Virus record (IMG/VR): IMGVR_UViG_3300049988_000286 | Location: 96,001-160,000 of that record | Strand: one strand, 5' to 3' | Origin: a virus | Taxonomy: Duplodnaviria; Caudoviricetes | Length of the DNA stretch: 64,000 bases | Shown here: positions 1-64,000 of the stretch, one piece after another | How positions within the stretch are numbered: the first letter of the stretch is position 1 | Layout: each line of letters begins with the position of its first letter | Notes under the pieces: model-generated | Database searches by the model: none | Told to the model about the DNA's origin: nothing | What the model saw: the letters and a program-made list of their open reading frames with translations, nothing else | Translations under genes and position numbers: made by a program

Positions 1-909
1 CCCGGCAAGGCGGTCGCCGATGATATCACCCTCGTTCTGATGAACGTCGATCGCAAGACCGCGATGCGGCGCTGGAACATCTGGCGTGCAGAGAACCAAG
101 ACCTAAACGGTTACCGGGTGATCGTCACGCCGGGTCAGGAGGACGAATATCTCGAACGCGTCGGCGACATCGCGCACGTGCTACTCTCGGATACCCCCTT
201 GCCCACCCGCAAGGCGAAGATGCGCCTTCTCGGGGAGGAGCCTCGCTCCGTGCGCGACCGTCCCGAGCAGACCATCGATCTCAATACCGGCGGGTATTAT
301 CTTGTCACCCGCAATCTGCGGGTCATCCATCCCAGCATCGAAGATGAACACCTCAACGATGCCGACCTCGCCGGTTTGCAGCAGCGGCTACTCAAGAGCG
401 ATATCCCGGATGCAGACAAGATCGTCCTCGTGCCATGGTCGCGGCGACGGGAACTCGGCGACGGCTGGACCGATGCCGCGACGGTGATCGGTGCCGACTA
501 TGAGAAGCAGAAAGGAAGCGCGGCGTTCGCCGACATGTTGGAAGCAGCGCGGACATACCGGGCCTTCACAGCGGCGATGTTCAATCAGGGGGTTTGTTTC
601 ACCAGCCTCGCCCGTATCGCCCGCCATTGCGACGATGGCCCGGTGAGCGCCTTCGTGGCGGAGCGTGAGCGGTGTCGCAACGCCAGTGTCGAGGGAGCAC
701 CGTGGGAGATCGTTCAGCGAGTCTTCGATACCAACGCCACACAGGACATGGGTGAACGGCTTTCGCTGCAATGGGGCGAGCTATGCCGTCAGTTCCCGAT
801 GTTGATTGATTTGGTCAAACACCGGCATCGCTACGAGACAGTTGGAAATATTGTCGCCGAAGACGCCGCCCTGTATGTTAACGCGAAGCAAAAAGTATTG
901 ACTGTATAA
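1..909 (+). CDS. C-terminal part of probable rIIA-like protein (5' end outside window)
   Basis: Frame is open from position 1; lies directly upstream of an rIIB-like gene. Identity inferred from synteny only. Confidence 0.45.
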   Translation, partial: PGKAVADDITLVLMNVDRKTAMRRWNIWRAENQDLNGYRVIVTPGQEDEYLERVGDIAHVLLSDTPLPTRKAKMRLLGEEPRSVRDRPEQTIDLNTGGYYLVTRNLRVIHPSIEDEHLNDADLAGLQQRLLKSDIPDADKIVLVPWSRRRELGDGWTDAATVIGADYEKQKGSAAFADMLEAARTYRAFTAAMFNQGVCFTSLARIARHCDDGPVSAFVAERERCRNASVEGAPWEIVQRVFDTNATQDMGERLSLQWGELCRQFPMLIDLVKHRHRYETVGNIVAEDAALYVNAKQKVLTV

Positions 910-922
910 AAGGACTCTATCC

Positions 923-2137
923 ATGGTACCATTTTCAGGGATGATCACCCACGATGGGACGATCACCTTCACCCATAGCGACGGACGCATTCACAGCGTC
1001 TTGACTACTCACTCGCAGTACGGGCGTGTCAAGGATTTGCTCCGCTCGATGGCGGGCCAGCCCGATGACTCACCGATCCGCGACCAGTTGCTCGAACTCG
1101 CCCAGCCCGCGCGGCTGATCACGCGATCGACGCGTGGCCTCGTCACGGTCGAGAACAACCAAGTCCTTTATCGAGGTGTGCCGGTCCGCAACGTCGTGGC
1201 GGAACGCATCCTTTGGATGATCGGCGACGGCTTCGACGCTGCCCCCATGCTGGCCTTCTTGGAGAACGTGAAGGAGAACAGCAGCAACCGGGCGGTGGAG
1301 GAACTCTACCGCTTCATGGAAGCCGCGAAGATGGGGATTACCCGCGACGGTATGATCCTCGCCTATAAGCGCATTCGTGGCGACTACCGAGACATCTACA
1401 CCGGCGAGATGGACAACAGCGTCGGGGTCACCGTCGAAATGCCCCGCAACGAGGTCAACGACAATCCGAACGAGACATGCTCGAACGGGCTGCATGTCTG
1501 CTCGATGTCCTACCTGCCCCACTACGGCGCGGGGCCGGGCAACCGTGTGGTGATCTGCCGCATCCATCCCCGCGATGTTGTTTCGGTGCCGATCGATTAC
1601 GCGAACGCGAAGATGCGCGTGTGCCGCTACACGGTCATCGAGGAAGTGACCGACCAGATGCAGGACGTGCTGGCCTCGAAGCCGGTGTTCGAGCATGAGG
1701 AAGACGCAGACGAGGCGCAGTGGTCATGGGGCGACGATGACGAGGAACTCACCGAGATCGAGATTGATGACACGGATGAGATCGATGGGATCGCCGAGTT
1801 CTTCGGAGACGATGAAGAGCTTGAAGAGGCTGAAGAGCTTGAACAGGTTCTAGAGGTTGACAATAGCGCAGCCCCCACGGAGGTAAAAACGCCGATCCTC
1901 GACTTCACCGCCTTGGTAGCGCGAGTGACCCAAGTTGTTCTAGATTGTGCGAAGGATCAGCTAAAGGTCGAGCGCATCGATCCCAACCATGTGCTGCTCG
2001 ATCTCGGCGCTGACGATCTCGATGTAATCGAATTGGTCATGCTGGTAGAAGACGTGCTTAATGTCGAACTCGGCGATGAATGGGATGCCGACAAGACTGC
2101 CAATCACATCATCGACGCGGTATTGCAGCAGATGTAA
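923..2137 (+). CDS. rIIB: rIIB-like protein with acidic linker and C-terminal acyl-carrier-protein-like domain
   Basis: rIIB-type motifs FLENVKENSSNRAVEELYRF, ILAYKRIRGDY, VEMPRNEVNDNPNETCSNGLH; C-terminal DLGADDLDVIELVM resembles ACP. Confidence 0.8.
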   Translation: MVPFSGMITHDGTITFTHSDGRIHSVLTTHSQYGRVKDLLRSMAGQPDDSPIRDQLLELAQPARLITRSTRGLVTVENNQVLYRGVPVRNVVAERILWMIGDGFDAAPMLAFLENVKENSSNRAVEELYRFMEAAKMGITRDGMILAYKRIRGDYRDIYTGEMDNSVGVTVEMPRNEVNDNPNETCSNGLHVCSMSYLPHYGAGPGNRVVICRIHPRDVVSVPIDYANAKMRVCRYTVIEEVTDQMQDVLASKPVFEHEEDADEAQWSWGDDDEELTEIEIDDTDEIDGIAEFFGDDEELEEAEELEQVLEVDNSAAPTEVKTPILDFTALVARVTQVVLDCAKDQLKVERIDPNHVLLDLGADDLDVIELVMLVEDVLNVELGDEWDADKTANHIIDAVLQQM

Positions 2138-2143
2138 TGGGAC

Positions 2144-2171
2144 GGGGGAGCGGACGGCCCGCTCCCCCTTT
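2144..2171. terminator. GC-rich hairpin between convergent genes
   Basis: GGGGGAGCGG/CCGCTCCCCC 10-bp stem followed by TTT, between rIIB and cca. Confidence 0.7.
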
Positions 2172-3303
2172 ACACACCAAGCATGTCGGTTTTGCCCAGT
2201 GTGTAATCCGATTCGATCCAGCGGCGGCGCGCATCCTTCATCCAGCGGCCGATCTCGACACCGGTGATGCCGCGCTCGATCAGTTCATTGCCCGAGACCG
2301 GGAAAGCAGGTGCCTCCCACGTCTCGATAAAGCGTCGGGTCAGGTCATCACCCCGCGTGGCGAGCAGCGCCGTGATGATCTCCACCGGGATACCTTCTAC
2401 GATATCGCGCTTCGCATCTCCGATCCCATATGGGGTCAAGAGTTTACCGACGATGAACGCGGCGGTCTTCTGCTCGACTTTGCTCCACTTCCACCGCTGA
2501 CCCAGCGCGAGCACCTCCTCACCACCATAGACAGCCATCAGCGCGGCGGGATTGCGTGAAGTCAGCCGAGCCTTGTCGAGAGCCGAGATGTCACCCTCCG
2601 GTAGACCAATCACGCGGCCCACGCCCGAGATGTGGATGAGTTTCAGCACCCTGTCAGCGTTCGGTCCCGCGATGATCTTCGAAATCTCCGCCCAGACACG
2701 CTCGACGCTGATCTGACGCAGATTGGGAGCCGCACGGGTGATCGCCCGCATCGCATCATAATCATTCAGGGGATCACCGAAGCGACCGTAGAAGCGGAAC
2801 CAGCGCAGCGCGCGAAGGTAATCCTCCGCGAGTCGCTCATCGGCATCGCCGACAAAGCGCACCCGTCCCGCTTCTACATCCGCGACACCACCGTGGGGAT
2901 CGAACATCGTGCCATCGAGCGCCATCGCGATGGCGTTCATGGTCAGGTCACGACGCCGCAGATCGTCACGCAGATCAAGGGTGTACTCGACGGTTGCGTG
3001 CCGACCATCGGTCTCGCGATCGATACGGTAGGTAGTGATCTCGTAGGGGATGCGATCGATCACGACAGTGATGGTGCCGTGGGCGAGCCCCGTCGCAACA
3101 TAGTTGTAGCCATGCTGCTCGTAGAGGGCGATCTGCTGATCCGGCGTCGCCGATGTGGTGAGATCGATGTCCTTGGGCGTGATGCCCAGAATGGAATCAC
3201 GTACGCAACCCCCGACAAGCCAAAGCTCGTATCCGGCTTCGACAAACCGCGCGTGCAGTTCATCAATTTCGGGCGGGAGGTTGAGAATATTGCGGTGGCT
3301 CAT
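2170..3303 (-). CDS. cca: CCA-adding tRNA nucleotidyltransferase / poly(A) polymerase family
   Basis: VGGCVRD, DIDL, EITTYR, DLRRRDLTMNAIA, RFVGDADERLAEDYLRALRWFRF class II NTase motifs. Confidence 0.92.
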   Translation of the reverse strand: MSHRNILNLPPEIDELHARFVEAGYELWLVGGCVRDSILGITPKDIDLTTSATPDQQIALYEQHGYNYVATGLAHGTITVVIDRIPYEITTYRIDRETDGRHATVEYTLDLRDDLRRRDLTMNAIAMALDGTMFDPHGGVADVEAGRVRFVGDADERLAEDYLRALRWFRFYGRFGDPLNDYDAMRAITRAAPNLRQISVERVWAEISKIIAGPNADRVLKLIHISGVGRVIGLPEGDISALDKARLTSRNPAALMAVYGGEEVLALGQRWKWSKVEQKTAAFIVGKLLTPYGIGDAKRDIVEGIPVEIITALLATRGDDLTRRFIETWEAPAFPVSGNELIERGITGVEIGRWMKDARRRWIESDYTLGKTDMLGV

Positions 3304-3347
3304 ACGGGTCTCTTACAGTCAAGCATCGAACTTGTCTAGAGATTTTT

Positions 3348-3962
3348 ATGCCCAAGAAGAAGACCCTCGCCTTCGATCGTAAAACTCGCCGTGCCCTCAA
3401 GGCATTCGTGCGCCCCCGCGCGCAAGATTGTGCGGATGAAAAGCCAATGCCAACCAAGACGAAGAAGCGTGTAAATTTCGGTAAGACAACCGCCGGAGCC
3501 AATTCAGCTACCAGCTATGAGCAAATCCTCTTGCCGCGTATCACCACGGACATCCTCGTCCACCCCTATGATACCCAGACCTTCGGGCACATGCACCTTA
3601 CGGTCTTCGCGCATCTATTCCCAAAGATCGACTACATTTTTGTGACGCGGCGCACAAAGGAGATCAGCAATGGCTATGAGGAGTCCTTGCAGCAGCTTGG
3701 CTTCTTCTCCGCGCGCGACTACGACACTTTCACGGATTGGCTAGAGGGATATCTGAAGAAATTCGGCCCGTGTACCGGTCATGCCTACCCGCCACCGATT
3801 GACGGTCACTACCCCTTCCATGCTCCGAGCAAGCCGCACAAGAGCTACGAGGAAGAGTGGCTGTGGATCATCGACAATTGCGCCGGTGAGGTCCGTCACG
3901 GTTCGAACCTCTGGCTGTTCGCCGACGAGGACGATGCTTGCCTATTCGAGTTGTGGAAGTGA
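3348..3962 (+). CDS. hypothetical protein with C-terminal W...F..EDDA..F.L domain
   Basis: 204-aa ORF ending WLFADEDDACLFELWK, the motif of the expanded small-protein family. Confidence 0.7.
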   Translation: MPKKKTLAFDRKTRRALKAFVRPRAQDCADEKPMPTKTKKRVNFGKTTAGANSATSYEQILLPRITTDILVHPYDTQTFGHMHLTVFAHLFPKIDYIFVTRRTKEISNGYEESLQQLGFFSARDYDTFTDWLEGYLKKFGPCTGHAYPPPIDGHYPFHAPSKPHKSYEEEWLWIIDNCAGEVRHGSNLWLFADEDDACLFELWK

Positions 3963-4453
3963 AGCCGGGGCTAGGGGCAGGTAGACGATCCTGCACGATG
4001 CTCATCGGACCGCCCGCGAGTGGAAAATCGACTTGGCGTGCGCGCGATACTACCAACGCAATCGTGATTAGTGGCGACGACATGATTGAGGAAGAGTGTC
4101 GGCGAACAGGGCTCACCTATGCGGAGGTCTTCCCCACGGTGTGCTTCAAGACACAGAAGCGTGCCCTGCATGAGCATTTCCAAGATGCGATCTTCAATCA
4201 CCGCAACATCATCATTGACCGTACCAATCTGACGATCAAGTCTCGGCGAAGCTTTCTCGCTTCGCTGCCACGCAGCTATGAGCGTATCGCGATTGTGTTC
4301 ACTGTCACGCCCTCGGTGTTGTTTGAACGATTGGAGCGACGCGGACAAGAGACTGGCAAGATCATCCCGCGCGAGGTAGTCGAGGACATGATGGCTCGAC
4401 TACAACCCCCAACGCGGGATGAGTTCGACACTATTGTAGAACTGAAAGACTAA
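3938..4453 (+). CDS. P-loop kinase (AAA_33 / polynucleotide-kinase-like)
   Basis: GPPASGKST Walker A, IIIDRTN, terminal PPTRDEFD. Confidence 0.8.
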   Translation: MPIRVVEVKPGLGAGRRSCTMLIGPPASGKSTWRARDTTNAIVISGDDMIEEECRRTGLTYAEVFPTVCFKTQKRALHEHFQDAIFNHRNIIIDRTNLTIKSRRSFLASLPRSYERIAIVFTVTPSVLFERLERRGQETGKIIPREVVEDMMARLQPPTRDEFDTIVELKD

Positions 4454-4599
4454 CGCCCTCGGTTAAGTGGCGATCTGTTCCTTCAACGCTAGCTTCTTCT
4501 TCTTGAGGGTTCGGATAAGCATCTCATCAGGCATGGGTCGCATCTCCTCTGCGCGAATTTCTTCATCGATCTTCGCGTGGCGATCGGCGAGGCTCGACT

Positions 4600-6231
4600 G
4601 TGATGCCATTGGTTGTCATCCCTTCCATGTCAGACCCGGTGTGGGCGAGATCGGGATATCTCGCCCACCCAGTGATGCAAAGATGCCTTGCATCATTTCC
4701 GAACTCTGCTATGTCGATGGTGTCATATCAGGGGTTCGCGATGTACTACGGTATCAAAATCGATTCAACGATCTACGTCACCGCCGCGACCGATCTGGCG
4801 GTCTTCCAAGAGATCGAGATCGATATCACCGATGGTGTGATCCGGGCCGAGCCCTGCGACATGGTGGAGATGTTCACGGAGCCGCTCCTCAAGGACTTCA
4901 CCCTCGCGCCCTTCGTCATCGAGTGCGCCACCGGCACGGTGGCTGATGCGGTCGCGTCGTCGAAAATGATCGCGATTCAATCACCGAGCGAAGCCCGCAA
5001 TACGCAGGACCACATGATGGAACTCGCGCGCCTCAAGGCCGAGTTCGATCAGCCCAAGGATCGCCGCACGCTCGCCGAAATCCATGGCTTCGACGACAAC
5101 GCGGACTGGGACAAACGCTCGGATGCCGAGAAGGAGGCGAGCCGCAAGCAGGACGAGAAGATGCGCGAGGTTCGTGCGGCGGGCGGTCTCACCAGCGGCA
5201 GCTTCGAGAGCACCGATACCGAGAACCTGAAAATCCACGGTGTCTCCACGGTTATCGATGCCGACAAGAACATCGTCTCGGCGTCGGTGAATGCGAGCAA
5301 GAACACCATGTCGCTCTATCGCCTGACCGTCGAGGGCGATGCCGTCGATTTCAACGCGATCTTCGACGACATCGGTCTGCCCGAGAATCGCGTCAAGGAA
5401 CAGGAAGCCAACCACGCGGTGATCAAGCTGCATGATCACCAGATCGAGCGGCTGACCGAGACGCTGGAACGCTTCCGGATGGTCTTCACGATTAACAAGG
5501 TCGGGGAAGGCGAGGAGGAGAGCGACGAGGGTGATCTCATCACCGGTCACGAGAACGTCAATGTCTTCTGGTCGGTTCAGATCGATCACCAGACCGTCTC
5601 CAAGGTGTCGCCGATCCTTCTCGCGGCCGGGCTGGATCAGAACCTCGTGGTGCTGATGCGCAATGCGGGACCGGGCTGCTGGTACGCTTTTCTGCGCGAG
5701 AGCGATGCCAAGGACGCCGCCGGGGCGCTCAAGGACGCCGGGATCGCGTCCGAGATCATTGCCGTCAACCGGCGTGGACAATCGATTTTCTCCGGCACTG
5801 GTGCGGGTGCGCGGATCGTCGATCGCCACGTCGAGGATGTCGTGGAGCCGCGTCCGTGGAACGATCGCGCCCATGAGATCGACGCGATGACCGACGAGCA
5901 GAAGGCGGAGTTGATGAAGGGGGTGAAGACCTCGGAGTTCATCGTCACCGTCGAGAGCACGCCGCGCTACAAGGCGCTGGTGCGCGTCCAGCCGGAAAGC
6001 TATTTCCGCGCGCATGATGCCTTGTGGGAGGCTCCCCTCCATATCGACAAGATGGTGGCGGAGCATGTCCTCAAGCCGATCGAGGGGGCGATCAACGCCT
6101 ATTCGTGCTCGGCTTTCGACGCCCAGTTGCTCAAGGACAATCTGATGCGCTGGGGGTTCATCGACTCGCTGTTGCTCCGGATGCACTTCAACGACCTTGA
6201 GTCGGAGATGAAGGCGGAGTTGTACTCCTGA
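4600..6231 (+). CDS. hypothetical protein (543 aa)
   Basis: Long ORF with strong GC3 codon bias; no recognised motif. Confidence 0.7.
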   Translation: MMPLVVIPSMSDPVWARSGYLAHPVMQRCLASFPNSAMSMVSYQGFAMYYGIKIDSTIYVTAATDLAVFQEIEIDITDGVIRAEPCDMVEMFTEPLLKDFTLAPFVIECATGTVADAVASSKMIAIQSPSEARNTQDHMMELARLKAEFDQPKDRRTLAEIHGFDDNADWDKRSDAEKEASRKQDEKMREVRAAGGLTSGSFESTDTENLKIHGVSTVIDADKNIVSASVNASKNTMSLYRLTVEGDAVDFNAIFDDIGLPENRVKEQEANHAVIKLHDHQIERLTETLERFRMVFTINKVGEGEEESDEGDLITGHENVNVFWSVQIDHQTVSKVSPILLAAGLDQNLVVLMRNAGPGCWYAFLRESDAKDAAGALKDAGIASEIIAVNRRGQSIFSGTGAGARIVDRHVEDVVEPRPWNDRAHEIDAMTDEQKAELMKGVKTSEFIVTVESTPRYKALVRVQPESYFRAHDALWEAPLHIDKMVAEHVLKPIEGAINAYSCSAFDAQLLKDNLMRWGFIDSLLLRMHFNDLESEMKAELYS

Positions 6232-6237
6232 CTTTGT

Positions 6238-6314
6238 GCTCGTGTGGCTGAAATGGGAATGGCTACGGACACTAAATCCGTAAGATGTGGGTTCGATCCC
6301 CACGGCGAGCGCCA
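6238..6314 (+). tRNA. tRNA with CUA (amber) anticodon, atypical A33 and G7:G66 mismatch
   Basis: Cloverleaf: acceptor GCTCGTG/GGCGAGC, anticodon stem ACGGA/TCCGT with loop CACTAAA, T arm GTGGG-TTCGATC-CCCAC, encoded CCA. Confidence 0.8.
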
Positions 6315-6506
6315 ATGAATCAAGCAGAGAGCATAGCAGAGGTGAGAGGCGGTTGGATGATCTACTTCCGACTGCCGATCACCACTACCGAACCATTGAA
6401 CGACTGGCTGGCCGAGAACATCAAGGACGCCTTCGATGTCCGCTACGGCGCTGTCATGTTCAAGTCCAAGGAAGACGCGTCGCTGTGCTACCTGCGATGG
6501 AGGTGA
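6315..6506 (+). CDS. small protein, tandem paralog 1
   Basis: Ends MFKSKEDASLCYLRWR; WLAEN motif. Confidence 0.7.
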   Translation: MNQAESIAEVRGGWMIYFRLPITTTEPLNDWLAENIKDAFDVRYGAVMFKSKEDASLCYLRWR

Positions 6507-6703
6507 GGGCCGATCGCGTTGTAGATTTGAGACCAGCACATGAGGGCTGGTTCGTCTTCTTCTCCGGCCCCTTTTACGAGCAGCGGAATCAGATCATTGG
6601 ATGGTTGTGGGCCAACATCGAGGGGAAGTTTTCAGGCCGCATCCTCGGAGTTTGGTTCGAGAATGAGGACGAGGCGCGTCTTTGCTTTCTACGGTGGGCG
6701 TGA
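6497..6703 (+). CDS. small protein, tandem paralog 2
   Basis: Ends WFENEDEARLCFLRWA. Confidence 0.7.
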   Translation: MEVRADRVVDLRPAHEGWFVFFSGPFYEQRNQIIGWLWANIEGKFSGRILGVWFENEDEARLCFLRWA

Positions 6704-6750
6704 TATCGCGGAACCCACGGAGCAGATGCCGCTCCCCGGTATTCCAGACA

Positions 6751-6948
6751 ATGACCAAGACGCGTGCTACCTCGGTGCACCCCGAGCACGGTAAGTGGGT
6801 GGTGGAATTCGATCGGTGGATGTGGGACGACGATCCCATTCATACATGGTGTCGCACCGGCAGTGTTTATGCGGTCAAGACAATGAGCCGCGCTGTTGTA
6901 TTCGATGATGAGGAGGACGCCCGGATATGCTTTCTCCGATGGGTGTAA
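6751..6948 (+). CDS. small protein, tandem paralog 3
   Basis: Ends VFDDEEDARICFLRWV. Confidence 0.7.
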   Translation: MTKTRATSVHPEHGKWVVEFDRWMWDDDPIHTWCRTGSVYAVKTMSRAVVFDDEEDARICFLRWV

Positions 6949-6962
6949 GGCGCGCCACCTCG

Positions 6963-7148
6963 ATGCTTGAACTCGACGGCTTCTGGCGCGTCTACTTTCC
7001 CTCCTACGCGCTGGGGGGTGGTGAGGCGCGATCAATCACCTTCCGGTGGTGCCGAGATCATGCCCATGGGAAGTTCGTGGTCAAACGCTCGCACATCAGG
7101 TTCACTGTAGAGGAAGATGCGCTACTGTGCTGGCTGGCCTTTCGCTAA
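6963..7148 (+). CDS. small protein, tandem paralog 4
   Basis: Ends RFTVEEDALLCWLAFR. Confidence 0.7.
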   Translation: MLELDGFWRVYFPSYALGGGEARSITFRWCRDHAHGKFVVKRSHIRFTVEEDALLCWLAFR

Positions 7149-7330
7149 ACCGCGCCAAGCACCGCCGTGGGCGCGCTGTCGAGTTTGAAAAAGCGTTCAC
7201 CGTTCACGAACGACGCTTCGTTCAGGATTGGCTCGAAAACAATTCACAGGGGCGGGGCAACGTCCTCACCCGGCGCGTGCTGCTCGATGATGAGAACGAC
7301 GCCGTGGCATTCTTTATCGCGGCGGCGTGA
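7127..7330 (+). CDS. small protein, tandem paralog 5
   Basis: GTG start after GAGGAAG; WLENN ... LLDDENDAVAFFIAAA. Confidence 0.6.
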   Translation: MLAGLSLNRAKHRRGRAVEFEKAFTVHERRFVQDWLENNSQGRGNVLTRRVLLDDENDAVAFFIAAA

Positions 7331-7840
7331 TCAGGCGGCGAGCGCTTCCTCGATCCGAGGGAAGAGCGCCATGTATTCGGTGCAGAACCGCGACCACTCC
7401 GGGGTCATGTCCGACATGGCGAGATGGAGGTTGCGATCGTGGATGAGCCAGCGAATCACCAACACGGGAACAAGCCGTTCGTCCAGCCGCTCTAAAATCT
7501 CGCGGGTGGGTGCCTGAAGGCCTCGGCACAGACGCTCCGATAGCTGGGGCTGTAACTGCCGCGCGTCCTCGGCGGAGATGCTGGTGGGGTATTCCTCAAG
7601 GAGGAATTGCAGCAGGTTGTTGAAGGTAGTCGTCACTGCGGCACGCAGATTGATCGAGGTGCCCAGCGCACCGGCATCGATGCGCGAAAGCGTATCGACC
7701 TTCGACAGAAGGATTTCGGTCCGGTCCATGGCAGCGGCCCCCGTAGCGTTTCGTTTCACTAGCATAAGCCGCCATAACCGACAAGCACCGAAACGGTTGC
7801 ATCGTGTGTGGACATAAATAGCAGGATTTAATTTTGACAC
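7331..7840 (-). CDS. hypothetical protein (true start probably downstream, near 7728)
   Basis: ORF track; helical-looking sequence from MDRTEILL. Confidence 0.55.
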   Translation of the reverse strand: MSKLNPAIYVHTRCNRFGACRLWRLMLVKRNATGAAAMDRTEILLSKVDTLSRIDAGALGTSINLRAAVTTTFNNLLQFLLEEYPTSISAEDARQLQPQLSERLCRGLQAPTREILERLDERLVPVLVIRWLIHDRNLHLAMSDMTPEWSRFCTEYMALFPRIEEALAA

Positions 7841-7863
7841 GAATCGATTCGGGATTCTACAAC
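7815..7863 (+). promoter_or_regulatory. TAAATA box (7815-7820) plus sigma70-like TTGACA-N18-TACAAC upstream of ncRNA candidate
   Basis: Motifs read directly: TTGACA 7834-7839, TACAAC 7858-7863. Confidence 0.5.
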
Positions 7864-7874
7864 AGGACTCATAA

Positions 7875-8376
7875 TACTCATGGCGTTATCGGGAGTCGCC
7901 ACCCCAACAACCCCAATGGACTTTGTAGGTGGCAGAGATGTCGCCGTGTTCCGGGCAGGGAAGCGGAGAGTAGCCGACCGGGAAGTGTTGCCGGGTAACA
8001 AGAGACACTAGAAAGAGGAGAGCCATGTCTTACTGACAACTCTCCGTGTTTGTCCAGTCAAGAACCATGCGGCTGGCAAACAAGCTTCTCCACACGAGAT
8101 AACCGTCGAGACCCGAAAGGGTCTGGGAAGGGCAGTAATGCAGGGTCACGGGCGACCACCTGCTAGGCTATAGACGCCGAAGCTGCTAGCGTGGCCATCA
8201 GAGACTCATAGGAATGATGTGCCTTCCCCCCGCTGGGTAGTTTGTCAGATCGATGATCTGTGCGCGTATTTCGCGAGCAAGCTAGTCAGCGGGGGGATAA
8301 AGTTCATCTCGATCTATAGGAATGATATTCATTTCTGTAAGCCATTATTAGCGAATTATCCCCGATAACGAGTGAG
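7875..8376 (+). ncRNA. candidate large structured non-coding RNA
   Basis: ORF-free ~500 nt; closing helix CGTTATCGGG (7884-7893)/CCCGATAACG (8361-8370); many nested stems; GNRA tetraloops; G-U pairs favour the + strand. Confidence 0.7.
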
Positions 8377-8402
8377 CCCGCGAACGAGTGAAGGGGTAAT
8401 TC

Positions 8403-8426
8403 AGGAGAGTGCCGTGGCACTCTCCT
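8403..8426. other. strong hairpin AGGAGAGTGCC-GT-GGCACTCTCCT
   Basis: 11-bp inverted repeat just 3' of the ncRNA candidate. Confidence 0.6.
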
Positions 8427-8514
8427 CCCAGTCAAGGTCTACAACACCTTGCAGGAACTACGGCAGACTAGACGGCGGATCGTTAATCCGACGCCATATT
8501 GATTTTGGAAGACA

Positions 8515-8904
8515 TCAGATCAGGTCTGCTGCCGTGACATGTATAGGGACGGCGGACGCGATAGAGCCTATAATTTCAAGGCTCGCCTTCCAAGACTTAT
8601 CGCTGTCGGCCCACTCGGCGTGGACCTGTGTCTCACGCTTTCCTAACGCCCGAAAGACCACAGGCTCCTCGATACCGGGCATGTCGGGGATCGGCGAAAG
8701 GATGCGGGCGAGAGGGAGAGCAAAGGTGATATAATCGTCACCGTTGTCTTCGATATTCTCGGCATAATAATCGCTGACTTCTTCTATAGCCCAATAACTG
8801 GTCGGGTTAATGCCATCCCGAAGAATTGCTTCGAGGTTCTGTTTCGGGGTGACATGGTAAAGCACTTGTGACGCGCTCTCCACGAGTTTGATCCAATTTC
8901 GCAT
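8515..8904 (-). CDS. putative ADP-ribosyltransferase-fold protein with N-terminal tag
   Basis: LYHVTPKQNLEAILRDGI start typical of DarT/Tpt1-like ART folds; TAAATA 5 nt upstream; MRNWIKLVE. Confidence 0.55.
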   Translation of the reverse strand: MRNWIKLVESASQVLYHVTPKQNLEAILRDGINPTSYWAIEEVSDYYAENIEDNGDDYITFALPLARILSPIPDMPGIEEPVVFRALGKRETQVHAEWADSDKSWKASLEIIGSIASAVPIHVTAADLI

Positions 8905-8967
8905 CCCCCTATTTAGGGGCGCGCCCCGCCAAACGGTGGGAGATCGAACGAACGCTTGCCGCGACTG

Positions 8968-9813
8968 TCATAGGAGGTGGTAGACCCGATAACCCCACGA
9001 CATCCCCAGCGTGAACATCGTCATATCCTCCCGAGACAGGAGAACCATGTTGCCCTCGATGTGGTATCTCTCCACTCCGAGTTCCTTGAGCAGCTTGGGG
9101 ATTTGATTCTTGAGTACCTGTGCGCCTCGTGCCGACGACGCGAACGCACCCGCGACTGGCGTTGGGATCACTTCAACTACCGCCCGGTAGGGATGGAGGT
9201 CATCGGACTTGATCCGGTTAGCCAATCCCCTGAACGCCGTCATGCGCCGACCCTTCATCTTCGACGGTCCGCTCAATTTCGCCATCAGATCGATGGTGGT
9301 GAGCCATTCCGGATGTGGGGTGATGGTCTCTACGACAGTGCCATCGAGATCGACCACGACGATCCGCACCACCGGCATCGGCCGCTTGGAATACTGGCGA
9401 AAATTGATGCGGATAATGTTCTGCTCCGCGCCAACGAGATTGGTGTGATGCAGCGCTCCATTGAAGTCACGCTCACTCCAGAAGCGCGTTGGTTGGGTCT
9501 CGTTAGTGCCCCACCAGAGCAATCCCTCCTCGTTCTCGACATAGTATTCGTGCGCAACCTCTCCGGCATCGAGCAGAGTGGCGTCGTGCAACTGCGAGGC
9601 ATCGACGAAGAGGTCCGCGTCCTTGAAACGCTTGCGCCGGGCACGCAGCCTTCCTTCCTCACGCCCAATGATCTTGATGCCGATCGTCCCCGATCCACGG
9701 CGAGGATAAGGGAGATGAACTTCGGTCCCGGCTGGCACGACGTGCGTCCCGGATGTCACTGCTGAATTGAGGAGCCAAGTCGAACCCTTGGTGAAACGAC
9801 GAATATCAATCAT
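8968..9813 (-). CDS. hypothetical protein (281 aa)
   Basis: Long ORF; C-terminal LLSREDMTMFTL is a weak match to the small-protein family motif. Confidence 0.65.
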   Translation of the reverse strand: MIDIRRFTKGSTWLLNSAVTSGTHVVPAGTEVHLPYPRRGSGTIGIKIIGREEGRLRARRKRFKDADLFVDASQLHDATLLDAGEVAHEYYVENEEGLLWWGTNETQPTRFWSERDFNGALHHTNLVGAEQNIIRINFRQYSKRPMPVVRIVVVDLDGTVVETITPHPEWLTTIDLMAKLSGPSKMKGRRMTAFRGLANRIKSDDLHPYRAVVEVIPTPVAGAFASSARGAQVLKNQIPKLLKELGVERYHIEGNMVLLSREDMTMFTLGMSWGYRVYHLL

Positions 9814-10072
9814 CAGCGATTTCCAGCTTTACGCGGCGGGCATGAGAGTAGGTGGTGGACAGTCGGAAGATCGCACGGTTGGCCTCAACCTCTTCCTTGG
9901 TCTCGCCGCGATAGATCACCATGTCCATCGAGGCGATTATGGCGACCCGGCACCATATGAGTTCTCGGGGGTGATCTGCGCACAGATTGTGAAAAATGTC
10001 GGCGGTATGGTGGCGATCTTCGTCCAGCATCTCTGTGGCGCGGCTAACCGCTACGGCATAATAATCATCCAT
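9806..10072 (-). CDS. hypothetical protein
   Basis: ORF overlapping both neighbours in an operon-like array. Confidence 0.6.
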   Translation of the reverse strand: MDDYYAVAVSRATEMLDEDRHHTADIFHNLCADHPRELIWCRVAIIASMDMVIYRGETKEEVEANRAIFRLSTTYSHARRVKLEIADD

Positions 10073-10334
10073 AGGCGATACTGGCTTCGCTCACGGCGGT
10101 ATATTGGTTCGCGAGACGGAACATGGTGCGGAGGTATTCGTGTTCCTCGGTCGGGGAACCGTAGGCTACCAATGTTTTGTCACTGCTGGATGAGAGTTGA
10201 CAGATCAAGCATGCATGGGTGCGGTCAATCACGACTAGGTTGTCGAAGAGATCGAACGAGCAAACCTCCGACAGTAGTTGGGCGGGATGCTTGAACGATA
10301 ACCCGATGACGACGGTGGAGACAGGGTTAGTCAT
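10065..10334 (-). CDS. hypothetical protein
   Basis: ATG 10334 after GGAGA, immediately downstream of the tRNA. Confidence 0.6.
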   Translation of the reverse strand: MTNPVSTVVIGLSFKHPAQLLSEVCSFDLFDNLVVIDRTHACLICQLSSSSDKTLVAYGSPTEEHEYLRTMFRLANQYTAVSEASIAYG

Positions 10335-10350
10335 GTCGTCTCCAAAAGGG

Positions 10351-10425
10351 TGGTGGGAATACTCGGATTCGAACCGAGGACACACGGTTTTAGGGACCGC
10401 TGTTCTACCGCTGAACTATACTCCC
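10351..10425 (-). tRNA. tRNA with CUA (amber) anticodon, atypical C33
   Basis: GGGAGTA-TA-GTTC-AGCGGTA-GAAC-A-GCGGT-CCCTAAA-ACCGT-GTGTC-CTCGG-TTCGAAT-CCGAG-TATTCCC-A-CCA; clean cloverleaf. Confidence 0.9.
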
Positions 10426-10434
10426 GATGTTGCC

Positions 10435-10463
10435 GAACTATCGCAAGAGATTCGGTTGGTCAA
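10435..10463 (-). promoter_or_regulatory. sigma70-like promoter of the tRNA (TTGACC-N17-TAGTTC)
   Basis: -10 element ends 10 nt upstream of the tRNA 5' end. Confidence 0.55.
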
Positions 10464-10486
10464 GAGATTTCTCGACATAGTTCGAC

Positions 10487-10515
10487 TTGACCGAGAAAGC
10501 GATCTCGACTATCCT
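10487..10515 (+). promoter_or_regulatory. sigma70-like promoter (TTGACC-N17-TATCCT), divergent from the tRNA promoter
   Basis: Exact 17-nt spacing; ATG 10523 follows 7 nt later. Confidence 0.55.
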
Positions 10516-10522
10516 GACAAAC

Positions 10523-11005
10523 ATGGAAATCGAAACTCCCTCTTACTGGGTCGCGGTTGGCGCGCACGGTGCGCAGCCCTACGCTGATGGCACGCACGTC
10601 GATGTCCATCTGCGGGCAGTGGTGGAGATACTCGTCAGCTTCAACTTCTGCGCACAGTTCTGGATCGACGCTGGGTGGCTCCACGACACCGATGAGGATA
10701 CCGCCTTCAAGGTAGCGCAGACCCGTCTGCGTTTCGGCGACATGACGGCCGACCTCGTATGGGCGGTCACGGGCGTGGGCGACAATCGTCGCGAGCGCAA
10801 TGCATCCATCTACGAGAAGATCGCCGCCTTTCCGCGCGCCGCCATTCTCAAGACCGCCGACCGGATCGCCAACCTGCGGTCCTCGAAGGTCCACGCACCG
10901 TCGCTGTTCCGCATGTACCAGAAGGAGGCCTCGACCTTCGTCCCGGCGGTGCGCGATCACATCCCAGAGGAGATGCTTGCGGCCTTGATGGAAGCCCATC
11001 AGTGA
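10523..11005 (+). CDS. HD-domain hydrolase, RelA/SpoT (Mesh1-like small alarmone hydrolase) type
   Basis: AH.AQ, HLRAV, AGWLHDTDEDT, ILKTADRIANLR. Confidence 0.8.
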   Translation: MEIETPSYWVAVGAHGAQPYADGTHVDVHLRAVVEILVSFNFCAQFWIDAGWLHDTDEDTAFKVAQTRLRFGDMTADLVWAVTGVGDNRRERNASIYEKIAAFPRAAILKTADRIANLRSSKVHAPSLFRMYQKEASTFVPAVRDHIPEEMLAALMEAHQ

Positions 11006-11259
11006 ATGTTCACTGGTTGGTAGTTGTCCGCCCCAAGCCATTCTTCGAATGGACTCGTGCTAGCGGTATTCCCGTCATCTACTACTATATGGGGATAGAA
11101 GGCAGGTGGGTGTATCGCTCTTCAGCCAATTATCTCAAAGACACCACGACCAACCGCATGTATTGGATGAGCCCAGCACGACTTAACGTGATCATCCGAG
11201 AGCGAGACGCAGAGATCGTTAGTCTCTATCTCGCGATGTCGGGATGGCCGCAGCCTTAG
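11002..11259 (+). CDS. small hypothetical protein
   Basis: GTGA overlap with the HD gene; FFEW...IRERDAE motif. Confidence 0.55.
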   Translation: MNVHWLVVVRPKPFFEWTRASGIPVIYYYMGIEGRWVYRSSANYLKDTTTNRMYWMSPARLNVIIRERDAEIVSLYLAMSGWPQP

Positions 11260-11393
11260 CGGAAGAAATACCAGTCTTCGGGCGACATCGAGAGATCGAC
11301 GGGGATTGACCACAGGGCACGCACACCCAGACCCAGCACCACTCCAGCCACCAAGGCGGCACTCCACAAACCTGTTTTCATACTTCCCTCCAT
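11256..11393 (-). CDS. small membrane protein
   Basis: TAAATA 5 nt upstream of ATG; single hydrophobic helix. Confidence 0.5.
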   Translation of the reverse strand: MEGSMKTGLWSAALVAGVVLGLGVRALWSIPVDLSMSPEDWYFFR

Positions 11394-11454
11394 GGAGGTA
11401 TTTATGAGCAAAAACAGGCCTGTGGCAAGAATGCGATGAACCGTTTGGCGCAAA

Positions 11455-11715
11455 TTATAATCGAAGACCCAACGCAGCCATCCGCTGATCGATCTCCGCG
11501 ATGGCTTCCCGGCAGCGCTCGTTATTGGGCTCGAACGCCTCGTCCCAATCCTCGACCGGAAACTTGGAACATTCGGCCGCGACGATCTCGGCACGCAAGG
11601 TGGCGTTCTTGTCGAGTTCCTGCTGGGCGAACCGTCGCATATGGCGGAACGACGTTGCGTCATCGAAGCCCTCGGGCAAGGAGGCGACCCAATCGCGGGG
11701 ATGAAGGTAGGCCAT
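11455..11715 (-). CDS. hypothetical protein
   Basis: ATG after AAGGA-like RBS; 86 aa. Confidence 0.6.
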   Translation of the reverse strand: MAYLHPRDWVASLPEGFDDATSFRHMRRFAQQELDKNATLRAEIVAAECSKFPVEDWDEAFEPNNERCREAIAEIDQRMAALGLRL

Positions 11716-11768
11716 AGTTCGATCCTTTCGCCCCTCCTTTACCGGGATCGAACTATGGCGTCAATCAA

Positions 11769-12305
11769 TTATGCGGCCTTTGACTTCGGACGCAACTCCG
11801 CGACGCCACCTTCGGTGATGGTCAGTGCCACGCCGCGAAAGCGCAACATTCCCCGCGTCGAGCCCTCTTCGAGTTCTCGGGTGGAAAAGCCCATCTGCGC
11901 ATCGATGTGCGGGCAATAATACGACTTGCCGTTCGCCTTGACGGTCCAGCGCGGCATGAAGGGAAAGGTATTACTCACCACGTTGTAGTGGACATCGACC
12001 GTCCGCGCCTCCACCGCGAGGGGGAAGAGCGCTGTCTGTTCGCGCATCTGGGCGTGCATGGCCCGGATACGGTCGCGCAAGACCTTGGCCTCCCCCAAGA
12101 GCGTCATGAGTTTGCGGGCGTCGGCGCGCTGGTAAGCCAATGCTTTCTGTTTGGTGGGGTCACCACTACGCTGCGCGGCCTTCACCTCCAACTTCCTACG
12201 GCGGATGTCGGCGCTGATATGCTGATAGACGGTCTTCCATGTCTTTCTCCAAGCCTTGTAGCCTTCGCGATCGGTGAACTGGGGTTTGAGAGCATAAACG
12301 GACAT
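11769..12305 (-). CDS. hypothetical protein, coiled-coil N-domain paralogous to 12502-12759
   Basis: FTDREGYKAWRKTWKTVY versus FNDRTTYLAYRRNWKLAY. Confidence 0.7.
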   Translation of the reverse strand: MSVYALKPQFTDREGYKAWRKTWKTVYQHISADIRRRKLEVKAAQRSGDPTKQKALAYQRADARKLMTLLGEAKVLRDRIRAMHAQMREQTALFPLAVEARTVDVHYNVVSNTFPFMPRWTVKANGKSYYCPHIDAQMGFSTRELEEGSTRGMLRFRGVALTITEGGVAELRPKSKAA

Positions 12306-12501
12306 CAGATATTCCCTTGATAATGATCATTGATGAATTGGTAGACGAGCGTGTGACCGCAGTCACAGAGATCATCCGCTCGTCTTCCGAAATGAGTGCG
12401 GGGACGGTTGATCTCGCACGATACGGCGTGATCCATATTCGCAACAAAGCAGCGCGCGGCCTGAACACGATCTTTGCGCTCCTCCCGCGCTCGCTCCTCG
12501 G

Positions 12502-12759
12502 TCATGCCGCCACCTTGGCGTCACGCTCGGCCTCCCACTGATGCTGCGCCTCGACGCGAGCCTCGACGAGTTCCGCGAGCATGTGGCGCGCATCCCGGCG
12601 CAGATACTCGCGAGTCATCTGGAGGCGACCCTGCTCCGGCTGCGCGGCGGTTTTCATCTTTGCCTTGGTGTCGCGGATGGTCTGGCTCAACTCCTTGTAG
12701 GCGAGCTTCCAGTTGCGGCGGTAGGCGAGATAGGTGGTGCGGTCGTTGAAAGCGTTCAT
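12502..12759 (-). CDS. hypothetical coiled-coil protein
   Basis: RBS GAGGA; paralog of the 11769-12305 N-terminus. Confidence 0.7.
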   Translation of the reverse strand: MNAFNDRTTYLAYRRNWKLAYKELSQTIRDTKAKMKTAAQPEQGRLQMTREYLRRDARHMLAELVEARVEAQHQWEAERDAKVAA

Positions 12760-13152
12760 GATTGATTTCCTCGTAGTTGTTGATTGACGAAAGAGATGAT
12801 CAACGGATCATCGGTCAGGGACTTGATTTTCTCCAAAGCTTTTCGCCAGCTTTCTGCACGGTGCCAAAGCTCAAAGCCCGTGCGCTGCAACTGTGTTATC
12901 CGGTCATTGCTGCTCTCCATTATCGCCACCGAAGTTCAAACAAGGTGAAGTCGTGATCTCGCAGGTAAATCGCCTTGTCATTCTTACAGGCAAACTCCAC
13001 CCCGTTCGCCAAACACCATTCAAGGTATTCGGCGAAGCTGTGCTTCGACCATGGTTCTTTACGAGTCGCGATCTCGTGGAAGGTGCCCCAGAGATCGACG
13101 AGATAGCCTTTCGTCCGAAAGTGGACGGTCTAACGGCCGGGTAGGATCAACT

Positions 13153-13569
13153 TCATAATTCGAGTCCTCCAAATCTGATCTTGAACAAGATGATATCCAT
13201 CTCCTGTTCCATCATGATCCCCTGTGAGTAAGAGCAGCCGCCCTCGCTCCAGTTGACGCGACGGAACTCACCGATGGCATTCTCGGCGAGCCATTCATCG
13301 ATGGCGAGATAGGCGGGATAGCCGCACATGATGCGGATGAGCGCCCAACCCGTGGGCGTCTGCATTTTCATCTTACGGAGACAGGGTTTGTCTTCGTAGA
13401 GTTTTTCGTCTTCGGCGAAGAAGGCATCGTGGCCTCCCTCGTTTGAGGTAAGCATGATGTTCTCCAAACGCGAAAAAGCCACCACGGCCCGATCGCTCGG
13501 AACCATGATGGCTTTATTGATATACGGAATAGTCGCCGAGATCGCGGGAGCGATCTGCGCAATCGACAC
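13153..13569 (-). CDS. hypothetical protein, small-protein family domain
   Basis: EWLAENAIGEF...MEQEMDIILFKIRF. Confidence 0.6.
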   Translation of the reverse strand: MSIAQIAPAISATIPYINKAIMVPSDRAVVAFSRLENIMLTSNEGGHDAFFAEDEKLYEDKPCLRKMKMQTPTGWALIRIMCGYPAYLAIDEWLAENAIGEFRRVNWSEGGCSYSQGIMMEQEMDIILFKIRFGGLEL

Positions 13570-13679
13570 GTTGCCCGCCGTGCGGGTCAGGGTCTGGATC
13601 GAGGGGGCGAGCTACGTCATGGGTTGTTTATGAGGCCTTGTTCGGGTTTCGTCAATAGAAAAGTTCGCTGATGATGAAT

Positions 13680-13913
13680 TTAGTCGCCGCCACCGCAGCC
13701 ACCATCACCACCTCCGCCTCCACCATCGCCGCAGCTTCCGCCGCCACCATCATTGGAGCCGCCACCACCATCGCTGACGAAGGACCAGAAGGAACCACCG
13801 TCGTCGCGGTAGCTGCTGCTGGATGAGTAACCTCGCGAGGAGGAGGTTGAACGACCCCTATGGTCGTTTCGGCTGGACCCTGCGCCCAGCCACTTTTTGA
13901 TGCTCTTGATCAT
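13680..13913 (-). CDS. Ser/Gly-rich low-complexity protein
   Basis: Ends DGGGGSCGDGGGGGGDGGCGGGD. Confidence 0.6.
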   Translation of the reverse strand: MIKSIKKWLGAGSSRNDHRGRSTSSSRGYSSSSSYRDDGGSFWSFVSDGGGGSNDGGGGSCGDGGGGGGDGGCGGGD

Positions 13914-13954
13914 ATCTCCGATATACCACCATGGTGATGGGGTATCAAATAGAA

Positions 13955-14641
13955 TCAGCGTCGAACCAAAAACTCTTTGCAGTTGAGCGAATTGGTCAAC
14001 CACACGATCCTATCTCGATCGATCTCCTCGTTGAGCACCTTACCGCGCCGCCGCGTTTCTTCGTTGCGCTCGATCAAGTCATCGTTCCAAGAGGTGATCT
14101 CATCCCTGATATCGTCGCCATCGGTGATGAAGTTACGATGGCGGTCATAGATGTTGTAGTACTGGGGTGCTGATTTGTTCTTGACGTAATGCCGCCCCAT
14201 ATAGGTAGTGTAGCCGATGCGATCATAGGCATCGACGAGACGATCTATCTCTTTGTCGGTCAGGATGTCGCGAAAGTATGATTCGAAACCCGGCCCATGG
14301 TTGCGCCAACCTGCGAAACCTTCCGCTACGCGACGATCACTGGTCCATGAATTCAAGACACCGGTCTTCCAGCCCTCATAGCCGGTATCGAGCGCGAGAC
14401 CCCGGTAGAGGGTCACCACAACAGGAAGGCGAGCCCGCACGGGAGCGAACGCTGCATCGATCTCCTGCCAGACAGCATCTTGAGCGATGAAATGCTTTTC
14501 GAGAGCGCCTCCCGTCCAGTTTGCGGCTTCCCACTGCTGAATGGCGCGCTGCGCATCAGAGCCGAGTGTCGCCTTCGCACGCTTCGCCAAGGCGAAAACA
14601 TCACTCGGCGTGGCGCGCTCAAAGAGATCACAGGCACGCAT
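13955..14641 (-). CDS. putative ADP-ribosyltransferase (R-S-E clade)
   Basis: TLYRGL ... NSWTSD ... KEFLV; start MRACDLFE overlaps the upstream stop (TGATG). Confidence 0.6.
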   Translation of the reverse strand: MRACDLFERATPSDVFALAKRAKATLGSDAQRAIQQWEAANWTGGALEKHFIAQDAVWQEIDAAFAPVRARLPVVVTLYRGLALDTGYEGWKTGVLNSWTSDRRVAEGFAGWRNHGPGFESYFRDILTDKEIDRLVDAYDRIGYTTYMGRHYVKNKSAPQYYNIYDRHRNFITDGDDIRDEITSWNDDLIERNEETRRRGKVLNEEIDRDRIVWLTNSLNCKEFLVRR

Positions 14642-15084
14642 CAGCGAGGCACTACACGGTAGACGAGGCGCAACTTGGCGCGATTGGCTCCAAGGGTGTT
14701 GTGCCAGTCGCCATCCCGGAAGGAGATGGCGTGACCCTGCCGCTGCGCGTGAATGGATGCGTAGAGGTGCACGTCGGGATCGTTCTCGCGCAACCACACG
14801 GCGCTCTGGTTGACGGTCATGCCGCCGGGACGGATATGGGGATGGCACCACGGCATCTTGTAATAGCCATCAAGACGGTAGCCGAGTTGCGTGAAGATTT
14901 GGCTGGTCTGGATGGGAGTCAGGCCATTCCGACCAAAGAAGGGTTTGGCCACTTCCCAGACTTCATTCCAAGTCCTGCCAGTCAAGTTGGAGACAGCGAT
15001 AATCGCGCACGAGCCGATGTCGCGGGCTTGTTCGGGAGAGAAGGTGCCGCGAGTGCTGGCCTCGAAGAGGTCATGTAGGAGCAT
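14641..15084 (-). CDS. tagged protein, possible papain-like Cys/His domain
   Basis: MLLHDLFE; GSCAIIAV...GHAISFRDG; TAAATA 5 nt upstream. Confidence 0.5.
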   Translation of the reverse strand: MLLHDLFEASTRGTFSPEQARDIGSCAIIAVSNLTGRTWNEVWEVAKPFFGRNGLTPIQTSQIFTQLGYRLDGYYKMPWCHPHIRPGGMTVNQSAVWLRENDPDVHLYASIHAQRQGHAISFRDGDWHNTLGANRAKLRLVYRVVPR

Positions 15085-15089
15085 AGGCC

Positions 15090-15105
15090 TATTTAGGCCT
15101 AAATA
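15090..15105. promoter_or_regulatory. perfect palindrome TATTTAGGCCTAAATA: back-to-back TAAATA boxes
   Basis: Serves the divergent ATGs at 15084 (-) and 15110 (+). Confidence 0.75.
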
Positions 15106-15109
15106 CTCG

Positions 15110-15718
15110 ATGAGAGAGTTGATCGATTTGATGGAAGACGGCGCACGCGACGACGTTCGCGCATTTTCACGAGACTTCAACGATCCCGCGATCGACCAGC
15201 GTGTTCAGCAGCAAGCCGCCCGCAAGAACCCCAAGTGGAAGAAGAGCCTCACCGCGCTCATGACCAAGCACGGCTTCAGCCTGATTGGCGCGGGGATCAA
15301 TGGCGCAGTGTTCCAAAACGCCGCCTACCCCTTTGTCCTCAAGGTCTATCGCAACGATCGCACCTACGATGAGTGGCTGCATTTTGCCCGCACGAACCGC
15401 GCCAATTCCTTGGTGCCACGGATCAAGGGGCAGCCGCGCCGCCTCAACGGCATCTTCTCCGTAGTGCGCCTCGAACTCCTTCAATCGTGCAATGTCGCGC
15501 TCGCCAACAAACTCGTGGACGAGATTCAAGAAGATATGGTGAGTTATGAGCGCGTGGCGGATTCCGAGAACCCAGATCGCCGTGCTGTTGCAAACTTCCT
15601 CCGAGATTGGGAACCCGCCTTTGACCTCTCGGCCCACAATGTCATGCAGCGTCCGAACGGCGAGATGGTGATCGTCGATCCCCTCTACCTCGAACCCGGC
15701 CGCGAGATCGACTGGTAG
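15110..15718 (+). CDS. protein-kinase-like protein 1
   Basis: LIGAGINGAVF, VLKVY, DLSAHNVM, VIVDP. Confidence 0.7.
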   Translation: MRELIDLMEDGARDDVRAFSRDFNDPAIDQRVQQQAARKNPKWKKSLTALMTKHGFSLIGAGINGAVFQNAAYPFVLKVYRNDRTYDEWLHFARTNRANSLVPRIKGQPRRLNGIFSVVRLELLQSCNVALANKLVDEIQEDMVSYERVADSENPDRRAVANFLRDWEPAFDLSAHNVMQRPNGEMVIVDPLYLEPGREIDW

Positions 15719-15838
15719 AAACAATTTGCAATCGGGCTTCTCCCCCGCGTATAAATATCTGGTAGGCCCACAAGTGGTGGAGTGCTTAGAGCACCATGGA
15801 TCAGGCGATCCGGGCAAAGCCTACAAGAGGAGAAGCGA

Positions 15839-16465
15839 ATGACTGCTACCCAGCAGCCAGACCACGCGCGCGACACCGCCGTGGTTGAGAATACAGATGT
15901 CACCTTTATCGAGTTCGTCCTCGACGAGACGGGCTCGATGCAGAGTTGCTACGACGCGACCCTGATCGGCTACGACGATTTCGTAGCAGAGCAACGCAAA
16001 CAGATTGGCGCGTGCTACCTCACCTTATCGAAGTTCGATTCGATGGGTATCCGAACCCCCTACGAGAATCTCCCGATCGAGATGGTCACACCGCTGACCT
16101 TTGAGCCCGGCCAGATGACCAACCTCTACGACACGATCGAGGTGCGCCTCGCTGCCGCCTTGGGGGCGTTCACTACCGGCAAGGCACTCTTCGTCATCAT
16201 GACCGATGGCGCGGACAACCAGAGCCGACCCGACGCGATCGATCGGGCACGAGACCTCATCATCCGTGCACAGGATAGCGGCATGGCAGTGCTCTTCCTC
16301 GGACCCACCGATTCGGCCCTCAATGTGGGCAAGCGTCTCGGCGTCCATGATGGCAACATCAAGTCGTTTCATACGACGAAGATGCGCGAGACCATGCGAG
16401 ATGTCTCCACCGCGACCAAGGCATTCCGCGCCGGAACAGCCGACAACACCAATCTGTTCGCTTGA
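15839..16465 (+). CDS. von Willebrand factor A domain protein
   Basis: FVLDETGSM MIDAS motif, TNLYD, VIMTDG. Confidence 0.85.
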   Translation: MTATQQPDHARDTAVVENTDVTFIEFVLDETGSMQSCYDATLIGYDDFVAEQRKQIGACYLTLSKFDSMGIRTPYENLPIEMVTPLTFEPGQMTNLYDTIEVRLAAALGAFTTGKALFVIMTDGADNQSRPDAIDRARDLIIRAQDSGMAVLFLGPTDSALNVGKRLGVHDGNIKSFHTTKMRETMRDVSTATKAFRAGTADNTNLFA

Positions 16466-16475
16466 GGTAATTGAA

Positions 16476-17345
16476 ATGCAGACCAACAATGTAGAAATGA
16501 CCGTGATCATTCACGGCAAGCCCGGCAGCGATGTCAAGTCTAACATCGCGCGTGAGTTCACGTCGCCGCAGGATCGTCAGAATTACATCGAGGGTCGTCC
16601 CGGCTCCGAGTTCTCGATCCGTCTCAAGAACCACAATCCCTACCGCGTCCTCGTCATGCTGGCCGTGGACGGTCTGTCGGTCCTTGATGGCAAGGCCGCT
16701 GGCGCGAAGTCGCCCGGCTACGTCCTTGAGGCCAACGACAGCTTGGATGTTCCGGGCTGGGTAGTCGATGGCTCCACCGCCGCGAAGTTCTTCTTCGCCG
16801 CACAGGAGAAGGGCTACAGCGCCGCCGTGGGGCAGGGTGTGGAGAACACCGGTGTGATCGCCGTTCAGGCGTTCCGGGAGAAGAATGCGCGGGTCGATCT
16901 CGCGAACCGGGGTACCAGCTTCCGTGGCTTCGCTCGCGGCGCTGGTGGGCAGTCGGTCGGCGGCAGCATGGTGAAGGGCATGGCCGCGAGCCGGGGAATG
17001 TCGGACGCGTTCGGAGGATCGGCTTCGCTGTCGTCGTTCGGCGCAACTTCGTTCAACGATAGCAGCGATTTCGTGTCCGCGTCGGCGTGCATGTCCATGG
17101 ATGCAGATCAGGGTAGCACGGAGGAGCAGAAGCTCTCAACGGGCTTCGGTGACGCCACCGACTTCAAGACCACCAAGACCGAGTTTCAGCGCGGCGATCT
17201 CCTCGCCGCGATGGTCCTGTGGTACCGCGACGAGCGCGGCCTTCGCAATGTCGGGATCGATGTCAATCGTCCGATCGAGCGTCGCGCCAATCCCTTTCCC
17301 GCCGACAGCACCGGCTGTGCGGTGCCGGAAGGCTGGAGCCGATAA
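16476..17345 (+). CDS. conserved phage-type hypothetical protein with Gly/Ser-rich linker
   Basis: FSIRLKN, AVDGLSVLDG, GYVL, GVIAV; coupled to the vWA gene. Confidence 0.7.
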   Translation: MQTNNVEMTVIIHGKPGSDVKSNIAREFTSPQDRQNYIEGRPGSEFSIRLKNHNPYRVLVMLAVDGLSVLDGKAAGAKSPGYVLEANDSLDVPGWVVDGSTAAKFFFAAQEKGYSAAVGQGVENTGVIAVQAFREKNARVDLANRGTSFRGFARGAGGQSVGGSMVKGMAASRGMSDAFGGSASLSSFGATSFNDSSDFVSASACMSMDADQGSTEEQKLSTGFGDATDFKTTKTEFQRGDLLAAMVLWYRDERGLRNVGIDVNRPIERRANPFPADSTGCAVPEGWSR

Positions 17346-17348
17346 AGG

Positions 17349-17379
17349 AATGGGGAGGTTTCGGCCTCCCCATTTTTTT
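17349..17379 (+). terminator. Rho-independent terminator
   Basis: AATGGGGAGG-TTTCGG-CCTCCCCATT followed by a T-run. Confidence 0.85.
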
Positions 17380-17402
17380 ACGAGGCGAGCGATAAATACT
17401 CG

Positions 17403-17936
17403 ATGAGGATATTCGAGCTATCGCGCCCCGACGTTCAAGAAGATGTTGCCCCAATCCTCGCGCGCGGCGGCTGGTCGATATATGGCGAAGGATATTACGC
17501 GCAAGTTTATGGTAGGGATGACAAAGATTACGTCTTGAAGGTCTTCGATTACCGAGATCGCGGCTACGCCGAGTTCCTCAAGCTTGTTGCCACCAACGCC
17601 AATCCGCACTTTCCAAAGATCATCGGTAAGCCGATCAAGATAACCTCGGGGTATTGGGCCGTCCGGATGGAGAAGCTCACGCCAGCGCCAGAGGCACTTC
17701 AAATCGGCATCTATCTCTCAACTCGCGATAATGGACCCAACCCGCGAAACTCACTCCAGATAGCAGCGCACGAACAGATCATGGAGTTGTTCGAGAGCCA
17801 GCCGTTGTTGAAGGATGCACTCGACTTGATAATCGACAACATCCTTCACAACAGTAGCATCGGGGCAGACCTCCACAAGGAAAACGTCATGAAGCGCTCC
17901 GATGGCACTCTGGTGATAATCGATCCGGTAAACTGA
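17403..17936 (+). CDS. protein-kinase-like protein 2
   Basis: YGEGYYAQVY, VLKVF, DLHKENVM, VIIDP; TAAATA 4 nt upstream. Confidence 0.75.
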   Translation: MRIFELSRPDVQEDVAPILARGGWSIYGEGYYAQVYGRDDKDYVLKVFDYRDRGYAEFLKLVATNANPHFPKIIGKPIKITSGYWAVRMEKLTPAPEALQIGIYLSTRDNGPNPRNSLQIAAHEQIMELFESQPLLKDALDLIIDNILHNSSIGADLHKENVMKRSDGTLVIIDPVN

Positions 17937-17948
17937 AACAGTTTCGCT

Positions 17949-18212
17949 TCACAGCCTTTCGATCAGGCCCTCTCTGATCATGTTGACCTCGCGGGTGGTC
18001 TCCTTGATCGCCTCATCGCTGACCACCGCACCGTTTTCACTTCGCGCCTCCCTCCCGATGCGGAAGGCACCTTCACGCCCGACTCCTCGGAACATGATGT
18101 CGAAGTAGATGCTCGCTATGCCAGCATCACCGGCTCGGTAAATCCTCGTCACGCCGCAGATTTGGTCGCGCTCAACAAGGCTCCCATCGACTTCGATGAA
18201 ACGCTCAAACAT
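17949..18212 (-). CDS. hypothetical protein
   Basis: ATG after AAAGGA. Confidence 0.6.
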   Translation of the reverse strand: MFERFIEVDGSLVERDQICGVTRIYRAGDAGIASIYFDIMFRGVGREGAFRIGREARSENGAVVSDEAIKETTREVNMIREGLIERL

Positions 18213-18272
18213 TGCGATCCTTTCCCAATGAGCAGTGCCCTACTAGGGGCGGTCATTTGATTCCCTAATCCT

Positions 18273-18485
18273 CTAGGATAGTTCGCTACTCTGCGCAAGG
18301 GATTTGGTTGGAACCGGGAGTTCCTCACCCCGAAAGCACCTCGCGGCCTCGCTGGGATCGATCTCTCCCTTGCATTTCTGACACGTCGCGGACCCATCGG
18401 GATTGCGACGCCAGACATGCATCCGCTGACCTCGCGTTCGCGGTCCCTTGCATTCGAAGTACCAGAGGGGCAACATCTCACCCAT
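18273..18485 (-). CDS. small Cys-containing (possible Zn-finger) protein
   Basis: CQKC plus two further Cys; RBS GAGGAG. Confidence 0.5.
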   Translation of the reverse strand: MGEMLPLWYFECKGPRTRGQRMHVWRRNPDGSATCQKCKGEIDPSEAARCFRGEELPVPTKSLAQSSELS

Positions 18486-18536
18486 ATCTCATAGTTCGCT
18501 CCTCGGATCAAGGCATCAGGGCGAACTAAATATCGG

Positions 18537-19124
18537 GTGAGTCATACCAACGATGTGCCGGGCCAGCCCCCGCGTAAACTCTCTGCCCGCAATCTCGCCG
18601 GATCGAGCGCAGACCGTCCCAAAGAGGATTTCTACCCAACTCCGCCCGAAGCCGTCCTTGCCCTTTTGGCAGAAGAGACCTTCGAGGGATCGATCTGGGA
18701 AAACAGTTGCGGGGATGGTGCGATCTGTCGGGTGCTCGAAGAGGCCGGATACCGCGATATCATCGCGACTGACCTCATCGATCGCGGTTACGGTGAAGCC
18801 CCGCACGACTTCCTCACCTCGACGCTAACCGCAGACAACGTGGTGATGAACCCGCCCTTCTCGATGGCGCAGCAATTCGTTGAGCTATCTCTTGCTCGCA
18901 CCACGGGTAAGGTAGCGATGTTGGGGAAGCTGGTTTTCCTAGAGGGTCAGAAGAGGAAGGCGTTCTTCACACAGACACCGCTGCGCACCGTCTATGTCTT
19001 CAGCAAGCGGGTCAACTTCTACCGCAATGGGGAGCGGGGTAATTACTCGACCTCCACGATGGCATTCGCGTGGTTCGTTTTCGAACATGGCTACACGGGT
19101 GAGCCGACGATCAAGTGGATATAG
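18537..19124 (+). CDS. phage SAM-dependent (N6-adenine-type) methyltransferase
   Basis: DFYPTP, WENSCGDG, ATDL, VMNPPF. Confidence 0.8.
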   Translation: MSHTNDVPGQPPRKLSARNLAGSSADRPKEDFYPTPPEAVLALLAEETFEGSIWENSCGDGAICRVLEEAGYRDIIATDLIDRGYGEAPHDFLTSTLTADNVVMNPPFSMAQQFVELSLARTTGKVAMLGKLVFLEGQKRKAFFTQTPLRTVYVFSKRVNFYRNGERGNYSTSTMAFAWFVFEHGYTGEPTIKWI

Positions 19125-19136
19125 GTTAAATACTTG

Positions 19137-19727
19137 ATGAAGGATTGGATCAACCTCGTCGAGCGTGCCGCCAACGGTGACGCAAATATCCGCCACGCAG
19201 CGGAAATCCTCCACGCCCATATGGTGCACGGACGCGCGCAGGATTGGCAGTACGAGAAGCTGCTGACCCTCCTTCCCCGCCCCGCGCAGGGCGCGACCCT
19301 CTATCGTGCAGAGCCGATGCTCGTGGAGGATATCGAGCGTCTCGATCAGGGTATCCGCTCGCCGATCAAGTCGCACTTCTTCTCATGGACGAAGGACGCG
19401 TCTTCGCTCAAGACGATCGCAATCGAAGTCAAGATGAATGCCCACACACTTCGCGATACGGGCAAACCGTTCAAGATCGTAGTGATCAAGAAGAACTTCC
19501 CCGCAGAGCAGATCGTCGTCGATCTGAACCAATTCCGACACAACTACCCCGATTCATTGACCCCGGATATGATGCGCGACCTAGCTATCCATTTCAACGA
19601 AGAGGAAGTCCTCGTCCTTGAGCGCGATCGTGTCATGAACCGACAGAACACGGTGGTGCTCAAGGATTCGATGACCAACCGGATCAAGGCCATGTTGGGT
19701 ATGAGTAACTCGGCGGTTAATGTCTAA
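19137..19727 (+). CDS. putative ADP-ribosyltransferase (R-S-E clade)
   Basis: TLYRAE ... FSWTKD ... NEEEVLV; MKDWINLVE; TAAATA 4 nt upstream. Confidence 0.6.
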   Translation: MKDWINLVERAANGDANIRHAAEILHAHMVHGRAQDWQYEKLLTLLPRPAQGATLYRAEPMLVEDIERLDQGIRSPIKSHFFSWTKDASSLKTIAIEVKMNAHTLRDTGKPFKIVVIKKNFPAEQIVVDLNQFRHNYPDSLTPDMMRDLAIHFNEEEVLVLERDRVMNRQNTVVLKDSMTNRIKAMLGMSNSAVNV

Positions 19728-19750
19728 TTGGTCAATCGTCTAAATAGGTG

Positions 19751-20890
19751 ATGCGAGACATTATCGATATCATCACGGAAGCGGCACTGACAGAAGGTGG
19801 CGTGGAGAAGATTTCTATTCGGAACGGGATGCCGTTTTCTGTTTATCAGAATCCCAGCCGAGCAGTCGTGGTCAATATGGGACCATCGATGGAGTTTCGT
19901 GGCGTTATCGCCGACGACGATCTCTATATCTGGGACGCCTTCGACGGAACACATGACGATGTTGCCCAAGAATTGATAATCGATTGGCAGATCGAGTTCA
20001 AAGTCAAGGATAACAAGGTTGATAACGAGGAGGCCTTGGCGCATCGTCGCTTTCGACGTGCATTCGGTGATGGCATCGAGGCTGTGCTTGAGGAAATGCC
20101 CATCCAGTCCATCACGCGGCTCGGCGACTGGGACAAGTCATCGTCGTTCCGCGACGGTAAGGATCGCAAACTCCTGACATCGGAGAAGGCCATTCAGAAG
20201 ATGAAGGCGATGTGGAAATACCCCGATGAGGTAGATTACAACATCCTGCTGATCAACAACGCGGAGGCGAACCGCCACACCGAAGTGGGCGTCGTTCCTC
20301 GCGATAAACTTGCCAGCATGTTCCCGAAAACGATTTCCGCGATCGAGCCGCTGCTCCGCGACGATCAGGTCAACATCATCTTCACGAACAACAAGGGGGC
20401 GGCGCGCGTTCCCCTCACCGGCTGGGTAATGGCTCACCGCTTCGGTCACGCCATGCAGCGCTTCGGCACCAGCTACTATTTCGATGAGGCGGTCAAGGAG
20501 TTGGACAAAGCATTGGGTGAACTGATGGTCCACTACGGCGCTCGCCCGAACGACAAGGCGACGTTCCGCCGACCCTCCGCGCTCAACTCCACCAATTCGC
20601 GTGGTCTCCTCCATGCTCTGTGCACCTTCCGATCCGCGCGCGAGAAGAAATTGCGCAACTCGATGGAAGCCGTGCACGAATTGTTTGCCCAATACATCTT
20701 CACCGGTCGGATCAAATTCAACCCCATCCCCCGCCATTACCAGTATGGAGCGGTCAACTACACGTTCCGGGGCGATGAGGAGGATTATGAAGCGGAACAT
20801 GATCTCTTTGCCGATACCGTGATCTACAATCTCGAAAATTATTTCGAGACCGCGATCCACAACGTTGTCGGAAAAGTGCTGGTGATGTAA
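19751..20890 (+). CDS. tagged hypothetical protein (379 aa)
   Basis: MRDIIDIITEAALTE; AHRFGH motif; TAAATA 4 nt upstream. Confidence 0.7.
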   Translation: MRDIIDIITEAALTEGGVEKISIRNGMPFSVYQNPSRAVVVNMGPSMEFRGVIADDDLYIWDAFDGTHDDVAQELIIDWQIEFKVKDNKVDNEEALAHRRFRRAFGDGIEAVLEEMPIQSITRLGDWDKSSSFRDGKDRKLLTSEKAIQKMKAMWKYPDEVDYNILLINNAEANRHTEVGVVPRDKLASMFPKTISAIEPLLRDDQVNIIFTNNKGAARVPLTGWVMAHRFGHAMQRFGTSYYFDEAVKELDKALGELMVHYGARPNDKATFRRPSALNSTNSRGLLHALCTFRSAREKKLRNSMEAVHELFAQYIFTGRIKFNPIPRHYQYGAVNYTFRGDEEDYEAEHDLFADTVIYNLENYFETAIHNVVGKVLVM

Positions 20891-20899
20891 AGCCGGGGG

Positions 20900-21433
20900 A
20901 TGATCCCTGAACGCTTCCGCAAAGCCATCTACGAGCGCCACATCGCAGAGATGCAGATAGCGGAAGCGCGAGCCATCTACGAATCGACGATCTTCTCGCC
21001 CGAGCAGATCATCGACGAACTGCCCCGCGCGAAGTCGAGCCACATGTTCCTCATCCTCGATCAGCCACCCGATCGGAACAGGATCAAGCACGAGTTAACC
21101 AAAGAGATGATTAAGCGGATGCGTGAGCCATTCGCCAGAGCGGGCCTTCTACAAATCTGCCGTCCACGGCAGCGCACCGATGAGGAATGGGTGATTGAAG
21201 CCCGAGAGACTGAACTCTACTACCGTGCCACCAAGGCGGCAGAACAGGGCCTGTGGTGGGACGGCAGAGCCCAAACGCCTCATCACCCCTCGACGGTAAA
21301 GTGGTGGCGCGAGTACCTCGCGAGCGAACGCATCAGTCTCATGAAGATTCAAAAACTAGAGCGCAACGATCTCACTCAACCGTGCTTCGACGGCCTCGAC
21401 GTTGATGTCACCATGGCACGATTAAGGTTATAA
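20900..21433 (+). CDS. hypothetical protein
   Basis: 177-aa ORF. Confidence 0.6.
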   Translation: MIPERFRKAIYERHIAEMQIAEARAIYESTIFSPEQIIDELPRAKSSHMFLILDQPPDRNRIKHELTKEMIKRMREPFARAGLLQICRPRQRTDEEWVIEARETELYYRATKAAEQGLWWDGRAQTPHHPSTVKWWREYLASERISLMKIQKLERNDLTQPCFDGLDVDVTMARLRL

Positions 21434-21475
21434 ATCCGTGTTCGCATACGGTTAAGCCAATGTAAGGAATTTCTC

Positions 21476-21503
21476 TTGACCATGGAACCATTCCCGTTAT
21501 TAA
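21476..21503 (+). promoter_or_regulatory. sigma70-like promoter of the hfa/curli-like operon (TTGACC-N16-TATTAA)
   Basis: Lies in an AT-rich intergenic gap 65 nt upstream of ATG 21569. Confidence 0.45.
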
Positions 21504-21568
21504 CAGCCACGCACCAAGCGACGCGGGGTTCCCAGCGTGGCTGATGGTTCAATTCGGGGAAGAGACAC

Positions 21569-22075
21569 ATGAGGATGAGGATTTTGCTGGTGGGCGCAGC
21601 CGCGCTCGCCATGCCCGCGCTGGCGTCGGCGCAGACGCTCGGTGAAGAGGGCAGCTTCCAGTTTCGCAATCCGGCGGAGCGCAGCGTCGCGCTATCGATC
21701 GCGCAGACCATCGAGGCCAAGCAGGGCGGTCAGTTCGAGGCAGGTTTCGGCGGCTTCGGCGGCACCGGTGCGGGTTCGGGCGCGGGTGGTTCGGCGGCGA
21801 ACACCAACAACCTGTTCCAGTTCATCGATCAGTCGCAGATCACCAACAACTGCACGTCGAGCGGCGGCGTCGGCTCGCCGATGTCGTGCGGGGGTGGCGG
21901 CTCCAACACCGTGTCGGGCACCAATCTGACGAGTTCGGGTAACTCGAACAAGTCGGATACGACGCTCACGGGCAACACCGTCACCAATGCCAACAACACG
22001 GCGAACAACACGCTGAACCGTGGCGACGGCAACAACAACACGTCGACCACGACGACGAACACGGGTGGCCGCTAA
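21569..22075 (+). CDS. secreted Gly/Asn/Thr-rich protein in the HfaA position
   Basis: Signal peptide ending ASA-Q; low-complexity N/T/G tail; Cys pair; directly upstream of the CsgG/HfaB homolog. Confidence 0.65.
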   Translation: MRMRILLVGAAALAMPALASAQTLGEEGSFQFRNPAERSVALSIAQTIEAKQGGQFEAGFGGFGGTGAGSGAGGSAANTNNLFQFIDQSQITNNCTSSGGVGSPMSCGGGGSNTVSGTNLTSSGNSNKSDTTLTGNTVTNANNTANNTLNRGDGNNNTSTTTTNTGGR

Positions 22076-22076
22076 C

Positions 22077-22994
22077 ATGGCGCGCCTTTCTGCCATCATG
22101 GCCCTCGCCGCCATGCTCGCCCCGAGTGTCGCTGTGGCGCAGGATCAGCCGATCTCGCTCAAGCTGGGATCAGCGCCGACCAACAATATCTCGCCGATGC
22201 AACTGGGCATCCAGTGCGTGCGGACGCGCCTCGACCAGCAGTCGAAGACGATGCGCTTCTCGGTCGGCGAGGTCCGTGACTATACGGGCAAATTCTCGAA
22301 CGAGGCCAGCGAGGGCGGTTTCCGCATCACGCAGGGCGGCACCCTGATGGTCATCTCGGCGCTCGGCCAGCTTGGTCAGCACGTCGATCTCGTGGAGCGT
22401 TACGACACCCGTATCGCCGAACAGGAGATCGCGCTGGCGCGCAACCAACTCGTGCAGGATCAGGGAGCCGGTGGAGCGATCCTCCGTCCCCTGACTGCGG
22501 GACAGTATTACGGCTCTGACTACTACATCGTCGGGGGCGTGACGGAAGCGAATTACTCCATCAGCAGCGGTGGCGCGGAAGTCCGTGTCATGGGTGTCGG
22601 TGGTGGTGCTCGCTACTATTCGATGAACGTCGCCGCCGACCTTCGGCTCGTCGATGCCCGAACCCTTCGGGTGATCAAGACGGTCTCGGTCCAGAAGCAG
22701 TTCGTCGGACACGAGGTCAAGGGCGATACTTTCCGATTCTTCGGAACGACGCTCATTGACATTAATGCCGGGAAGAAGAAGAACGAGCCCCTCCAGCTTG
22801 GTGTTCGCGCCACGCTCGAATACGGCACGCTCGATCTCATTTCGGCGGCGTTCGGGCAGGAATTCACTCCCTGTCAGGCACATGCCGACTACGGGTACAC
22901 GGCTGGGGTTCAGCAGCGTCTCGTGAAGGCTAGTCGGGGAGGGGCGACACAACTCGCGGCCTTCGCTGCTGGGTCGGCCAAGACCACGAAGTAA
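22077..22994 (+). CDS. hfaB: CsgG/HfaB-family outer-membrane secretion pore
   Basis: VGEVRDYTGK, TQGGTLMVISAL, LVERYD, YIVGGVTE, VAADLRLVDARTLRV, QKQFVG, EPLQLGVR. Confidence 0.85.
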   Translation: MARLSAIMALAAMLAPSVAVAQDQPISLKLGSAPTNNISPMQLGIQCVRTRLDQQSKTMRFSVGEVRDYTGKFSNEASEGGFRITQGGTLMVISALGQLGQHVDLVERYDTRIAEQEIALARNQLVQDQGAGGAILRPLTAGQYYGSDYYIVGGVTEANYSISSGGAEVRVMGVGGGARYYSMNVAADLRLVDARTLRVIKTVSVQKQFVGHEVKGDTFRFFGTTLIDINAGKKKNEPLQLGVRATLEYGTLDLISAAFGQEFTPCQAHADYGYTAGVQQRLVKASRGGATQLAAFAAGSAKTTK

Positions 22995-23056
22995 GTGGCG
23001 ACACCGTTACAGGTCAGGTATGGTGCTTGACTTGGATTTAATTACAGGGAATTTCA

Positions 23057-24484
23057 ATGCGTAATCTTCTTCTCGGCGCTTCGGCGCTGATCGCAATCGC
23101 GGTTGCGGGTTCGGCTTCGGCGCAGAACATCTCGGTCCAGAGCAATCAGACCAACAACGCTACTGTCACCGCGAACACCGAGCTTCGCAACATCGAAGTC
23201 GGCACTCGTCCCACCACCACGACTTTCGTCGGCGGCAACCTGACCGGCACCGCGCTCGCGGTCGGCAACCTGATCCAGACTTCGGCTCCCATCGGTCAGG
23301 GCTTCTCGGAGGCTGCATCGAACAACGGCGGTGTCCTGTCGCCGCAGAACAACAGCGGCACGATCACTGCCAACGTCGGTTTCGGCTCCGGCGTCACTGC
23401 TGGCGTGACCAACGTAGCGGCCACCGCAATCGCCAACAACGCCCTTCTGTCGGGTGTGCAGGTACAGAACGCGGGTAGCCGTGTTGACGGCCAGTTCAAC
23501 AACGGTGCGGTCACGGCGAACACCACGCTCACCGGCGGTGGTTACAATGTCGGTAACCTGACTGCTGGATCGCTGGCGATCGGCAACAACTTCGTCGCAA
23601 CGGGTTCGGGTGCAGTCTACCTCGGCGCTGGTGCTGGCACCAACGGCGGTGCCCTCACCCAGACGAATCAGGCGGCGATCTCCGCTAACACGGTGTTCGT
23701 CAACGGCGGCAACTCGGGCGCTCTCGTCGCCAATGCCAATGCCATCGGTAACGCGTTCTCGCCGTCTGCCCCGGTGGTCAGCGTCGCAGTCACCCAGAAC
23801 AACAGCGGTCCGCAGAACGCCTACCTCGATGTGAAGCAGGGTTCGCAGTCCCTGAACGCTTCGGGTTCGGCAGTCGGCAACCTCATCGCGCCGACCGGTG
23901 GTTCGTTCAACGGGGTCAACCTCGTCCAGAGCAACTCGGCGGGTCAGACCTCGACGGTCACGGTGGGCAACACGCTTGCGGTGTTCAACGGCGGCAACAC
24001 CAACGTTAATTCGCTGGCTGTCGGCAACGCGATCCAGATTTCGCAGACCGGCGCTGTCGGGCTGGCAACCGGTTCGCAGACGAACACCGGGCCGCAGTCG
24101 GCGAGCGTCTCCGTTCCCGGTGGTGCAAGCTTCACGGGCGGGTCGGCCTTCGCTTCACAGGCGTTCGGTAACCTGATCGCGGTGAACACCGGTTCGACCT
24201 TCGGATCGGGCATTCCGCAGAACAATGCGGCGACTGTGACGGCATCCACGCGTATCGATACCGGTGCGTTCGGCCCCAGCACCACCGCCTCGTCGTTCGC
24301 GGCTGGCAACATCCTTCAGGTTCAGGCCGGTGGATCGGTTGAGGGCATCAACGGTTCTGCTAACCAGCTTAACACCGGGGCGATCAATTCGCTCACCTCG
24401 GTCACCGGTGGCCTGTTTGCGGGTAACCTCGCGGCATCGTCGCAGTCGATCGGTAACGTGACCAGCGTCACGATCGGCCGCTAA
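23057..24484 (+). CDS. HfaD/curlin-like secreted repeat protein
   Basis: Signal peptide; about 9 repeats each with QxN(S/T/N)(G/A)xxxA and (S/A)xA(V/I)GN motifs. Confidence 0.7.
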   Translation: MRNLLLGASALIAIAVAGSASAQNISVQSNQTNNATVTANTELRNIEVGTRPTTTTFVGGNLTGTALAVGNLIQTSAPIGQGFSEAASNNGGVLSPQNNSGTITANVGFGSGVTAGVTNVAATAIANNALLSGVQVQNAGSRVDGQFNNGAVTANTTLTGGGYNVGNLTAGSLAIGNNFVATGSGAVYLGAGAGTNGGALTQTNQAAISANTVFVNGGNSGALVANANAIGNAFSPSAPVVSVAVTQNNSGPQNAYLDVKQGSQSLNASGSAVGNLIAPTGGSFNGVNLVQSNSAGQTSTVTVGNTLAVFNGGNTNVNSLAVGNAIQISQTGAVGLATGSQTNTGPQSASVSVPGGASFTGGSAFASQAFGNLIAVNTGSTFGSGIPQNNAATVTASTRIDTGAFGPSTTASSFAAGNILQVQAGGSVEGINGSANQLNTGAINSLTSVTGGLFAGNLAASSQSIGNVTSVTIGR

Positions 24485-24512
24485 CCCTCGCCCACACGGG
24501 CTAGGACCAAGG

Positions 24513-24545
24513 AGAGGGATCGGACCAACATCCGGTCCCTCTTTT
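24513..24545 (+). terminator. Rho-independent terminator after the repeat protein
   Basis: AGAGGGATCGGA-CCAACA-TCCGGTCCCTCT followed by TTT. Confidence 0.75.
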
Positions 24546-24556
24546 ACCAAGGAAAA

Positions 24557-24955
24557 GTGATGCTCCTGATCGCCCTGATGTTGCAAGCCACTGCTGTCGG
24601 CGAGACCGTCTCCCCCACGGTGGTGCGGGTCCGCGAAGTGCATCGAGTGGGTCAGCGCCTCACGGTCGATTACGAGATCGAGAATCGTTCAAAGACCCGC
24701 ATCCCGGTGCCGGTGCCTCCCGTGACGATCACCGACCCGGCGGGACGAAGCCTTCCCGTGGGGAAGCCCAGTGAGGGTGATGCTCCCAAGAGCGTCAAGA
24801 CCGAGATCGAACCCGGCCTCACGGTCGGTCAGTCGGTCTCCGTTGATCTCGGGCAGAACATCACCGCGACCGTCTATGGCATGAACCCGAAGACCTACAA
24901 CGAATCCACATGGTATTTCGTCGTCGGTGGGGACCGGGTGCCCTTCAGTTTCTAA
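24557..24955 (+). CDS. secreted Ig-like (DUF4352-like) protein
   Basis: Short hydrophobic leader; LTVDYEIENRS, TITDPAG, EIEPG beta-sandwich pattern. Confidence 0.5.
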   Translation: MMLLIALMLQATAVGETVSPTVVRVREVHRVGQRLTVDYEIENRSKTRIPVPVPPVTITDPAGRSLPVGKPSEGDAPKSVKTEIEPGLTVGQSVSVDLGQNITATVYGMNPKTYNESTWYFVVGGDRVPFSF

Positions 24956-25050
24956 TACGCGCCCACGGGCGTGTTAGAGACCGTCAAGTCTCTTCCCCAA
25001 TAGGTGCGACGGTCTTGGAAGAGCCGGAGGAGACTCCGGCTCTTTTCGTG

Positions 25051-25359
25051 TCAGACAAAAATGATCTTCATCGGGGCCGCGAGCCTCGCCGCCTTGTCGG
25101 CACGCTCCTGCGCGGTGATCTCGTTCAGGGACACGTAGCCCTTCTCGCGGAGGATCACGCCGGGCGCTTTCTTGGCATCGATCGCGGCGAAATACTCCTC
25201 GACCGTGAAGTTGGCGATCAGGAACTTGACGAAGTGGCGCGCATTCGCGGCGGGGCGCATATACTTGAAGCGGCCGACGAAGCGGCGATCCGGACCATAG
25301 GTCACGTAGCGCTCCGAACCCGAACCCATGTCGAACATCTTGGCGTTGAACTTGGTCAT
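25051..25359 (-). CDS. hypothetical protein
   Basis: RBS AGGAGA; upstream TTGCAC-N17-TATAGG promoter-like sequence. Confidence 0.7.
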   Translation of the reverse strand: MTKFNAKMFDMGSGSERYVTYGPDRRFVGRFKYMRPAANARHFVKFLIANFTVEEYFAAIDAKKAPGVILREKGYVSLNEITAQERADKAARLAAPMKIIFV

Positions 25360-25419
25360 GCGTGTTCTCCTTGAACACGCCTATACGCAGTTCGTCACCG
25401 CAGTGCAAGCACTAATTGA

Positions 25420-26238
25420 TTATCCCGAATAGCCGATCTTCGACAATACCGTATAGAGGCCGCGCATCGCTTTGTCGGTGGTGGGCTTGACCGTCGCGGC
25501 CATCCGGGGATTGTGATAGAAATAATTGATTTCCGTGTCCGCGCTCCGGATAAGGGGGAAGTCCTCGAAGCCATATCCGGCATTGCTGCCAGTCTTCATC
25601 TCGATCCAGATACCGAGACGCAGTGCTCGCCCCGATCCATGATTGACGTTCTGCAATCCCACTTCCTGCACGCTGTCCCGATATTCCTTCTTCCACAGGG
25701 TCATGAAGGGAGGACTACCATCCTTCTCAAGGATGGGGAGATCGCCGATGTGGGTCAGTGAGGCCAAGCGGTCGAATTGTTTCCAGCCGTGGAACTCATC
25801 CTCGGATGCCGGTGTGAGGCGCGTCTCGCGGGTGCGCCGCTTGCGCGCTGCCCAGAAGGCCTTGGCCTCGCTCGACTGCGCCTGTAGCGCGGCATCACCA
25901 ATCGAACCATCGGCGGGGTGGACGATGTAACCATGGGCTTCAAGGTGGTCGAGCATCGCGGTGTAGAGGCCGAACCTCTTAAATTGATCTTCCACCACCG
26001 ATTTATACGGCACGACGTTCATACCGTTTGCTCCCGCGATCTGCGGACCCTCCGGGATGACCAAGGTCTGCGCTACCTTCTCACGCGCGGGCCGGAAGAT
26101 GTTCTCTAAAGCGACGTAGGCTTCGCACAGCACGCCGCCGTGGGCGGGTCGATGGCTGATGTAGAAGACAGGGCCGCGCTCATCGTAGCGGCTATAGGCT
26201 TTGAGGGTGGATCGTTCTAGAAGCTGGGTGGCACGCAT
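25420..26238 (-). CDS. tagged protein with GNAT acetyltransferase-like N-domain
   Basis: MRATQLLE; KRFGLYTAMLDHL...QSSEAKAFW; TAAATA 4 nt upstream. Confidence 0.55.
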   Translation of the reverse strand: MRATQLLERSTLKAYSRYDERGPVFYISHRPAHGGVLCEAYVALENIFRPAREKVAQTLVIPEGPQIAGANGMNVVPYKSVVEDQFKRFGLYTAMLDHLEAHGYIVHPADGSIGDAALQAQSSEAKAFWAARKRRTRETRLTPASEDEFHGWKQFDRLASLTHIGDLPILEKDGSPPFMTLWKKEYRDSVQEVGLQNVNHGSGRALRLGIWIEMKTGSNAGYGFEDFPLIRSADTEINYFYHNPRMAATVKPTTDKAMRGLYTVLSKIGYSG

Positions 26239-26517
26239 CGCATATTTATTCGCGCCACCACAGCAAATGCTCGCCATCGAAATTGTCGCGGACGAGGACG
26301 AAGATGGGTTGCGAGGCGTCGCTACGGATGAAGTGCGTGACTTCGGTGGAGAGACGCTGGGGCGAGCAATTATCCAGACCGACAATCTCGTAGCCGGGAC
26401 CGAGTTGTAGCTGGATATTAGGCGCATGGGTGCTGCGCATCACGAGCGGTTTGCCTCCGAGGAGACGCGTGACCGTTTCCTTGATGTCAGAGGCGTCGCG
26501 AAGTAGTGCGAAGTCAA

Positions 26518-27019
26518 TCATCGCCATCGCAGGTAAAAGAGGTCGGCGTCGGTTTCGTTGACGAAGCCAACAAGCTTGATATCCGGGTCGCGCCCACTCC
26601 AACGGCTAGCGGTGACCTCGTAGAGGTCGCGCTCTACATTCTCGGCGAGCCAGTCAAGGACTTCCAGCGTGCCCTTGTCCAGACCCAGAGCGCACCACCA
26701 CGAATAATAGTGATGCTCGCCGATCTGGATTATAGTCTTGGTAGGGGGTGAGAGATAATCGCCGGTGATCATCAACGCATTACCGATACAGCGCACCAGC
26801 GTCCCCGCCGCTCCTGCTTCGTACTGGACGTAGACCTGACCTTCATCGGGTTCTTGGAAAACCACGCGACCACGCTGGCCAGCGCCGTTCATCACGGGCG
26901 CGCCAACGGGAAAGAGACCGTGGCGGGCCTCCCGTTTGTTCTCGTCCCGCTCTACCCCCTCATAGTCGAGCAACGAGGCATCGCGCCAATGCCCGCCGTC
27001 TCGCACCTGCATGACCATG
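26518..27019 (-). CDS. hypothetical protein with C-terminal small-protein family domain
   Basis: LDWLAEN...FVNETDADLFYLRWR. Confidence 0.65.
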
Positions 27020-27071
27020 ACGGTGCGGCGGAAGAAACCGATCCTCCGCTCGACTGCGCGGCTCTCCAGCT

Positions 27072-27245
27072 TCACGCCAGCGAACGCCGACACTCCGCCA
27101 TCGTCGGGAAGATGTCCCCGGCGTTGCGACTGCCCTTGGGCCAATACTGGAAACCGCCCTCGACGGTTTTGATGGTGCCCGCCATGCGGCGACCGATCTT
27201 GACGGTGGTGCCACGGAGACCATCGGTGAAGGTAATTGCGTCCAT
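27072..27245 (-). CDS. small hypothetical protein (57 aa, below the ORF-track cutoff)
   Basis: RBS AGGAGA; TTGACA-N16-TATAGG upstream. Confidence 0.55.
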   Translation of the reverse strand: MDAITFTDGLRGTTVKIGRRMAGTIKTVEGGFQYWPKGSRNAGDIFPTMAECRRSLA

Positions 27246-27289
27246 GTCTCTTCTCCTTGACCCTACCTATAAACGATTATATCGAACTG

Positions 27290-27493
27290 TCAAGCGAAAG
27301 GCCATGGGACGGGGAACGTAACGGTAACGACGATTGCCGCCGTGATGCACAGCACATTCACAACGATCGCGGCGAAGAGATTTTCCCTTTGCACGTCTCG
27401 GTCGCATTTCTTCCATGTCGCGTATGCAACTGCGACAAGAAAACAGTAGAAGGCGAGCAGCACTACCGCGCACGCCAGCCATGCGAAGATCAC
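27290..27493 (-). CDS. small membrane protein (2 TM)
   Basis: Two hydrophobic segments. Confidence 0.6.
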   Translation of the reverse strand: MIFAWLACAVVLLAFYCFLVAVAYATWKKCDRDVQRENLFAAIVVNVLCITAAIVVTVTFPVPWPFA

Positions 27494-28365
27494 ACCGCCA
27501 CCCGATCAAAGCCCTTGAGCGTCTCCGCCCGCACCCGCTCACCGAGATCGCGATCATGGAAGCGACGCATCGAGATCGTCCGGTGGTTTGCGAAAGGCAC
27601 CATGGGCATCGTAAAGCCATCGGCGATCCCGGCCTCGATCGCATCAAGGGCCTCGTCCTTCGTCCAGCTATAGATGCCGGAGGCGGGGTTGCGAACCTCC
27701 GTGGTGCGACCCACGGATTCCGCATAACCGGTCTCCTCCGCGATGCTGCTGAACACCAGCGGCTCACCGTGCGCCTCGCGCCAGACGTTGCCCCGCGACT
27801 CCAAGGTTAGCGATTCCAAACCGCGCGAGGTCGAGTAAGCGGATTGACCCGTCACCAGATCATACGCGGAGAGGTTGTAACAGTCGGCCTTCTGCGGACC
27901 CCAGCCACCATAACTGATGCCCTGAACGATAAAGTATTCCCGGCGCTCGCCCGCAACTGTGACGCGATCCCCTTCCCAGAACGGCGTGTCGGGGAGATCG
28001 CCGATTCGGACGGAATTGCGGAAATAATCACCGCGCGCAATCGTGCACTTGATCTCGTGATTGATCCACTCATCACGACGCTGCTGCTCGGTAATGGGAT
28101 CGGCGAAGTTGATGTAATTGTTCCAGCCCTGCACGTCCTCGTCCGCGCCATCGAAGCGCAAGATCGAGGTGCCGTCCTGTTCGTAGATGCCGGGCTCGCG
28201 GAATGCGCGACCCACGCCGGTGCGCGACTCATGGCGAATGAACCGCGTCTTGCCTACGATCGTGCCGACCGCACCATCGTCGGGGACACCTCGGCCATGC
28301 CAGCCACGCGTCTCCCGATCCATGTTGAAGACGATCCGGTCACCGATGCGAGCATTGTCGAGCAT
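27490..28365 (-). CDS. hypothetical protein (291 aa)
   Basis: RBS AGGAGA; TTGACA-N18-TATAGG upstream. Confidence 0.7.
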   Translation of the reverse strand: MLDNARIGDRIVFNMDRETRGWHGRGVPDDGAVGTIVGKTRFIRHESRTGVGRAFREPGIYEQDGTSILRFDGADEDVQGWNNYINFADPITEQQRRDEWINHEIKCTIARGDYFRNSVRIGDLPDTPFWEGDRVTVAGERREYFIVQGISYGGWGPQKADCYNLSAYDLVTGQSAYSTSRGLESLTLESRGNVWREAHGEPLVFSSIAEETGYAESVGRTTEVRNPASGIYSWTKDEALDAIEAGIADGFTMPMVPFANHRTISMRRFHDRDLGERVRAETLKGFDRVAV

Positions 28366-28427
28366 GTTGATCTCCTTGCGCCGCCTATACGATTAATCAC
28401 CACGAACTGTCAACGCCTAAATATCGC

Positions 28428-29177
28428 ATGAGCGTATTCCAAGGACCGGGCCGGGGTGGCGCGGGCACACCGAGTAGTGGTGGCCCGGATGCTGTCGAGG
28501 GCATCAATCTCGACATGGAGGAAATGTCGCAGACCGAGCGGATGAACTACCTCACGGCTCGGCTGGGCAGCGCCGACATGGCAGCCGCCTACCTGCGATC
28601 CAGTGTTGGTGCTGATCCCGCCGTGGAGGGGGAGGCCGTGTCTGGAATTGATCAGACATCGAAGGTGGTGGGTTGTCAGGAATTCAACGACTCCACCCCA
28701 TTATCGACCCGCATCTCCAAACACTATAGTCTCGCGATGTTGAGCAGCAACACCGCTTACTCCCGCTACCCGATCGTCCCCCATTCCGGCTTGAGCAAGG
28801 CCGCGATCATGTGCAATCTCAAGCACCTCGCGGTCAATTCCCTCGATATGATCCGTGACTGGCATCCCGCCGCCAAAGTTGGCTCGGGATTCCGCTCCAA
28901 CTCCTCCACTGATCACGGCAAGGGAAGCGCTGCCGACCTCTACTTCTACAACAAGGGTTCGACGCAGCGGATGAACGTCAAGGGACTGGTTGAGGTAGCC
29001 CGGTATCTCATCCATGATCTCAAGGTGCCCTTTACCCAGATGCTCGTAGAGTCGAGTGGAAACGGCACGGGATGGATACATATCGCCAATCGTCGCGCGG
29101 GGAACAACTCCGCAATGCGGGTTGGCTATTCGCTCAACAACGGCGGCAGCTTCCATCCCGGTCTGCCCAAGCTTTGA
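28428..29177 (+). CDS. peptidase M15-family Zn peptidase (peptidoglycan hydrolase-like)
   Basis: GSGFR...STDHGKGSAAD...GWIH Zn-binding pattern; TAAATA 4 nt upstream. Confidence 0.7.
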   Translation: MSVFQGPGRGGAGTPSSGGPDAVEGINLDMEEMSQTERMNYLTARLGSADMAAAYLRSSVGADPAVEGEAVSGIDQTSKVVGCQEFNDSTPLSTRISKHYSLAMLSSNTAYSRYPIVPHSGLSKAAIMCNLKHLAVNSLDMIRDWHPAAKVGSGFRSNSSTDHGKGSAADLYFYNKGSTQRMNVKGLVEVARYLIHDLKVPFTQMLVESSGNGTGWIHIANRRAGNNSAMRVGYSLNNGGSFHPGLPKL

Positions 29178-29189
29178 TCTAAATAGTCG

Positions 29190-29402
29190 ATGAGAAACTG
29201 GATTGATCTGATGAGCGAGAATGCCCTCACCCCCCATGATGTGATGTTTCGTCGGCATCAGCGTGAAGGTGCGGCCAAGCATCTAGCCGACTATGGCCAA
29301 CAGCTTACTCTCGACGACTTCATGAACATGCGCTACGGGCAGCCCGAAGATGAGGCGCAAGCCGACTACGATCACTTCGTGAGCACTGGTGAGATTCGTT
29401 AA
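29190..29402 (+). CDS. small tagged protein
   Basis: MRNWIDLMSE; TAAATA 4 nt upstream. Confidence 0.65.
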   Translation: MRNWIDLMSENALTPHDVMFRRHQREGAAKHLADYGQQLTLDDFMNMRYGQPEDEAQADYDHFVSTGEIR

Positions 29403-29405
29403 GCC

Positions 29406-29792
29406 ATGCTGCTACGAGACCTCATGGAACGCCGCGATACCACAACCGACTGGGGGTATTGGATCACACCGTTGGGTGCCTATTACCCCGTAGGTTCGCA
29501 CGGTCACGAAGCCTATATTCGCAAAGAAGAAGGTATGACCTCCGGTCAGGCGATGATCCGGGGCTGGGTCCGAGTGGTGACCGCCAACATGTTTCAGGTC
29601 GAGGCGTGCTTTGATCTCCTGTCATCGCGTGCCAAGGCGACGATGGTCCGGCTAGCCCGTCAGGGCGACTATCATCAGTTCGTCGCTGACGTTTATCGCG
29701 ATGACGGGCAGTATAGCGTCAACCGCTACGCGATCCTGCACGATTTTCTGCGCGGGATCGAGGCATTGTCTCACGCTAGCGAGACGGTCTGA
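29406..29792 (+). CDS. small tagged protein
   Basis: MLLRDLMER; 3 nt after the previous stop. Confidence 0.65.
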   Translation: MLLRDLMERRDTTTDWGYWITPLGAYYPVGSHGHEAYIRKEEGMTSGQAMIRGWVRVVTANMFQVEACFDLLSSRAKATMVRLARQGDYHQFVADVYRDDGQYSVNRYAILHDFLRGIEALSHASETV

Positions 29793-30133
29793 TCCCTCCG
29801 CGCCACTCGCGCGTGATCATTGGGAATCTTGATCTCTTTGTCGCCGGGGTTGGCGCGGTGATAGGCGTGAATGGCATAACCATCGATGACCCATCCCTGC
29901 CGCTCAATCTCCGCCAAGACATCCAGCCCGCCATCATCGATGAGGATGAACCAGAGGGGGTTGCTGCCGTACCACTGCTCCGATAGCGGTGTGACGATGT
30001 AGCTGCCACCAGCGCGGTAAGTCTGGTCGCTGAAATTGTCGTTGAGCCACGCGAGGAACTCGGGCTTGCGATCGATCGACGGGTTGCCGGGAATGCGTTC
30101 AAAACATAGACGGATCATAGGAGGGCCTTTCAT
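29771..30133 (-). CDS. hypothetical protein
   Basis: FLAWLNDNFS motif. Confidence 0.55.
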   Translation of the reverse strand: MKGPPMIRLCFERIPGNPSIDRKPEFLAWLNDNFSDQTYRAGGSYIVTPLSEQWYGSNPLWFILIDDGGLDVLAEIERQGWVIDGYAIHAYHRANPGDKEIKIPNDHARVARRDQTVSLA

Positions 30134-30172
30134 AGACGGTCACCTTACTGGCTCGGTGGATCGAATCTCAAC

Positions 30173-30493
30173 TTGTTTTTTCCGCGCGAACTGCTACACG
30201 GAGGTATGGCGAAGAGCGTAGAGATCGAGGTTGAGAAGACGGGGCAGCAGGCCTGTGACCTCATGGCGTGGTGCCGCGAGAACTCCATACCCGCGCTGGT
30301 GTGCTGGCTTGAAATGGTCGGCGATGGTGAGAACTCGATCAAACAGAACCTCTTCATCGGAACGCGCAGCTACAAGGAGCGGGCGATGGCTCACGCGATG
30401 GCTCACGACGCGTTAGAGTATAAAGACCCGCTGATCTTTTTCATTCGAGTCCGTGAACGCGACGCGACCCTCTTCTCTCTGCGAGCGCTTTAA
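30173..30493 (+). CDS. small protein, tandem paralog A
   Basis: WCRENSIPALVC...FFIRVRERDATLFSLRA. Confidence 0.65.
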   Translation: MFFPRELLHGGMAKSVEIEVEKTGQQACDLMAWCRENSIPALVCWLEMVGDGENSIKQNLFIGTRSYKERAMAHAMAHDALEYKDPLIFFIRVRERDATLFSLRAL

Positions 30494-30777
30494 TGATGAA
30501 GAACCGACAAATCGAATTGGAAAAGAGCCCGCTTGAAATGTGCGCTCTGATGCTGTGGTGTCGCGAAAACGGCATCCCGGCCCTTGTCTGTTTCGTTACC
30601 GTGACTACCCCTGACCTCGGTTACACGTGGAAGGATGTGAATAACTTTGTCGGCACACGAAAATATCTGGAAGCCGGGCACCTCCTAACTGATCCTTTGG
30701 AGGACAATCAATCGCACCCGTTCTTCGTGCGCGTCCGCGATCGTGACCGATCGCTCTTTCTGGTCCGCGCTCGCTAA
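30493..30777 (+). CDS. small protein, tandem paralog B
   Basis: WCRENGIPALVC...FFVRVRDRDRSLFLVRA. Confidence 0.65.
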   Translation: MMKNRQIELEKSPLEMCALMLWCRENGIPALVCFVTVTTPDLGYTWKDVNNFVGTRKYLEAGHLLTDPLEDNQSHPFFVRVRDRDRSLFLVRAR

Positions 30778-31018
30778 TATGGCGGTGAGACCGCGCCGGG
30801 AGTATCATTGCCGTTCAACTATTTGAGGCTTTGATATGATCTCCACCCTTCTGACTGTCCTTATTGTCGTGCTCGTTGCGGCACTGATATGCTGGCTCCT
30901 CTTCCTTGGTGTTGATCGCACCGGCATCCCCTATCCCTTCAACGTCGTGGCCAAGGTAGTGGTATTCATCGCCGCGCTGGTTTTGACTGGACAATATTTC
31001 CACATCCTGTAAGGCAAA

Positions 31019-31390
31019 GTGATGAGCGACACCAAATACATCATGCGCCATGGCATCTTTGTCATCTTCTCGAAGTATCTCGGTGTCGAGCATCAGCAGA
31101 TGGCCCGCATGGTCTGGCGGGACGGTGAGGTCACCAGTGCGGGCTTCGCCCTTCATGGCTACGGCGAATTCCAGTGCTATGGTCGGAGCATCTCGACCGG
31201 GAAGCGCTCCGCCCCGGAGGATGAGGGCCTGATCGCCAAGGCGTTCGAGGACGGCAAGATGGTGATGTGCTACCTCGACATGCCGTCCGTTGACGGCTGG
31301 GTGGCGACTAACGATCCCTCGCTCTTCCCCGGAGCGACGCAGCGAGCCGCCACCGAGTCGCTCCTCCACGATCTCAAGATTTTCTCGTGA
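31019..31390 (+). CDS. hypothetical protein
   Basis: ORF with GC3 bias; VTSAGF motif. Confidence 0.65.
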   Translation: MMSDTKYIMRHGIFVIFSKYLGVEHQQMARMVWRDGEVTSAGFALHGYGEFQCYGRSISTGKRSAPEDEGLIAKAFEDGKMVMCYLDMPSVDGWVATNDPSLFPGATQRAATESLLHDLKIFS

Positions 31391-31839
31391 TCGTCGCCCG
31401 CGCCGCGCCGGGGCGGCTCGTCAAGGCGAAGAAGCGTCCCTTCAACCTCGGCTTCGCAGTGGTGGAACTCGACAGCGGCGAGACGATCAAAGTCGAAGGG
31501 GTGAGATTCCCCCAAGACGAACACTATCACCGTCCGGAGGGATCGCGAGTTCATCTAGTCGATTCTGCCCGCAAGCACGCCTTCTTGGGTTATACGGGCA
31601 TCCTTTCGTTCAATTGGGCAAAGCGTCGCCTCTGCGTGCCAGCACCGCACTTCCACGTCGTCTCCGATCATAGCGAGCCGTTGCTCGGCACCATGCCGGA
31701 TGCGGTGAAGAACTACGGTAGTCGGTTTTGCACCATGGAATCGATCATCGAGGACGAGCACGACCTCATGCTGGTTCAACTCATCGTTGGTGAGACTCGC
31801 ACCAATTGGTCCAGCGAACTGTTGACAGGCTTGGAGTAA
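31387..31839 (+). CDS. hypothetical protein
   Basis: GTGA overlap; IIEDEHDLMLVQL. Confidence 0.6.
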   Translation: MIVARAAPGRLVKAKKRPFNLGFAVVELDSGETIKVEGVRFPQDEHYHRPEGSRVHLVDSARKHAFLGYTGILSFNWAKRRLCVPAPHFHVVSDHSEPLLGTMPDAVKNYGSRFCTMESIIEDEHDLMLVQLIVGETRTNWSSELLTGLE

Positions 31840-31871
31840 TCAATTATTGGGTATCGCAGAGGAGATCACCC

Positions 31872-32555
31872 ATGGTTCGCATCGGCACCACCTTCAACTA
31901 CACCTACGCGGACAGCAAGCCCAAGTGGAAAGTCAAGAGCAAGCGCGGCGCGAGCACGTGGCAGTGCGAAGTCGTCGGTGGTGAGTGGCAGGGCGCGAAG
32001 AAGGTCTTCGGCTCGGAAGAGATCGAGAACGCTCGCCGCGTTGATGCCATCTGGAAGGCGATCGATCGCGAGTCGAAGGACTGGTGGGCGTCGCGCAAGA
32101 TCGGCGAGACCCTCCACTACCACAACGCCTTCGGGCAGTATATTCGCGGCACGGTCATCAATCAGCAGGGGAAGAACATGCTCCTCCCGCTCGCTCTGGT
32201 GGGTTCGTGGGCGGCTCATGATCTGCCTTCGCGAGGGCGCGACGGCGAGGTTCGTCTCTCCTACACGGTGCGCAAGATTCGCGCCGGTGAGGCGTGGCAG
32301 CCCAACGAGGGCTCCGTGTTCGAGTCGCCGTCGTTCTCGCGCCCCATGGGGCCAAACAACAGCTTCGATCCCCGCCGGGCCAATCCCCTCGACATCAGCG
32401 ATCCCGAGCCGCTGACCGGCGATGCCGCCGTGGAGGCCCGGTATGAGCATCTCCGGATGCGCCTTACGGGCATCCTCGGCGACGGTCACCGCGATCCCAA
32501 GGCGGCGCTCACCGAGGCGGCGCGGATGATTGCCGAATTGGGTATTGGCGCGTAA
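31872..32555 (+). CDS. hypothetical protein
   Basis: RBS GGAGA; TTGACA-N17-TATTGG upstream. Confidence 0.7.
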   Translation: MVRIGTTFNYTYADSKPKWKVKSKRGASTWQCEVVGGEWQGAKKVFGSEEIENARRVDAIWKAIDRESKDWWASRKIGETLHYHNAFGQYIRGTVINQQGKNMLLPLALVGSWAAHDLPSRGRDGEVRLSYTVRKIRAGEAWQPNEGSVFESPSFSRPMGPNNSFDPRRANPLDISDPEPLTGDAAVEARYEHLRMRLTGILGDGHRDPKAALTEAARMIAELGIGA

Positions 32556-32596
32556 ACGAACTCGACACTACCGTAATACCTGCTAGGGAGGGTCGT

Positions 32597-33052
32597 ATGA
32601 TCCTGATCACCATCATTTCGACTCTCGTTGCGGTCTTTGCTATCCAGAAATTCACCGTTTGGCTGGTGGTGGGTGTGACCCTTGCCCCATATCCGAGCGA
32701 GACTTGGCTGCATCGGCTTTCCTTTCGCGCATACGAACTATGCGAGCTATTGGGCTGGGCATTACCCGAGAGCGAACGGAGCGAAGTCGAGGGACTGGAT
32801 CGTTATCCCGAAGACGGCAGCGATCCTCGCATACAGTTCATAACCCGCATCGTCGTGCCATCCGAATATGCGCGTGATCAGGTAGTTAAGGCGATCCGCT
32901 ATCTTCACGATAGCGATATCGACACCGAGTACATGGCGGTTAACTGGCTCGTTCATGCATACACGGGCTATGATGGTGAGCCTACCGATTATCCACCTGC
33001 TATCGTGGTAGAGCCGGAGATCGACGGGCCAGATCAGAGGAGCATTTCATGA
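32597..33052 (+). CDS. membrane-anchored hypothetical protein
   Basis: N-terminal hydrophobic segment. Confidence 0.6.
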
Positions 33053-33978
33053 AACTCATTACCGGCAATTCGAACCCCAGCCTCGCACAGTCGATCGCCC
33101 TCTATCTCGACAAACCGTTGACCAAGGTGGCCGCGCGGCGCTTTGCCGATGACGAAATCTTCGTCGAGATTGAGGAGAACGTGCGGGGCGAGGATGTCTT
33201 CATCATCCAGTCCACGGGCTTCCCCACGAACGACAACCTGATGGAACTCCTCATCATGATCGATGCGCTCAAGCGCGCATCCGCGAAGAGGATCACGGCG
33301 GTGATGCCCTATTACGGCTACGCGAGGCAGGATCGAAAGCCCGGCCCCCGCACACCCATCTCGGCCAAACTGGTCGCCGATCTCATCCACACGGCGGGCG
33401 CTGACCGCGCCCTGTGCGTCGATCTGCACGCCGGGCAGATTCAGGGGTTCTTCGACATCCCGATGGACAACCTCTACGCCGCGCCGGTGATCGCCAGCGA
33501 CGTTCGTGCCCGATACGGCAAGCGCAACCTCATGGTGGTGTCGCCGGATGTGGGTGGTGTCGTTCGTGCCCGAGCACTCTCAACTCGCCTCGACCACGCG
33601 CCGCTCGCTATCGTGGACAAGCGCCGCGAGCGTGCGGGTGTCTCGGAAGTCATGAACATCATCGGCGACGTACGGGGGCAATTCTGCGTGTTGATCGATG
33701 ACATCATCGATTCGGCGGGAACGCTATGCAACGCCGCCAAGGCGCTCCGGGAAGCCGGGGCGGAGGGTGTCGTCGCCTATTGCACGCATGGGGTTTTCTC
33801 CGGCGAGGCTATCGCGCGCATCGATGCTTCGGACTTCCTCGAAGTCGTGGTGACCGATACCCTGATGCCCCGTGGCGGCGACGGATCGAAGGTGCGTCGC
33901 ATGACGATTGCACCGCTACTCGGGGAGGCGATCAAGCGGATCAGTGACGAGACCTCCGTTTCATCGTTGTTCGACTGA
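33049..33978 (+). CDS. prs: ribose-phosphate pyrophosphokinase
   Basis: [50 protein letters not shown]. Confidence 0.97.
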
Positions 33979-34305
33979 TGCACACTGTCGATATGATGAG
34001 GGTAGCGGCGAGCATTGACTCGATTAAAGAGCTATCCAGACTGGCAGACATCTTGGTTCGCCGGATGAACGAAGTCTCTGATTTAACCGGACACGATTGT
34101 GTTTACGAGCTTCAGAGTTTATCGAGGATTAGATCATGGAAGAAGTAGAACGCATCGCTCGCCTCCTCTGTCGCGATAAGGGCATCGATCCAGATGGTCG
34201 TGGCTACGCGATGACCAAGCAGACCGAGCAGCGGCTAGGTAAGGAATACCCGCTATGGCGCTATCAGGCCATGTCGGTTGAACTCGTCCTGCGCGAGCAT
34301 CAGTC

Positions 34306-34515
34306 GTGAGCATCGCGCAGAAGATCGCCGCAACACCCGAGCACGGCTACACAGTCGTGTCACTTTCGGGCGACCGCGCGAAAATGTATCGGTTCCGGGG
34401 CCTCGCCCTTACGATGCGCGAGGATGGTATCCATGTGCCTATCTTCTTCTCCGCCGGGGTGCTGACTATCCACTTCCCCACCAGCGACATCGACAACTAC
34501 GAGGTCTTTGCCTGA
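34306..34515 (+). CDS. hypothetical protein
   Basis: 69-aa ORF overlapping an upstream small ORF. Confidence 0.5.
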   Translation: MSIAQKIAATPEHGYTVVSLSGDRAKMYRFRGLALTMREDGIHVPIFFSAGVLTIHFPTSDIDNYEVFA

Positions 34516-34905
34516 TCAGGAGTAGTACCGCACCATGATGGACCAATCTCTCTCCTGCTTGGCAATCATCGTGGAATGGAGATAGCCGATCTGGTCTGGG
34601 AGATTGTCCGCAACGAGACCGACGAAATCGTTGAAGTCCTCGGTGTTGAGCGCCACGGTATCCTCGACAGTGATGAGGAAGGAGATGCTCGACGACTTGG
34701 TGCTGATGTGGGCGGGGTCTAGGCGGTTCTGCGCCCGCAGGAGATCAAACAGCGCGTCGCGGAGGCGTAGTTCGAAAAACTTGTCCTCTGGTCCAGTGCG
34801 GAGAACATCCCGATCAAGGGTTTCGAAAAGGGCGCGGAGGTCAGCTTTGCGGGCCTCGTCCGCTTTGTTTGCTCGGATAACCGAGAGATCAACGACGTTG
34901 CTCAT
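34516..34905 (-). CDS. hypothetical protein
   Basis: TAAATA 4 nt upstream of ATG. Confidence 0.65.
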   Translation of the reverse strand: MSNVVDLSVIRANKADEARKADLRALFETLDRDVLRTGPEDKFFELRLRDALFDLLRAQNRLDPAHISTKSSSISFLITVEDTVALNTEDFNDFVGLVADNLPDQIGYLHSTMIAKQERDWSIMVRYYS

Positions 34906-35181
34906 GTGGTATTTAGTGTAGAGTTATTACCGATCTTCGTGATATATTGCTGGAATGATAACTCCGATAGTTGATCTTTATGCGACGTGTTGGTTGCCGG
35001 GCGATCAACACTTACCAGAACCGTGGTTCAAGACTCATTGTTGGTGGCAAGATGAAGCCGTGGGCTGGATGAAGCGCCTTGATGGTCTGACGGAAACCGA
35101 GAAAAATAAAGCGATGGGCTTGTTCTCGCTTGCGTGCGACCGTTTAATCTTGGCAGCGCCGCGACTTGATGGCATAAACCC

Positions 35182-35997
35182 GTGATGCACTTCATCGTAA
35201 ACACGAATCTACAACGCGAGGGCGGCTACTACGCTCTGATCGAACAATTGGAGCGGCAGGGCGTGGGATACACGCTCGTCCGCAAGCCGCCATTCGCGGA
35301 TTACCTTGTGGCGATGGAGGACGACTTTGACGCAGATGGGCACCAGAAACCCATTATGCTTGAAGGGATCGACGGACCGGTGTTCGTCACCGGCACCACT
35401 TCGATGAAGGCGGTGAGCGAGGCTCATGGGTGGCAACCCGGCTACATCGACGCGCCATCGCAGGACGAGTGCTTCGCGGCATGGGACACCCACATGCTCA
35501 ACCGAGATGCCGTCTTTGGGACGATCGCGGATATCGTGCCGCCGGAGGGTGAGTTCTTCATCCGCCCCGACCTCGATAGCAAGGCCTTCTCGGGCACCAC
35601 GATGCACGCGTCGGCATTCGAGGATTGGCGTCGCGACATCATGACGATCGACACTTGGACAACAGTGCCGCGTGATCTGCGGGTTATGATTGCGCCGCTG
35701 AAAACCATTTGGGCAGAGTATCGGTGCATCATGGTGCGGGGCCGCTACGTGACGGGATCGCGCTACAAGACAGGCGAGACGGTGGCGTACAGTCCCGATG
35801 TCGGTGACCGGATCATCCGCTACGCGAATGAGCGAGTGGCAGAATGGTGCCCCCGTGTCGCTATGTGCCTTGATATCGCCGACACGCCGGAAGGGTTGAA
35901 GGTCATTGAGACCAACGCGATATCGTCGGCGGGCTTCTACTCGATCGACATGAACATCTTTGTTGGTGAGATCGCCGCGCTGGGAGAATACTCGTGA
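35182..35997 (+). CDS. ATP-grasp protein (R2K/DUF4343-like)
   Basis: FFIRPDLDSKAFSG, EYRC, SRYK, LDIA...KVIETN. Confidence 0.8.
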   Translation: MMHFIVNTNLQREGGYYALIEQLERQGVGYTLVRKPPFADYLVAMEDDFDADGHQKPIMLEGIDGPVFVTGTTSMKAVSEAHGWQPGYIDAPSQDECFAAWDTHMLNRDAVFGTIADIVPPEGEFFIRPDLDSKAFSGTTMHASAFEDWRRDIMTIDTWTTVPRDLRVMIAPLKTIWAEYRCIMVRGRYVTGSRYKTGETVAYSPDVGDRIIRYANERVAEWCPRVAMCLDIADTPEGLKVIETNAISSAGFYSIDMNIFVGEIAALGEYS

Positions 35998-36296
35998 GAA
36001 ATTGGTTTGCGATGGCGGGATTACTCACCATCACGGTAGGATTAGGACTCCTCGTCGGATGCGACGTGGACGAGCAACGAGCACGGGCGCGAGTAGGTAA
36101 TCTCACCACGGTTCAACGGCTCATGGGCGATAGTGTAGTGACTTGCGCGGACGGGAATCAGATTCGGACGTTGGTCTATGACTTCGGCGGCAACTCTACT
36201 GCTTTCTCATCCTTCACGATCCTCAACGCTGATGGAACACCGAAGCGTTGCGTACGGCGGGAGAGGGCGGTGGAGACCGTTGAGGTGCCGGAGTGA
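35994..36296 (+). CDS. putative lipoprotein
   Basis: Lipobox LLVG-C after a hydrophobic leader. Confidence 0.55.
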   Translation: MRNWFAMAGLLTITVGLGLLVGCDVDEQRARARVGNLTTVQRLMGDSVVTCADGNQIRTLVYDFGGNSTAFSSFTILNADGTPKRCVRRERAVETVEVPE

Positions 36297-36610
36297 GCCG
36301 CCCTTACACGGAAGAAGAGTCTGTTGAGGCGCTCCTCTCCCATATCGCGGCACTGGCTCATTTCTGGGGCACGACGGAGGGCAGGGATGGCCCGAAAACG
36401 CCACTGGAACGCTGCAACGGTTTGGCGTTCTCGATCTTGTCGATGATTGATGGCTCCACGCTTGATCTTCCCGCGATCGATCTCTCCATGTCTCCGCACC
36501 CCGACGATCGCGCCTACCATGTTGATAATGACGAAAACTATTGGCAACCCGGTGTGTTCAACAACGAGATGCTCCACGAGCGCTGGCACGCGATTGAGCG
36601 CAAGTCATGA
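36293..36610 (+). CDS. hypothetical protein
   Basis: GLAFSILSMIDG...LP.IDL motif; GTGA overlap. Confidence 0.65.
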   Translation: MSRPYTEEESVEALLSHIAALAHFWGTTEGRDGPKTPLERCNGLAFSILSMIDGSTLDLPAIDLSMSPHPDDRAYHVDNDENYWQPGVFNNEMLHERWHAIERKS

Positions 36611-36951
36611 CCGACTACGAGGCTCTGTTCTGGCAACACCACGATACCGCAATGGATGTGCGAGAAGCCGTCTCGCGCGCCATTGAGATGATGCAGGACG
36701 AGGGCTTCGATCCCGCCGTTGATCGTCGAATCGAGGATGCCCAACAGGCAATGATCGATACGCAGCCGAGTTGGGGTTGGCGACTGGCTCGCGTCTGGTC
36801 CGCCCTTGGTGTTGATTTCGGTGATGCCGACAGTTTCGACTGGTCGATGCAGCGTGAGTTTATCCGGTTGTTCATGCACGATGAGGGTGCTAGACGGGCA
36901 ATCCAAGAACGCGATTGTTCATATCCTGCATTGGGTGAAGTGATCCGATGA
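36607..36951 (+). CDS. hypothetical protein
   Basis: ATGA overlap in an operon. Confidence 0.6.
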   Translation: MTDYEALFWQHHDTAMDVREAVSRAIEMMQDEGFDPAVDRRIEDAQQAMIDTQPSWGWRLARVWSALGVDFGDADSFDWSMQREFIRLFMHDEGARRAIQERDCSYPALGEVIR

Positions 36952-37185
36952 CGATCCGCATTACTACCTCATTGGAAACGCAACGCCTTATCGGTAGCGC
37001 TGCTCGGGCTGCCGGGGGATATTTCGCACTCGCGAGGAAAATCGCCGACACGCGCAAACGCGTGATCGATGAGGCGAAGTCGGAACGGAAACAATCATGA
37101 TCTACTATCTCATCTTCTGCACCATGTCGATGTCCGCTGGTGATCAAGTCTGTATCGCGCCGACGCCAACGCCATCCCAGCGAGC

Positions 37186-37560
37186 GTGTCGCTTTATGCT
37201 GCGGGAGTATCTCGCTCTCGCTGGTACAACGATGGGCGGCGAGGCTCGCGCCAAGGGGCGGTGTCTCGGCGTCGTCAAGTGACCTATACGCATTGTTCTC
37301 GCATCCCCTCGTTGTTGTTCGGTGATCTCCCTCCTAGCATCAAGGAAGCGATGTTGCGCAATTCAGTGCGGCTTCCTGATTTGCGATCCGAGTATCAAGC
37401 AAAACTCATGAAAATCATCGACGAGTGGTGCACAGAGCATTGCGCGGGCCTGTTCGTCATCAACTTGAAAATAGGTCGCGTCATGTTCGAGAAGGAAGAC
37501 GATCGCTTCCTCTTCCAGACTGCCACGCCGGGAAAGGATTACAGTGATGATAAACGGTGA
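37186..37560 (+). CDS. small-protein family member (true start probably internal)
   Basis: WCTEHCAG...VMFEKEDDRFLF. Confidence 0.55.
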   Translation: MSLYAAGVSRSRWYNDGRRGSRQGAVSRRRQVTYTHCSRIPSLLFGDLPPSIKEAMLRNSVRLPDLRSEYQAKLMKIIDEWCTEHCAGLFVINLKIGRVMFEKEDDRFLFQTATPGKDYSDDKR

Positions 37561-37924
37561 CACTGAAGTCAAAGTGCGAAGCGAGGGTGACTTTCACCTC
37601 GGACTCGCCCTTGATCTCTGTATGATCTATCATACGGGATCGCGCGACGGTGGCGTGACTCACTGGCGCACCGATGGCGACGTGCTGTATTTCGGATGGC
37701 ACGAATCGATGCAGGGCACGCCCCTTCCCGCGAAGATGAACCGCGATATGCTCGTTCCGCTCATCAACGCTTGGCTGAAGGACGCCGAATACGGTGAGGA
37801 GCCCGACATCGACGGTTCTACGGTCAAGGGTTGGACGATCTCCAACCGGATCAAATACGAGGTCAAGGGGCAGTTCTACATTACCTTCGCGGTCTACCCG
37901 ACATGGCTCGAATACGGGAAATAG
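37544..37924 (+). CDS. hypothetical protein
   Basis: WL....YG.EPDIDGS..KGW motif. Confidence 0.65.
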   Translation: MMINGDTEVKVRSEGDFHLGLALDLCMIYHTGSRDGGVTHWRTDGDVLYFGWHESMQGTPLPAKMNRDMLVPLINAWLKDAEYGEEPDIDGSTVKGWTISNRIKYEVKGQFYITFAVYPTWLEYGK

Positions 37925-37989
37925 CCTAATCGATTTATGTTGCGATCCTGACCGAACTCTCCTATAGGCGGGGGATATCGGAGGATCGT

Positions 37990-39090
37990 ATGGTCGAATA
38001 TCTGTTGTTGTTGGTTCCGCCGCTGCTCGTCGTCATCGGCATGAAGTATTTCTGTCATGCGGAGATCACGTGGCAGGAGGCGGGAGCACAGGCCCTGATC
38101 GCGATCATCCTCGTCACCACCGTCTACTCGGTGTCGAGGTATTCGCAGATGGCCGATACCGAAATCCTCAATGGTCAGGTGACTGCCAAGAGCAAGGAGT
38201 GGACCTCCTGCTCGCATAGCTACTCGTGCAATTGCCGCACCGTCACGTCGGGCTCGGGTCCAAACGCCACGACCTCGACGCAGTGCGATACCTGCTATGA
38301 GCACCTCAACGACTGGGACTGGACGGTCAAGTCCACGGTGGGGCGCTTCGACATCGATCGGATCGATAGCCGTGGGTCGGAAGAGCCGCCGCGCTGGACC
38401 AAGGTGGCGGTAGGTCAGCCGGTGGCGCGCGAACACCGCTATACCAACTACATTCGTGGTGCGAAGGACAGCCTCTTCAATGAGGAATTCCTCAAGAAGA
38501 ACTATCGCGGCCCGCTCCCCGACTATCCCTCCACCTACGACTACCAATACGCCGATCGGGTTATCGCCACGCCGGGCACCCGTGTCGCCGATCTTCGTGG
38601 ATGGAACGAACGGCTCGCCATGATGCTGCGTGCGATCGGCCCGGCGAAACAGGCCAATATCGTCATGGTGATGACCCATGAGGGGCCGGGGTTCGCGGAA
38701 GCGCTGCGGGGCCATTGGCTGGGTGGTAAGAAGAACGACATCATCGTTGTCGTAGGGACCAATTATCCTGCGATTACTTGGGTGCGCGTCTTCTCATGGG
38801 CGCAGCAGGACATAATCAACGTCATGCTTCGAAATGAACTCACCGAATCGAAGACGCTTGACATTGGCCGAACTATGGATATCATCGGCCGCAATGTGGT
38901 GACCTACTACCAGCGCAAGCCAATGAAGGAGTTCGAGTATCTGGCCAATGATGTAAGCCCGCCAATGTGGGTGCTCGTCATGGCGCTGATCCTCGGGACC
39001 GGAGCATCGATCGGCGCTGGTGTGTACTTCATGCAGAACGAATGTTTCGGACAGAAGAGCAGCTTCGGTCGCTCGCCTTTCCGTCGCTGA
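37990..39090 (+). CDS. membrane protein with Cys-rich periplasmic domain
   Basis: N- and C-terminal TM helices; CSHSYSCNC...CDTCYEH. Confidence 0.75.
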   Translation: MVEYLLLLVPPLLVVIGMKYFCHAEITWQEAGAQALIAIILVTTVYSVSRYSQMADTEILNGQVTAKSKEWTSCSHSYSCNCRTVTSGSGPNATTSTQCDTCYEHLNDWDWTVKSTVGRFDIDRIDSRGSEEPPRWTKVAVGQPVAREHRYTNYIRGAKDSLFNEEFLKKNYRGPLPDYPSTYDYQYADRVIATPGTRVADLRGWNERLAMMLRAIGPAKQANIVMVMTHEGPGFAEALRGHWLGGKKNDIIVVVGTNYPAITWVRVFSWAQQDIINVMLRNELTESKTLDIGRTMDIIGRNVVTYYQRKPMKEFEYLANDVSPPMWVLVMALILGTGASIGAGVYFMQNECFGQKSSFGRSPFRR

Positions 39091-39112
39091 AACCTCTATC
39101 AAGGAATAATCA

Positions 39113-39679
39113 ATGAATAAGATTTCCCCCATCTTCGTCGCCCTTGGCGTCATTGGCCTCGCCATCGTGGTGCTGGTAGGCGGCTACATTTCGGGCAACA
39201 ACACCGCTGCGCGTTACGAGGCGAACATCAACGCCTCCTACAAGGACAGCCAGAACGTGCTCGGCCAACTCGCCCCCAAGCTGCGCGAGTCGGTGAGCAT
39301 CACCAAGGTGCAGGAGGCGGCGCTTCGCAACATCATCACCGGCGCGAACACCTCGCGGTACGGCCCCAATGGCACCGCAGCCGCCGTGCAGGTGATTCAG
39401 GAGTCGAACCCGACGCTCGACCAGTCCAGCTACGCGCGGATCGTCGCCATGATCGAGGCGACGCGCAATGACTTCGCGACCAAGCAGCGCCGCACCGCCG
39501 ACGAGATGCGGGGCTACAAGACCGCGCTCACGACGCTGCCGGGCAGCATGTTCATCAAGATGGCGGGCTACCCCACGGCGGGCTTCATCGAGAAGTACGA
39601 TGTCGTCGTCCAGTCGAGCCACTCCGACAATGCCTTCAAGACCGGCATCGACGACGGCGTGGACATCAACAGCTTCTAA
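39113..39679 (+). CDS. LemA-like membrane-anchored coiled-coil protein
   Basis: TM anchor, YISGNN, QESNP, IEATRNDF, Y...L..PGSMF pattern. Confidence 0.6.
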   Translation: MNKISPIFVALGVIGLAIVVLVGGYISGNNTAARYEANINASYKDSQNVLGQLAPKLRESVSITKVQEAALRNIITGANTSRYGPNGTAAAVQVIQESNPTLDQSSYARIVAMIEATRNDFATKQRRTADEMRGYKTALTTLPGSMFIKMAGYPTAGFIEKYDVVVQSSHSDNAFKTGIDDGVDINSF

Positions 39680-39720
39680 CCGGGTGGGGGCCTCGTGCCC
39701 CCATCCTCTATTGGAGAATC

Positions 39721-40056
39721 GTGATGCCCAATCCCCCTACCCTCAACACACCCTTCGACTGGGCGCTCCGGGTCGCCTCCTCGGTGATCAGCTACCTCTA
39801 CATGTACGCCTTGGCGCTGATCGTCTTCGTGATCTTCCCCGGCTGGTTCATCAAGATCGTGTGGATGACGGGGGGCGCGACATTCCTCGCCTTGGTGGCG
39901 ATCGTCATCATCGGGAACGTGGTGCTCCGTAGGGAGGGGCGACTGACGCCGAAGCAATACGCCATCGCGGCGATGCTCGCGGTGGTCTGGCCCATTGCCC
40001 TGATGGTCGGCCTCTCCAACGACGTTGAGCGCTACATGAACGGAGAACCGCTGTGA
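39721..40056 (+). CDS. membrane protein (3 TM)
   Basis: Hydrophobic helices. Confidence 0.65.
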   Translation: MMPNPPTLNTPFDWALRVASSVISYLYMYALALIVFVIFPGWFIKIVWMTGGATFLALVAIVIIGNVVLRREGRLTPKQYAIAAMLAVVWPIALMVGLSNDVERYMNGEPL

Positions 40057-40352
40057 CGACACTCGAACGCGCCATGCGGGCACGAGATAAGGTGCGCCAG
40101 TCGCCCACCGCGATCAACATCATGGCGTTCTTCGCCGTGATCGACGACATTCCTATTACCCGCTTCGATCCCTCGGTGAAGGAATTCGGTGAGCGCACCT
40201 TCACCGACGAAGAGATCACCGCGATGCCGCAGGAGCGTCAGGCCTTCGCCCTCTTGGCGCAAGTCGCCGGGGTGGCGGGTTCGGAGCGTCTCGGTGAGGA
40301 GTTGGTGAAGTGGACGCGGGCGCGGTTCCAAGCCATGCGGGAAAACACTTGA
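40053..40352 (+). CDS. hypothetical protein
   Basis: GTGA overlap. Confidence 0.6.
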   Translation: MTTLERAMRARDKVRQSPTAINIMAFFAVIDDIPITRFDPSVKEFGERTFTDEEITAMPQERQAFALLAQVAGVAGSERLGEELVKWTRARFQAMRENT

Positions 40353-40396
40353 CCCGCTAAACAATTATGCTAATAGTTCGGTCAAGGAGATCGAAC

Positions 40397-41845
40397 ATGG
40401 CATCAGCGGCGCAGCAGGTTCATTTCAGCATCGATGGCGAGTGGCTCACGGGTCATGTGCGCGATCTCGTCATCGAAGGCCGCTGGGATCACGCCATGCG
40501 GACTCTCAAGGAACTTGAGGGCATGACCGCCGACATCGCGATCACGATCCTGCGCGGCGATAAGAAGCTCGTCGGCGTCAACGATCTCTCGCTCGCCGAC
40601 GATGATGCGACCGAGTATCGCGCCACGCTCGATCAGATGTTCTCCGGCGTCTTCGTCGATCAGTGGGGGACTTATCTGCGCCCCTACGCGGTAGTGACGG
40701 CATGGGGGCAGCGCGATCTCTGTGACGGTGATCTCCCGACGCTGACGCGCGGCAGCACCTTCGCGGATTTCGCCACCTATCGCGGCGGCACGCGCCGCTC
40801 TTACCGCAACCCGCTCATCTACGCCGACCACCCCACCGACGTGTCGGTCAAGGTCAGGGTTCCGGAGGGGCAGACGAGCACCTCGCGCGGCGGCAGTCTC
40901 GGTGACGAGATCGTCCTGTGCCGTGTCGTCGATGGTTTCCCGCATCTCATCCGGGACTCGCACGGGAACGGTAATGCCGCCGGGGCGATCCGGGAGTTGT
41001 TCGAGCGCGGTATCCTTCTGCGCGAGGTTGGTGCCTTCGAGGGTAGCGCAGAGGACGCGGCGGCGATCGTGGAGAAGGGTACCCGCGCCGATGCCGACAA
41101 GGTGCTCGATGATGCGCGCAGCGATCCGGTGCGTCTCAAGGCCGTGCTGGAAATCACCCAGCGGATGCAGGACAACAAGCTGGCTGATTATCGCACGCGC
41201 ATCATCGAGCAAGCCGGTGACGACTTCTTCGATCTCCCCTACCGGGACGGTGACGAGGAGAAGGTAGCGCGTGTCCCCACCGCACCGTTCGAGAACTGGG
41301 CGCTGTGGCGCACCGCTGGTGCTGGTTTGGCCAAGCCGTGGCAGACCATCTGCCCTTCGGGCATGAAGATGTATGGCGACGATCCCTATCACACTGACTG
41401 GATGGTCGGTGCCGGGCTGCCGCTCGATAAGATGAACGACGACAACTCCACGCTGTCGAAAGTCGCCTTCCAGCGCAACTGGGATATACAGGAGAGCCTG
41501 ATGTCCTTCGAGGCGGCGGTGCTCTGCGGTGACGGGGACGCCTATGGCGAAGTCGTGCACCCCAAGGCGGGCGAGGAAGTTGAGCCGGATCAGATCGCGG
41601 TTATCCCCGCCGCATCGGCGCGGTATCTCGCTGCCGCGATCACGGCACGGGCCGTGATTGTTGAACAGGGCGGCGCGATGGCGCATCTCGTCACCGTGGC
41701 ACGGGAACAGGGCGTGACCATCATGCGAATGGAGGGTGCTCGCACCAAGTATCCGGTGGGCTCGCGCGTCACCATGCGTCCCTCGGAGGGCGTCATCCGA
41801 ATGGCAAGCATCCCGGTCCGCGATGCCTTCGGGGACATCGACTAA
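40397..41845 (+). CDS. protein with C-terminal PEP-utilising mobile (phosphohistidine) domain
   Basis: AVIVEQGGAMAHLVTVAREQGV matches the GGxxxHxxxxARExG swivel motif. Confidence 0.7.
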   Translation: MASAAQQVHFSIDGEWLTGHVRDLVIEGRWDHAMRTLKELEGMTADIAITILRGDKKLVGVNDLSLADDDATEYRATLDQMFSGVFVDQWGTYLRPYAVVTAWGQRDLCDGDLPTLTRGSTFADFATYRGGTRRSYRNPLIYADHPTDVSVKVRVPEGQTSTSRGGSLGDEIVLCRVVDGFPHLIRDSHGNGNAAGAIRELFERGILLREVGAFEGSAEDAAAIVEKGTRADADKVLDDARSDPVRLKAVLEITQRMQDNKLADYRTRIIEQAGDDFFDLPYRDGDEEKVARVPTAPFENWALWRTAGAGLAKPWQTICPSGMKMYGDDPYHTDWMVGAGLPLDKMNDDNSTLSKVAFQRNWDIQESLMSFEAAVLCGDGDAYGEVVHPKAGEEVEPDQIAVIPAASARYLAAAITARAVIVEQGGAMAHLVTVAREQGVTIMRMEGARTKYPVGSRVTMRPSEGVIRMASIPVRDAFGDID

Positions 41846-41847
41846 TA

Positions 41848-42168
41848 ATGACATCACGGCTGTCGCGAGGTAGTCTCTTCCCTCATATCAGAGAGGTGAA
41901 GATGTTCGAGACTGCACGCGACAGCAAGGTGTATAAGCGCGCCGTTGATCGCGCCATGGAGAAAGTCACCCTGCCGAGTGCGGAGGAGACCTTCCTGACC
42001 TTCATGCGCCGGGTCGCCATTGCGGGGATTGAGGCGTTCGAGGACGAGATCGATCAGGGGCGTTACGCGCGTTCACGGGACTTGCGCGATGCGCTATCTG
42101 GACTATACTTCCGAACAGACCTCGATCCGGAATTGAAGACGATGATCGGGACGGTTCTCAAGCTTTAA
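41848..42168 (+). CDS. hypothetical protein
   Basis: ORF in an operon. Confidence 0.55.
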   Translation: MTSRLSRGSLFPHIREVKMFETARDSKVYKRAVDRAMEKVTLPSAEETFLTFMRRVAIAGIEAFEDEIDQGRYARSRDLRDALSGLYFRTDLDPELKTMIGTVLKL

Positions 42169-42176
42169 GGAACGAC

Positions 42177-43100
42177 ATGGGCAGCACCGACGCCGTATGC
42201 GGTATTTCAGGCATGGCTATTCCCGAAGGCGGCGAAGTCGTCACGATGATCATCCAGCGCAATCCGCGCCAAGGTGATCTGCCCCTCTACTCATTTTCCT
42301 CGTGGTACCCCGCCTCTCCGCTGGTTCGGGGCACCTATGACGACTACCTCTCGGTGGCTATCGACGATGATGCAACGGCGGCATGGCGGGCCACGCAGGA
42401 AAGTGCTCGCCGGACATGGCGGATCAAGACTTTTCCGGCGACGGACCAGCATGGCGAGCGCACCGTGCATGTGCCGCATCGGCTCGACTACACATATACG
42501 ATTGACGGCCAGAGACAAGAGATTGGTGATTCAACAGACGATGATACGAAGCTCTGCGACTTCGCCCTCTGGATGGCGCACGCCGAAGTATTCGATTATC
42601 TCGCCGCCACCGTGGAGATCGACTTCGATTATCTCGGGAACCAGCGCTACACCGAAGGCGTGATCGCAGATGCGATCGAGGACGCGAAGGCGAAGGGGCT
42701 GGCGCAGATGCGTGGGGAGGAACTCCCCTTCTTCGTCACCGATTATCTCGCGCGCTTTCCCGACGACACGGCGAGTATTCCTCGGCTGATCCGTTCTCGT
42801 TCACCTTGGGCGCACCCCTCGACGGGATGCTACTCGCCCCTGTTCGACTTTTACGACGAGCACATCTGGGATGCCTTTGAGGCCGGAAAGATGGAGGAGG
42901 TGGCGCGCCTGATCTCGTGGTGGGGTGGCTCCTCTACGATCATGCTCATCCTGCAAAATCTGCGGAAACAGCTTTGTGACCCCGGCGCGGTAGGGCAGCA
43001 GCACGGGCACGATCAGCCCTTCGAAGCCTTGGCGCGGGCGATCGGCCGTCAGGCCGAAGCGCACCGCTACCGTTTCGGCAATGGTGAGGACGAGGCGTGA
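42177..43100 (+). CDS. hypothetical protein (307 aa)
   Basis: N-terminal CGISGMAI, RGTYDDY motif. Confidence 0.7.
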   Translation: MGSTDAVCGISGMAIPEGGEVVTMIIQRNPRQGDLPLYSFSSWYPASPLVRGTYDDYLSVAIDDDATAAWRATQESARRTWRIKTFPATDQHGERTVHVPHRLDYTYTIDGQRQEIGDSTDDDTKLCDFALWMAHAEVFDYLAATVEIDFDYLGNQRYTEGVIADAIEDAKAKGLAQMRGEELPFFVTDYLARFPDDTASIPRLIRSRSPWAHPSTGCYSPLFDFYDEHIWDAFEAGKMEEVARLISWWGGSSTIMLILQNLRKQLCDPGAVGQQHGHDQPFEALARAIGRQAEAHRYRFGNGEDEA

Positions 43101-43258
43101 CCGCTCGCCCCTCCACAGTAAAGCGCCAGTCCTGCACCTGTCAGAAATGCCAGCGTTCGTGGGAGGACTTCCCCGGCCAGTGGGCGGATTACTACAATGG
43201 CTGCCCGTTCTGCGGTCATCTCTACTGGACGGTAAAGGCGGAGACAAGAGATGATTGA
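43097..43258 (+). CDS. small Zn-ribbon protein (below the ORF-track cutoff)
   Basis: Hand translation: CTCQKC...GCPFCGH; GTGA overlap. Confidence 0.5.
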   Translation: MTARPSTVKRQSCTCQKCQRSWEDFPGQWADYYNGCPFCGHLYWTVKAETRDD

Positions 43259-43372
43259 ACAGGCGATACCCGGCTTCTTCGCTCTGGCTCTAGCGGGTTT
43301 GGGGTATGTCGCGTATCTACGCGACAAGGCACAGACCAAGAAGCGTCAGGCTAGTGATGAGACGAGAGAACA

Positions 43373-43885
43373 ATGAAGGTAGGTTTCTACGCGGGATCAT
43401 TTGATCCCATTACACTCGGTCACCTCGACATCATTGAGCAAGCCGCTCGCGTGTTCGATCGCCTCCACGTCGAGATTGGCATCAACCCGCGCAAGACGCC
43501 GATGTTCAGCATCAGTGAACGCGCGGACATGATCGAGGAAACGCTGGCAGAACGCCGCCAGCGGAGCGTTCCCGGTCAGCATCACTGCACGATCGAGGTC
43601 GGGACGTATTCGGGGGCGCTGATGGATCGTGCCGACGCTTTAGAGGCTACCGCAATCGTGCGCGGCCTTCGTCAGATCAGCGACTTCAACGATGAGTTTA
43701 CGATCAATGGTATGGTGTCTCGACTCCTGCCTGAAGTCCCGATGGTCTATTTCATCTGCCATCACGAGTTCCTTCATGTCTCGTCATCGAGCGCGAAAGA
43801 ACTGGCTCGCTACGGCTACCACGCCGAGATCGACTGGATGGTAGGTCGGGCAGTTCGAGACAAGCTACGCGCCCAATTTGAATAA
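43373..43885 (+). CDS. coaD: phosphopantetheine adenylyltransferase
   Basis: YAGSFDPITLGHLDII, NPRKTPMFS, VRGLR, DF..E, VSSSSAKE. Confidence 0.92.
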   Translation: MKVGFYAGSFDPITLGHLDIIEQAARVFDRLHVEIGINPRKTPMFSISERADMIEETLAERRQRSVPGQHHCTIEVGTYSGALMDRADALEATAIVRGLRQISDFNDEFTINGMVSRLLPEVPMVYFICHHEFLHVSSSSAKELARYGYHAEIDWMVGRAVRDKLRAQFE

Positions 43886-43919
43886 TGCGCCACCGCAGTG
43901 GTCTCGATAGTATCTGGGT

Positions 43920-46028
43920 ATGGAAGAAGAATATCCCGAGTTCCTCCACCAGACGCTATCGAATGGAACCACTATGGAAGACGTTTTTCATATCAAGACT
44001 GCGATGAATGTCCTTGCGACGTGGAAGGGCAGCTTCTCCGACGAATCGTTCCTGCGACTCCTCATTGATCGCTTCCCCGGCCAGATCGCTGGTCCGACCG
44101 GCTGGGTGAACGAGATCAAGCGCCGCGAGAAAGAGTATTTCGACGCTAACCCCGACGCTTCTTCGGTCTTCGTGCCTTATGCGAAGTTCCTCACAGAGAC
44201 CGACATCGCCACGATCATCATCGATCCCGTCCTCGACTTCGTTGAGGGTGCTCGCGGTCCGATGCCCATCACTACCACGTGCCGCACCCTCGCAACCGTG
44301 CTCGAATTGTCCGAGCCGGAAACGATTTTGCTCCAACTCGCCATCGACATGAAGAGCATGAACTATCCCTACGAGGCCTTCTACCCTCGTATGCTCAACA
44401 TCTTCGACAATCGTGAGAACGGATTGGCGGCGATCCTCGGCCTCACCCGCGAACAGGTCCGACAAGCGACGACCGGATTCTTGGTCAAGAGCGGCTTCAT
44501 CGTGCCCACCGCCTATCCCGAGGGCTATTACCAGATCGCTGCCGTGTTCGAGGACAGCTTCGACAATGCCAACATCGAGATCGGCGACCTCGACGATCTT
44601 CTCTTCCCGCAGACGATCTCCACCGATCTCACCGTGGAGGATTATGCCCACGTGGAGGTCGATGTCACTCGCACCGAGAAGATCGTCAACAACGCGCTTT
44701 CGTCGCGCGTGCCGGGCACCAACATCCTCCTGTGGGGACCGGCGGGGACGGGTAAAACCGAACTAGCCCTTGCCTTGGCGGCGAAGAACGGCTGGAAGCT
44801 GAAGTCGATCGGCGACATCTCGGCAAGCGACGATGGTGAGAAATCGCGTGCACAGCGGTTGGGAAGCCTCAAGATCGCTCTGAAGTTGTTCAACACCGAC
44901 ACCAACACGGTGCTGCTCTTCGATGAGATCGAGGATTTGTTCAAGGTTGATAACAACGCTACCTTCTCCAAGGCATTCATCAACCGGATCATCGAGACCA
45001 CCACGGTGCCGATCATCTGGACGACCAACTCGCTCCTCGCCTTGGGGTCGCCGGTGCTGCGCCGCATGACCTACAACATCCACTGCACCACACCCTCGAA
45101 GAAGGCCCGGCGCGCTATGTGGGAGAAGTATGCGACCAACTACGGGGTCAAGCTGGACGCCGACACCAAGACGATGCTCGACGCGTTCGACATCTCTCCG
45201 GCACTGATCCGCAATTCGATGCGGGTGACCGCATCGGCACTCGCCGCCGACGCAGAGGCGAGCCAGAAGGACGTGCGCGAGATCGTCTCCTCGCTCGATC
45301 GTCTCGTCAACTTCGGCGAGAAGCGTAAGTTCGATCTTGGTGAGCCCGAAGACCCGTTCTACGACGCCTCATGTGCCAACACGGAGATCGACCTCGATAA
45401 CTTCACCGCGCGCCTCATGGATGCCAAACCGGGCTTCTCCCTGTGCCTCTACGGTCCCCCCGGAACCGGCAAGTCCAAGTATGGGCGCTATCTCGCTGCC
45501 AAGATGGGCAAGCAGGTGCTCTTCAAGCGCGCCAGCGATCTTCAGTCGATGTGGGTCGGTGAATGCGAGAAGAACATCGCCCGCGCCTTCGAGGAGGCTC
45601 GTGAGGACGGCAAGGTGTTGATCATCGACGAGGGCGATACCTTCCTGCGCAATCGCGAGCGCGCCAAACAGTCGTGGGAGGTTAGTCAGGTCAACGAGAT
45701 GCTCTCCCAGATGGAGTCGCATCCCCAGCCCTTCGTTCTGACCACGAACCTGATGGACGACCTCGACCCCGCATCGCTGCGTCGCTTCACCTTCAAGATG
45801 AAGTTCGACTTCATGACGCCCGCACAAGCATCACGCCTGTTCGAGCGCTACTTCAAGGTCAGGGCACCGGCGGCGATCATGCGTAACCATATCCTCGCGC
45901 CCGGCGACTTCGCCAACGTGAAGAAGCAGGTGGAGATTCTGGGCCTTCACGACGCCGATGCGATTTACAAGATCGTCATGGACGAGTGCGCGCAGAAGCC
46001 GAATTACCGCCGCGATATCGGTTTCTGA
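43920..46028 (+). CDS. tandem double AAA+ ATPase
   Basis: GPAGTGKT/LLFDE and GPPGTGKS/LIIDEGD, SRH DPASLRRF. Confidence 0.9.
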   Translation: MEEEYPEFLHQTLSNGTTMEDVFHIKTAMNVLATWKGSFSDESFLRLLIDRFPGQIAGPTGWVNEIKRREKEYFDANPDASSVFVPYAKFLTETDIATIIIDPVLDFVEGARGPMPITTTCRTLATVLELSEPETILLQLAIDMKSMNYPYEAFYPRMLNIFDNRENGLAAILGLTREQVRQATTGFLVKSGFIVPTAYPEGYYQIAAVFEDSFDNANIEIGDLDDLLFPQTISTDLTVEDYAHVEVDVTRTEKIVNNALSSRVPGTNILLWGPAGTGKTELALALAAKNGWKLKSIGDISASDDGEKSRAQRLGSLKIALKLFNTDTNTVLLFDEIEDLFKVDNNATFSKAFINRIIETTTVPIIWTTNSLLALGSPVLRRMTYNIHCTTPSKKARRAMWEKYATNYGVKLDADTKTMLDAFDISPALIRNSMRVTASALAADAEASQKDVREIVSSLDRLVNFGEKRKFDLGEPEDPFYDASCANTEIDLDNFTARLMDAKPGFSLCLYGPPGTGKSKYGRYLAAKMGKQVLFKRASDLQSMWVGECEKNIARAFEEAREDGKVLIIDEGDTFLRNRERAKQSWEVSQVNEMLSQMESHPQPFVLTTNLMDDLDPASLRRFTFKMKFDFMTPAQASRLFERYFKVRAPAAIMRNHILAPGDFANVKKQVEILGLHDADAIYKIVMDECAQKPNYRRDIGF

Positions 46029-46037
46029 TCCGATCCT

Positions 46038-46079
46038 CCATTCCGGGACCAAGCCTTACCGGCTGGTCCCGGAGAATGG
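46038..46079. terminator. long hairpin between convergent genes
   Basis: CCGGGACC/GGTCCCGG outer stem with AGCC/GGCT inner stem. Confidence 0.55.
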
Positions 46080-46268
46080 GCTGGCATGATCCCGCCAACT
46101 GCTCATTGGCGGCGATCTCCACGATGAGCATCGAGATCGCACCGCCGATCGCCCACCGCTCCCGCAAGCGCCACCACGGAGTTTTGCGAAGGTGTGCCCT
46201 TAGGGCATCTCGCTCTCGGGTCTGACGGTCGATGACAAGCGAGATCGGGATTACGGGTTCGGCGCAGT

Positions 46269-46589
46269 TCATGCGAACATCTCCGCCAAGGCAGCATCCC
46301 ACTGGCGCGGTGCGAAGCGACCTCTGGGATAATCGTGTAGTTCCGTGGTGCGGGCACGGAGATGGATGGTGGAGGCGGCGATATCGGCCAATGCCCCCAT
46401 CTCCTCCACGGTTGTCTTGGCCACGACGGTGAGGAATTTACGCCGCTGACCTCGCGGCGGGAGGCGGACTAGGCCGCTGTCGCTCGATAGAATCTTGACG
46501 CTGGTGCTCGACAGTTTCACGAGCAGGGCTTCGATGTCGCTCTTCGGCGTCATCATCGAGAAGAACATCTGATGTTCGAAGGTTGTCAT
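46269..46589 (-). CDS. hypothetical protein
   Basis: 106-aa ORF. Confidence 0.55.
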   Translation of the reverse strand: MTTFEHQMFFSMMTPKSDIEALLVKLSSTSVKILSSDSGLVRLPPRGQRRKFLTVVAKTTVEEMGALADIAASTIHLRARTTELHDYPRGRFAPRQWDAALAEMFA

Positions 46590-46630
46590 ACCGCCCCGAT
46601 AGCAGAACCAAGGCGGTATGACAATCCGAA

Positions 46631-46894
46631 CTAGGCGGGCTCGGCTTCGAGTTCGTTCTTATCCTCGATCTCATTGCCGTCGCGATCGTCGTCGCGATGA
46701 TCGCTTGCGTGGGAAACCCGCTTGTCTTCCGAAGACGCAGAGGCGTCCGAAGGACTACCCGTAGCGATAGGCCGATCCTCCGGAATGGAGTCGTAGGTCA
46801 TCTTTACCAACGCGGGAACATCCTCGGGAAGGATCGACCGATTGTTCACGAAATATGCTTCGAGGATTTGCACCGTCTGCTCGATTCTACTCAT
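46631..46894 (-). CDS. MucR/Ros N-terminal-domain-only protein with acidic tail
   Basis: IEQTVQILEAYFVNNRSILPEDVPALVKMTYDSI resembles the MucR LTAEIVAAYVSNH..P..LP.LI..V..AL segment; no zinc finger follows. Confidence 0.55.
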   Translation of the reverse strand: MSRIEQTVQILEAYFVNNRSILPEDVPALVKMTYDSIPEDRPIATGSPSDASASSEDKRVSHASDHRDDDRDGNEIEDKNELEAEPA

Positions 46895-47534
46895 TGCTGG
46901 GTTCCCTATGCTTGAGGATTGTAAGAATCTCACGGGCGATCTCGCCCATCTGTTTCGTCGCGTCAACGACAAAATAGGTATCGCCGTGATAGTGTGCCAT
47001 CACGGCCTCGGTCTGATTGTGGTAGCGAGATAGCCGCGCCCGAAGGGCATGGGGGTTGTCCTCCTCCCGGCGTTCCAACCCGGTTGAACAACGATCGCAT
47101 ACCATCTCGGTCAGGGGCGGCTTGAACACCACATGGTAACCGGTGCCGCAATGGGGGCAGACGAGCCGACCCGCAATGCGTTCGATGAGTAGTTGATCAG
47201 CGATTCGCAGTTCTACCACGTGGTCGATCGTCATCCCCATAGAGGCGAGTAGAGCATCGAAGACTCTGGCTTGCGCCACCGTGCGGGGGAAGCCATCGAA
47301 GACATAGTGGAGTGCTGGATCGAGGTTCGTGCGGATCAGCGCGATGGCGGTCTCGTCGGACACGAGGTGGCCCGCGTTCATATCAGCGGTGATGTTCTGC
47401 CCGAGTGGTGTCCCGGCCCTCATCTCGGCACGGAGCAACTCGCCAGTCGATAACGGCACGTAGCCGTGATCGACTAGGAGGTGGGCTTGTGTTCCTTTGC
47501 CCGAGCCGGGCGGACCAAATAGAATGATGCTCAC
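46887..47534 (-). CDS. adk: adenylate kinase (Zn-LID type)
   Basis: GPPGSGKGTQA, STGELLR, DGFPRT, CPHC...CDRC, RREEDN. Confidence 0.95.
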   Translation of the reverse strand: MSIILFGPPGSGKGTQAHLLVDHGYVPLSTGELLRAEMRAGTPLGQNITADMNAGHLVSDETAIALIRTNLDPALHYVFDGFPRTVAQARVFDALLASMGMTIDHVVELRIADQLLIERIAGRLVCPHCGTGYHVVFKPPLTEMVCDRCSTGLERREEDNPHALRARLSRYHNQTEAVMAHYHGDTYFVVDATKQMGEIAREILTILKHREPSNE

Positions 47535-47565
47535 CGCCCCCGTATGCGTAGGGGTGGGCGCGCCG

Positions 47566-48000
47566 TCAATGGGGGCGGGTAAACCCACGCAGCTTGATTG
47601 GCGGATTGGGATCGCGCTTCATCCGAAAGCCGTTTTTCGCATCGCCGAAACCGGTCACGAAACCGAAGCGCTGATACCACTCGACCAGTTTCTTGGTCGG
47701 AGTATCCGCGTACCCGTAAGCCAGCAGTGACAGGGGGACATTGAGTTCATCAGCGATCTCACATATCGCCTTGAGCGCCACGGTGCCGCTACCCTTGGTC
47801 AGCGAGTCCATGGAGTTGATGTGCACCTCCTGATTGCCCCGACTGGGCTGGCAGTGGACCGAACAGTCATGCACGATGAAGGCTTTGGGATCGAGGGGGT
47901 GATCGCGTGAAATAGCCTCAAGGCGCTTGAAGAAGTTTTCGACGGGTGATCCCTCAATTGGCACGCCGCTCAACTTGAGGATTGTCTCTAGCAAATCCAT
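47566..48000 (-). CDS. GNAT acetyltransferase-like tagged protein
   Basis: KGSGTVALKAICEIADE...LVEWYQRFGF; TAAATA 4 nt upstream. Confidence 0.7.
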   Translation of the reverse strand: MDLLETILKLSGVPIEGSPVENFFKRLEAISRDHPLDPKAFIVHDCSVHCQPSRGNQEVHINSMDSLTKGSGTVALKAICEIADELNVPLSLLAYGYADTPTKKLVEWYQRFGFVTGFGDAKNGFRMKRDPNPPIKLRGFTRPH

Positions 48001-48015
48001 GTGGTATTTAGTGTT

Positions 48016-48558
48016 ATGGAGTCACCCCGTTTCACGCTTGTCGATCCAGTGACAGGTCTGTACTGGACCCAGAATCTCCCGGCTGATGTTTTCTGGGGTA
48101 AAGACGCAGCGGCCGATTGGATACCACGTTTCCAAGGTAACCCTCACTTCGAATATAGCGAAGGACGAATCAAACTTCTGTGGAACCGATACGAGCATGT
48201 GCGCCGCCGTCGCGGTGATTCCACAATCCCGGAACTCATGCTGGAACCCCACGTCGTCATCGTGAAAGCGATGCCCCGCCGCGCGCTGGTACTCGAACCC
48301 TTTGAATCATTCTGCCTCACCGTCAATCGCGCGCATGGGCATGTGCTCACTACCGCGATCACGAAAGTGTGCGAGCACGCTCCCCTGTACGCGATCAAGC
48401 GCCGAGGGAGGACCAAAGCTGTCGCCGATGTGCTCCCTGACACAATCCTCCACGAAGGCATGTATCTCTTCTGCTTCAACGAAGACGATCTCGCGTTGGC
48501 CAAGATCGCGCTTGGGGCTAACATCGCACAGACTTATGATTTGCGGGACTATCGATGA
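48016..48558 (+). CDS. hypothetical protein
   Basis: C-terminal FCFNEDDLALAKI. Confidence 0.6.
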   Translation: MESPRFTLVDPVTGLYWTQNLPADVFWGKDAAADWIPRFQGNPHFEYSEGRIKLLWNRYEHVRRRRGDSTIPELMLEPHVVIVKAMPRRALVLEPFESFCLTVNRAHGHVLTTAITKVCEHAPLYAIKRRGRTKAVADVLPDTILHEGMYLFCFNEDDLALAKIALGANIAQTYDLRDYR

Positions 48559-48965
48559 TCATCTCTTTGCGTGAGACGCCCTTCCGTTATGTGAATTGGG
48601 GCAAGACCATGGGCGAGAGTATGGCTCGCTCTTGGATGCATACTCGCGCCCGCGATGCCCTGTATGATCTTGGCATCTATTATCGCTTCATCGGTTATGG
48701 CTTCCATTCGTTTGGGGGTACGGTTGTAAATCCATACTGTCTATACTTCGTTGATATCATTGATCCCGATGAGACTACATTGACGCTCCTCGCGCTCTCG
48801 ATAAAGATCGAGACTAATGTAGCGCTTGATTCGTCGCAAGCGGTTTGTCAGCTTTCCGAATTTGCTTATCGCCAGCGTTCCGGCGTTGGAGCCGACGAGC
48901 GGGAATGGGAAGCCGCTCTATCCAATCCTCCAGTTCGCAAAGTGATTAAGCATTGTTGTGAATAA
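48555..48965 (+). CDS. hypothetical protein (lower GC)
   Basis: ATGA overlap. Confidence 0.55.
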   Translation: MIISLRETPFRYVNWGKTMGESMARSWMHTRARDALYDLGIYYRFIGYGFHSFGGTVVNPYCLYFVDIIDPDETTLTLLALSIKIETNVALDSSQAVCQLSEFAYRQRSGVGADEREWEAALSNPPVRKVIKHCCE

Positions 48966-49000
48966 TGCGGTGATGGTGAGGGCGGGGTTATCCTGCCTCC

Positions 49001-49906
49001 ATGATATCGTTGATTGAACAGATGAACCGCCTCTCCGATCGCGACAAGAAGTCGCTGTCGCAGAAAGGTCTAAAGGCCGGTGAAGAGGTGGGGGAACTCG
49101 CCAAGGCTATCCTCCCCTACGAGGGTGCGCACGGCACTCATCACCGCGTCCCGAGTGCGGACAAGATCGCCGAAGAGTGCGCGGACGTGATCTTGGTCGC
49201 ATATTCGATTATGCGACAGGTCGGCTATGACGCGGATGCCATGATGGCGATGCTACAGCGCAAGACCGATGTCTGGGAGTTGATCCTCGACAACGAGGAC
49301 CGCACTGACTGTGATAATCTCGACTTCGAGATGCACATCACCGTCGAGAGCGCCACGAGCATCGACGACTTTTCGGCAAGCTGCCGCGAAATCGGAGTTA
49401 AGCCGATCGTGCTCGATCTCTACGGCCACGGTGAGGTCAACGATGTCATGACCTCTTCTACTTTCCGGGGTTCGACCAAGCAAGCGGTTGACCATTGCCG
49501 CGATCTCGCCGCACGCTTGCGTGAGATGGGGTATCGTGTGCTTCGAGAGAAGATCGAGACGGTGCCGTGGCATCCCGCTGCGCAAACTAAATCGGCGCGC
49601 CCCTCCGCCTATTTCGAAGCCCACTTCGCTTTCGATACCCCCTACCCGGCACTCCTGCGGGAGTTCTGCCGCAACGCTGACATTCATCTATCCCGCAACA
49701 TGATGAAGAAGGGTGGGGCGAGCGTCTCAATGGGGACTTACCGCGTTGATGCTACGGAGACCACCGCATCGCAGTTTCAGGCCAGCGTTCGCAACATCCG
49801 TGACATGGCTGATGCGGCGGGGCACCGCGTCACCAAGATACCCCATACGGAATACGCCCTCCATGATACTAACGAGCGTCACGACAAGGAATGGATCAAC
49901 GCATGA
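49001..49906 (+). CDS. MazG-like pyrophosphohydrolase fused to an unknown C-domain
   Basis: KAGEEVGELAKAI...AEECADVI; C-domain FEMHIT, REKIETVPWHP. Confidence 0.75.
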   Translation: MISLIEQMNRLSDRDKKSLSQKGLKAGEEVGELAKAILPYEGAHGTHHRVPSADKIAEECADVILVAYSIMRQVGYDADAMMAMLQRKTDVWELILDNEDRTDCDNLDFEMHITVESATSIDDFSASCREIGVKPIVLDLYGHGEVNDVMTSSTFRGSTKQAVDHCRDLAARLREMGYRVLREKIETVPWHPAAQTKSARPSAYFEAHFAFDTPYPALLREFCRNADIHLSRNMMKKGGASVSMGTYRVDATETTASQFQASVRNIRDMADAAGHRVTKIPHTEYALHDTNERHDKEWINA

Positions 49907-50133
49907 ATGTCCTTCAGCGCGTGCGGGAAGCACGAAGTCAACTCAAGGCACGGGGCCAGTCCGAACACGCTAACGCGGACGCAATCGAAGAATTGTTCGC
50001 TCGCGCACAGGAGATCATCACAGAGATGAACGCAAAGAAGCTTGCGGCGATCCGCGAGGCAGAGAAGCCGTTCCTCGACGAGTTGGAACAGATCGATCGA
50101 GAGATGTCCATGTTCATCACGTTGTCGGCATGA
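49903..50133 (+). CDS. small coiled-coil protein
   Basis: ATGA overlap. Confidence 0.6.
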   Translation: MNVLQRVREARSQLKARGQSEHANADAIEELFARAQEIITEMNAKKLAAIREAEKPFLDELEQIDREMSMFITLSA

Positions 50134-50573
50134 GCGTCGTTTGGTGGAACCCCCTCAAGAGGTGCATGACAAGCGACAGCTATTGCACCTCTGATAGTGA
50201 ATTCGTCGATCTTCGATCAAAGGTCACTGACAACGGTCAGTTTCTGATTGGCACGACGGGTGACGCGCGCCTTCGTTCCTATCTCGCCACGCATGTGCGA
50301 CGCGGAGAAAGCGTTAAAAGGCCTGATTTTGACTGCGCGAATTCTTCCGCTCTGCTGTTCGACAATACAATGAACCACCTGTTGCTCCTGACTGTTACTG
50401 CTGATGACTTTCGGTTGTATGAACTCAATCATGAGCAGTATTACGCAATCGGTTACGGAGCCTCTGTGGTTATGGTCTTGAGCGATCTTGGATACGACGA
50501 TGCTGCAATTGGCGAGGCGCTGGTCAAACGGATCGCCTTCGTTGCTGCCCCCTTTCACACCATGGATGCTTGA
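50130..50573 (+). CDS. hypothetical protein, possible Ntn-hydrolase/proteasome-like fold
   Basis: MTSDS, IGTTGD, YYAIGYGA pattern. Confidence 0.4.
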   Translation: MSVVWWNPLKRCMTSDSYCTSDSEFVDLRSKVTDNGQFLIGTTGDARLRSYLATHVRRGESVKRPDFDCANSSALLFDNTMNHLLLLTVTADDFRLYELNHEQYYAIGYGASVVMVLSDLGYDDAAIGEALVKRIAFVAAPFHTMDA

Positions 50574-51697
50574 TGTCACAGTCGATCAAATTCCCCCCTG
50601 CCCACTATGTTGGCATGATCACCAACCGCAACGGTGACGATCTCCCCCTTGGCTTCATGACCCCCGATGGCGACGACGCTGCCGCAAAGAACCGCCGCGC
50701 TAGTGTCGATGCGTGGGTGGCTCAGAACCACGGGCACCGTTCCAACCACCCCAAGGCGGTGGTGATGCCCAACACTGCGATGGCGGGTTTCCGGCTGCTC
50801 GACGATGTGCGTCGAGATTCCAGTTGGGGGTCGGGTAACGTGAAGTGGCGCGTAGAAGACCCGCGTGGCTTCGAGTTGGAGATATCATCCCCAAACCTCA
50901 TGAACATCCTCGCCTCCACTGTGGTGGATCAGGGTGAAGTCCTCGATCGATGTATCTGGGCACGGGAGGGCAAGGAGAACATTCTCGTGCCGCTATCGAG
51001 CGAGGTCTATCAGACCGCTGTTGCCAACACTGCGCGTGAGGCAAAGACCGCCTCGATCAAGGATACTCGCCCCGGTGACGCTGTAGTGCTTCGCAACGGC
51101 GACACGGGCATCTATCTCGGTCGAATGAACATGATCGATTGGGATTATACCGGTGGGTATAATCGGACACCCGCGCAGCCTATTACAGTCAAGCTGTTGC
51201 CTCGACACGTCTTTGTCTCTGTGGTTGATCGCAACATCTTTTATGTTTCGGCGACGCCGAAGCTGTCAGAAGTCACTCCGGGAACGCCGATCTCGCCCGA
51301 CGAGGCGGAAAACAACATCGCGGCGTGGATCGCCGATGGCTTCAAGCGTAACGGATCGAGCTACGGATCGCTCGGCTTCACGTTCAGCAAAACCCTCCCC
51401 ACTGTGACGAGGGAGAAAGTCGTGGAGACGTGGGACAAACAGAGAGGCCATTGCGTCTTCGAAGTCAACGGAGAGTTCTGGTCACCCTCCTACCTCTGGG
51501 AGTCATCTGATGAATTCAGCGCGAAGTTGATCGCTCGTGAAGACTGGGTGGATGGCAGCTTTATCCGACCGATAGGGTGGCGTAGTGTCGATCAGGACTT
51601 CAAGAAGAGCGATCTCATCGCAGCCGGGGTCACGCCCACGCGTGTCGTCTCGGTGATCACGACTGATGCGGGCGCGAGGTTCATTGTCGGGCATTGA
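50570..51697 (+). CDS. conserved phage-type hypothetical protein (375 aa)
   Basis: PLGFMTP, W.VEDPRGFELEISSPNL motif. Confidence 0.75.
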   Translation: MMSQSIKFPPAHYVGMITNRNGDDLPLGFMTPDGDDAAAKNRRASVDAWVAQNHGHRSNHPKAVVMPNTAMAGFRLLDDVRRDSSWGSGNVKWRVEDPRGFELEISSPNLMNILASTVVDQGEVLDRCIWAREGKENILVPLSSEVYQTAVANTAREAKTASIKDTRPGDAVVLRNGDTGIYLGRMNMIDWDYTGGYNRTPAQPITVKLLPRHVFVSVVDRNIFYVSATPKLSEVTPGTPISPDEAENNIAAWIADGFKRNGSSYGSLGFTFSKTLPTVTREKVVETWDKQRGHCVFEVNGEFWSPSYLWESSDEFSAKLIAREDWVDGSFIRPIGWRSVDQDFKKSDLIAAGVTPTRVVSVITTDAGARFIVGH

Positions 51698-51748
51698 GGA
51701 TTGACTGGAGGGTGGGGGTGCGCTATACCGAACTGTAAGGAGCAGTTT

Positions 51749-52813
51749 ATGGCCACCACCACCCAGTATAATCCGCAGCGCGATATCGATGCGCGCCTCC
51801 GCGAGGCAGGGGCGTCGAAAACCGTTTACGCGCTCATCACCCCAGAGACGGAGGAGATGAAGGCGGAGGCGATGGGCTTCAATAGCCCGGAAGGCCGCGC
51901 CGCTTTTTTCGACCAGTTTCGTCGCGCGTGGACGGGCCAGCAGGATGCCCTGCACGAGGATTTCTTCGACACTTGGGAACAGTGGGCGGATCGTGCGGTC
52001 AAGTTCAACCGCGACGCCTACCCCTACCACTACCCCACCGCTGGTGCGAGCGAGGGGCTACGGCACCTCATCTACGATTTCGCAGCACGCGGCGGACGAA
52101 CCGTTCACGTCTTCCGTGGCGAGTATGAGGGGTACAAGTCGCTCGCTGAAGCCGCCGGGCTCACTGTCGAGGAGCACGATCGCGACAACTGGCGATACGA
52201 CCTGATCGAGAACGATCGGCTACAAGCCGAGTTTACCGGATCGGACGAGCGGATGTTCTTCATCAGCCAGCCGAGCGCCATCGACGGGATGGTATGGCAG
52301 GACTTCAACGAGTTCGTCGCCGATATGGCGCAGTCGAGCGTGGTAGCCGATGTCACCTATGTGGGGGCGGTGCCGGAGTGTGCCCTGACAACCCGCATCG
52401 ACCTCGACGCGATCTCGATTCGCAACATCGTGTTCAGCCTCTCCAAGCCGTTCGGCCTCTACTATGATCGCGTCGGCGGCATCTTCTGCCGCGACGAGGA
52501 TGGTGGACTGTTCGGCAACAAATGGTTCAAGTCTCTGACCGCACTGATGATCGGCACCGAGATGATGCGTCGCTTCGGTGTGTTCGATTTCCCCAATGCC
52601 CTCGCACCCGTGCAAGAGCGGATGATCGAGAAGGTCAACCGGACCCTTGGGCTCACGTTGCGCGCCGCCGATGTCTTTCTTCTCGGCACCAGCGACGAAG
52701 GCGGTGACGATCCTCTGCGCACCTATCTGCGTCGCGCGGGCAAGCTGCGTGTCTGCCTGACGCCCGGCATGGCGCAGGAGATCGGCACGGCCGGTTTCGT
52801 GGGGGACGAGTGA
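51749..52813 (+). CDS. PLP-dependent aminotransferase-like protein (fold type I)
   Basis: AGASEGL, VADVTY, FSLSKPFGL...RVG (PLP lysine). Confidence 0.7.
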   Translation: MATTTQYNPQRDIDARLREAGASKTVYALITPETEEMKAEAMGFNSPEGRAAFFDQFRRAWTGQQDALHEDFFDTWEQWADRAVKFNRDAYPYHYPTAGASEGLRHLIYDFAARGGRTVHVFRGEYEGYKSLAEAAGLTVEEHDRDNWRYDLIENDRLQAEFTGSDERMFFISQPSAIDGMVWQDFNEFVADMAQSSVVADVTYVGAVPECALTTRIDLDAISIRNIVFSLSKPFGLYYDRVGGIFCRDEDGGLFGNKWFKSLTALMIGTEMMRRFGVFDFPNALAPVQERMIEKVNRTLGLTLRAADVFLLGTSDEGGDDPLRTYLRRAGKLRVCLTPGMAQEIGTAGFVGDE

Positions 52814-53085
52814 TGGCGACCTTCTACGTCATCCGCTTCGCACGAACCGTTTCCGCGAGCGAGTTGTTCGGTCACATCAAGCCGGGCGTCCATGGCGATT
52901 ACGCTATCATCGAAGCGGGGTGTTACTGGGGCTCGGGCATCGATCCGAGTACCTTCAACGTTTCGTTTGATAAAGCCCGATTTTTCACCAAGGCCGAAGC
53001 GGAGCGTCGCTTTGCAAACCTTGCTATCGACTATCCCGCCGATGTTGCGGCGATCCTTCCCGTGCAGGTGGAGGAACCGGCATGA
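52810..53085 (+). CDS. hypothetical protein
   Basis: GTGA overlap. Confidence 0.55.
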   Translation: MMATFYVIRFARTVSASELFGHIKPGVHGDYAIIEAGCYWGSGIDPSTFNVSFDKARFFTKAEAERRFANLAIDYPADVAAILPVQVEEPA

Positions 53086-53915
53086 AGATCGCTGCCGTCC
53101 TCGTCGAGCGCGATGATATCCACGACTACATGATGGGCCTGTGGCAGTCCGATGTCTTTCGAGCGTCGCACCTCGCGGGCACTTTCGTGCATGAACAGGT
53201 GGAGCGGTTCGCGTGGCTGCCGCGTGTCTTCGCAACAACCACGAACGACTACCTTGAGCGCAGTCATTTCTGCACGTGGTGGAATGTCGTGATGCTTCGC
53301 GACGGCTACACCAATCCGATCATCCACGACCTCTACTACCTGCATGAGATGGCTCATGCGGCGACGATGCCGTATCTGCGCGATATCTCCATGACTGCGT
53401 GGTCGGAGAAGATGCAGCGCAACGAACTCGAAGCTAGCGTCTTGTCCGAGATCGCGGTCTACTTCGAGATGCCCGGCCTTCGCGAGTGCAGCTTCCCGCA
53501 TCCCATCTACGCCGATCGCTTCCTGCTCGATCCCGACATGCGCGATCTGTGGTCGGCCAACCCCGCAGCGGCGATCGACACGCTGCGCACCATGCGGCGC
53601 GAGGTCATGACCGGGCGGAACGATCTGCTGCTCGATGATGCGGAGCGCTGGATCAGACGGTTCGCCGACCAGAACGCCGCATGGGCGGTGTCGTGGTCGC
53701 ACCGCTACCTCGATGTCGAGAACTTCATGGCGGCATTCCGCCCTTTGGCGGCGCGCAACCGGGCAGAGGCGGCGGCGCAACACGTTGCGTGGATCGGCGC
53801 AGAAGCGGCGCGAGACCCCGTGGACCTCATTCCCTTCCGGGATGAGGCAGAATTGTTTTCGCCCTTCTACTGGACGAATAAGCGGCGTTATGAGGCTGCG
53901 ATGCAGGAAAGGTGA
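53082..53915 (+). CDS. HExxH-motif protein
   Basis: DLYYLHEMAHAA...NELEASV. Confidence 0.6.
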   Translation: MKIAAVLVERDDIHDYMMGLWQSDVFRASHLAGTFVHEQVERFAWLPRVFATTTNDYLERSHFCTWWNVVMLRDGYTNPIIHDLYYLHEMAHAATMPYLRDISMTAWSEKMQRNELEASVLSEIAVYFEMPGLRECSFPHPIYADRFLLDPDMRDLWSANPAAAIDTLRTMRREVMTGRNDLLLDDAERWIRRFADQNAAWAVSWSHRYLDVENFMAAFRPLAARNRAEAAAQHVAWIGAEAARDPVDLIPFRDEAELFSPFYWTNKRRYEAAMQER

Positions 53916-53930
53916 TCCGCTAAATACGGG

Positions 53931-55631
53931 ATGCGCGATCTCCTCAATATCCTGAACGAAACCTCCCTCCTCACCGAGTCCCGCAAGGACTATGAATCGA
54001 TGATCAACCCGGTGCTGGATGCACTGGGGAAGCCCACGGGCGAGGGGAGCAAGATCGCTGTTGATGTCAACGCGACGCTTCGTGACAAGATCATCAAGCG
54101 TTGGGGGGAGATCGTTGCGGAGGCGATGAAGACGCTCAAGAAGGCGGATCGTGTCACATGGTTCCTCCGCGCCATGCGCATCGGTATGGTGGGATCATAT
54201 GCGAAGCATCTTGATCCGGTCCGAACAAGTAAGATGGTGCGCGACTTCGAGGCTCGCTCTGGCACGCCGTTCGATCAGGATCACTTCCCCCTGATGGCAG
54301 CCCTGCCGGAATTGGAGCACTTCCTCTCCCTCCCCATCCCAGAGATCGCCAACTACCAGTTTCGCTTTCAGTCATGGACTGAAATCCACTCCACCTTCGT
54401 GGCGGCGGAGAGCCGGTGGAAGTCCACGGTCGAGAACAGCTTCGTCGATGATGATTGCAAGACGATCATCGATTTCAAGAACGGCTGGTTCTGGGTCAAC
54501 ACCGAGCGGGCATCCTGCGACAAAGAGTCACAGGCGATGGGGCATTGTGGCAACTCACCGCGCTCACGCAGCGATGATCAGCTATTGAGCCTTCGCAAGA
54601 AGATCATGGTGGGAGATCAGGCTCGCTGGGAGCCGCACCTGACGTTCATCCTCGCCCGTGATGGGTTCCTGACCGAGATGAAGGGTCGGAACAACGACAA
54701 GCCAGTCGAGAAATACCATAAGATGATCGTCGCCCTGTTGGCCGATCCGATCATCAAAGGTATTCGTGGTGGAGGTTATTTGCCGCAAAACAACTTCTCG
54801 ATGGATGATCTGGACGCTGGTCTGCGGAACAAGCTGATCGAAGAGAAACCCGAACTCGGCTCAACATGGAACCTGTATGAGAAGTACGGTCTCACTGATG
54901 CGGTCTTTGATCGCGTTTGTGAACGACTGCGGACCCACGGGTTGGAGGAGCCGCACGAATTCGATGCCGACACGGGAACCATCGTAATATTCGATGGGAC
55001 GCTTGCAAAATTTGCTGTGGGCGAACTTGATCTCGACTCCGATGTCGTCAATCTCGCGACCGGTGATCGTGACGAGATCGAATGGCTGGACACCAGCCCA
55101 GCGGAGGGTTTGCGCATCATCGAGGGGTTGGACGAAGACCCCGACACCGAGCACGACATCATCGGTCTCATTGCCAGCCTGATCCACCTCGACAAGGACC
55201 AAGCCATCGACGGTCTCCTCCACACATTCCCGAAGTCGGTCGCATCGATCTGGGACGAGGTGTGGGAACAGGTTCGCACCACGGCGCACGATCAACTCGT
55301 CTCATTCGTTGATAATCAGTCGTTTGACTACCGCGCCCTGATGGTCACGGTCACCGGTGACAACGTTCGCGTCACGGTAGACGCAGAGACTCTGATCAAC
55401 GATATCGCGTCTGTCATCGACAAGGACGAGAACATCGATGACGACAACAACTTCGAAGCGTCGGTACGATCAGGGCTGTGGTTTGAAAAGGACAGCTACG
55501 GCTATGACGCCGACCCGGAGGAGGCTAATGAGCCGAAGCTAGACGAGTACGAGGCAGAAGCGTTCCGCGCATTGTCTCGGCACATCCGAGGCCTGTTCGA
55601 CCACTCCGACCAGTTGGAATTCGGTTTCTGA
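53931..55631 (+). CDS. large tagged protein (566 aa), possible PcfJ-like central domain
   Basis: MRDLLNILNE; ESQAMGHCG...LSLR...PHLT...EMKGRNNDKP; TAAATA 4 nt upstream. Confidence 0.65.
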   Translation: MRDLLNILNETSLLTESRKDYESMINPVLDALGKPTGEGSKIAVDVNATLRDKIIKRWGEIVAEAMKTLKKADRVTWFLRAMRIGMVGSYAKHLDPVRTSKMVRDFEARSGTPFDQDHFPLMAALPELEHFLSLPIPEIANYQFRFQSWTEIHSTFVAAESRWKSTVENSFVDDDCKTIIDFKNGWFWVNTERASCDKESQAMGHCGNSPRSRSDDQLLSLRKKIMVGDQARWEPHLTFILARDGFLTEMKGRNNDKPVEKYHKMIVALLADPIIKGIRGGGYLPQNNFSMDDLDAGLRNKLIEEKPELGSTWNLYEKYGLTDAVFDRVCERLRTHGLEEPHEFDADTGTIVIFDGTLAKFAVGELDLDSDVVNLATGDRDEIEWLDTSPAEGLRIIEGLDEDPDTEHDIIGLIASLIHLDKDQAIDGLLHTFPKSVASIWDEVWEQVRTTAHDQLVSFVDNQSFDYRALMVTVTGDNVRVTVDAETLINDIASVIDKDENIDDDNNFEASVRSGLWFEKDSYGYDADPEEANEPKLDEYEAEAFRALSRHIRGLFDHSDQLEFGF

Positions 55632-56192
55632 TCAGGCACGTGGCAAGGAGGGCTTTGTATCCTCCTCGCCCGCGAAGGGATCGGTGGGGTTCTTCCGGGA
55701 TTGCTCCGCTGCACAAGCGCGCAGTCCCGCGACCGCTTGGCCGCTACCCTTGAGGCTGAAGCTCTTCAACAGCACATCCCCATAGAAGAAGGCCAGCATG
55801 TCGTATCGTGCGACATCGACGAGGAATTCGGCGCTCATCTTGCGGGTGAAATGGATGCGACCATCGACCTCGAAGGTCTTGAAATCCTTTTCGCCCCAGC
55901 CTTCATCGAGCGAACCGCTCACCCCGCGATTGGCAAAATACGTGTTCAGCTTTCGCGACTCGCCGCCCTTGAGCGCCTTGACGCTCGGATCACTGAACGC
56001 GACCGCTACCTCGTTGGTGCGATCGTCGTAAGTGATCATCAGCGAGGAGTTGTTGTCGAACTCTCCGTAGAGCGCGCAGTCGTTCGTATTACGAGCCACG
56101 TTCCAGTGGTCGTAGTGGCGATACGGCTGCAACTCTCCGACCGCCGGGGTGGCAATCAACAGGGCCGTCATGCAGAGAAGGCGAGCGAACAT
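55632..56192 (-). CDS. secreted/periplasmic hypothetical protein
   Basis: Signal-peptide-like N-terminus; Cys pair. Confidence 0.6.
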   Translation of the reverse strand: MFARLLCMTALLIATPAVGELQPYRHYDHWNVARNTNDCALYGEFDNNSSLMITYDDRTNEVAVAFSDPSVKALKGGESRKLNTYFANRGVSGSLDEGWGEKDFKTFEVDGRIHFTRKMSAEFLVDVARYDMLAFFYGDVLLKSFSLKGSGQAVAGLRACAAEQSRKNPTDPFAGEEDTKPSLPRA

Positions 56193-56236
56193 TTGAATTC
56201 CTTTCGTGATCGTGATGCCGAACTATCCCCTGCGGG

Positions 56237-56698
56237 TCAAGCGACAAAATCATCCGCTCGCCGATACACGCCCTGTATCAACTCCTTACAGGTAAGGAGG
56301 TAGTTCATCATCGTGACATCGAAGCCCTCGAAGCACGGCAGTGAGAGATCGTTGGAACGGATGCGGTCGATGCGACTGCGCGGAATATTCTTGCGGTTGA
56401 GCGCCTCTCGCCACGCCGTCACCGAGGCCGGGTAATCGACATCGTGACGCTCGGTGCAGAATAGAAGCTCTCGCTCCACCGCTGCGAGGAGGGCGTGGTA
56501 ATCCGGAAGGGCGACGATCTCGAAACCATGCACCCCATCGCGCTCCTCAACCGGCTGCATGACGGTCACGCCGAAGTGCTCGACCAATGCCGTGTAGCTG
56601 GCCAACAAGGACTGGCTGCTCGGCAAACTGGGCTCCCAATAGAGGGAAACCCATTGCGGCTTGATGATCTGTCTGGCGTTCAGACTATTGAGCAGCAC
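56237..56698 (-). CDS. hypothetical protein
   Basis: 153-aa ORF. Confidence 0.5.
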   Translation of the reverse strand: MLLNSLNARQIIKPQWVSLYWEPSLPSSQSLLASYTALVEHFGVTVMQPVEERDGVHGFEIVALPDYHALLAAVERELLFCTERHDVDYPASVTAWREALNRKNIPRSRIDRIRSNDLSLPCFEGFDVTMMNYLLTCKELIQGVYRRADDFVA

Positions 56699-57200
56699 CG
56701 AACCACTCGGGCTTTAGTTCACGAAGCTGACGCAGCGACGATTCCGCCGATGTGTGGGTGATCCACAGACCACCAGCCTCCTCCCACGCCGCACGATGCT
56801 TCTCGCGATCGTCGATCAGGACATCGCCGGGCTGCATGTGGAGGCGCTTGTCCTTCGCCATGCAGGTGATCATTTTCGTATCCGGGAAGTGATGCTTCGC
56901 CCACGCCAGCTTGTCCGCTGGTGCCCAATCACCAAAGGGACAACCGGTCAGGATGATTGGATCGAGATGGCGCACACCCTCGTAGAGGACCATCGCATCG
57001 GGCATCAGCGGCAGGGCGCGGAAGAACCCCTGCCCCTCCGGGCAGCGATAGTGCCGAAGCTCTCGCCAGAACGCCTTCGACTTGAACTTGGCCTCGTACT
57101 CACCCGAGGGCATTCCGAGGATTTGCTCTGCGAGTGTATCGAAATCGGCGAGGACACCATCGCAATCGATGAAGATTTGAGGAGGGTGGGTAGTAGTCAT
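56685..57200 (-). CDS. HAD-family 5'(3')-deoxyribonucleotidase-like
   Basis: FIDCDGVLADF, ILTG, K..W..HHF, LIDD. Confidence 0.85.
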   Translation of the reverse strand: MTTTHPPQIFIDCDGVLADFDTLAEQILGMPSGEYEAKFKSKAFWRELRHYRCPEGQGFFRALPLMPDAMVLYEGVRHLDPIILTGCPFGDWAPADKLAWAKHHFPDTKMITCMAKDKRLHMQPGDVLIDDREKHRAAWEEAGGLWITHTSAESSLRQLRELKPEWFGAAQ

Positions 57201-57279
57201 GTGGTCTCCTTTACAGTAATGATTTCGTTTGTCAACGCTACAATATAGCGAAGCCGTGCAGCGTTCAGTATGATTGTGC

Positions 57280-58080
57280 ATGACCGGAACAGAAGTCCAG
57301 ATTGGCGATCACCGAATAACGCACGGCGAGTGCCTCGCCGTGATGGCCAAGATACCAGATCACAGCATCGACTTCGTTCTCTGCGATCCCCCTTTTGGAA
57401 CCATCAATTGGAAGTGCCCAGAGAAGTGGGACAATGTGATTCCTTTCTCTGATATGTGGTCTGCTTATTGGCGCGTCCTGAAGCCCAAGGGCGTTATCGC
57501 GCTATTCGGCAACGAACCCTTCTCTACGCTGCTCAAGGCGAGCCAACTCACCCGATACAAATACGACTACGTTTGGCGCAAGTCTCGTCCCGGTGGATTC
57601 GCGAACGCGAAGGTAAAACCTTTGAAGCAATATGAGTTGATTTCGATCTTCTCCGAGGGGACGACTTCACCGGGTCGGCCCAACAACATGCCCTATTACC
57701 CGCAAGGTTTGGTCCGCTGCGAAAAGAAGGTCAAGAACAGCGGCAACTCCCGTATCGGCTTCACCGTTCGTAACGGTAATCCGGCCGAGTACGTGCAGGA
57801 GTGGACCAACTATCCCGGCGATGTATTGGAATACGCGAACGAAAACGGCTTTCATCCCACGCAGAAGCCAGTCCCGTTGCTCGAACATCTGATCCGCACT
57901 TACTCAACGGAGGGCGGCATCGTCCTCGACAACACGATGGGGAGTGGCTCAACCGGCGTGGCGGCAGCAAAGAGTGGTAGGCGCTTCATCGGCATCGAGC
58001 AAGAGGAGAAGTATTTCGCCATCGCGGAGCAGAGGATCAGGGAGGCGTGCCCCGATCCCGATGATCTCATTCAGCTTTAG
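57280..58080 (+). CDS. DNA methyltransferase (N6/N4, beta class)
   Basis: DPPF, HPTQKP, VLDNTMGSGSTG, FIGIE. Confidence 0.93.
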   Translation: MTGTEVQIGDHRITHGECLAVMAKIPDHSIDFVLCDPPFGTINWKCPEKWDNVIPFSDMWSAYWRVLKPKGVIALFGNEPFSTLLKASQLTRYKYDYVWRKSRPGGFANAKVKPLKQYELISIFSEGTTSPGRPNNMPYYPQGLVRCEKKVKNSGNSRIGFTVRNGNPAEYVQEWTNYPGDVLEYANENGFHPTQKPVPLLEHLIRTYSTEGGIVLDNTMGSGSTGVAAAKSGRRFIGIEQEEKYFAIAEQRIREACPDPDDLIQL

Positions 58081-58589
58081 ACGATCTTGAGTAATGGGTG
58101 TTCGATCAAGTCGGTGAAGGGTCGCGCACCCTCCTCGGTCATGGCAATCGCGTGAGCGGCCTCGAAGGCCTCGCTCGTCATCTCGATCGAGGCGAGGAAG
58201 CGCGACAGCGGCGTGATCCCGCGATCGGTGATACAAAACTCTTCGGCCTCGGTTCTCACGGATACTGGGCGGGAACCTTCGCGCGATAGCGGCTGGTAGA
58301 AGTCGAATGGGCGGATGAAGAATCGCTGACGCAGCTTCTGCTGATCGATGACGAACACTACACCGCCCTTGGCCCACGTGCGAGCGAAGCGGGGGTTGCG
58401 GGTCAGCGATACACCACTGATGAGATTAGGGCGACCGGGCGCGAAATCGAAGCCGAGCCGTCGATAATTGTGCATCGTATGGGGGCGGAGCGTATCGGAG
58501 GCCAGAATCTGAACAGCGGTGGCGAGGGGAGCGCCATGATAGAGGTGAGCATCCCGCACCCCCTCTTCGATAATCTCGCTCCAACGCAT
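58077..58589 (-). CDS. putative ADP-ribosyltransferase-fold tagged protein
   Basis: MRWSEIIEE; LYHG...GVSLTRNPRFA...VFVIDQ...EAEE; TAAATA 4 nt upstream. Confidence 0.6.
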   Translation of the reverse strand: MRWSEIIEEGVRDAHLYHGAPLATAVQILASDTLRPHTMHNYRRLGFDFAPGRPNLISGVSLTRNPRFARTWAKGGVVFVIDQQKLRQRFFIRPFDFYQPLSREGSRPVSVRTEAEEFCITDRGITPLSRFLASIEMTSEAFEAAHAIAMTEEGARPFTDLIEHPLLKIV

Positions 58590-58747
58590 CCACTATTTAG
58601 GAATACTCGGAACGCACTCGCTCCACTTCATCCGCGATCCGGATCAAGGCGGATCGCCATCTCGCGTCCTCCACCTCGAACGCCACCAGACGGAGACGCG
58701 TCGGATCGAAGGTCTCCGTCCAGTAATCGTGCAAGTGGGAGGGGGCG

Positions 58748-58948
58748 TTAGTCGGCGGCGTATTCGACACGGAGCCGGGCATTGAAACCGCTGCGCTGGA
58801 CGATCTCCGCGTCGCGGATGTGGTCGCAAATCAGAACGGGCTGGACACCACCACCGAGCATCGGCTCGAAAACGAGGTCGAGCGGTCCGAAGCCGTTTGC
58901 GTCAACGGCGTTCTTGGCCGCGTCGGCGCTCTGGTACTGATTAAACAT
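58748..58948 (-). CDS. small hypothetical protein
   Basis: RBS GAGGAGA before ATG 58948. Confidence 0.55.
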   Translation of the reverse strand: MFNQYQSADAAKNAVDANGFGPLDLVFEPMLGGGVQPVLICDHIRDAEIVQRSGFNARLRVEYAAD

Positions 58949-59004
58949 ATGTGTCTCCTCGGCACCAGCTACGCGGCGTCCACCCATGTGGTCAACGGGA
59001 ACAA

Positions 59005-59529
59005 TCAAAGAACATTGGTCAAAAATCGCTCGATCGTCCTTTCTAGCGAACTGACATGGATAAAGCCGTATCGTGGCGGATTGGGCCAAGTCAGCGCACG
59101 GATGTTCAGGTCTGGATAGAGCGACACTACCGTGCCACCGCGTTGAAAGTTGAGCATCGCGTCGGTGGGGGCAACCTGCCAATCGGAGAGGTGATCGGCC
59201 AGCCGGGCAGCGACTCGTTCCCAGCCCATTAGACTATCCCCCTGATGATCGCTTTCCGCCGCGCAGTATCGATCTCCGGAAGCGCATCGCCATAGCGATT
59301 GCTGTTCTTCGTCCATCGCGAATATGGCTTCATCCGTCAAATGCCCGTCGCCCCCGATAACGTAGGGGATACCGATCTGGTCAAGGATTTCGCACGCCCG
59401 AGTGGATGCGAAAAACGCCTCTGCTTTGTCTTTGCGGGTTCCGGGAAGGTAGCCCCGCGATGCATGTTCAACTCCGACGACATCTAGGAGGACGTTGATC
59501 CGATAGGTGCGGAACGTCAGCCCCACCAT
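59005..59529 (-). CDS. hypothetical protein
   Basis: ORF in a minus-strand operon. Confidence 0.5.
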   Translation of the reverse strand: MVGLTFRTYRINVLLDVVGVEHASRGYLPGTRKDKAEAFFASTRACEILDQIGIPYVIGGDGHLTDEAIFAMDEEQQSLWRCASGDRYCAAESDHQGDSLMGWERVAARLADHLSDWQVAPTDAMLNFQRGGTVVSLYPDLNIRALTWPNPPRYGFIHVSSLERTIERFLTNVL

Positions 59530-60125
59530 TGTGCCCTCATCGGCCGAAGCTTACCCACGCCGGGTAGTGCGAGGATGTTGTACTCGGTGAGCCACCAGCG
59601 CAAGATGTCGGGAACGCCGTGTTGGAGACCATCTAATTTGACTTTGCTCATGACACGCACACCGTTCCCGTCCATGTACTCGTCCCAGAACGGGTTCAGG
59701 TTACCCCGTGGAAGGTAATCGATCTGTGACTGGAGTGTTTCTTCCTCATAATTCATAGCAAGATACCAATCGATGTCATCATCGAACCGGTACCACTTCT
59801 TTGCCAAATCACTGTTGGGGATGAACAACACATGGTCGCGGTCATCACCACTTCCGATAATGTGGATCAGGCTGGTAAGTCTAACACCGTCCGCGAGCAC
59901 CTTGCTGCTTGTGCCAAGTTCGTACTCGCGCAAGGGTCCGCCGTAGTAGATCGGCCCCTTATCGGGAAGGTGATCATCGAGCGCATCATGGAGGCAATCA
60001 TCGTCGGGGGTCATGTCGATCAAACACGACTCCACGAACTCCCCGTAGGGCATCGCGTAGCCGATCGCTCGATGGATGCGCGAAGGCATCAAAGCCCCGA
60101 GTAGAGCCAGCGAGAAGTGATCCAA
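59517..60125 (-). CDS. hypothetical protein
   Basis: RWYRFDDDIDWY; ends LRPMRAQWWG. Confidence 0.6.
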   Translation of the reverse strand: MDHFSLALLGALMPSRIHRAIGYAMPYGEFVESCLIDMTPDDDCLHDALDDHLPDKGPIYYGGPLREYELGTSSKVLADGVRLTSLIHIIGSGDDRDHVLFIPNSDLAKKWYRFDDDIDWYLAMNYEEETLQSQIDYLPRGNLNPFWDEYMDGNGVRVMSKVKLDGLQHGVPDILRWWLTEYNILALPGVGKLRPMRAQWWG

Positions 60126-60430
60126 ATGAAGAGCACGACGAAGATGACGCCGTATATGCGCGTATAGATCGCCACATCATGCCGCCACTCCAGCGATTCG
60201 CCATGGACGATTTTCTGCACGGCACAATCCTGCACGTATGACCAGATCGAGAACAGCGCCGAGGCGAGCGTCAGAATGGCGAATGGCCAGATGCTCTTCG
60301 ACCAATGGGTGAGCCACACGCCGATCGCCGAGACGGGCGGGACGAACGTGATGACGTGCTCCCACCAGACAGCGCGGCTGTCGTGCTTGAGGGCGTGGTT
60401 GCGATACCAGTAGGTGAAATCGTGGATCAT
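60089..60430 (-). CDS. membrane protein (3 TM)
   Basis: Hydrophobic helices. Confidence 0.6.
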   Translation of the reverse strand: MIHDFTYWYRNHALKHDSRAVWWEHVITFVPPVSAIGVWLTHWSKSIWPFAILTLASALFSIWSYVQDCAVQKIVHGESLEWRHDVAIYTRIYGVIFVVLFIWITSRWLYSGL

Positions 60431-60768
60431 GATATCGAATTCGCTGCTTCGTTGGAGACGGCAATAGAGAAGGCATCCGAGTAGGCGTGACGGACACGCT
60501 TCTCATCGGCGGGATCGTAGAAGGTCGCGCTCAAATCATCCCAGCCCGCCCTACCGCACAGTCGGCGAAGTCGGAACAACTGTCGCGCAACCTTGATCGA
60601 CCCCGCTTCGAACGGTTTGATCGCCCGCAGGAAATAGGGCGTTTGGAGAGTCAGGGTATGGCGATCCCACCCCAGATTCGGCATGTTGGCGAAGATGAAG
60701 TCGAGGGCTTCGCGGCCGATCTCGACTTCATCCCCGCTACGCTTCAGGCTAAACTTGGCTACCTTCAT
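60427..60768 (-). CDS. hypothetical protein
   Basis: ATG 60768 after GAGGGA, overlapping the LysRS 3' end. Confidence 0.55.
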   Translation of the reverse strand: MKVAKFSLKRSGDEVEIGREALDFIFANMPNLGWDRHTLTLQTPYFLRAIKPFEAGSIKVARQLFRLRRLCGRAGWDDLSATFYDPADEKRVRHAYSDAFSIAVSNEAANSIS

Positions 60769-62476
60769 TGGCGATCCCTCGCAATAGATCAACTGTTTCT
60801 CTGATACCATACATGGCGGTGAAGGCACCGAAGCGCGGCCCCGACTCCTGACCCAAGACAGTCTCGTAGAGGGTCCGGAACCAATCACGCAAGCGTTCCT
60901 TGCCGAAATGTGCCTTCCCGACTTCGTAGACCTCGAACTGGATCATCTCCTCACCGGATCGTACACCCACCGCCCACTCGGGCAAGGGTTCAGCCAACAA
61001 CTGGAGGAACCGCGTGCCATCGGGATTAGCGCGATGCGCATAGGTGACATCCCCGAGAGACATACCATCAAGACGATCGGCGAGATCAAGCATCGCCACA
61101 CCTTCCTCCGGCGTGGGCAAGCGACGCGCCAGCTTCCCGGCGAGGAAATCCTCGTAATAGTTGAACGCGTGATCGATCAACCAACCGAGTTCCTCCTCCA
61201 AGGCATCGCTCATCACCGGAGTAACCCGCGACGCATAGGAGTGGAGACGCGCCTTACTGTCCACCGCCGCCGTCTGGGCGATGTTGAGCAGAAGCTGATA
61301 CGAGACCGGGAGACTTCCTTCGGGAACACCGGCGTGGACGTGGTGGACCGCATTGCCGAGACGCTGCTCCGAGGTCTGTTCCGCGTAGCGGCGACGCGCG
61401 TCGCGATAGTCCTCCTCCGCCTGAACGACGACGGCGGGATAGAGCTTCTTCGCCCGCTGCGGCTCACGGTAGAGGTAGGCGGCAAGGCTATCCTGCGAGC
61501 CGTAGCGGAGCCACTGCTCCATGGTGAGCCCATTGCCCTTCGACTTGCTGATCTTGCCGCCGTGCTCGTCGAGGAACATCTCGTAGATCATCGTCACCGG
61601 CGGGCGTCCCCCGATCGCACGGACGATCTTCGACGATAGCGTGACGCTATCGGTCAAGTCCTTGCCCGCCATCTCGTAATCGACGCCAAGGGCGAGCCAC
61701 CGCATCGCCCAGTCAGCCTTCCACTGACACTTCACGTTGCCGTTGCGAATGTCCCACATAACATCGCCAAGGCGATCGATGCCCCATTCAACGATCCGGA
61801 ACCGCCCGTCGTCCCGCACTGTCTTATACCAAGGCCCGCGACCGTAACTGACATCGATCACGCCAACATAGTTGGGGTTTGAGGTCACGCCCTCATTGAC
61901 GACATGGCCATCCTCCATGATGGGCATGAACGGCGAATAGGTGGCGCGACGCTCCTCCCCCAGCGTGGGAGCGATGATGCCGCGAACCTTGTCGTACTGG
62001 GCGTCGATGGCAAGCAGGGCGTCGTTGAAGCGGCCGGAGTTGTAGGTCTCCGTCGCAGACATGAACTCGTAGTCGAACCCGAAGCGATCGAGAAAGTCGC
62101 ACAGCATCGCGTTGTTGGCGTGAGCGAAACTCTGGTGGCGACCGCTGGGATCAGGGACGCGGGTGAGCGAGTATCCGAGCCACGGCGCGAGTGAGGCTTG
62201 TGCCTCCTCGGACAGATTTGTCGGGACACTCCGTAGAGCGTCCATGTCGTCGCTGAAGACGATCAGGCGCGTGCCGGCGTTGCGCGAGAAACCCATGAGG
62301 TCTTCGTAGGCACGGCGAACCATCGTGGTGCGCGCCACTTCGGCGAAGGTGCCGATGTGAGGCTGCCCCGATGGTCCATACCCGCACTCGAATACTACGT
62401 CGCGACCCGTGATGCCCCGCTGGGCGATCTTGCGGGCCTCAACGTACGGCCATGCCTTGCTCGACTGATAATCCAT
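60749..62476 (-). CDS. lysS: class I lysyl-tRNA synthetase
   Basis: AWPY.EA, CGYGPSGQPHIGT (HIGH-like), KCQWKADWAMRW, GKDL, KISKSKGN (KMSKS), GPRFG. Confidence 0.95.
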   Translation of the reverse strand: MDYQSSKAWPYVEARKIAQRGITGRDVVFECGYGPSGQPHIGTFAEVARTTMVRRAYEDLMGFSRNAGTRLIVFSDDMDALRSVPTNLSEEAQASLAPWLGYSLTRVPDPSGRHQSFAHANNAMLCDFLDRFGFDYEFMSATETYNSGRFNDALLAIDAQYDKVRGIIAPTLGEERRATYSPFMPIMEDGHVVNEGVTSNPNYVGVIDVSYGRGPWYKTVRDDGRFRIVEWGIDRLGDVMWDIRNGNVKCQWKADWAMRWLALGVDYEMAGKDLTDSVTLSSKIVRAIGGRPPVTMIYEMFLDEHGGKISKSKGNGLTMEQWLRYGSQDSLAAYLYREPQRAKKLYPAVVVQAEEDYRDARRRYAEQTSEQRLGNAVHHVHAGVPEGSLPVSYQLLLNIAQTAAVDSKARLHSYASRVTPVMSDALEEELGWLIDHAFNYYEDFLAGKLARRLPTPEEGVAMLDLADRLDGMSLGDVTYAHRANPDGTRFLQLLAEPLPEWAVGVRSGEEMIQFEVYEVGKAHFGKERLRDWFRTLYETVLGQESGPRFGAFTAMYGIRETVDLLRGIANEGSQV

Positions 62477-62544
62477 TAATGACTTCCCCAATCGACCTTG
62501 GCCTTCAAGTTCGGTATGCCACGACGCGGAGGGTATGGCAAGCG

Positions 62545-63303
62545 TTACGCGAGGTGGTCGGAGTAGACGGAAACGACGTCGGTATCCGGCGAGAAGATGG
62601 AAGATCGTGCGGTTTTGCTCACGATGCCATCACGAATTTCATGAACGACCGCTCCTTTGAATAAGCCGATAATGTCGGTCTCGGTCACCGTGATCATGTC
62701 ATACTTCTTCTTCTTGCCCTTATCCCACTTCAGGGCCTTCTCCATCAGGATTGCGTTCAGCTTCGCGATCCGCTTGGGACAGCGGATATCGTAGATGCGA
62801 ACAGGCCGACCATCCCAATGTGCGTTAAGCACATAGTGCTGCTTGGGCGGGTCTTCGAGCACGGCGTGCGCGTGGTGGCCAAACCCGACAGTCGTGAACA
62901 GTGGATTTTTCTTGGTCTTGGACTGGCGCGGCACGAACACCTTACCGTTAGCGGCGACTTCCTTGTGCTTGGCCTCGCGCTTCTTTTTCCGCGCACGTTC
63001 TGTCGTCCGAACCTTCTTCGATACGCTACCGTTCTTTTCTTCGACCATCTTCACGATCCCGCGCTCGACCACGATTGCGTCTTCGTTGTTGCGCCCGTCG
63101 CTCGTGTTCTCATAGGACGGGTCAACCAACGCCATAAATTCGGCCAATGTCCAAGCATTGTAATTCTCGTTGTCAAGGATGTCGTATCCGAGTTTCCCCA
63201 ACAAGATACCGCGAATAGCGAGAATGACATTCACCAATTCCTTATTCGTAAGGTTAGGGAGAATGTCTTCGAGGTATTCTCTGTAGTCGATAGGCGTAGT
63301 CAA
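62545..63303 (-). CDS. hypothetical protein, possible PD-(D/E)xK nuclease
   Basis: Lys-rich, lower GC; D-x12-ExK (EDAIVVERGIVKMVEEK); adjacent to an MTase. Confidence 0.4.
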   Translation of the reverse strand: MTTPIDYREYLEDILPNLTNKELVNVILAIRGILLGKLGYDILDNENYNAWTLAEFMALVDPSYENTSDGRNNEDAIVVERGIVKMVEEKNGSVSKKVRTTERARKKKREAKHKEVAANGKVFVPRQSKTKKNPLFTTVGFGHHAHAVLEDPPKQHYVLNAHWDGRPVRIYDIRCPKRIAKLNAILMEKALKWDKGKKKKYDMITVTETDIIGLFKGAVVHEIRDGIVSKTARSSIFSPDTDVVSVYSDHLA

Positions 63304-63347
63304 AGTAACATCCAGTCATACTTGAAGTTAATATGACCGGATGGTAA

Positions 63348-64000
63348 CTAAATCTGTATCAGACCATCAATATTCTCATCACCGCCTATGATACTTTGAG
63401 AACTGTTGATACGATTACTCGCGATGTCAAAGTATTCGGAGTGACGCTCAATTCCAATGAAGTCGCGACCTGCTTCCACCGCTGCCACACCGTGTGAGCC
63501 GGAGCCAAGGAAGGGATCGAGCACGACCTGTCCCGGCGTTGAGAACAAACGGATCAGGTGGGCGATGAGAGGTACGGGTTTGACCGTGGGGTGGAAATTA
63601 CCCTCGCCCTTATCTGTTTTGCTGGGCTTCTTCACTTCCATGATGTTGCCGGGGAACATCCCGTCAAGCGTCTGCGTGACATCAACAAGGCCGGTGCGGT
63701 GCTGAAGCCAATTATCGACGAAGGTGCCATCGCGGGGTTTCTGCGCGAGGGTCATGGGTTCCATCTGCGGTTTGAGTTGCGGCGTCTTGCGCCCACCGAG
63801 ATCGGCGATGATTCGCGCCTTCTCCTCGTCGCTAATCTTCATCTTCCGGACGAAGTGATCTTGGGAGAAAGCTTTCGCTTGCCCCTCATACTTCCACGCC
63901 AACATGTCTCGAAGCTCGAATCCAGCGTCCTCAACCGCGACACCGAGGCGGTGATAAAGACGCGCTTGGGTGAAGCTGATGTAGAATGCACCGGGCACGA
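63348..64000 (-). CDS. DNA methyltransferase (N6/N4), 5' end outside window
   Basis: HPTVKP, VLDPFLGSGS, FIGIE; frame is open to the window end. Confidence 0.9.
   Translation of the reverse strand, partial: VPGAFYISFTQARLYHRLGVAVEDAGFELRDMLAWKYEGQAKAFSQDHFVRKMKISDEEKARIIADLGGRKTPQLKPQMEPMTLAQKPRDGTFVDNWLQHRTGLVDVTQTLDGMFPGNIMEVKKPSKTDKGEGNFHPTVKPVPLIAHLIRLFSTPGQVVLDPFLGSGSHGVAAVEAGRDFIGIERHSEYFDIASNRINSSQSIIGGDENIDGLIQI

Follow-up and report, generated by a model that had tools for sequence, protein, structure and literature searches.

The CUA-anticodon tRNA gene on the minus strand at positions 10351–10425 of the window (the whole 64,000-nt stretch of phage DNA considered here) appears, on balance, to encode a dedicated and probably weak amber suppressor with a conserved target: an operon that begins at 13620, 2.7–3.2 kb upstream of the tRNA on the same strand, and that would be opened by UAG readthrough blocking transcription termination. 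Suppressor tRNAs of standard-code jumbo phages have so far been reported without targets; here there is a concrete, conserved candidate. Such targets have been overlooked, their stops lying so early (within ten codons of the start) that gene callers choose a later start or leave the gene out. If this reading is right, the leader would be a natural transcription attenuator under stop-codon readthrough control, and possibly a step toward full recoding. The odd base in the anticodon loop, C33, is itself of minor interest.

The sequence at 10351–10425 is a real tRNA gene: read from 10425 to 10351, it forms a complete 75-nt cloverleaf with an encoded CCA. Its score against the Rfam model RF00005 is 64.8 bits (gathering score 29) with no broken pairs, the top score among 43 RF00005 matches in the 499,572-bp phage genome. 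The 7-nt anticodon loop reads C32 C33 C34 T35 A36 A37 A38 on a GCGGT/ACCGT stem, and the acceptor stem has G1-C72, G2-C71, and G3-C70, with A73. The letters and the RF00005 fit thus confirm the cloverleaf of the initial annotation, with its CC-CTA-AA loop, and the anticodon stem, GGG/CCC acceptor, and A73 are all present as it had them. U33 is nearly universal in tRNAs; this one has C33 instead (window 10394). As far as can be tested, this is not an assembly error, because the reads are uniform and the same arm occurs elsewhere: in the probable source run, which is not independent, one contig covers the gene at a depth of about 51 with no alternative letters, and the identical 16-nt C33 arm is found in tRNA genes of unrelated phages.

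The anticodon stem had been said to resemble tRNA-Trp. The stem is as described, but it is no sign of a recent Trp origin, the arm being common in phage CUA tRNAs: GCGGT/ACCG with U33 is found in at least 117 phage CUA tRNA loci. The 16 tRNAs nearest to this one are all CUA tRNAs (among 716 compared, a sample enriched for CUA tRNAs by the way it was collected), while the Trp-like and Lys tRNAs of the same genome reach no more than 45 and 44.5 of 75 when compared with it. A tRNA-Trp identity is ruled out by the anticodon (CUA, not CCA), base 73 (A, not G), the first pair (G1-C72, not A1-U72), and these nearest relatives. Other loop registers (Arg CCU, Leu UAA) were rejected because they break the anticodon stem. 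ARAGORN labels the gene tRNA-Pyl, with which it shares the CUA anticodon; alignment to the standard model rejects this, since it has an ordinary cloverleaf with a 5-bp rather than a 6-bp anticodon stem, a normal rather than a small D loop, and a variable loop of 5 rather than 3 nt.

The promoter proposed upstream of the tRNA, TTGACC-N17-TAGTTC, is present on the minus strand at 10463–10435. Alone it is a weak match, unlisted by an E. coli consensus scan; the TTGAC is conserved, at unchanged spacing, upstream of the CUA tRNA in seven of eight related loci. Divergent from the tRNA is a gene for an HD-domain protein resembling small (p)ppGpp hydrolases (10523–11005, plus strand), and an HD-domain gene is also found near a CUA tRNA in loci L138, L141, L143, L149, and L151. 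In the window the HD gene seems to have no leader; TTGACC-N17-TATCCT precedes it, back to back with the promoter of the tRNA. Downstream of the tRNA are three genes (89, 88, and 281 aa; 8968–10334, minus) with no in-frame TAG and no family or fold match found; the 281-aa gene follows the tRNA in four relatives.

Comparison with related phages separates the anticodon from position 33. Eight loci, reached via the neighboring HD gene, gene A, and the 178-aa gene (the last two in the operon), hold CUA tRNAs beside these genes, in nine copies, all with U33. In the closest relative (82% nucleotide identity) a different tRNA body occupies the same place, with the same loop apart from U33; across the related loci the body turns over fast while the loop stays, and acceptor stems and base 73 differ among orthologous CUA tRNAs. 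Selection on the CUA anticodon is thus supported by the comparison. The convergence on, and selection for, a non-U33 loop suggested by the initial annotation is not. Besides the nine U33 copies in relatives, the window's first CUA tRNA (6238–6314, plus; 39 bits, with a G7:G66 mismatch) has an A33 (window 6271) that is T in contigs from two independent runs of close strains (X2 and X4), and is therefore specific to this strain. Of the refutation that the annotation had set for itself, canonical anticodons in relatives and variants that are mere assembly errors, the anticodon part fails, CUA being kept, while the part concerning position 33 holds, the relatives having U33.

The C33 form of the arm occurs in seven tRNA-like loci of the collection that holds the U33 forms, and in one further metagenome lineage. 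Its share of CUA tRNAs is at most about 6% (with at least 117 U33 loci in the denominator), and C33 is found in 25 of 501 (5%) other phage tRNAs of the same loci; a broad C33 scan gave only two further CUA tRNAs in 118 mostly chance matches. In L003, L004, and L023, genes with an early TAG are found close to the C33 copies. The second CUA tRNA of L138 has U33. Both CUA tRNAs of the present strain lack U33, vs. one of the 38 other tRNAs in the genome, and a weakening or relaxation in this phage's lineage is possible. C33 is a mostly incidental lineage variant, whose effect is probably to lower efficiency but not to abolish it. Work in the Uhlenbeck and Yarus labs in the 1980s reportedly found partial activity of U33C tRNAs; a literature search largely limited to open-access papers found nothing relevant on the size of the effect. 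C32-C33 loops also occur in phage tRNA-Ser(UGA), Glu(UUC), and Gly(UCC) (L047, L063, L092, L098, L085, and L086), several of them on a CGGT/ACCG stem.

The proposed target is preceded by a promoter, TTGACG-N17-CATAAA (13626–13655, minus), of the class found at this phage's codon-matched tRNA leaders. The leader itself (13456–13620, minus) is leaderless in the sense of starting directly with ATG ACG TAG, with the TAG at 13614–13612, followed by 52 open codons in the frame of gene A. Among nine lineages, whose proteins are only about 46–63% identical, the TTGA, the ATG, and the TAG at codon 3 are invariant (9/9), and codon 2 varies. Past the TAG this frame stays open as far as gene A in every one of the nine, and the other two frames are closed in 18 of 18 cases; the chance of an open frame is 0.03–0.24 per locus (the lineages are not independent). 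It is fused in frame to gene A in six of the nine lineages, and ends on the gene A ATG in the other three. Inside the leader, at 13473–13515, is an intrinsic-terminator-like hairpin with a T run (z = −6.0, matched by 0 of 200 shuffles). Eight lineages have a consensus stem in which 6 of 12 pairs are changed on both sides, in compensatory fashion; the hairpin of L147 differs, and the T run is 5 long in this phage. The locus thus has two features of a ribosome-coupled attenuator, a translatable leader between promoter and first gene (in all nine lineages) and a hairpin with a U run. A genome-wide scan for a leaderless ATG-NNN-TAG behind TTGAC, with a frame of more than 50 codons, gave this as the sole case.

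Gene A (13153–13455, minus) has its own GGAG and ATG and encodes about 100 aa, of a small protein family expanded in this phage; its homologues align only with residues ~60–151 of the leader fusion. Gene B (12920–13156, minus; 78 codons) is GGAGG-led and has an in-frame TAG at codon 9 (13132–13130) with no later in-frame ATG. This TAG is at codon 9 in six of eight orthologues, kept there at 30–41% protein identity, at codon 44 in one (L150), and absent in one (L148). Since it can relocate within the gene, these alignments suggest that the presence of the stop matters, rather than the residue inserted. Next come a conserved 54-aa gene (12756–12920, minus; seven orthologues, 49–59% identity), an 85-aa gene (12502–12759, minus), and a 178-aa gene (11769–12305, minus) encoding a helical hairpin and a beta domain, the most conserved payload. 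The 85-aa gene is paralogous to the helical N-terminal half of the 178-aa one, and other phages have genes like it in the vicinity of CUA tRNAs (L004, L031, and L089). Searches of the operon genes with Pfam, PHROGs, NCBIfam, Foldseek, VIA-align, and a protein atlas yielded generic helical-hairpin matches and no function. No further convincing TAG-gated genes beyond the leader and gene B were found genome-wide; weak candidates are at genome positions 269796 and 486039 (minus) and 54570 (plus).

In the switch we propose, a ribosome would initiate right at the 5′ end of the transcript and reach the UAG at codon 3. By default RF1 would release it, leaving a bare transcript on which the hairpin and U run could form, and transcription would stop. 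Where the charged suppressor wins at the UAG, the ribosome would trail the polymerase through the 5′ arm of the hairpin, and transcription would go on. Gene A would then be made as a fusion to the leader or by way of coupling, while gene B would require a second readthrough at codon 9, making a double lock. The switch would gauge charged suppressor relative to RF1 activity, and could act as a post-infection delay or as a detector of failing termination. The tRNA, having its own promoter, would be an input to this switch, and not obviously its product. Of the suggestions made in the initial annotation, low-level UAG readthrough is still the best reading.

The sensor version is a doubtful but specific extension: the weak suppressor would lose to RF1 in healthy cells and win when a host defense or stress cripples release at UAG, turning on a doubly amber-locked counter-measure operon by antitermination. 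If so, the phage's codon-by-codon monitoring of translation would extend from sense codons to a stop codon. A link with translation stress is hinted at by the neighboring genes: the window has a (p)ppGpp-hydrolase-like gene, the cultured relatives have Pth2, and L143 has a gene resembling that of a release factor, interrupted by a TGA. The last (L143:3386–4042, minus; GGQ, without the N-terminal domain) has one in-frame TGA after 33 codons and a short leader in front of it, with two CUA tRNAs at a distance of about 2 kb; it is a candidate readthrough-gated release factor.

The leader might instead sense stalling, with a ribosome waiting at the UAG, when RF1 is scarce or blocked, covering the post-TAG segment and freeing an antiterminator, as in the phage's codon-matched tRNA leaders; the tRNA would then serve chiefly in rescue and in reading gene B. 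Five such codon-matched leaders in the genome share the promoter class and leaderless start of the amber leader, and the segment at or after the TAG pairs with a pre-terminator segment in the window, L138, L144, L145, and L149; in L147 this segment itself forms the 5′ side of the stem predicted there. This pairing, suggestive of a trp-type antiterminator helix in four to five lineages, is absent in others, and for the first-segment duplex most lineages show no advantage over shuffles. In folding calculations with nt 1–22 blocked, the terminator still forms with P 0.9–1.0 in all nine lineages, and sequestration of its 5′ arm rises in five and falls in four; the base of the hairpin opens only with a ribosome over that arm. 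These predictions favor readthrough over stalling, for which the long open frame after the TAG would also be superfluous, and we consider a stall sensor unlikely. A relaxed or decaying copy, largely disabled by C33 and free to drift thanks to the second CUA tRNA (U33 in close strains) in a system perhaps fading here, is a less likely account again. It would fit with C33 being found in none of the related loci, the C33 and U33 pairs of L004 and L023, the presence in this position of another, D-arm-poor tRNA body in the closest relative (82% nucleotide identity), and the strain-specific A33 and acceptor mismatch of the first tRNA. It does not sit well with the top covariance score in the genome, the intact promoter and CCA, the retention here of both TAG gates, or the same C33 arm in distant phages, where it is sometimes apparently on the only CUA tRNA: a pattern search found no other in three complete genomes, though it overlooked known copies in G005, so that “only” is not fully reliable. 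The body in the closest relative (L151:267–335, minus) is a 69-nt CUA tRNA-like gene with CCA, either decayed or a non-canonical suppressor.

Readings without a decoding role, as a decoy or nuclease-evading tRNA or as a private substrate of the phage's class I lysyl-tRNA synthetase (LysRS1), had also been put forward, and are very unlikely. They could draw on the quick turnover of the tRNA body around a constant loop, the only positive evidence for a decoy or for nuclease evasion, and on the loss of U33 from both CUA tRNAs of the strain, and they leave the conserved TAG gates unexplained; nor would there be a host CUA tRNA for a decoy to mimic. The GGG/CCC-A73 acceptor is like that of tRNA-Lys, and the phage encodes LysRS1 at full length (60749–62491, minus; 601 bits to PRK00750); class I LysRS normally prefers U36. 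The synthetase gene is 51 kb from the tRNA and far from the three Lys tRNAs, and the co-occurrence expected of a cognate pair is lacking in five complete phages that carry suppressor tRNAs, in none of which LysRS1 was found (G003–G005, which have C33 CUA tRNAs, Phosso, and Atu_ph07). Together with the variable acceptor stems and base 73 of the orthologues, this argues against LysRS1 as the purpose of the tRNA. Phage tRNAs with altered loops have been proposed to evade anticodon nucleases, with position 33 unmentioned (PMC10264068). In E. coli amber suppressors U35 and A73 lead to insertion of Lys (PMC9976931), and by these rules Lys is a tentative best guess for the residue inserted at UAG, although its identity is probably immaterial. 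Genome-wide reassignment of TAG (of the code 15 type) is scarcely tenable. CUA tRNAs with the same arm are common in apparently recoded phage loci, with coverage gains of up to about 0.4, but here coding coverage barely rises with TAG read through (0.838 to 0.857), genes end in TAG in every 50-kb bin, and no release factor gene was found in the phage genome. The phage is not recoded, and its code is otherwise standard. TAG terminates about 89 of its 762 called genes, with 3′ extensions not shorter than for other stops (p = 0.44), so suppression must be weak.

The readthrough switch we favor may have counterparts in cultured phages. Sinorhizobium phage Phosso and Agrobacterium phage Atu_ph07 carry homologues of the 178-aa gene (41% and 35%, respectively), and to judge from these relatives the host of the present phage is probably an alphaproteobacterium. 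In both, the homologue closes a three-gene unit headed by a stop-interrupted Pth2-type hydrolase gene, annotated from an internal ATG with an SD-led start upstream (L270:6190–6684 in Phosso, PV764938.1; L271:6217–6666 in Atu_ph07, MF403008.1). The type of stop matches the type of suppressor. Phosso Pth2 has a TAG at codon 4, in a genome with two CUA tRNAs; Atu_ph07 Pth2 has a TGA at codon 7, and the phage carries a UCA suppressor tRNA, with no target named (PMC6102473; the tRNA rests on that report, and our own search did not locate it). A CUA-like pattern match in Atu_ph07 was rejected as not being a CUA tRNA. In Phosso, the tRNA at 171983 whose annotation reads “Undet” has a CUA anticodon. 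The present phage's own Pth2 (genome 391966–392289) has no in-frame stop, and Pth2 was not found in three other C33-CUA phages. With a related operon in cultured Phosso and Atu_ph07, gating is directly testable.

The trpL/hisL, pyrBI, and pyrE leaders are ribosome-coupled attenuators, and in the pyrBI/pyrE type the ribosome runs through the hairpin. The amber leader resembles them in being a translated leader overlapping an intrinsic terminator ahead of an operon; it would differ in having a stop codon as control codon, a dedicated tRNA, a leaderless start, and frequent fusion to the first gene, and from the trp type in that no consistent antiterminator helix was found. Stop codons serve as control points in other systems as well: prfB is autoregulated by frameshifting at an in-frame UGA, and TnaC and SpeFL are leaders that stall at stop codons. 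In these, too, competition at a stop codon sets downstream expression, by frameshifting or ligand-induced arrest rather than by the in-frame readthrough by a phage tRNA proposed here.

Among phages, the standard-code jumbo phage XacN1 has two CUA suppressors with no target identified, although its authors extended annotated genes past their stops (PMC5852040). XacN1 and Atu_ph07 (PMC6102473) are like the present phage in being code-11 jumbo phages with suppressor-anticodon tRNAs, in two copies; they differ in that no target was named there, while here there are early stops, at codons 3 and 9, that gene callers skip. In TAG-recoded crAss-like and Lak phages, suppressor tRNAs have been proposed to regulate timing (bioRxiv 10.1101/2021.08.26.457843). 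There too, genes with in-frame TAGs can be expressed thanks to a CUA tRNA of the phage, but in the present genome nothing is reassigned, two gates were found, one of them apparently transcriptional, and TAG is still a stop. A synthetic “leak dampener,” a suppressor-tRNA feed-forward loop that cuts leaky expression (PMC7969014), likewise combines stop codons in the regulated gene with a suppressor tRNA; it is engineered, whereas the arrangement here is natural and adds a terminator. A search of the literature, for the most part of open-access papers, found nothing relevant on an amber-sensing attenuator or a suppressor-gated phage Pth2.

Several smaller observations concern tRNAs in this genome and elsewhere. 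Just before the first amber tRNA are an ORF that by eye reads like a CCA-adding enzyme (window 2170–3303, minus) and a polynucleotide-kinase-like gene (3938–4453, plus), in what looks like a tRNA maintenance neighborhood. Many of the genome's tRNAs of normally short-armed types (Asn, Gln, Glu, Cys, Arg, Met, and Ile-TAT) have long variable arms, the Trp-like tRNA (402970–403045) has a poorly paired anticodon stem, and no Phe or Asp tRNA was found in the set. Two different CUA tRNAs occur close together in many apparently standard-code phages (L004, L015, L023, L025, L029, L031, L045, L058, and L083), often near an early-TAG Pth2-like or hydrolase-like gene.

Follow-up and report, generated by a model that had tools for sequence, protein, structure and literature searches.

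Why should a phage carry genes that resemble those used by bacteria to secrete curli or to anchor a holdfast? The locus that raises this question lies in a virus record of 499,572 bp from a leaf metagenome (IMG/VR IMGVR_UViG_3300049988_000286), and the window referred to throughout is the stretch of 64,000 nucleotides, positions 96,001 to 160,000 of that record, that was analysed. Four co-oriented ORFs occupy positions 21569–24955 on the plus strand, and every product has a hydrophobic signal-like N-terminus; the signal peptides were called by eye, and that of ORF4 has no basic residue. A preliminary description had named the first three as a G/N/T-rich subunit, a CsgG/HfaB homolog and a 475-residue protein with about nine repeats, all of secreted type, and all three are found where it had placed them. 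Each component of the cassette is present as a single copy within the 500-kb genome.

The second gene (22077–22994, plus strand; 305 residues from the ATG) is predicted to encode an outer-membrane channel of the CsgG/HfaB family. Its match to the Pfam CsgG family (PF03783) spans residues 72–275 of the 324-residue frame and, at 63.2 bits, is above the gathering score of 20.8. Alignment with the solved E. coli CsgG covers residues 58–261 (E 7e-14, 25% identity across the core), and the aligned core includes both of the transmembrane hairpins. At the level of sequence the gene product is shown to be a full-length CsgG-fold channel protein. Among the NCBIfam models the best match is HfaB (NF037935, an equivalog model), and PHROG 20175 is matched with 244 bits. 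The dual label HfaB/CsgG given to the gene in the preliminary description holds as far as homology to both is concerned, but the gene is not an HfaB equivalog, as the score of 206.3 bits falls under the 300-bit cut-off and the protein belongs to a separate clade. The residues of the constriction loop in E. coli CsgG are Tyr, Asn and Phe; in a pairwise alignment of GKFSN-EASEGGF from the window with GQFKPYPASNF from E. coli the Phe at the end is matched, which is not so for the Tyr and Asn.

As had been described, the channel has a type I signal peptide, ending AVA with QDQ following, and no lipobox, since the first 45 residues contain no cysteine. A lipobox-like cysteine is present in most homologs, and in the nearest relatives, P0002 and L005, the sequence AC is seen within residues 17–20; HfaB has itself been reported to be a lipoprotein (bioRxiv 10.1101/2022.07.20.500906). 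The cysteine is also missing in approximately 11 of the 39 phage-clade channels, so its loss would seem to be tolerated. Structural work on CsgG is said to have found that the non-lipidated protein remains soluble. The missing lipid anchor counts against the secretion model set out below.

The third gene, ORF3 (23057–24484, plus strand; 475 residues), encodes a predicted secreted protein of nine Q/N-ladder repeats of about 47 residues, with QxN at residues 28, 97, 146, 202, 247, 291, 341, 388 and 437, and has seven exact AxGN motifs where 1.3 would be expected from shuffled sequences. It matches the NCBIfam HfaD model (NF037936) with 23.3 bits (E 3.4e-5), under the 100-bit cut-off, while the ortholog in L005 reaches 39.4 bits. 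A precomputed Pfam match to HfaD (PF27277) exists for P0129, the ORF3 protein of the window itself. In jackhmmer searches ORF3 and canonical HfaD reach each other from either side, and these iterative searches do not draw in the downstream proteins of other bacterial loci, which are equally rich in A, G, S, T and N. The Q and N are near-invariant at the periodic positions across 122 family members. By these sequence comparisons ORF3 is a member of the HfaD family, which bears out the earlier assignment of it as HfaD-like. The model calculated with AlphaFold2 from the 122-row alignment is a β-solenoid with a pLDDT of 87.1 and a pTM of 0.88; this model was used in place of that from the single sequence, for which the pLDDT was 35. 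With VIA-align the model gives Z scores of 14–16 to CsgA and to the β-helices of autotransporter and TPS proteins, the best match being curli CsgA (8c50; Z 15.8, rmsd 8.6 Å). The solenoid class was seen with VIA-align only, as Foldseek searches of the PDB, BFVD and AFDB clusters gave nothing significant. The ORF3 product is, then, confidently predicted to be a β-solenoid, as the preliminary description had considered it might be.

The first gene, ORF1 (21569–22075, plus strand; 168 residues), encodes a small secreted-type protein made up of 17% G, 13% T, 12% N, 11% A and 11% S, with a signal-like N-terminus that ends ASA before a Gln. It had been called HfaA-like, and this could not be sustained. 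The NCBIfam HfaA model (NF037934) gives no match to ORF1 at E ≤ 0.1, an HfaA HMM that we built found nothing across the whole genome, and the database record of ORF1 carries no Pfam family (that of HfaA is PF27294). An hhalign probability of 93% to HfaA came wholly from the signal peptide and fell to 13% once signal peptides were removed. ORF1 was also compared with one or two HfaD-type repeats and rejected as such (hhalign 0.3%); canonical HfaA, on the other hand, gives 64–68% against the same repeats, showing a resemblance in sequence between HfaA and a single HfaD repeat.

A third candidate for ORF1, CsgF, is not supported by the profile models, a short N-terminal motif alone being shared. 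A search of the whole genome with the CsgF family (PF10614) gave no match at E ≤ 10, and the ORF1 family aligned with 29 CsgF sequences gives an hhalign probability of 0.2%. CsgF has an N-terminal peptide, directly past the signal peptide, that docks in the channel. The shared motif is seen about seven residues past the predicted cleavage site, where mature ORF1 has SFQFRNPAE; mature E. coli CsgF starts GTMTFQFRNPNF, so that the hexapeptide FQFRNP is common to the two. The phage-clade ORF1 proteins retain aromatic-x-F-R-x-P, but the FGGNP core conserved among CsgF proteins is absent. A search of ORF1 and ORF3 against a Pfam set without PF27277 returned no family at E ≤ 0.1, and hence no curlin repeat. 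ORF1 belongs to an unnamed family located upstream of HfaB-like genes, and cannot be shown to be HfaA. In bacteria without a stalk (sphingomonads, Variovorax and others) the family is likewise seen upstream of HfaB-like genes that are fused to OmpA. With no profile-level similarity to HfaA, HfaD repeats or CsgF, the role of ORF1 is a guess.

The last gene, ORF4 (24557–24955, plus strand), encodes a small protein of 132 residues that is conserved in the closest relative, L005, only, where an ortholog with 41% identity is found at the matching position. It has no match in Pfam, NCBIfam or PHROG. The Atlas model (pLDDT 0.61) has a TM score of 0.6 to DUF4352-like folds, and the protein is possibly an Ig-like β-sandwich. 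HfaE was considered for ORF4 and rejected, as the sequence has no cysteine and none of the three published HfaE motifs, PHPASQV, CNERSLLR and DGGVG (bioRxiv 10.1101/2022.07.20.500906).

Signals for transcription are seen on either side of these genes. A σ70-like promoter candidate, TTGACC-N16-TATTAA, can be read from the sequence at 21476–21503 (plus strand), and L005 has a comparable TTGACG-N15-GATTAA 5′ of its cassette in a spacer that has otherwise diverged. A consensus promoter scanner did not flag the site in the window because the second hexamer ends in A. The window contains 17 copies of the motif TAAATA where 4.7 would be expected, an enrichment; none lies upstream of ORF1, though there is a near match, TATAAATC, at 21429–21436. 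The earlier reading of the promoter as σ70-like rather than TAAATA is upheld in the second part, while for the first the candidate is a conserved near-consensus match only. The terminator that had been placed after the repeat gene is present as a strong intrinsic-terminator-like hairpin in the gap between ORF3 and ORF4 (24510–24545, plus strand), with a stem of 15 bp, an energy of −24.2 kcal/mol, a z score of −4.8 and UUUU directly after it. A second terminator-like hairpin after ORF4 (25018–25045, annotated to 25050, plus strand), with a stem of 12 bp, an energy of −22.2 kcal/mol, a z score of −5.1 and UUUUCG after it, closes the unit.

The cassette is not confined to this record. The first three genes are found in identical order in the phages CcrColossus, CcrPW and Kabachok, in a 561-kb IMG/VR contig and in three metagenomic jumbo-phage-like contigs, and in all seven phage-clade loci checked with their flanks the channel gene lies between an ORF1-family gene and an HfaD-family gene. 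Locus scans with single sequences found nothing, whereas scans based on alignments did find loci. The channel of the window falls in a clade of 39 phage and metagenome sequences with an SH-aLRT support of 96. Canonical HfaB (31 sequences in the tree) and the HfaB-like proteins of bacteria (77) form other clades; the root lies on a very long outgroup branch and is unreliable. Similarity among the cassette-bearing jumbo phages ends at the borders of the cassette, the flanks being unrelated, which makes it a phage-maintained module rather than a host fragment. By tblastn the cassette was matched in 16 of 50,697 records of a phage collection, and its absence from the others implies that it is dispensable for the basic cycle. 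The genes downstream of the OmpA-fused bacterial channels had seemed HfaD-like by eye and were rejected as such, giving no match to an HfaD profile. These comparisons show that at least three versions of the Hfa-like trio exist, each put together from different parts: canonical, OmpA-fused bacterial and phage.

Taken as a whole, the explanation that we consider probable is that the cassette is a phage-maintained secretion and assembly module of CsgG/HfaB type (type VIII-like), laid out as a self-contained transcription unit in which three or four genes are equipped with a promoter-like site and terminators. The proteins would cross the inner membrane via Sec and the channel would oligomerise in the outer membrane of the host, from where it would move the solenoid protein, and perhaps ORF1 too, onto the surface of the infected cell. 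The exported proteins may there build a stable multimer or fibre, by analogy with HfaA and HfaD in Caulobacter, with ORF1 likelier to assist the channel, as an accessory or nucleating partner, than to act as a subunit of HfaA type. The benefit to the phage is a matter of speculation, but would most likely be an altered surface during infection, whereby infected cells adhere or aggregate, or receptors are masked against superinfection. A bolder form of this proposal, which we offer tentatively and regard as doubtful, is that alphaproteobacterial jumbo phages have their own type VIII-like lineage, in which an often-unlipidated channel is combined with an HfaD-type Q/N-ladder solenoid and with an ORF1 whose N-terminal aromatic-x-F-R-x-P docks in the channel as CsgF does in CsgG; such a hybrid would give the infected cell a phage-specified fibre or coat, which might, for instance, glue it to neighbours or surfaces or block superinfection.

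The channel could instead serve in lysis, as a gated pore that permeabilises the outer membrane and times release, the repeat proteins being secondary. This has been hypothesised for CsgG and CsgF, the pair carried by phage Melnitz (PMC9004378), and a non-lipidated channel might act unlike a normal secretin. We consider it unlikely here, as the channel is flanked by ORF1-family and HfaD-family cargo genes in the seven checked loci, in contrast to the cargo-poor sets of the pelagiphages, no lysis-type family was recognised by Pfam or PHROG in the six neighbouring ORFs tested, and the unit has its own terminators. The cassette might also act on a host Hfa-like system, with phage subunits mixing with or displacing the host channel or anchor so that the adhesin is shed or changed, leading to dispersal. 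In keeping with this, the known cultured hosts for phages of the clade belong to the Caulobacterales and have hfaABD, phyllosphere-type Alphaproteobacteria, Sphingomonas among them, commonly have loci with ORF1-family and HfaB-like genes, the window being from a leaf metagenome, and the channel of the window has lost the lipobox that its nearest relatives kept. The phage channels are, however, only about 33–40% identical to canonical HfaB and form their own clade, so mixed oligomers of phage and host proteins are not obviously possible, and we hold this to be distinctly improbable.

That ORF3, and perhaps ORF1, are fibre or spike proteins of the virion, unrelated to the adjoining channel gene, is very unlikely. 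The ORF3 model does resemble the β-helices of phage tailspikes (Z 10–12), but these rank below the adhesin and curli solenoids and no PHROG structural family is matched. Virion assembly takes place in the cytoplasm, yet every product of the cassette starts with a signal-like N-terminus, and the cassette is missing from the other records of the phage collection while its linkage to the channel is kept across distant phages. The high GC3 of the four cassette genes (0.76–0.86, the 85th–99th percentile of the long ORFs of the genome, mean 0.685) might point to a misassembled host fragment, as the preliminary description had allowed for, or to a very recent capture from a host, but this is extremely improbable given the phage and phage-like clade of the channel, apart from bacterial HfaB-like and canonical HfaB proteins, a closest match in reference bacterial genomes of only 51% identity, the recurrence of the cassette, with similarity limited to it, in unrelated flanks of other jumbo phages, and the phage-like gene content of the window's own flanks.

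Phage csgG is already known, csgG and csgF having come up in published work on pelagimyophages and Melnitz (PMC9004378); what is added here is a channel accompanied by cargo of the HfaD family and by a conserved partner gene. The preliminary description had taken a complete system to be uncharacterised, and in the literature searched no paper on the complete phage trio was found, nor does the CcrColossus genome paper mention the genes gp241–gp243. The genes are, though, annotated in the records of CcrColossus, CcrPW and the Brevundimonas phages, just as ‘CsgG-like’, ‘hfaB’ or ‘hypothetical’. Phage csgG had puzzled authors in that the fibre subunits seemed to be missing, and the cassette pairs the channel with recognisable HfaD-family cargo. 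Two tractable bacteria, Caulobacter crescentus and Brevundimonas pondensis, are hosts to cultured phages with this cassette, so that the function of phage curli/holdfast-type secretion can be directly tested.

With E. coli curli (CsgG/CsgF/CsgE and CsgA/CsgB; type VIII secretion) the cassette shares the fold family of the channel and a Q/N-ladder β-solenoid cargo, but ORF1 and ORF3 have no curlin-repeat match, no CsgF match is found in the genome, and the phage repeat is about 47 residues, where curlin repeats are about 20. The pelagimyophage HTVC008M and the Methylophilales phage Melnitz are alike in having a CsgG-family channel in a large phage that is absent from, or different to, the host set (PMC9004378). 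Their channels are of CsgG type, 29–30% identical to that of the window, and paired with CsgF, with no fibre subunits reported in the published work, whereas the channel of the window is of HfaB type and travels with HfaD-family cargo. The holdfast anchor of Caulobacter crescentus and Hirschia baltica, made up of HfaA-HfaB-HfaD with HfaE, has the same co-oriented plan of a small secreted protein, a CsgG-like channel and a large repeat protein, and HfaD has a periodic Q/N repeat in common with ORF3. Unlike canonical hfaABD, the cassette is phage-encoded, its channel is below the HfaB equivalog cut-off, in its own clade and not a lipoprotein, and its first gene is not HfaA and belongs to a family also found in non-stalked bacteria. 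The bacterial OmpA-fused HfaB-like loci (Sphingomonadaceae, Variovorax, Limnohabitans, Castellaniella and others) have an ORF1-family gene immediately 5′ of the channel in approximately 70 of the loci retrieved, and channels 41–51% identical to that of the window, but these for the most part have a lipobox and end in an OmpA domain, form a separate clade and have downstream genes that are not of the HfaD family. The orthologous cassette, with the order kept, is that of CcrColossus (gp241–gp243), CcrPW and the Brevundimonas phages Kabachok, Marchewka, Domovoi, Papperlapapp and Bambus. There the repeat proteins are shorter (309–355 residues) and ORF4 is absent; the Brevundimonas phage channels retain the lipobox cysteine, while those of CcrColossus and CcrPW are without it. 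Identities to the window are 37–42% for ORF1, about 50–57% for the channel and about 32% for the repeat protein, and in CcrColossus, too, a terminator is annotated directly 3′ of the repeat gene, gp243.

The cassette at window positions 21569-24955 comprises four co-oriented genes, encoding ORF1 (168 aa), an HfaB-like channel (305 aa, with its ATG at 22077, two bases past the ORF1 stop), ORF3 (475 aa) and ORF4 (132 aa). The N-termini of ORF1, the channel and ORF3 are classical signal-peptide-like and end in ASA-Q, AVA-Q and ASA-Q, respectively; that of ORF4 is short and hydrophobic and has no basic residue. TTGACC-N16-TATTAA can be read in the 135-nt spacer 5' of the cassette, and the contig holding the closest relative (L005) has TTGACG-N15-GATTAA at the equivalent site. 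A strong hairpin followed by a U-run lies 3' of ORF3 and another 3' of ORF4, so that, with the promoter-like site, the cassette has the appearance of an autonomous transcription unit. The third-position GC content (GC3) of the four genes is 0.76-0.86, which corresponds to the 85th-99th percentile of a genome whose long-ORF mean is 0.685 (sd 0.076).

The virus record totals 499,572 bp, the window being its bases 96001-160000, and the stretch is present in full within one run, which is listed as a leaf metagenome. Elsewhere in the window are two tRNAs with the amber-reading anticodon CUA, both called tRNA-Pyl by ARAGORN (6238-6314, + strand; 10351-10425, - strand), and genes for AAA ATPases. A class I lysyl-tRNA synthetase (60749-62491, - strand), a CCA-adding/poly(A) polymerase family enzyme (2170-3303, - strand) and a double AAA ATPase (43920-46028, + strand) are cargo typical of huge phages. 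The hexamer TAAATA occurs 17 times in the window against 4.7 expected, a count reached in 0 of 100 shuffles, for example at 18527-18532, 19127-19132, 19741-19746, 28418-28423 and 53921-53926. It is a putative phage promoter or start-site motif, because at several of the sites only 1-4 nt separate its end from the first in-frame start codon of the ORF that follows. The motif scan of the window did not find it upstream of the cassette.

The reading of the second gene as a CsgG/HfaB homologue, made in the preliminary description, is borne out by a Pfam CsgG score of 63 bits, well over the cut-off of 20.8. Residues 58-261 align to the solved E. coli CsgG, covering both membrane hairpins. HfaB is the top NCBIfam model, at 206 bits, which is below the 300-bit equivalog cut-off, and PHROG 20175 is matched at 244 bits. 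The lack of a lipobox cysteine, together with the AVA-Q signal-like end, was also confirmed in the sequence. HfaB has been described as a lipoprotein (bioRxiv 10.1101/2022.07.20.500906), and most homologues of the channel have the cysteine, including its two nearest relatives (72-76% identity). It is missing from about 11 of the 39 channels in the clade of phage and metagenome sequences, those of CcrColossus and CcrPW among them.

In ORF3, AxGN motifs number seven to nine, and nine QxN motifs follow one another at intervals of 44-69 residues (mostly 44-56). It matches the NCBIfam HfaD model only weakly, at 23 bits; further results also tie it to HfaD, as first proposed. Pfam PF27277 (HfaD) is recorded in the database entry of the protein itself, jackhmmer searches connect the phage proteins with canonical HfaD whichever of the two is the starting point, and in an alignment of 122 sequences of the family the Q and N are near-invariant, alternating over the full length. 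The HfaD profile does not match the proteins encoded downstream in other bacterial HfaB-like loci, which are equally rich in Ala, Gly, Ser, Thr and Asn, and the link between ORF3 and HfaD is therefore more than compositional. At E <= 0.001 the ORF3 family comprises 747 representative clusters. AlphaFold2, run with an alignment, predicts an all-beta structure with a disordered signal peptide (pLDDT 87, pTM 0.88), which VIA-align groups among the beta-solenoids, in line with the fold suggested earlier. It is matched best by a curli CsgA (Z 15.8 with an rmsd of 8.6 A), by the passenger of the autotransporter Vag8 (Z 15.2 with an rmsd of 3.0 A) and by the EtpA, HMW1 and HxuA secretion domains, with tailspikes lower-ranked at Z 10-12. 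Foldseek with the same model gave nothing significant.

ORF1 had been described as HfaA-like, which did not hold up. The NCBIfam HfaA model does not match it, and a 93% hhalign match is due to the signal peptide, falling to 13% probability when this is removed. Canonical HfaA (32 sequences) itself aligns to the HfaD repeats (AxAIGN ... QxNxGxxxA) with hhalign probabilities of 64-68% for two of them and about 20% for another two, so HfaA looks like one HfaD-type repeat unit; the equivalent value for the ORF1 family is 0.3%, and a reading of ORF1 as such repeats was also rejected. The family is instead characterised by a GENxAWQF consensus, one invariant cysteine and a QxNxG-rich tail. In about 70 of the bacterial loci retrieved, from Sphingomonadaceae, Variovorax, Limnohabitans, Castellaniella and others, a member lies immediately 5' of an HfaB-like gene whose product is mostly OmpA-fused. 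Near its N-terminus mature ORF1 reads SFQFRNPAE (window 21632-21658, residues 22-30), and the mature N-terminus of E. coli CsgF is GTMTFQFRNPNF. The hexapeptide FQFRNP is common to the two, lies about equally far from the signal peptide in both, and occurs in one ORF only of the whole 500-kb genome; aromatic-x-F-R-x-P is kept in the phage relatives of ORF1. The N-terminal part of CsgF docks inside CsgG. Neither the Pfam CsgF model nor profile-profile comparison links CsgF with ORF1, and ORF1 lacks the FGGNP core that CsgF proteins conserve, so that the likeness is a lead rather than a finding.

The ORF1-family pairing, which is unnamed, is widespread in Alpha-, Beta- and Gammaproteobacteria (80 bacterial loci compared, L010-L089): such a secreted protein is encoded directly 5' of an HfaB-like channel, usually OmpA-fused, and the genes that follow are variable, often coding for secreted proteins that are A/G/S/T-rich and very large (about 1000 aa). 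Four Caulobacterales genomes (L138-L141) have, besides the canonical hfaABD locus, a second divergent trio of hfaA-like, hfaB-like (about 404 aa) and hfaD-like (315-335 aa) genes.

For ORF4, the Ig-like character ascribed to this putatively secreted protein is a possibility, as the Atlas model resembles DUF4352-type Ig-like sandwiches but is of low confidence. An ortholog, 41% identical and in the same position, is found in the nearest relative only. None of three HfaE motifs is present, and ORF4 was rejected as HfaE.

Among 50,697 phage records searched by tblastn, the HfaB-type gene was confined to CcrColossus, CcrPW and five jumbo phages of Brevundimonas pondensis, with more distant CsgG-type genes in pelagimyophage HTVC008M and in Melnitz. 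CcrColossus (gp241-243, with an annotated terminator 3' of the third gene) and Kabachok have the trio of ORF1, channel and ORF3 genes in the same order as the window. A 561-kb IMG/VR contig also carries the trio, as do metagenomic contigs of 69, 122 and 114 kb with jumbo-phage-like gene content. Near the closest relative's cassette L005 also encodes an MHYT-GGDEF-EAL protein (3472-5499, - strand) and a release factor. In a tree of 174 sequences, the root of which is unreliable, these channels form one clade (SH-aLRT 96) to which no named bacterial genome contributes and which is separate from both canonical Caulobacterales HfaB and the OmpA-fused bacterial group; the comparison with host hfa loci proposed earlier thus sets the phage channels apart. 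Similarity between the window and other phage loci stops at the cassette borders in tblastx, and among reference bacterial genomes the best match of the channel reaches 51% identity. Taken together, the results exclude a misassembled host fragment, an origin that the preliminary description had allowed for, and point to an old module maintained by phages. The cassette may move between phages.

Our literature search found no paper on a trio of HfaB-type channel, HfaD-family protein and ORF1 in phages, and the CcrColossus genome paper is silent on it. Functions put forward for the CsgGF of pelagiphages include the uptake of macromolecules, fibre-mediated 'sibling capture' and lysis control (PMC9004378). 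That the cassette has a cargo gene favours a role in forming a surface structure rather than a bare pore. In Caulobacter, HfaA and HfaD need HfaB to reach the cell surface and assemble there into stable multimers, and HfaB density, as with CsgG, is at the outer membrane (PMC6707917; bioRxiv 10.1101/2022.07.20.500906). By analogy with this assembly, the phage proteins would be exported through Sec and the channel would translocate the predicted ORF3 solenoid, with a phage-specified structure then appearing on the infected cell.

Follow-up and report, generated by a model that had tools for sequence, protein, structure and literature searches.

A phage gene for a probable stand-alone MucR/Ros oligomerisation domain with an acidic tail, and its possible late action on MucR rings

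Rhizobia, Caulobacter, Sphingomonas and other Alphaproteobacteria have MucR as their main xenogeneic silencer. Here we describe a small phage gene, ORF87, whose product probably contains, at residues 4–37, a diverged MucR/Ros oligomerisation domain that lacks a zinc finger. The gene lies in a 64,000-nt stretch of DNA, called the window below, that covers positions 96,001 to 160,000 of the IMG/VR record IMGVR_UViG_3300049988_000286. ORF87 is truncated relative to MucR, its N-terminal hairpin is under selection and the same phage genome carries a second, full-length mucR. Tentatively, and with somewhat less than even confidence, we read ORF87 as a late modulator that co-assembles with MucR rings.

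A preliminary description of this locus had reported an 87-aa ORF with a MucR/Ros-like N-terminus and an acidic disordered tail where the zinc finger would be, and this was borne out by the reading frame, by hidden Markov model (HMM) searches and by inspection of all frames. ORF87 runs from 46894 to 46631 on the minus strand, from an ATG to a TAG (Table 1); the plus-strand frame at 46631–46894 is not a gene. Its ATG overlaps the stop codon of the adenylate kinase gene (adk) by 8 nt, an arrangement that suggests translational coupling to adk. Codon usage is gene-like only in the ORF87 frame (0.32, vs -0.73 and -0.67 in the other frames) and is so in each half of the gene. Residues 1–40 are amphipathic. 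Residues 41–87, which comprise 14 D/E, 6 K/R and 4 hydrophobic residues but no Cys, are modelled as coil by AF2 from the single sequence. Neither a zinc finger nor a MucR C-terminal motif was found in any frame downstream, and read-through of the TAG would add just 14 residues, which rules out a frameshift or amber read-through that restores the zinc finger. An independent contig from another study (X2) spans 46457–47009 with 14 substitutions and no indels relative to the window, so the truncation did not arise in assembly. ORF87 is a real gene. As a separate observation, the window contains two CUA-anticodon (amber-reading) tRNA genes, at 6238–6314 (plus strand) and 10351–10425 (minus strand), despite which TAG still terminates 23 of 149 long ORFs in the phage genome.

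Table 1 Features of the ORF87 locus in window coordinates, and the full-length mucR of the same phage
Feature	Coordinates	Strand	Basis
ORF87, 87 aa: MucR/Ros-like N-terminal domain and acidic disordered tail, no DNA-binding domain	46631..46894	-	ORF, profile, codon use, predicted fold
Codons 1–38: predicted two-helix hairpin (helices 3–17 and 25–35), under apparent purifying selection	46781..46894	-	profile, model, variants
Codons 39–87: Ser/Asp/Glu-rich disordered tail, net acidic, weakly constrained	46634..46780	-	composition, AF2
Weak Shine-Dalgarno-like AGGGA, 8 nt 5' of the ORF87 ATG	46903..46907	-	sequence
Adenylate kinase (adk), complete with lid, directly upstream of ORF87 in the inferred operon	46887..47534	-	
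144-aa gene without assigned function, first in the inferred operon	47566..48000	-	
TAAATA box, 4 nt 5' of the ATG at 48000, T4-like late promoter motif	48005..48010	-	
Strong hairpin just 3' of the ORF87 stop, ~25 bp near-perfect, -37.5 kcal/mol, z -8.8, no U-tract	46572..46632	-	
Full-length phage mucR, outside the window	G000:C1:299135-299701 (L001:1465-2031)		

The resemblance to MucR is recognisable by profile, although it is faint. The sole match in a Pfam search was the family named in the preliminary description, ROS_MUCR (PF05443), with residues 4–42 aligned to profile positions 3–40 at E 0.04, but the score of 14.4 bits lies under the gathering cut-off of 25.4 bits; a pairwise hhalign comparison of ORF87 with a MucR alignment gave 77% (E 2e-5). 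With an N-domain HMM built from 143 bacterial and phage MucRs, the query left out, ORF87 scored 14.1 bits over residues 4–36, a value reached by 0 of 20,000 shuffled versions (none exceeded 8.9) and compared with -1.6 for the reversed protein. Its rank with this HMM was second of 9,806 six-frame segments from the phage genome (E 0.022), behind the full-length phage MucR. True N-domain members had a leave-one-out median of 65 bits, and just 5 of the 143 scored lower than ORF87. At database scale (5.8 and 1.84 billion proteins) the profile similarity is not significant. A genome search with a MucR N-domain alignment missed ORF87 at E up to 5, BLASTP against the phage's own MucR gave no match, and the best tblastn match in 7.3 Gb of plasmids was an annotated MucR, though at E 4. 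A match to the ArtA toxin (E 0.1–1.2) is confined to 34 residues inside an unrelated enzyme and was taken as chance. Without a DNA-binding domain and with a score short of the cut-off, ORF87 does not qualify as a full Ros/MucR protein; it probably belongs to the MucR N-domain fold.

The predicted structure points the same way. The MucR N-domain is an alpha1-loop-alpha2 hairpin, and the two helices of ORF87 in the single-sequence AF2 model (pLDDT about 80) fall at the hairpin positions (PMC11662661), and codons 1–38 take in what corresponds to MucR1(17-47), the minimal self-associating fragment. The hairpin of ORF87 is a predicted one, and short hairpins are a common shape. In a structure search of the ESM Atlas, residues 1–42 retrieved a ROS/MUCR cluster first (TM 0.80), followed by stand-alone hairpin clusters of Thermodesulfobacteriota with lengths of 53 aa (123 members, TM 0.73) and 58 aa (1,446 members, TM 0.71), values to be read against the TM of about 0.7–0.8 at which short helical hairpins match unrelated proteins. 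Both Thermodesulfobacteriota clusters are alike in shape to residues 1–41, and there may be a wider family of stand-alone MucR-like hairpins that includes them. A fold search with the AF2 model returned nothing significant, and MucR was not among its results.

Self-association of Sinorhizobium fredii MucR1 requires I20, V21, Y24, V25, V30, L35, I39, V42 and L46 (PMC9410896), and we looked for these as a signature of periodic I/V/L at 20, 21, 25, 30, 35, 39, 42 and 46, Y/H at 24 and a fixed 35-39-42-46 spacing. The corresponding residues of ORF87 are I10, L11, Y14, F15, I21, V26, V30, T33 and I37. Branched aliphatic residues thus occupy six of the eight positions, the Tyr is kept and the strict spacing is exact, and we count the signature as present. 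The non-aliphatic residues are also found in natural members at those positions (T in 18 of 143, F in 2 of 143), and the one extra residue of ORF87 sits in the loop, the more tolerant part; Q6, E12 and F15 deviate from the MucR consensus. Each of these lines is weak by itself, but MucR heads most of them, in sequence and profile searches, in fold and in residue signature.

As judged by sequence searches, ORF87 is an orphan. No homologues were found among 5.8 billion or 1.84 billion proteins, or in metagenome contigs, where searches returned just ORF87 itself or low-complexity tail matches, and a phage tblastn search gave one chance match (H1, E 9) in an unrelated frame. A search of 28 related viral records (five near complete) found no domain-only MucR copy; as its first pass also misses ORF87 in the phage's own genome, such a copy may have escaped it. 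A profile search for MucR N-domain proteins of 29–105 aa yielded 59 besides ORF87; the 29 examined look like near-canonical bacterial fragments or frameshifts, and no family resembling ORF87 was found among them. Across 301 alphaproteobacterial genomes, nearly all matches listed fall in frames of at least 133 aa. On a 12.8-kb IMG/VR contig (L005), several mucR copies lie within 2.6 kb.

Should ORF87 then be regarded as a decaying mucR pseudogene, or as a chance ORF without function? Its orphan status would fit, as would the short N-domain-only MucR entries in databases, which mostly look like contig-end or frameshift products, and a prophage mucR (L019:2346-2633) that is apparently frameshifted after its N-terminal domain. 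We nevertheless consider this highly improbable, since no remnant of a C-terminal domain is present in any frame, the coupled start is intact, both halves have gene-like codon use and the same frame is found in the strain of another study. The variants seen in independent runs weigh against it as well. Six fall in codons 22–36, two of them seen in two studies, and all six are synonymous (P 0.0014 if neutral, taking one third of transitions as silent), with no other change in the first 40 codons. In the tail, 3 of 4 variants are non-synonymous (D50E, D72G and K79E), and the synonymous share differs between domain and tail (6/6 vs 1/4; Fisher P 0.033), on counts that are small and from contigs of low depth (2–5), with as many as three further differences close to contig ends left unplaced. 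With these small numbers and low-depth contigs, the pattern indicates that ORF87 is a maintained gene with selection on the hairpin. The synonymous bias argues against a decaying pseudogene, but it does not name the partner of the protein.

The record is the 499,572-bp genome of a T4-like phage with 57% GC, 41 tRNAs and a tmRNA, and the run that contains all of the phage DNA is a leaf metagenome; none of the sequencing runs listed as containing it is an RNA run. Its DNA is not AT-rich, with 6% of 200-bp windows below 50% GC. The full-length MucR of the phage (188 aa, E 2e-38) is encoded 139 kb beyond the window, with a TTGACA box upstream; its zinc site is degenerate (Cys-x2-Asp, without the His pair), and the C-terminus is extended by a basic stretch. 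Its named relatives are mostly from Novosphingobium, which suggests an alphaproteobacterial host; similarity of the coaD gene was uninformative for host assignment. A block of a tail-sheath stabiliser, two small genes, an ATPase and mucR recurs in related megaphage contigs (L002, L003, L004 and L236), one of which is 547 kb long. As a partner for ORF87, the full-length phage MucR is as possible as a host MucR.

The inferred operon consists, in order, of TAAATA, the 144-aa gene, adk, ORF87 and the hairpin. TAAATA sits 4–5 nt before an ATG at 103 of 171 genome sites, the genes behind it include those for the large terminase, a baseplate wedge and the tail-sheath stabiliser, and by analogy with T4 it would be a phage late promoter. 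No sigma-70-like promoter was found on the ORF87 strand of the operon. Because the operon is headed by the late-type TAAATA and no sigma-70-like site was found on this strand, ORF87 is probably expressed late, a timing that depends on a promoter lying 1.1 kb and two genes upstream. The hairpin is a possible transcript end or processing site.

Several other features of the locus were recorded. The next gene, which encodes 106 aa, has its first possible ATG (46589) hidden within the hairpin; 6 of its 6 variants are synonymous, and it had no homologue in the searches made. Synteny searches in more distant relatives with adk, the AAA gene and the 106-aa gene gave no informative locus. The AAA gene, at 43920–46028 (plus strand), encodes a double-AAA ATPase of 702 aa (phrog_10401), of which two phages of 462–465 kb (L234 and L235) have copies with about 50% identity. 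Host-like metabolic genes in the window are, besides adk, one for a CoaD-like protein of the cytidylyltransferase fold (43373–43885, plus strand) and a MazG-like pyrophosphatase fusion (49001–49906, plus strand). An MRDLIDLIE-like N-terminal motif recurs in about 40 of the 103 genes with TAAATA 4–5 nt before the start (for example at 53931 on the plus strand and 48000 on the minus strand), presumably reminiscent of T4 capsid-targeting leaders; ORF87 ranks 120 for this leader class, with a score of 0.8, and was excluded from it.

A heteromer of ORF87 with host MucR, as expected in the preliminary description, was modelled by complex prediction with Sphingomonas MucR. Residues 1–42, folded without an alignment to avoid circularity, scored 0.35 with two Sphingomonas MucR N-domains vs 0.02 for the best control. 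In the calibration of this score, on a set that differs from the ORF87 job, 58 of 80 solved pairs came up to the mark against 2 of 110 mismatched ones, but only 7 solved pairs, and both mismatches, did so at 0.60 or below. At least 94% of contacts recur between runs, the partner pLDDT is at least 71, and the score fell to 0.02 when an unrelated protein took the place of MucR. The prediction thus lends weak support to binding between ORF87 and a MucR N-domain. A sequence search of the PDB found just the MucR DNA-binding domain, and N-domain hetero-oligomers between MucR paralogues are known from experiment (PMC9410896, PMC12560781).

A different function is a sizeable possibility, if not the one we favour: the hairpin, whether derived from MucR or convergent, could self-assemble into an acidic ring or bind a partner other than MucR. 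Selection on codons 22–36 reveals a function, not a partner, the divergence of ORF87 from MucR is large, and the 53- and 58-aa hairpins that come next in structure stand alone as ORF87 does; yet it is at the positions of the MucR self-association signature that ORF87 is conserved, and the complex score drops to 0.02 once MucR is swapped for the unrelated protein.

MucR works as a ring of about 12 subunits that silences and bridges AT-rich DNA; the N-terminal hairpins hold the ring, and the zinc-finger domains face outward. ORF87, as a diverged, stand-alone oligomerisation domain made late in infection, would insert its hairpin into the MucR rings of the alphaproteobacterial host or of the phage itself. 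Each inserted subunit would place an acidic tail where the basic DNA-binding domain should be, so that ring valence and DNA bridging would most likely be lowered, a loosening like that by truncated H-NS (H-NST), and replicated phage DNA and AT-rich late promoters would be freed for transcription and packaging. Late timing, co-assembly and the direction of the effect are what we infer; that the effect on the rings is specifically inhibitory is, taken alone, rather doubtful. More doubtful still is that ORF87 represents the first natural protein antagonist of MucR, with full-length MucR acting early and the domain-only, acidic-tailed form acting late as an on/off pair that dismantles the rings. 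In the literature searched, we found no phage anti-silencer aimed at MucR, no domain-only natural MucR and no protein antagonist of it. A 2020 review lists truncated derivatives and protein partners of MucR as unknown (PMC7710501), and c-di-GMP is the sole MucR anti-silencing mechanism that we found described (PMC12560781).

The preliminary description had proposed that ORF87 poisons host MucR as a dominant negative, so that phage DNA is de-repressed or exopolysaccharide and cell-cycle genes are altered. In an early-acting form of this reading, ORF87 would relieve silencing of phage DNA as it enters, or of the host's genes for exopolysaccharide and the cell cycle. In its favour are the precedents of H-NST and CgpS-N, the nearest N-domains of ORF87, which are those of ordinary bacterial and prophage MucRs and not that of the phage's own, and the weakly supported complex with the Sphingomonas domain. 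However, the operon is headed by a late-type promoter with no sigma-70-like one found on its strand, the phage genome is GC-rich enough (57%) to count against it, the phage supplies a full-length MucR of its own and the precedent of S. fredii MucR2 has the opposite sign. The truncated MucR/Ros identity stands with good confidence, whereas early de-repression appears improbable.

Compared with known systems, ORF87 resembles the Ros/MucR N-domain (PF05443; PMC9410896, PMC11662661) in its two-helix hairpin, N-terminal position and minimal self-associating region, and in its I-x-x-A-Y core, [ED]-[LV]-P-x-L-[IV] second helix and exact spacing. It differs from Ros/MucR in having neither zinc finger nor basic regions, and in its acidic tail, one-residue loop insertion, short first helix and score under the family cut-off. 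H-NST and the engineered CgpS-N act as antagonists (PMC7074111, PMC5137423), and like them, in E. coli islands and Corynebacterium respectively, ORF87 is a silencer oligomerisation domain without a DNA-binding domain; like H-NST with H-NSB/Hfp, it shares its mobile element with the gene for a full-length homologue. The folds are, however, non-homologous and the host class differs, H-NS forms filaments whereas MucR forms rings, and H-NST has some DNA binding via basic residues and a demonstrated antagonism that for ORF87 is only proposed. If the reading holds, H-NST would gain its missing counterpart among MucR proteins, a natural domain-only form kept under selection, with which MucR rings could readily be titrated.

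Of the natural MucRs that keep the N-domain intact but have a dead DNA-binding domain, S. fredii MucR2 is the only one tested; it hetero-oligomerises with MucR1 and promotes MucR1 DNA binding and bridging without binding DNA itself, and its deletion has no phenotype (PMC12560781). Like ORF87, it is a natural MucR paralogue whose N-domain comes without DNA binding (PMC9410896, PMC12560781). Because MucR2 enhances bridging, the rule that a truncated silencer is a dominant negative, valid for H-NST and CgpS-N, is not automatic for a ring silencer, and ORF87 may weaken or strengthen silencing. In the opposite-sign form of co-assembly, ORF87 would be a ring filler that stabilises MucR or raises bridging, helping the phage MucR to organise replicated DNA or to silence host genes. 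Besides MucR2 itself, the in vivo stabilisation of MucR by N-domain association (PMC9410896) and the conserved position at which the phage keeps its full-length MucR speak for such a role. We still think it unlikely, since MucR2 retains most of its length, whereas ORF87 has just an acidic tail, which should repel DNA. MucR2 is, moreover, a bacterial plasmid gene that is full apart from a frameshift at residue 114, while in ORF87 a tail stands in for the entire C-terminal domain and selection acts on an N-domain that has moved far from MucR. ORF87 makes it directly testable whether ring silencers are poisoned by subunits that lack DNA binding or reinforced by them, as MucR2 suggests, and whether the acidic tail decides the sign of the effect. 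Finally, the phage anti-silencers T7 gp5.5, T4 Arn and LUZ24 Mip (listed in PMC7710501) are, like ORF87, small phage proteins, ORF87 being proposed to aim at a xenogeneic silencer as they do; unlike ORF87, they are unrelated to their own targets and act on H-NS or MvaT.
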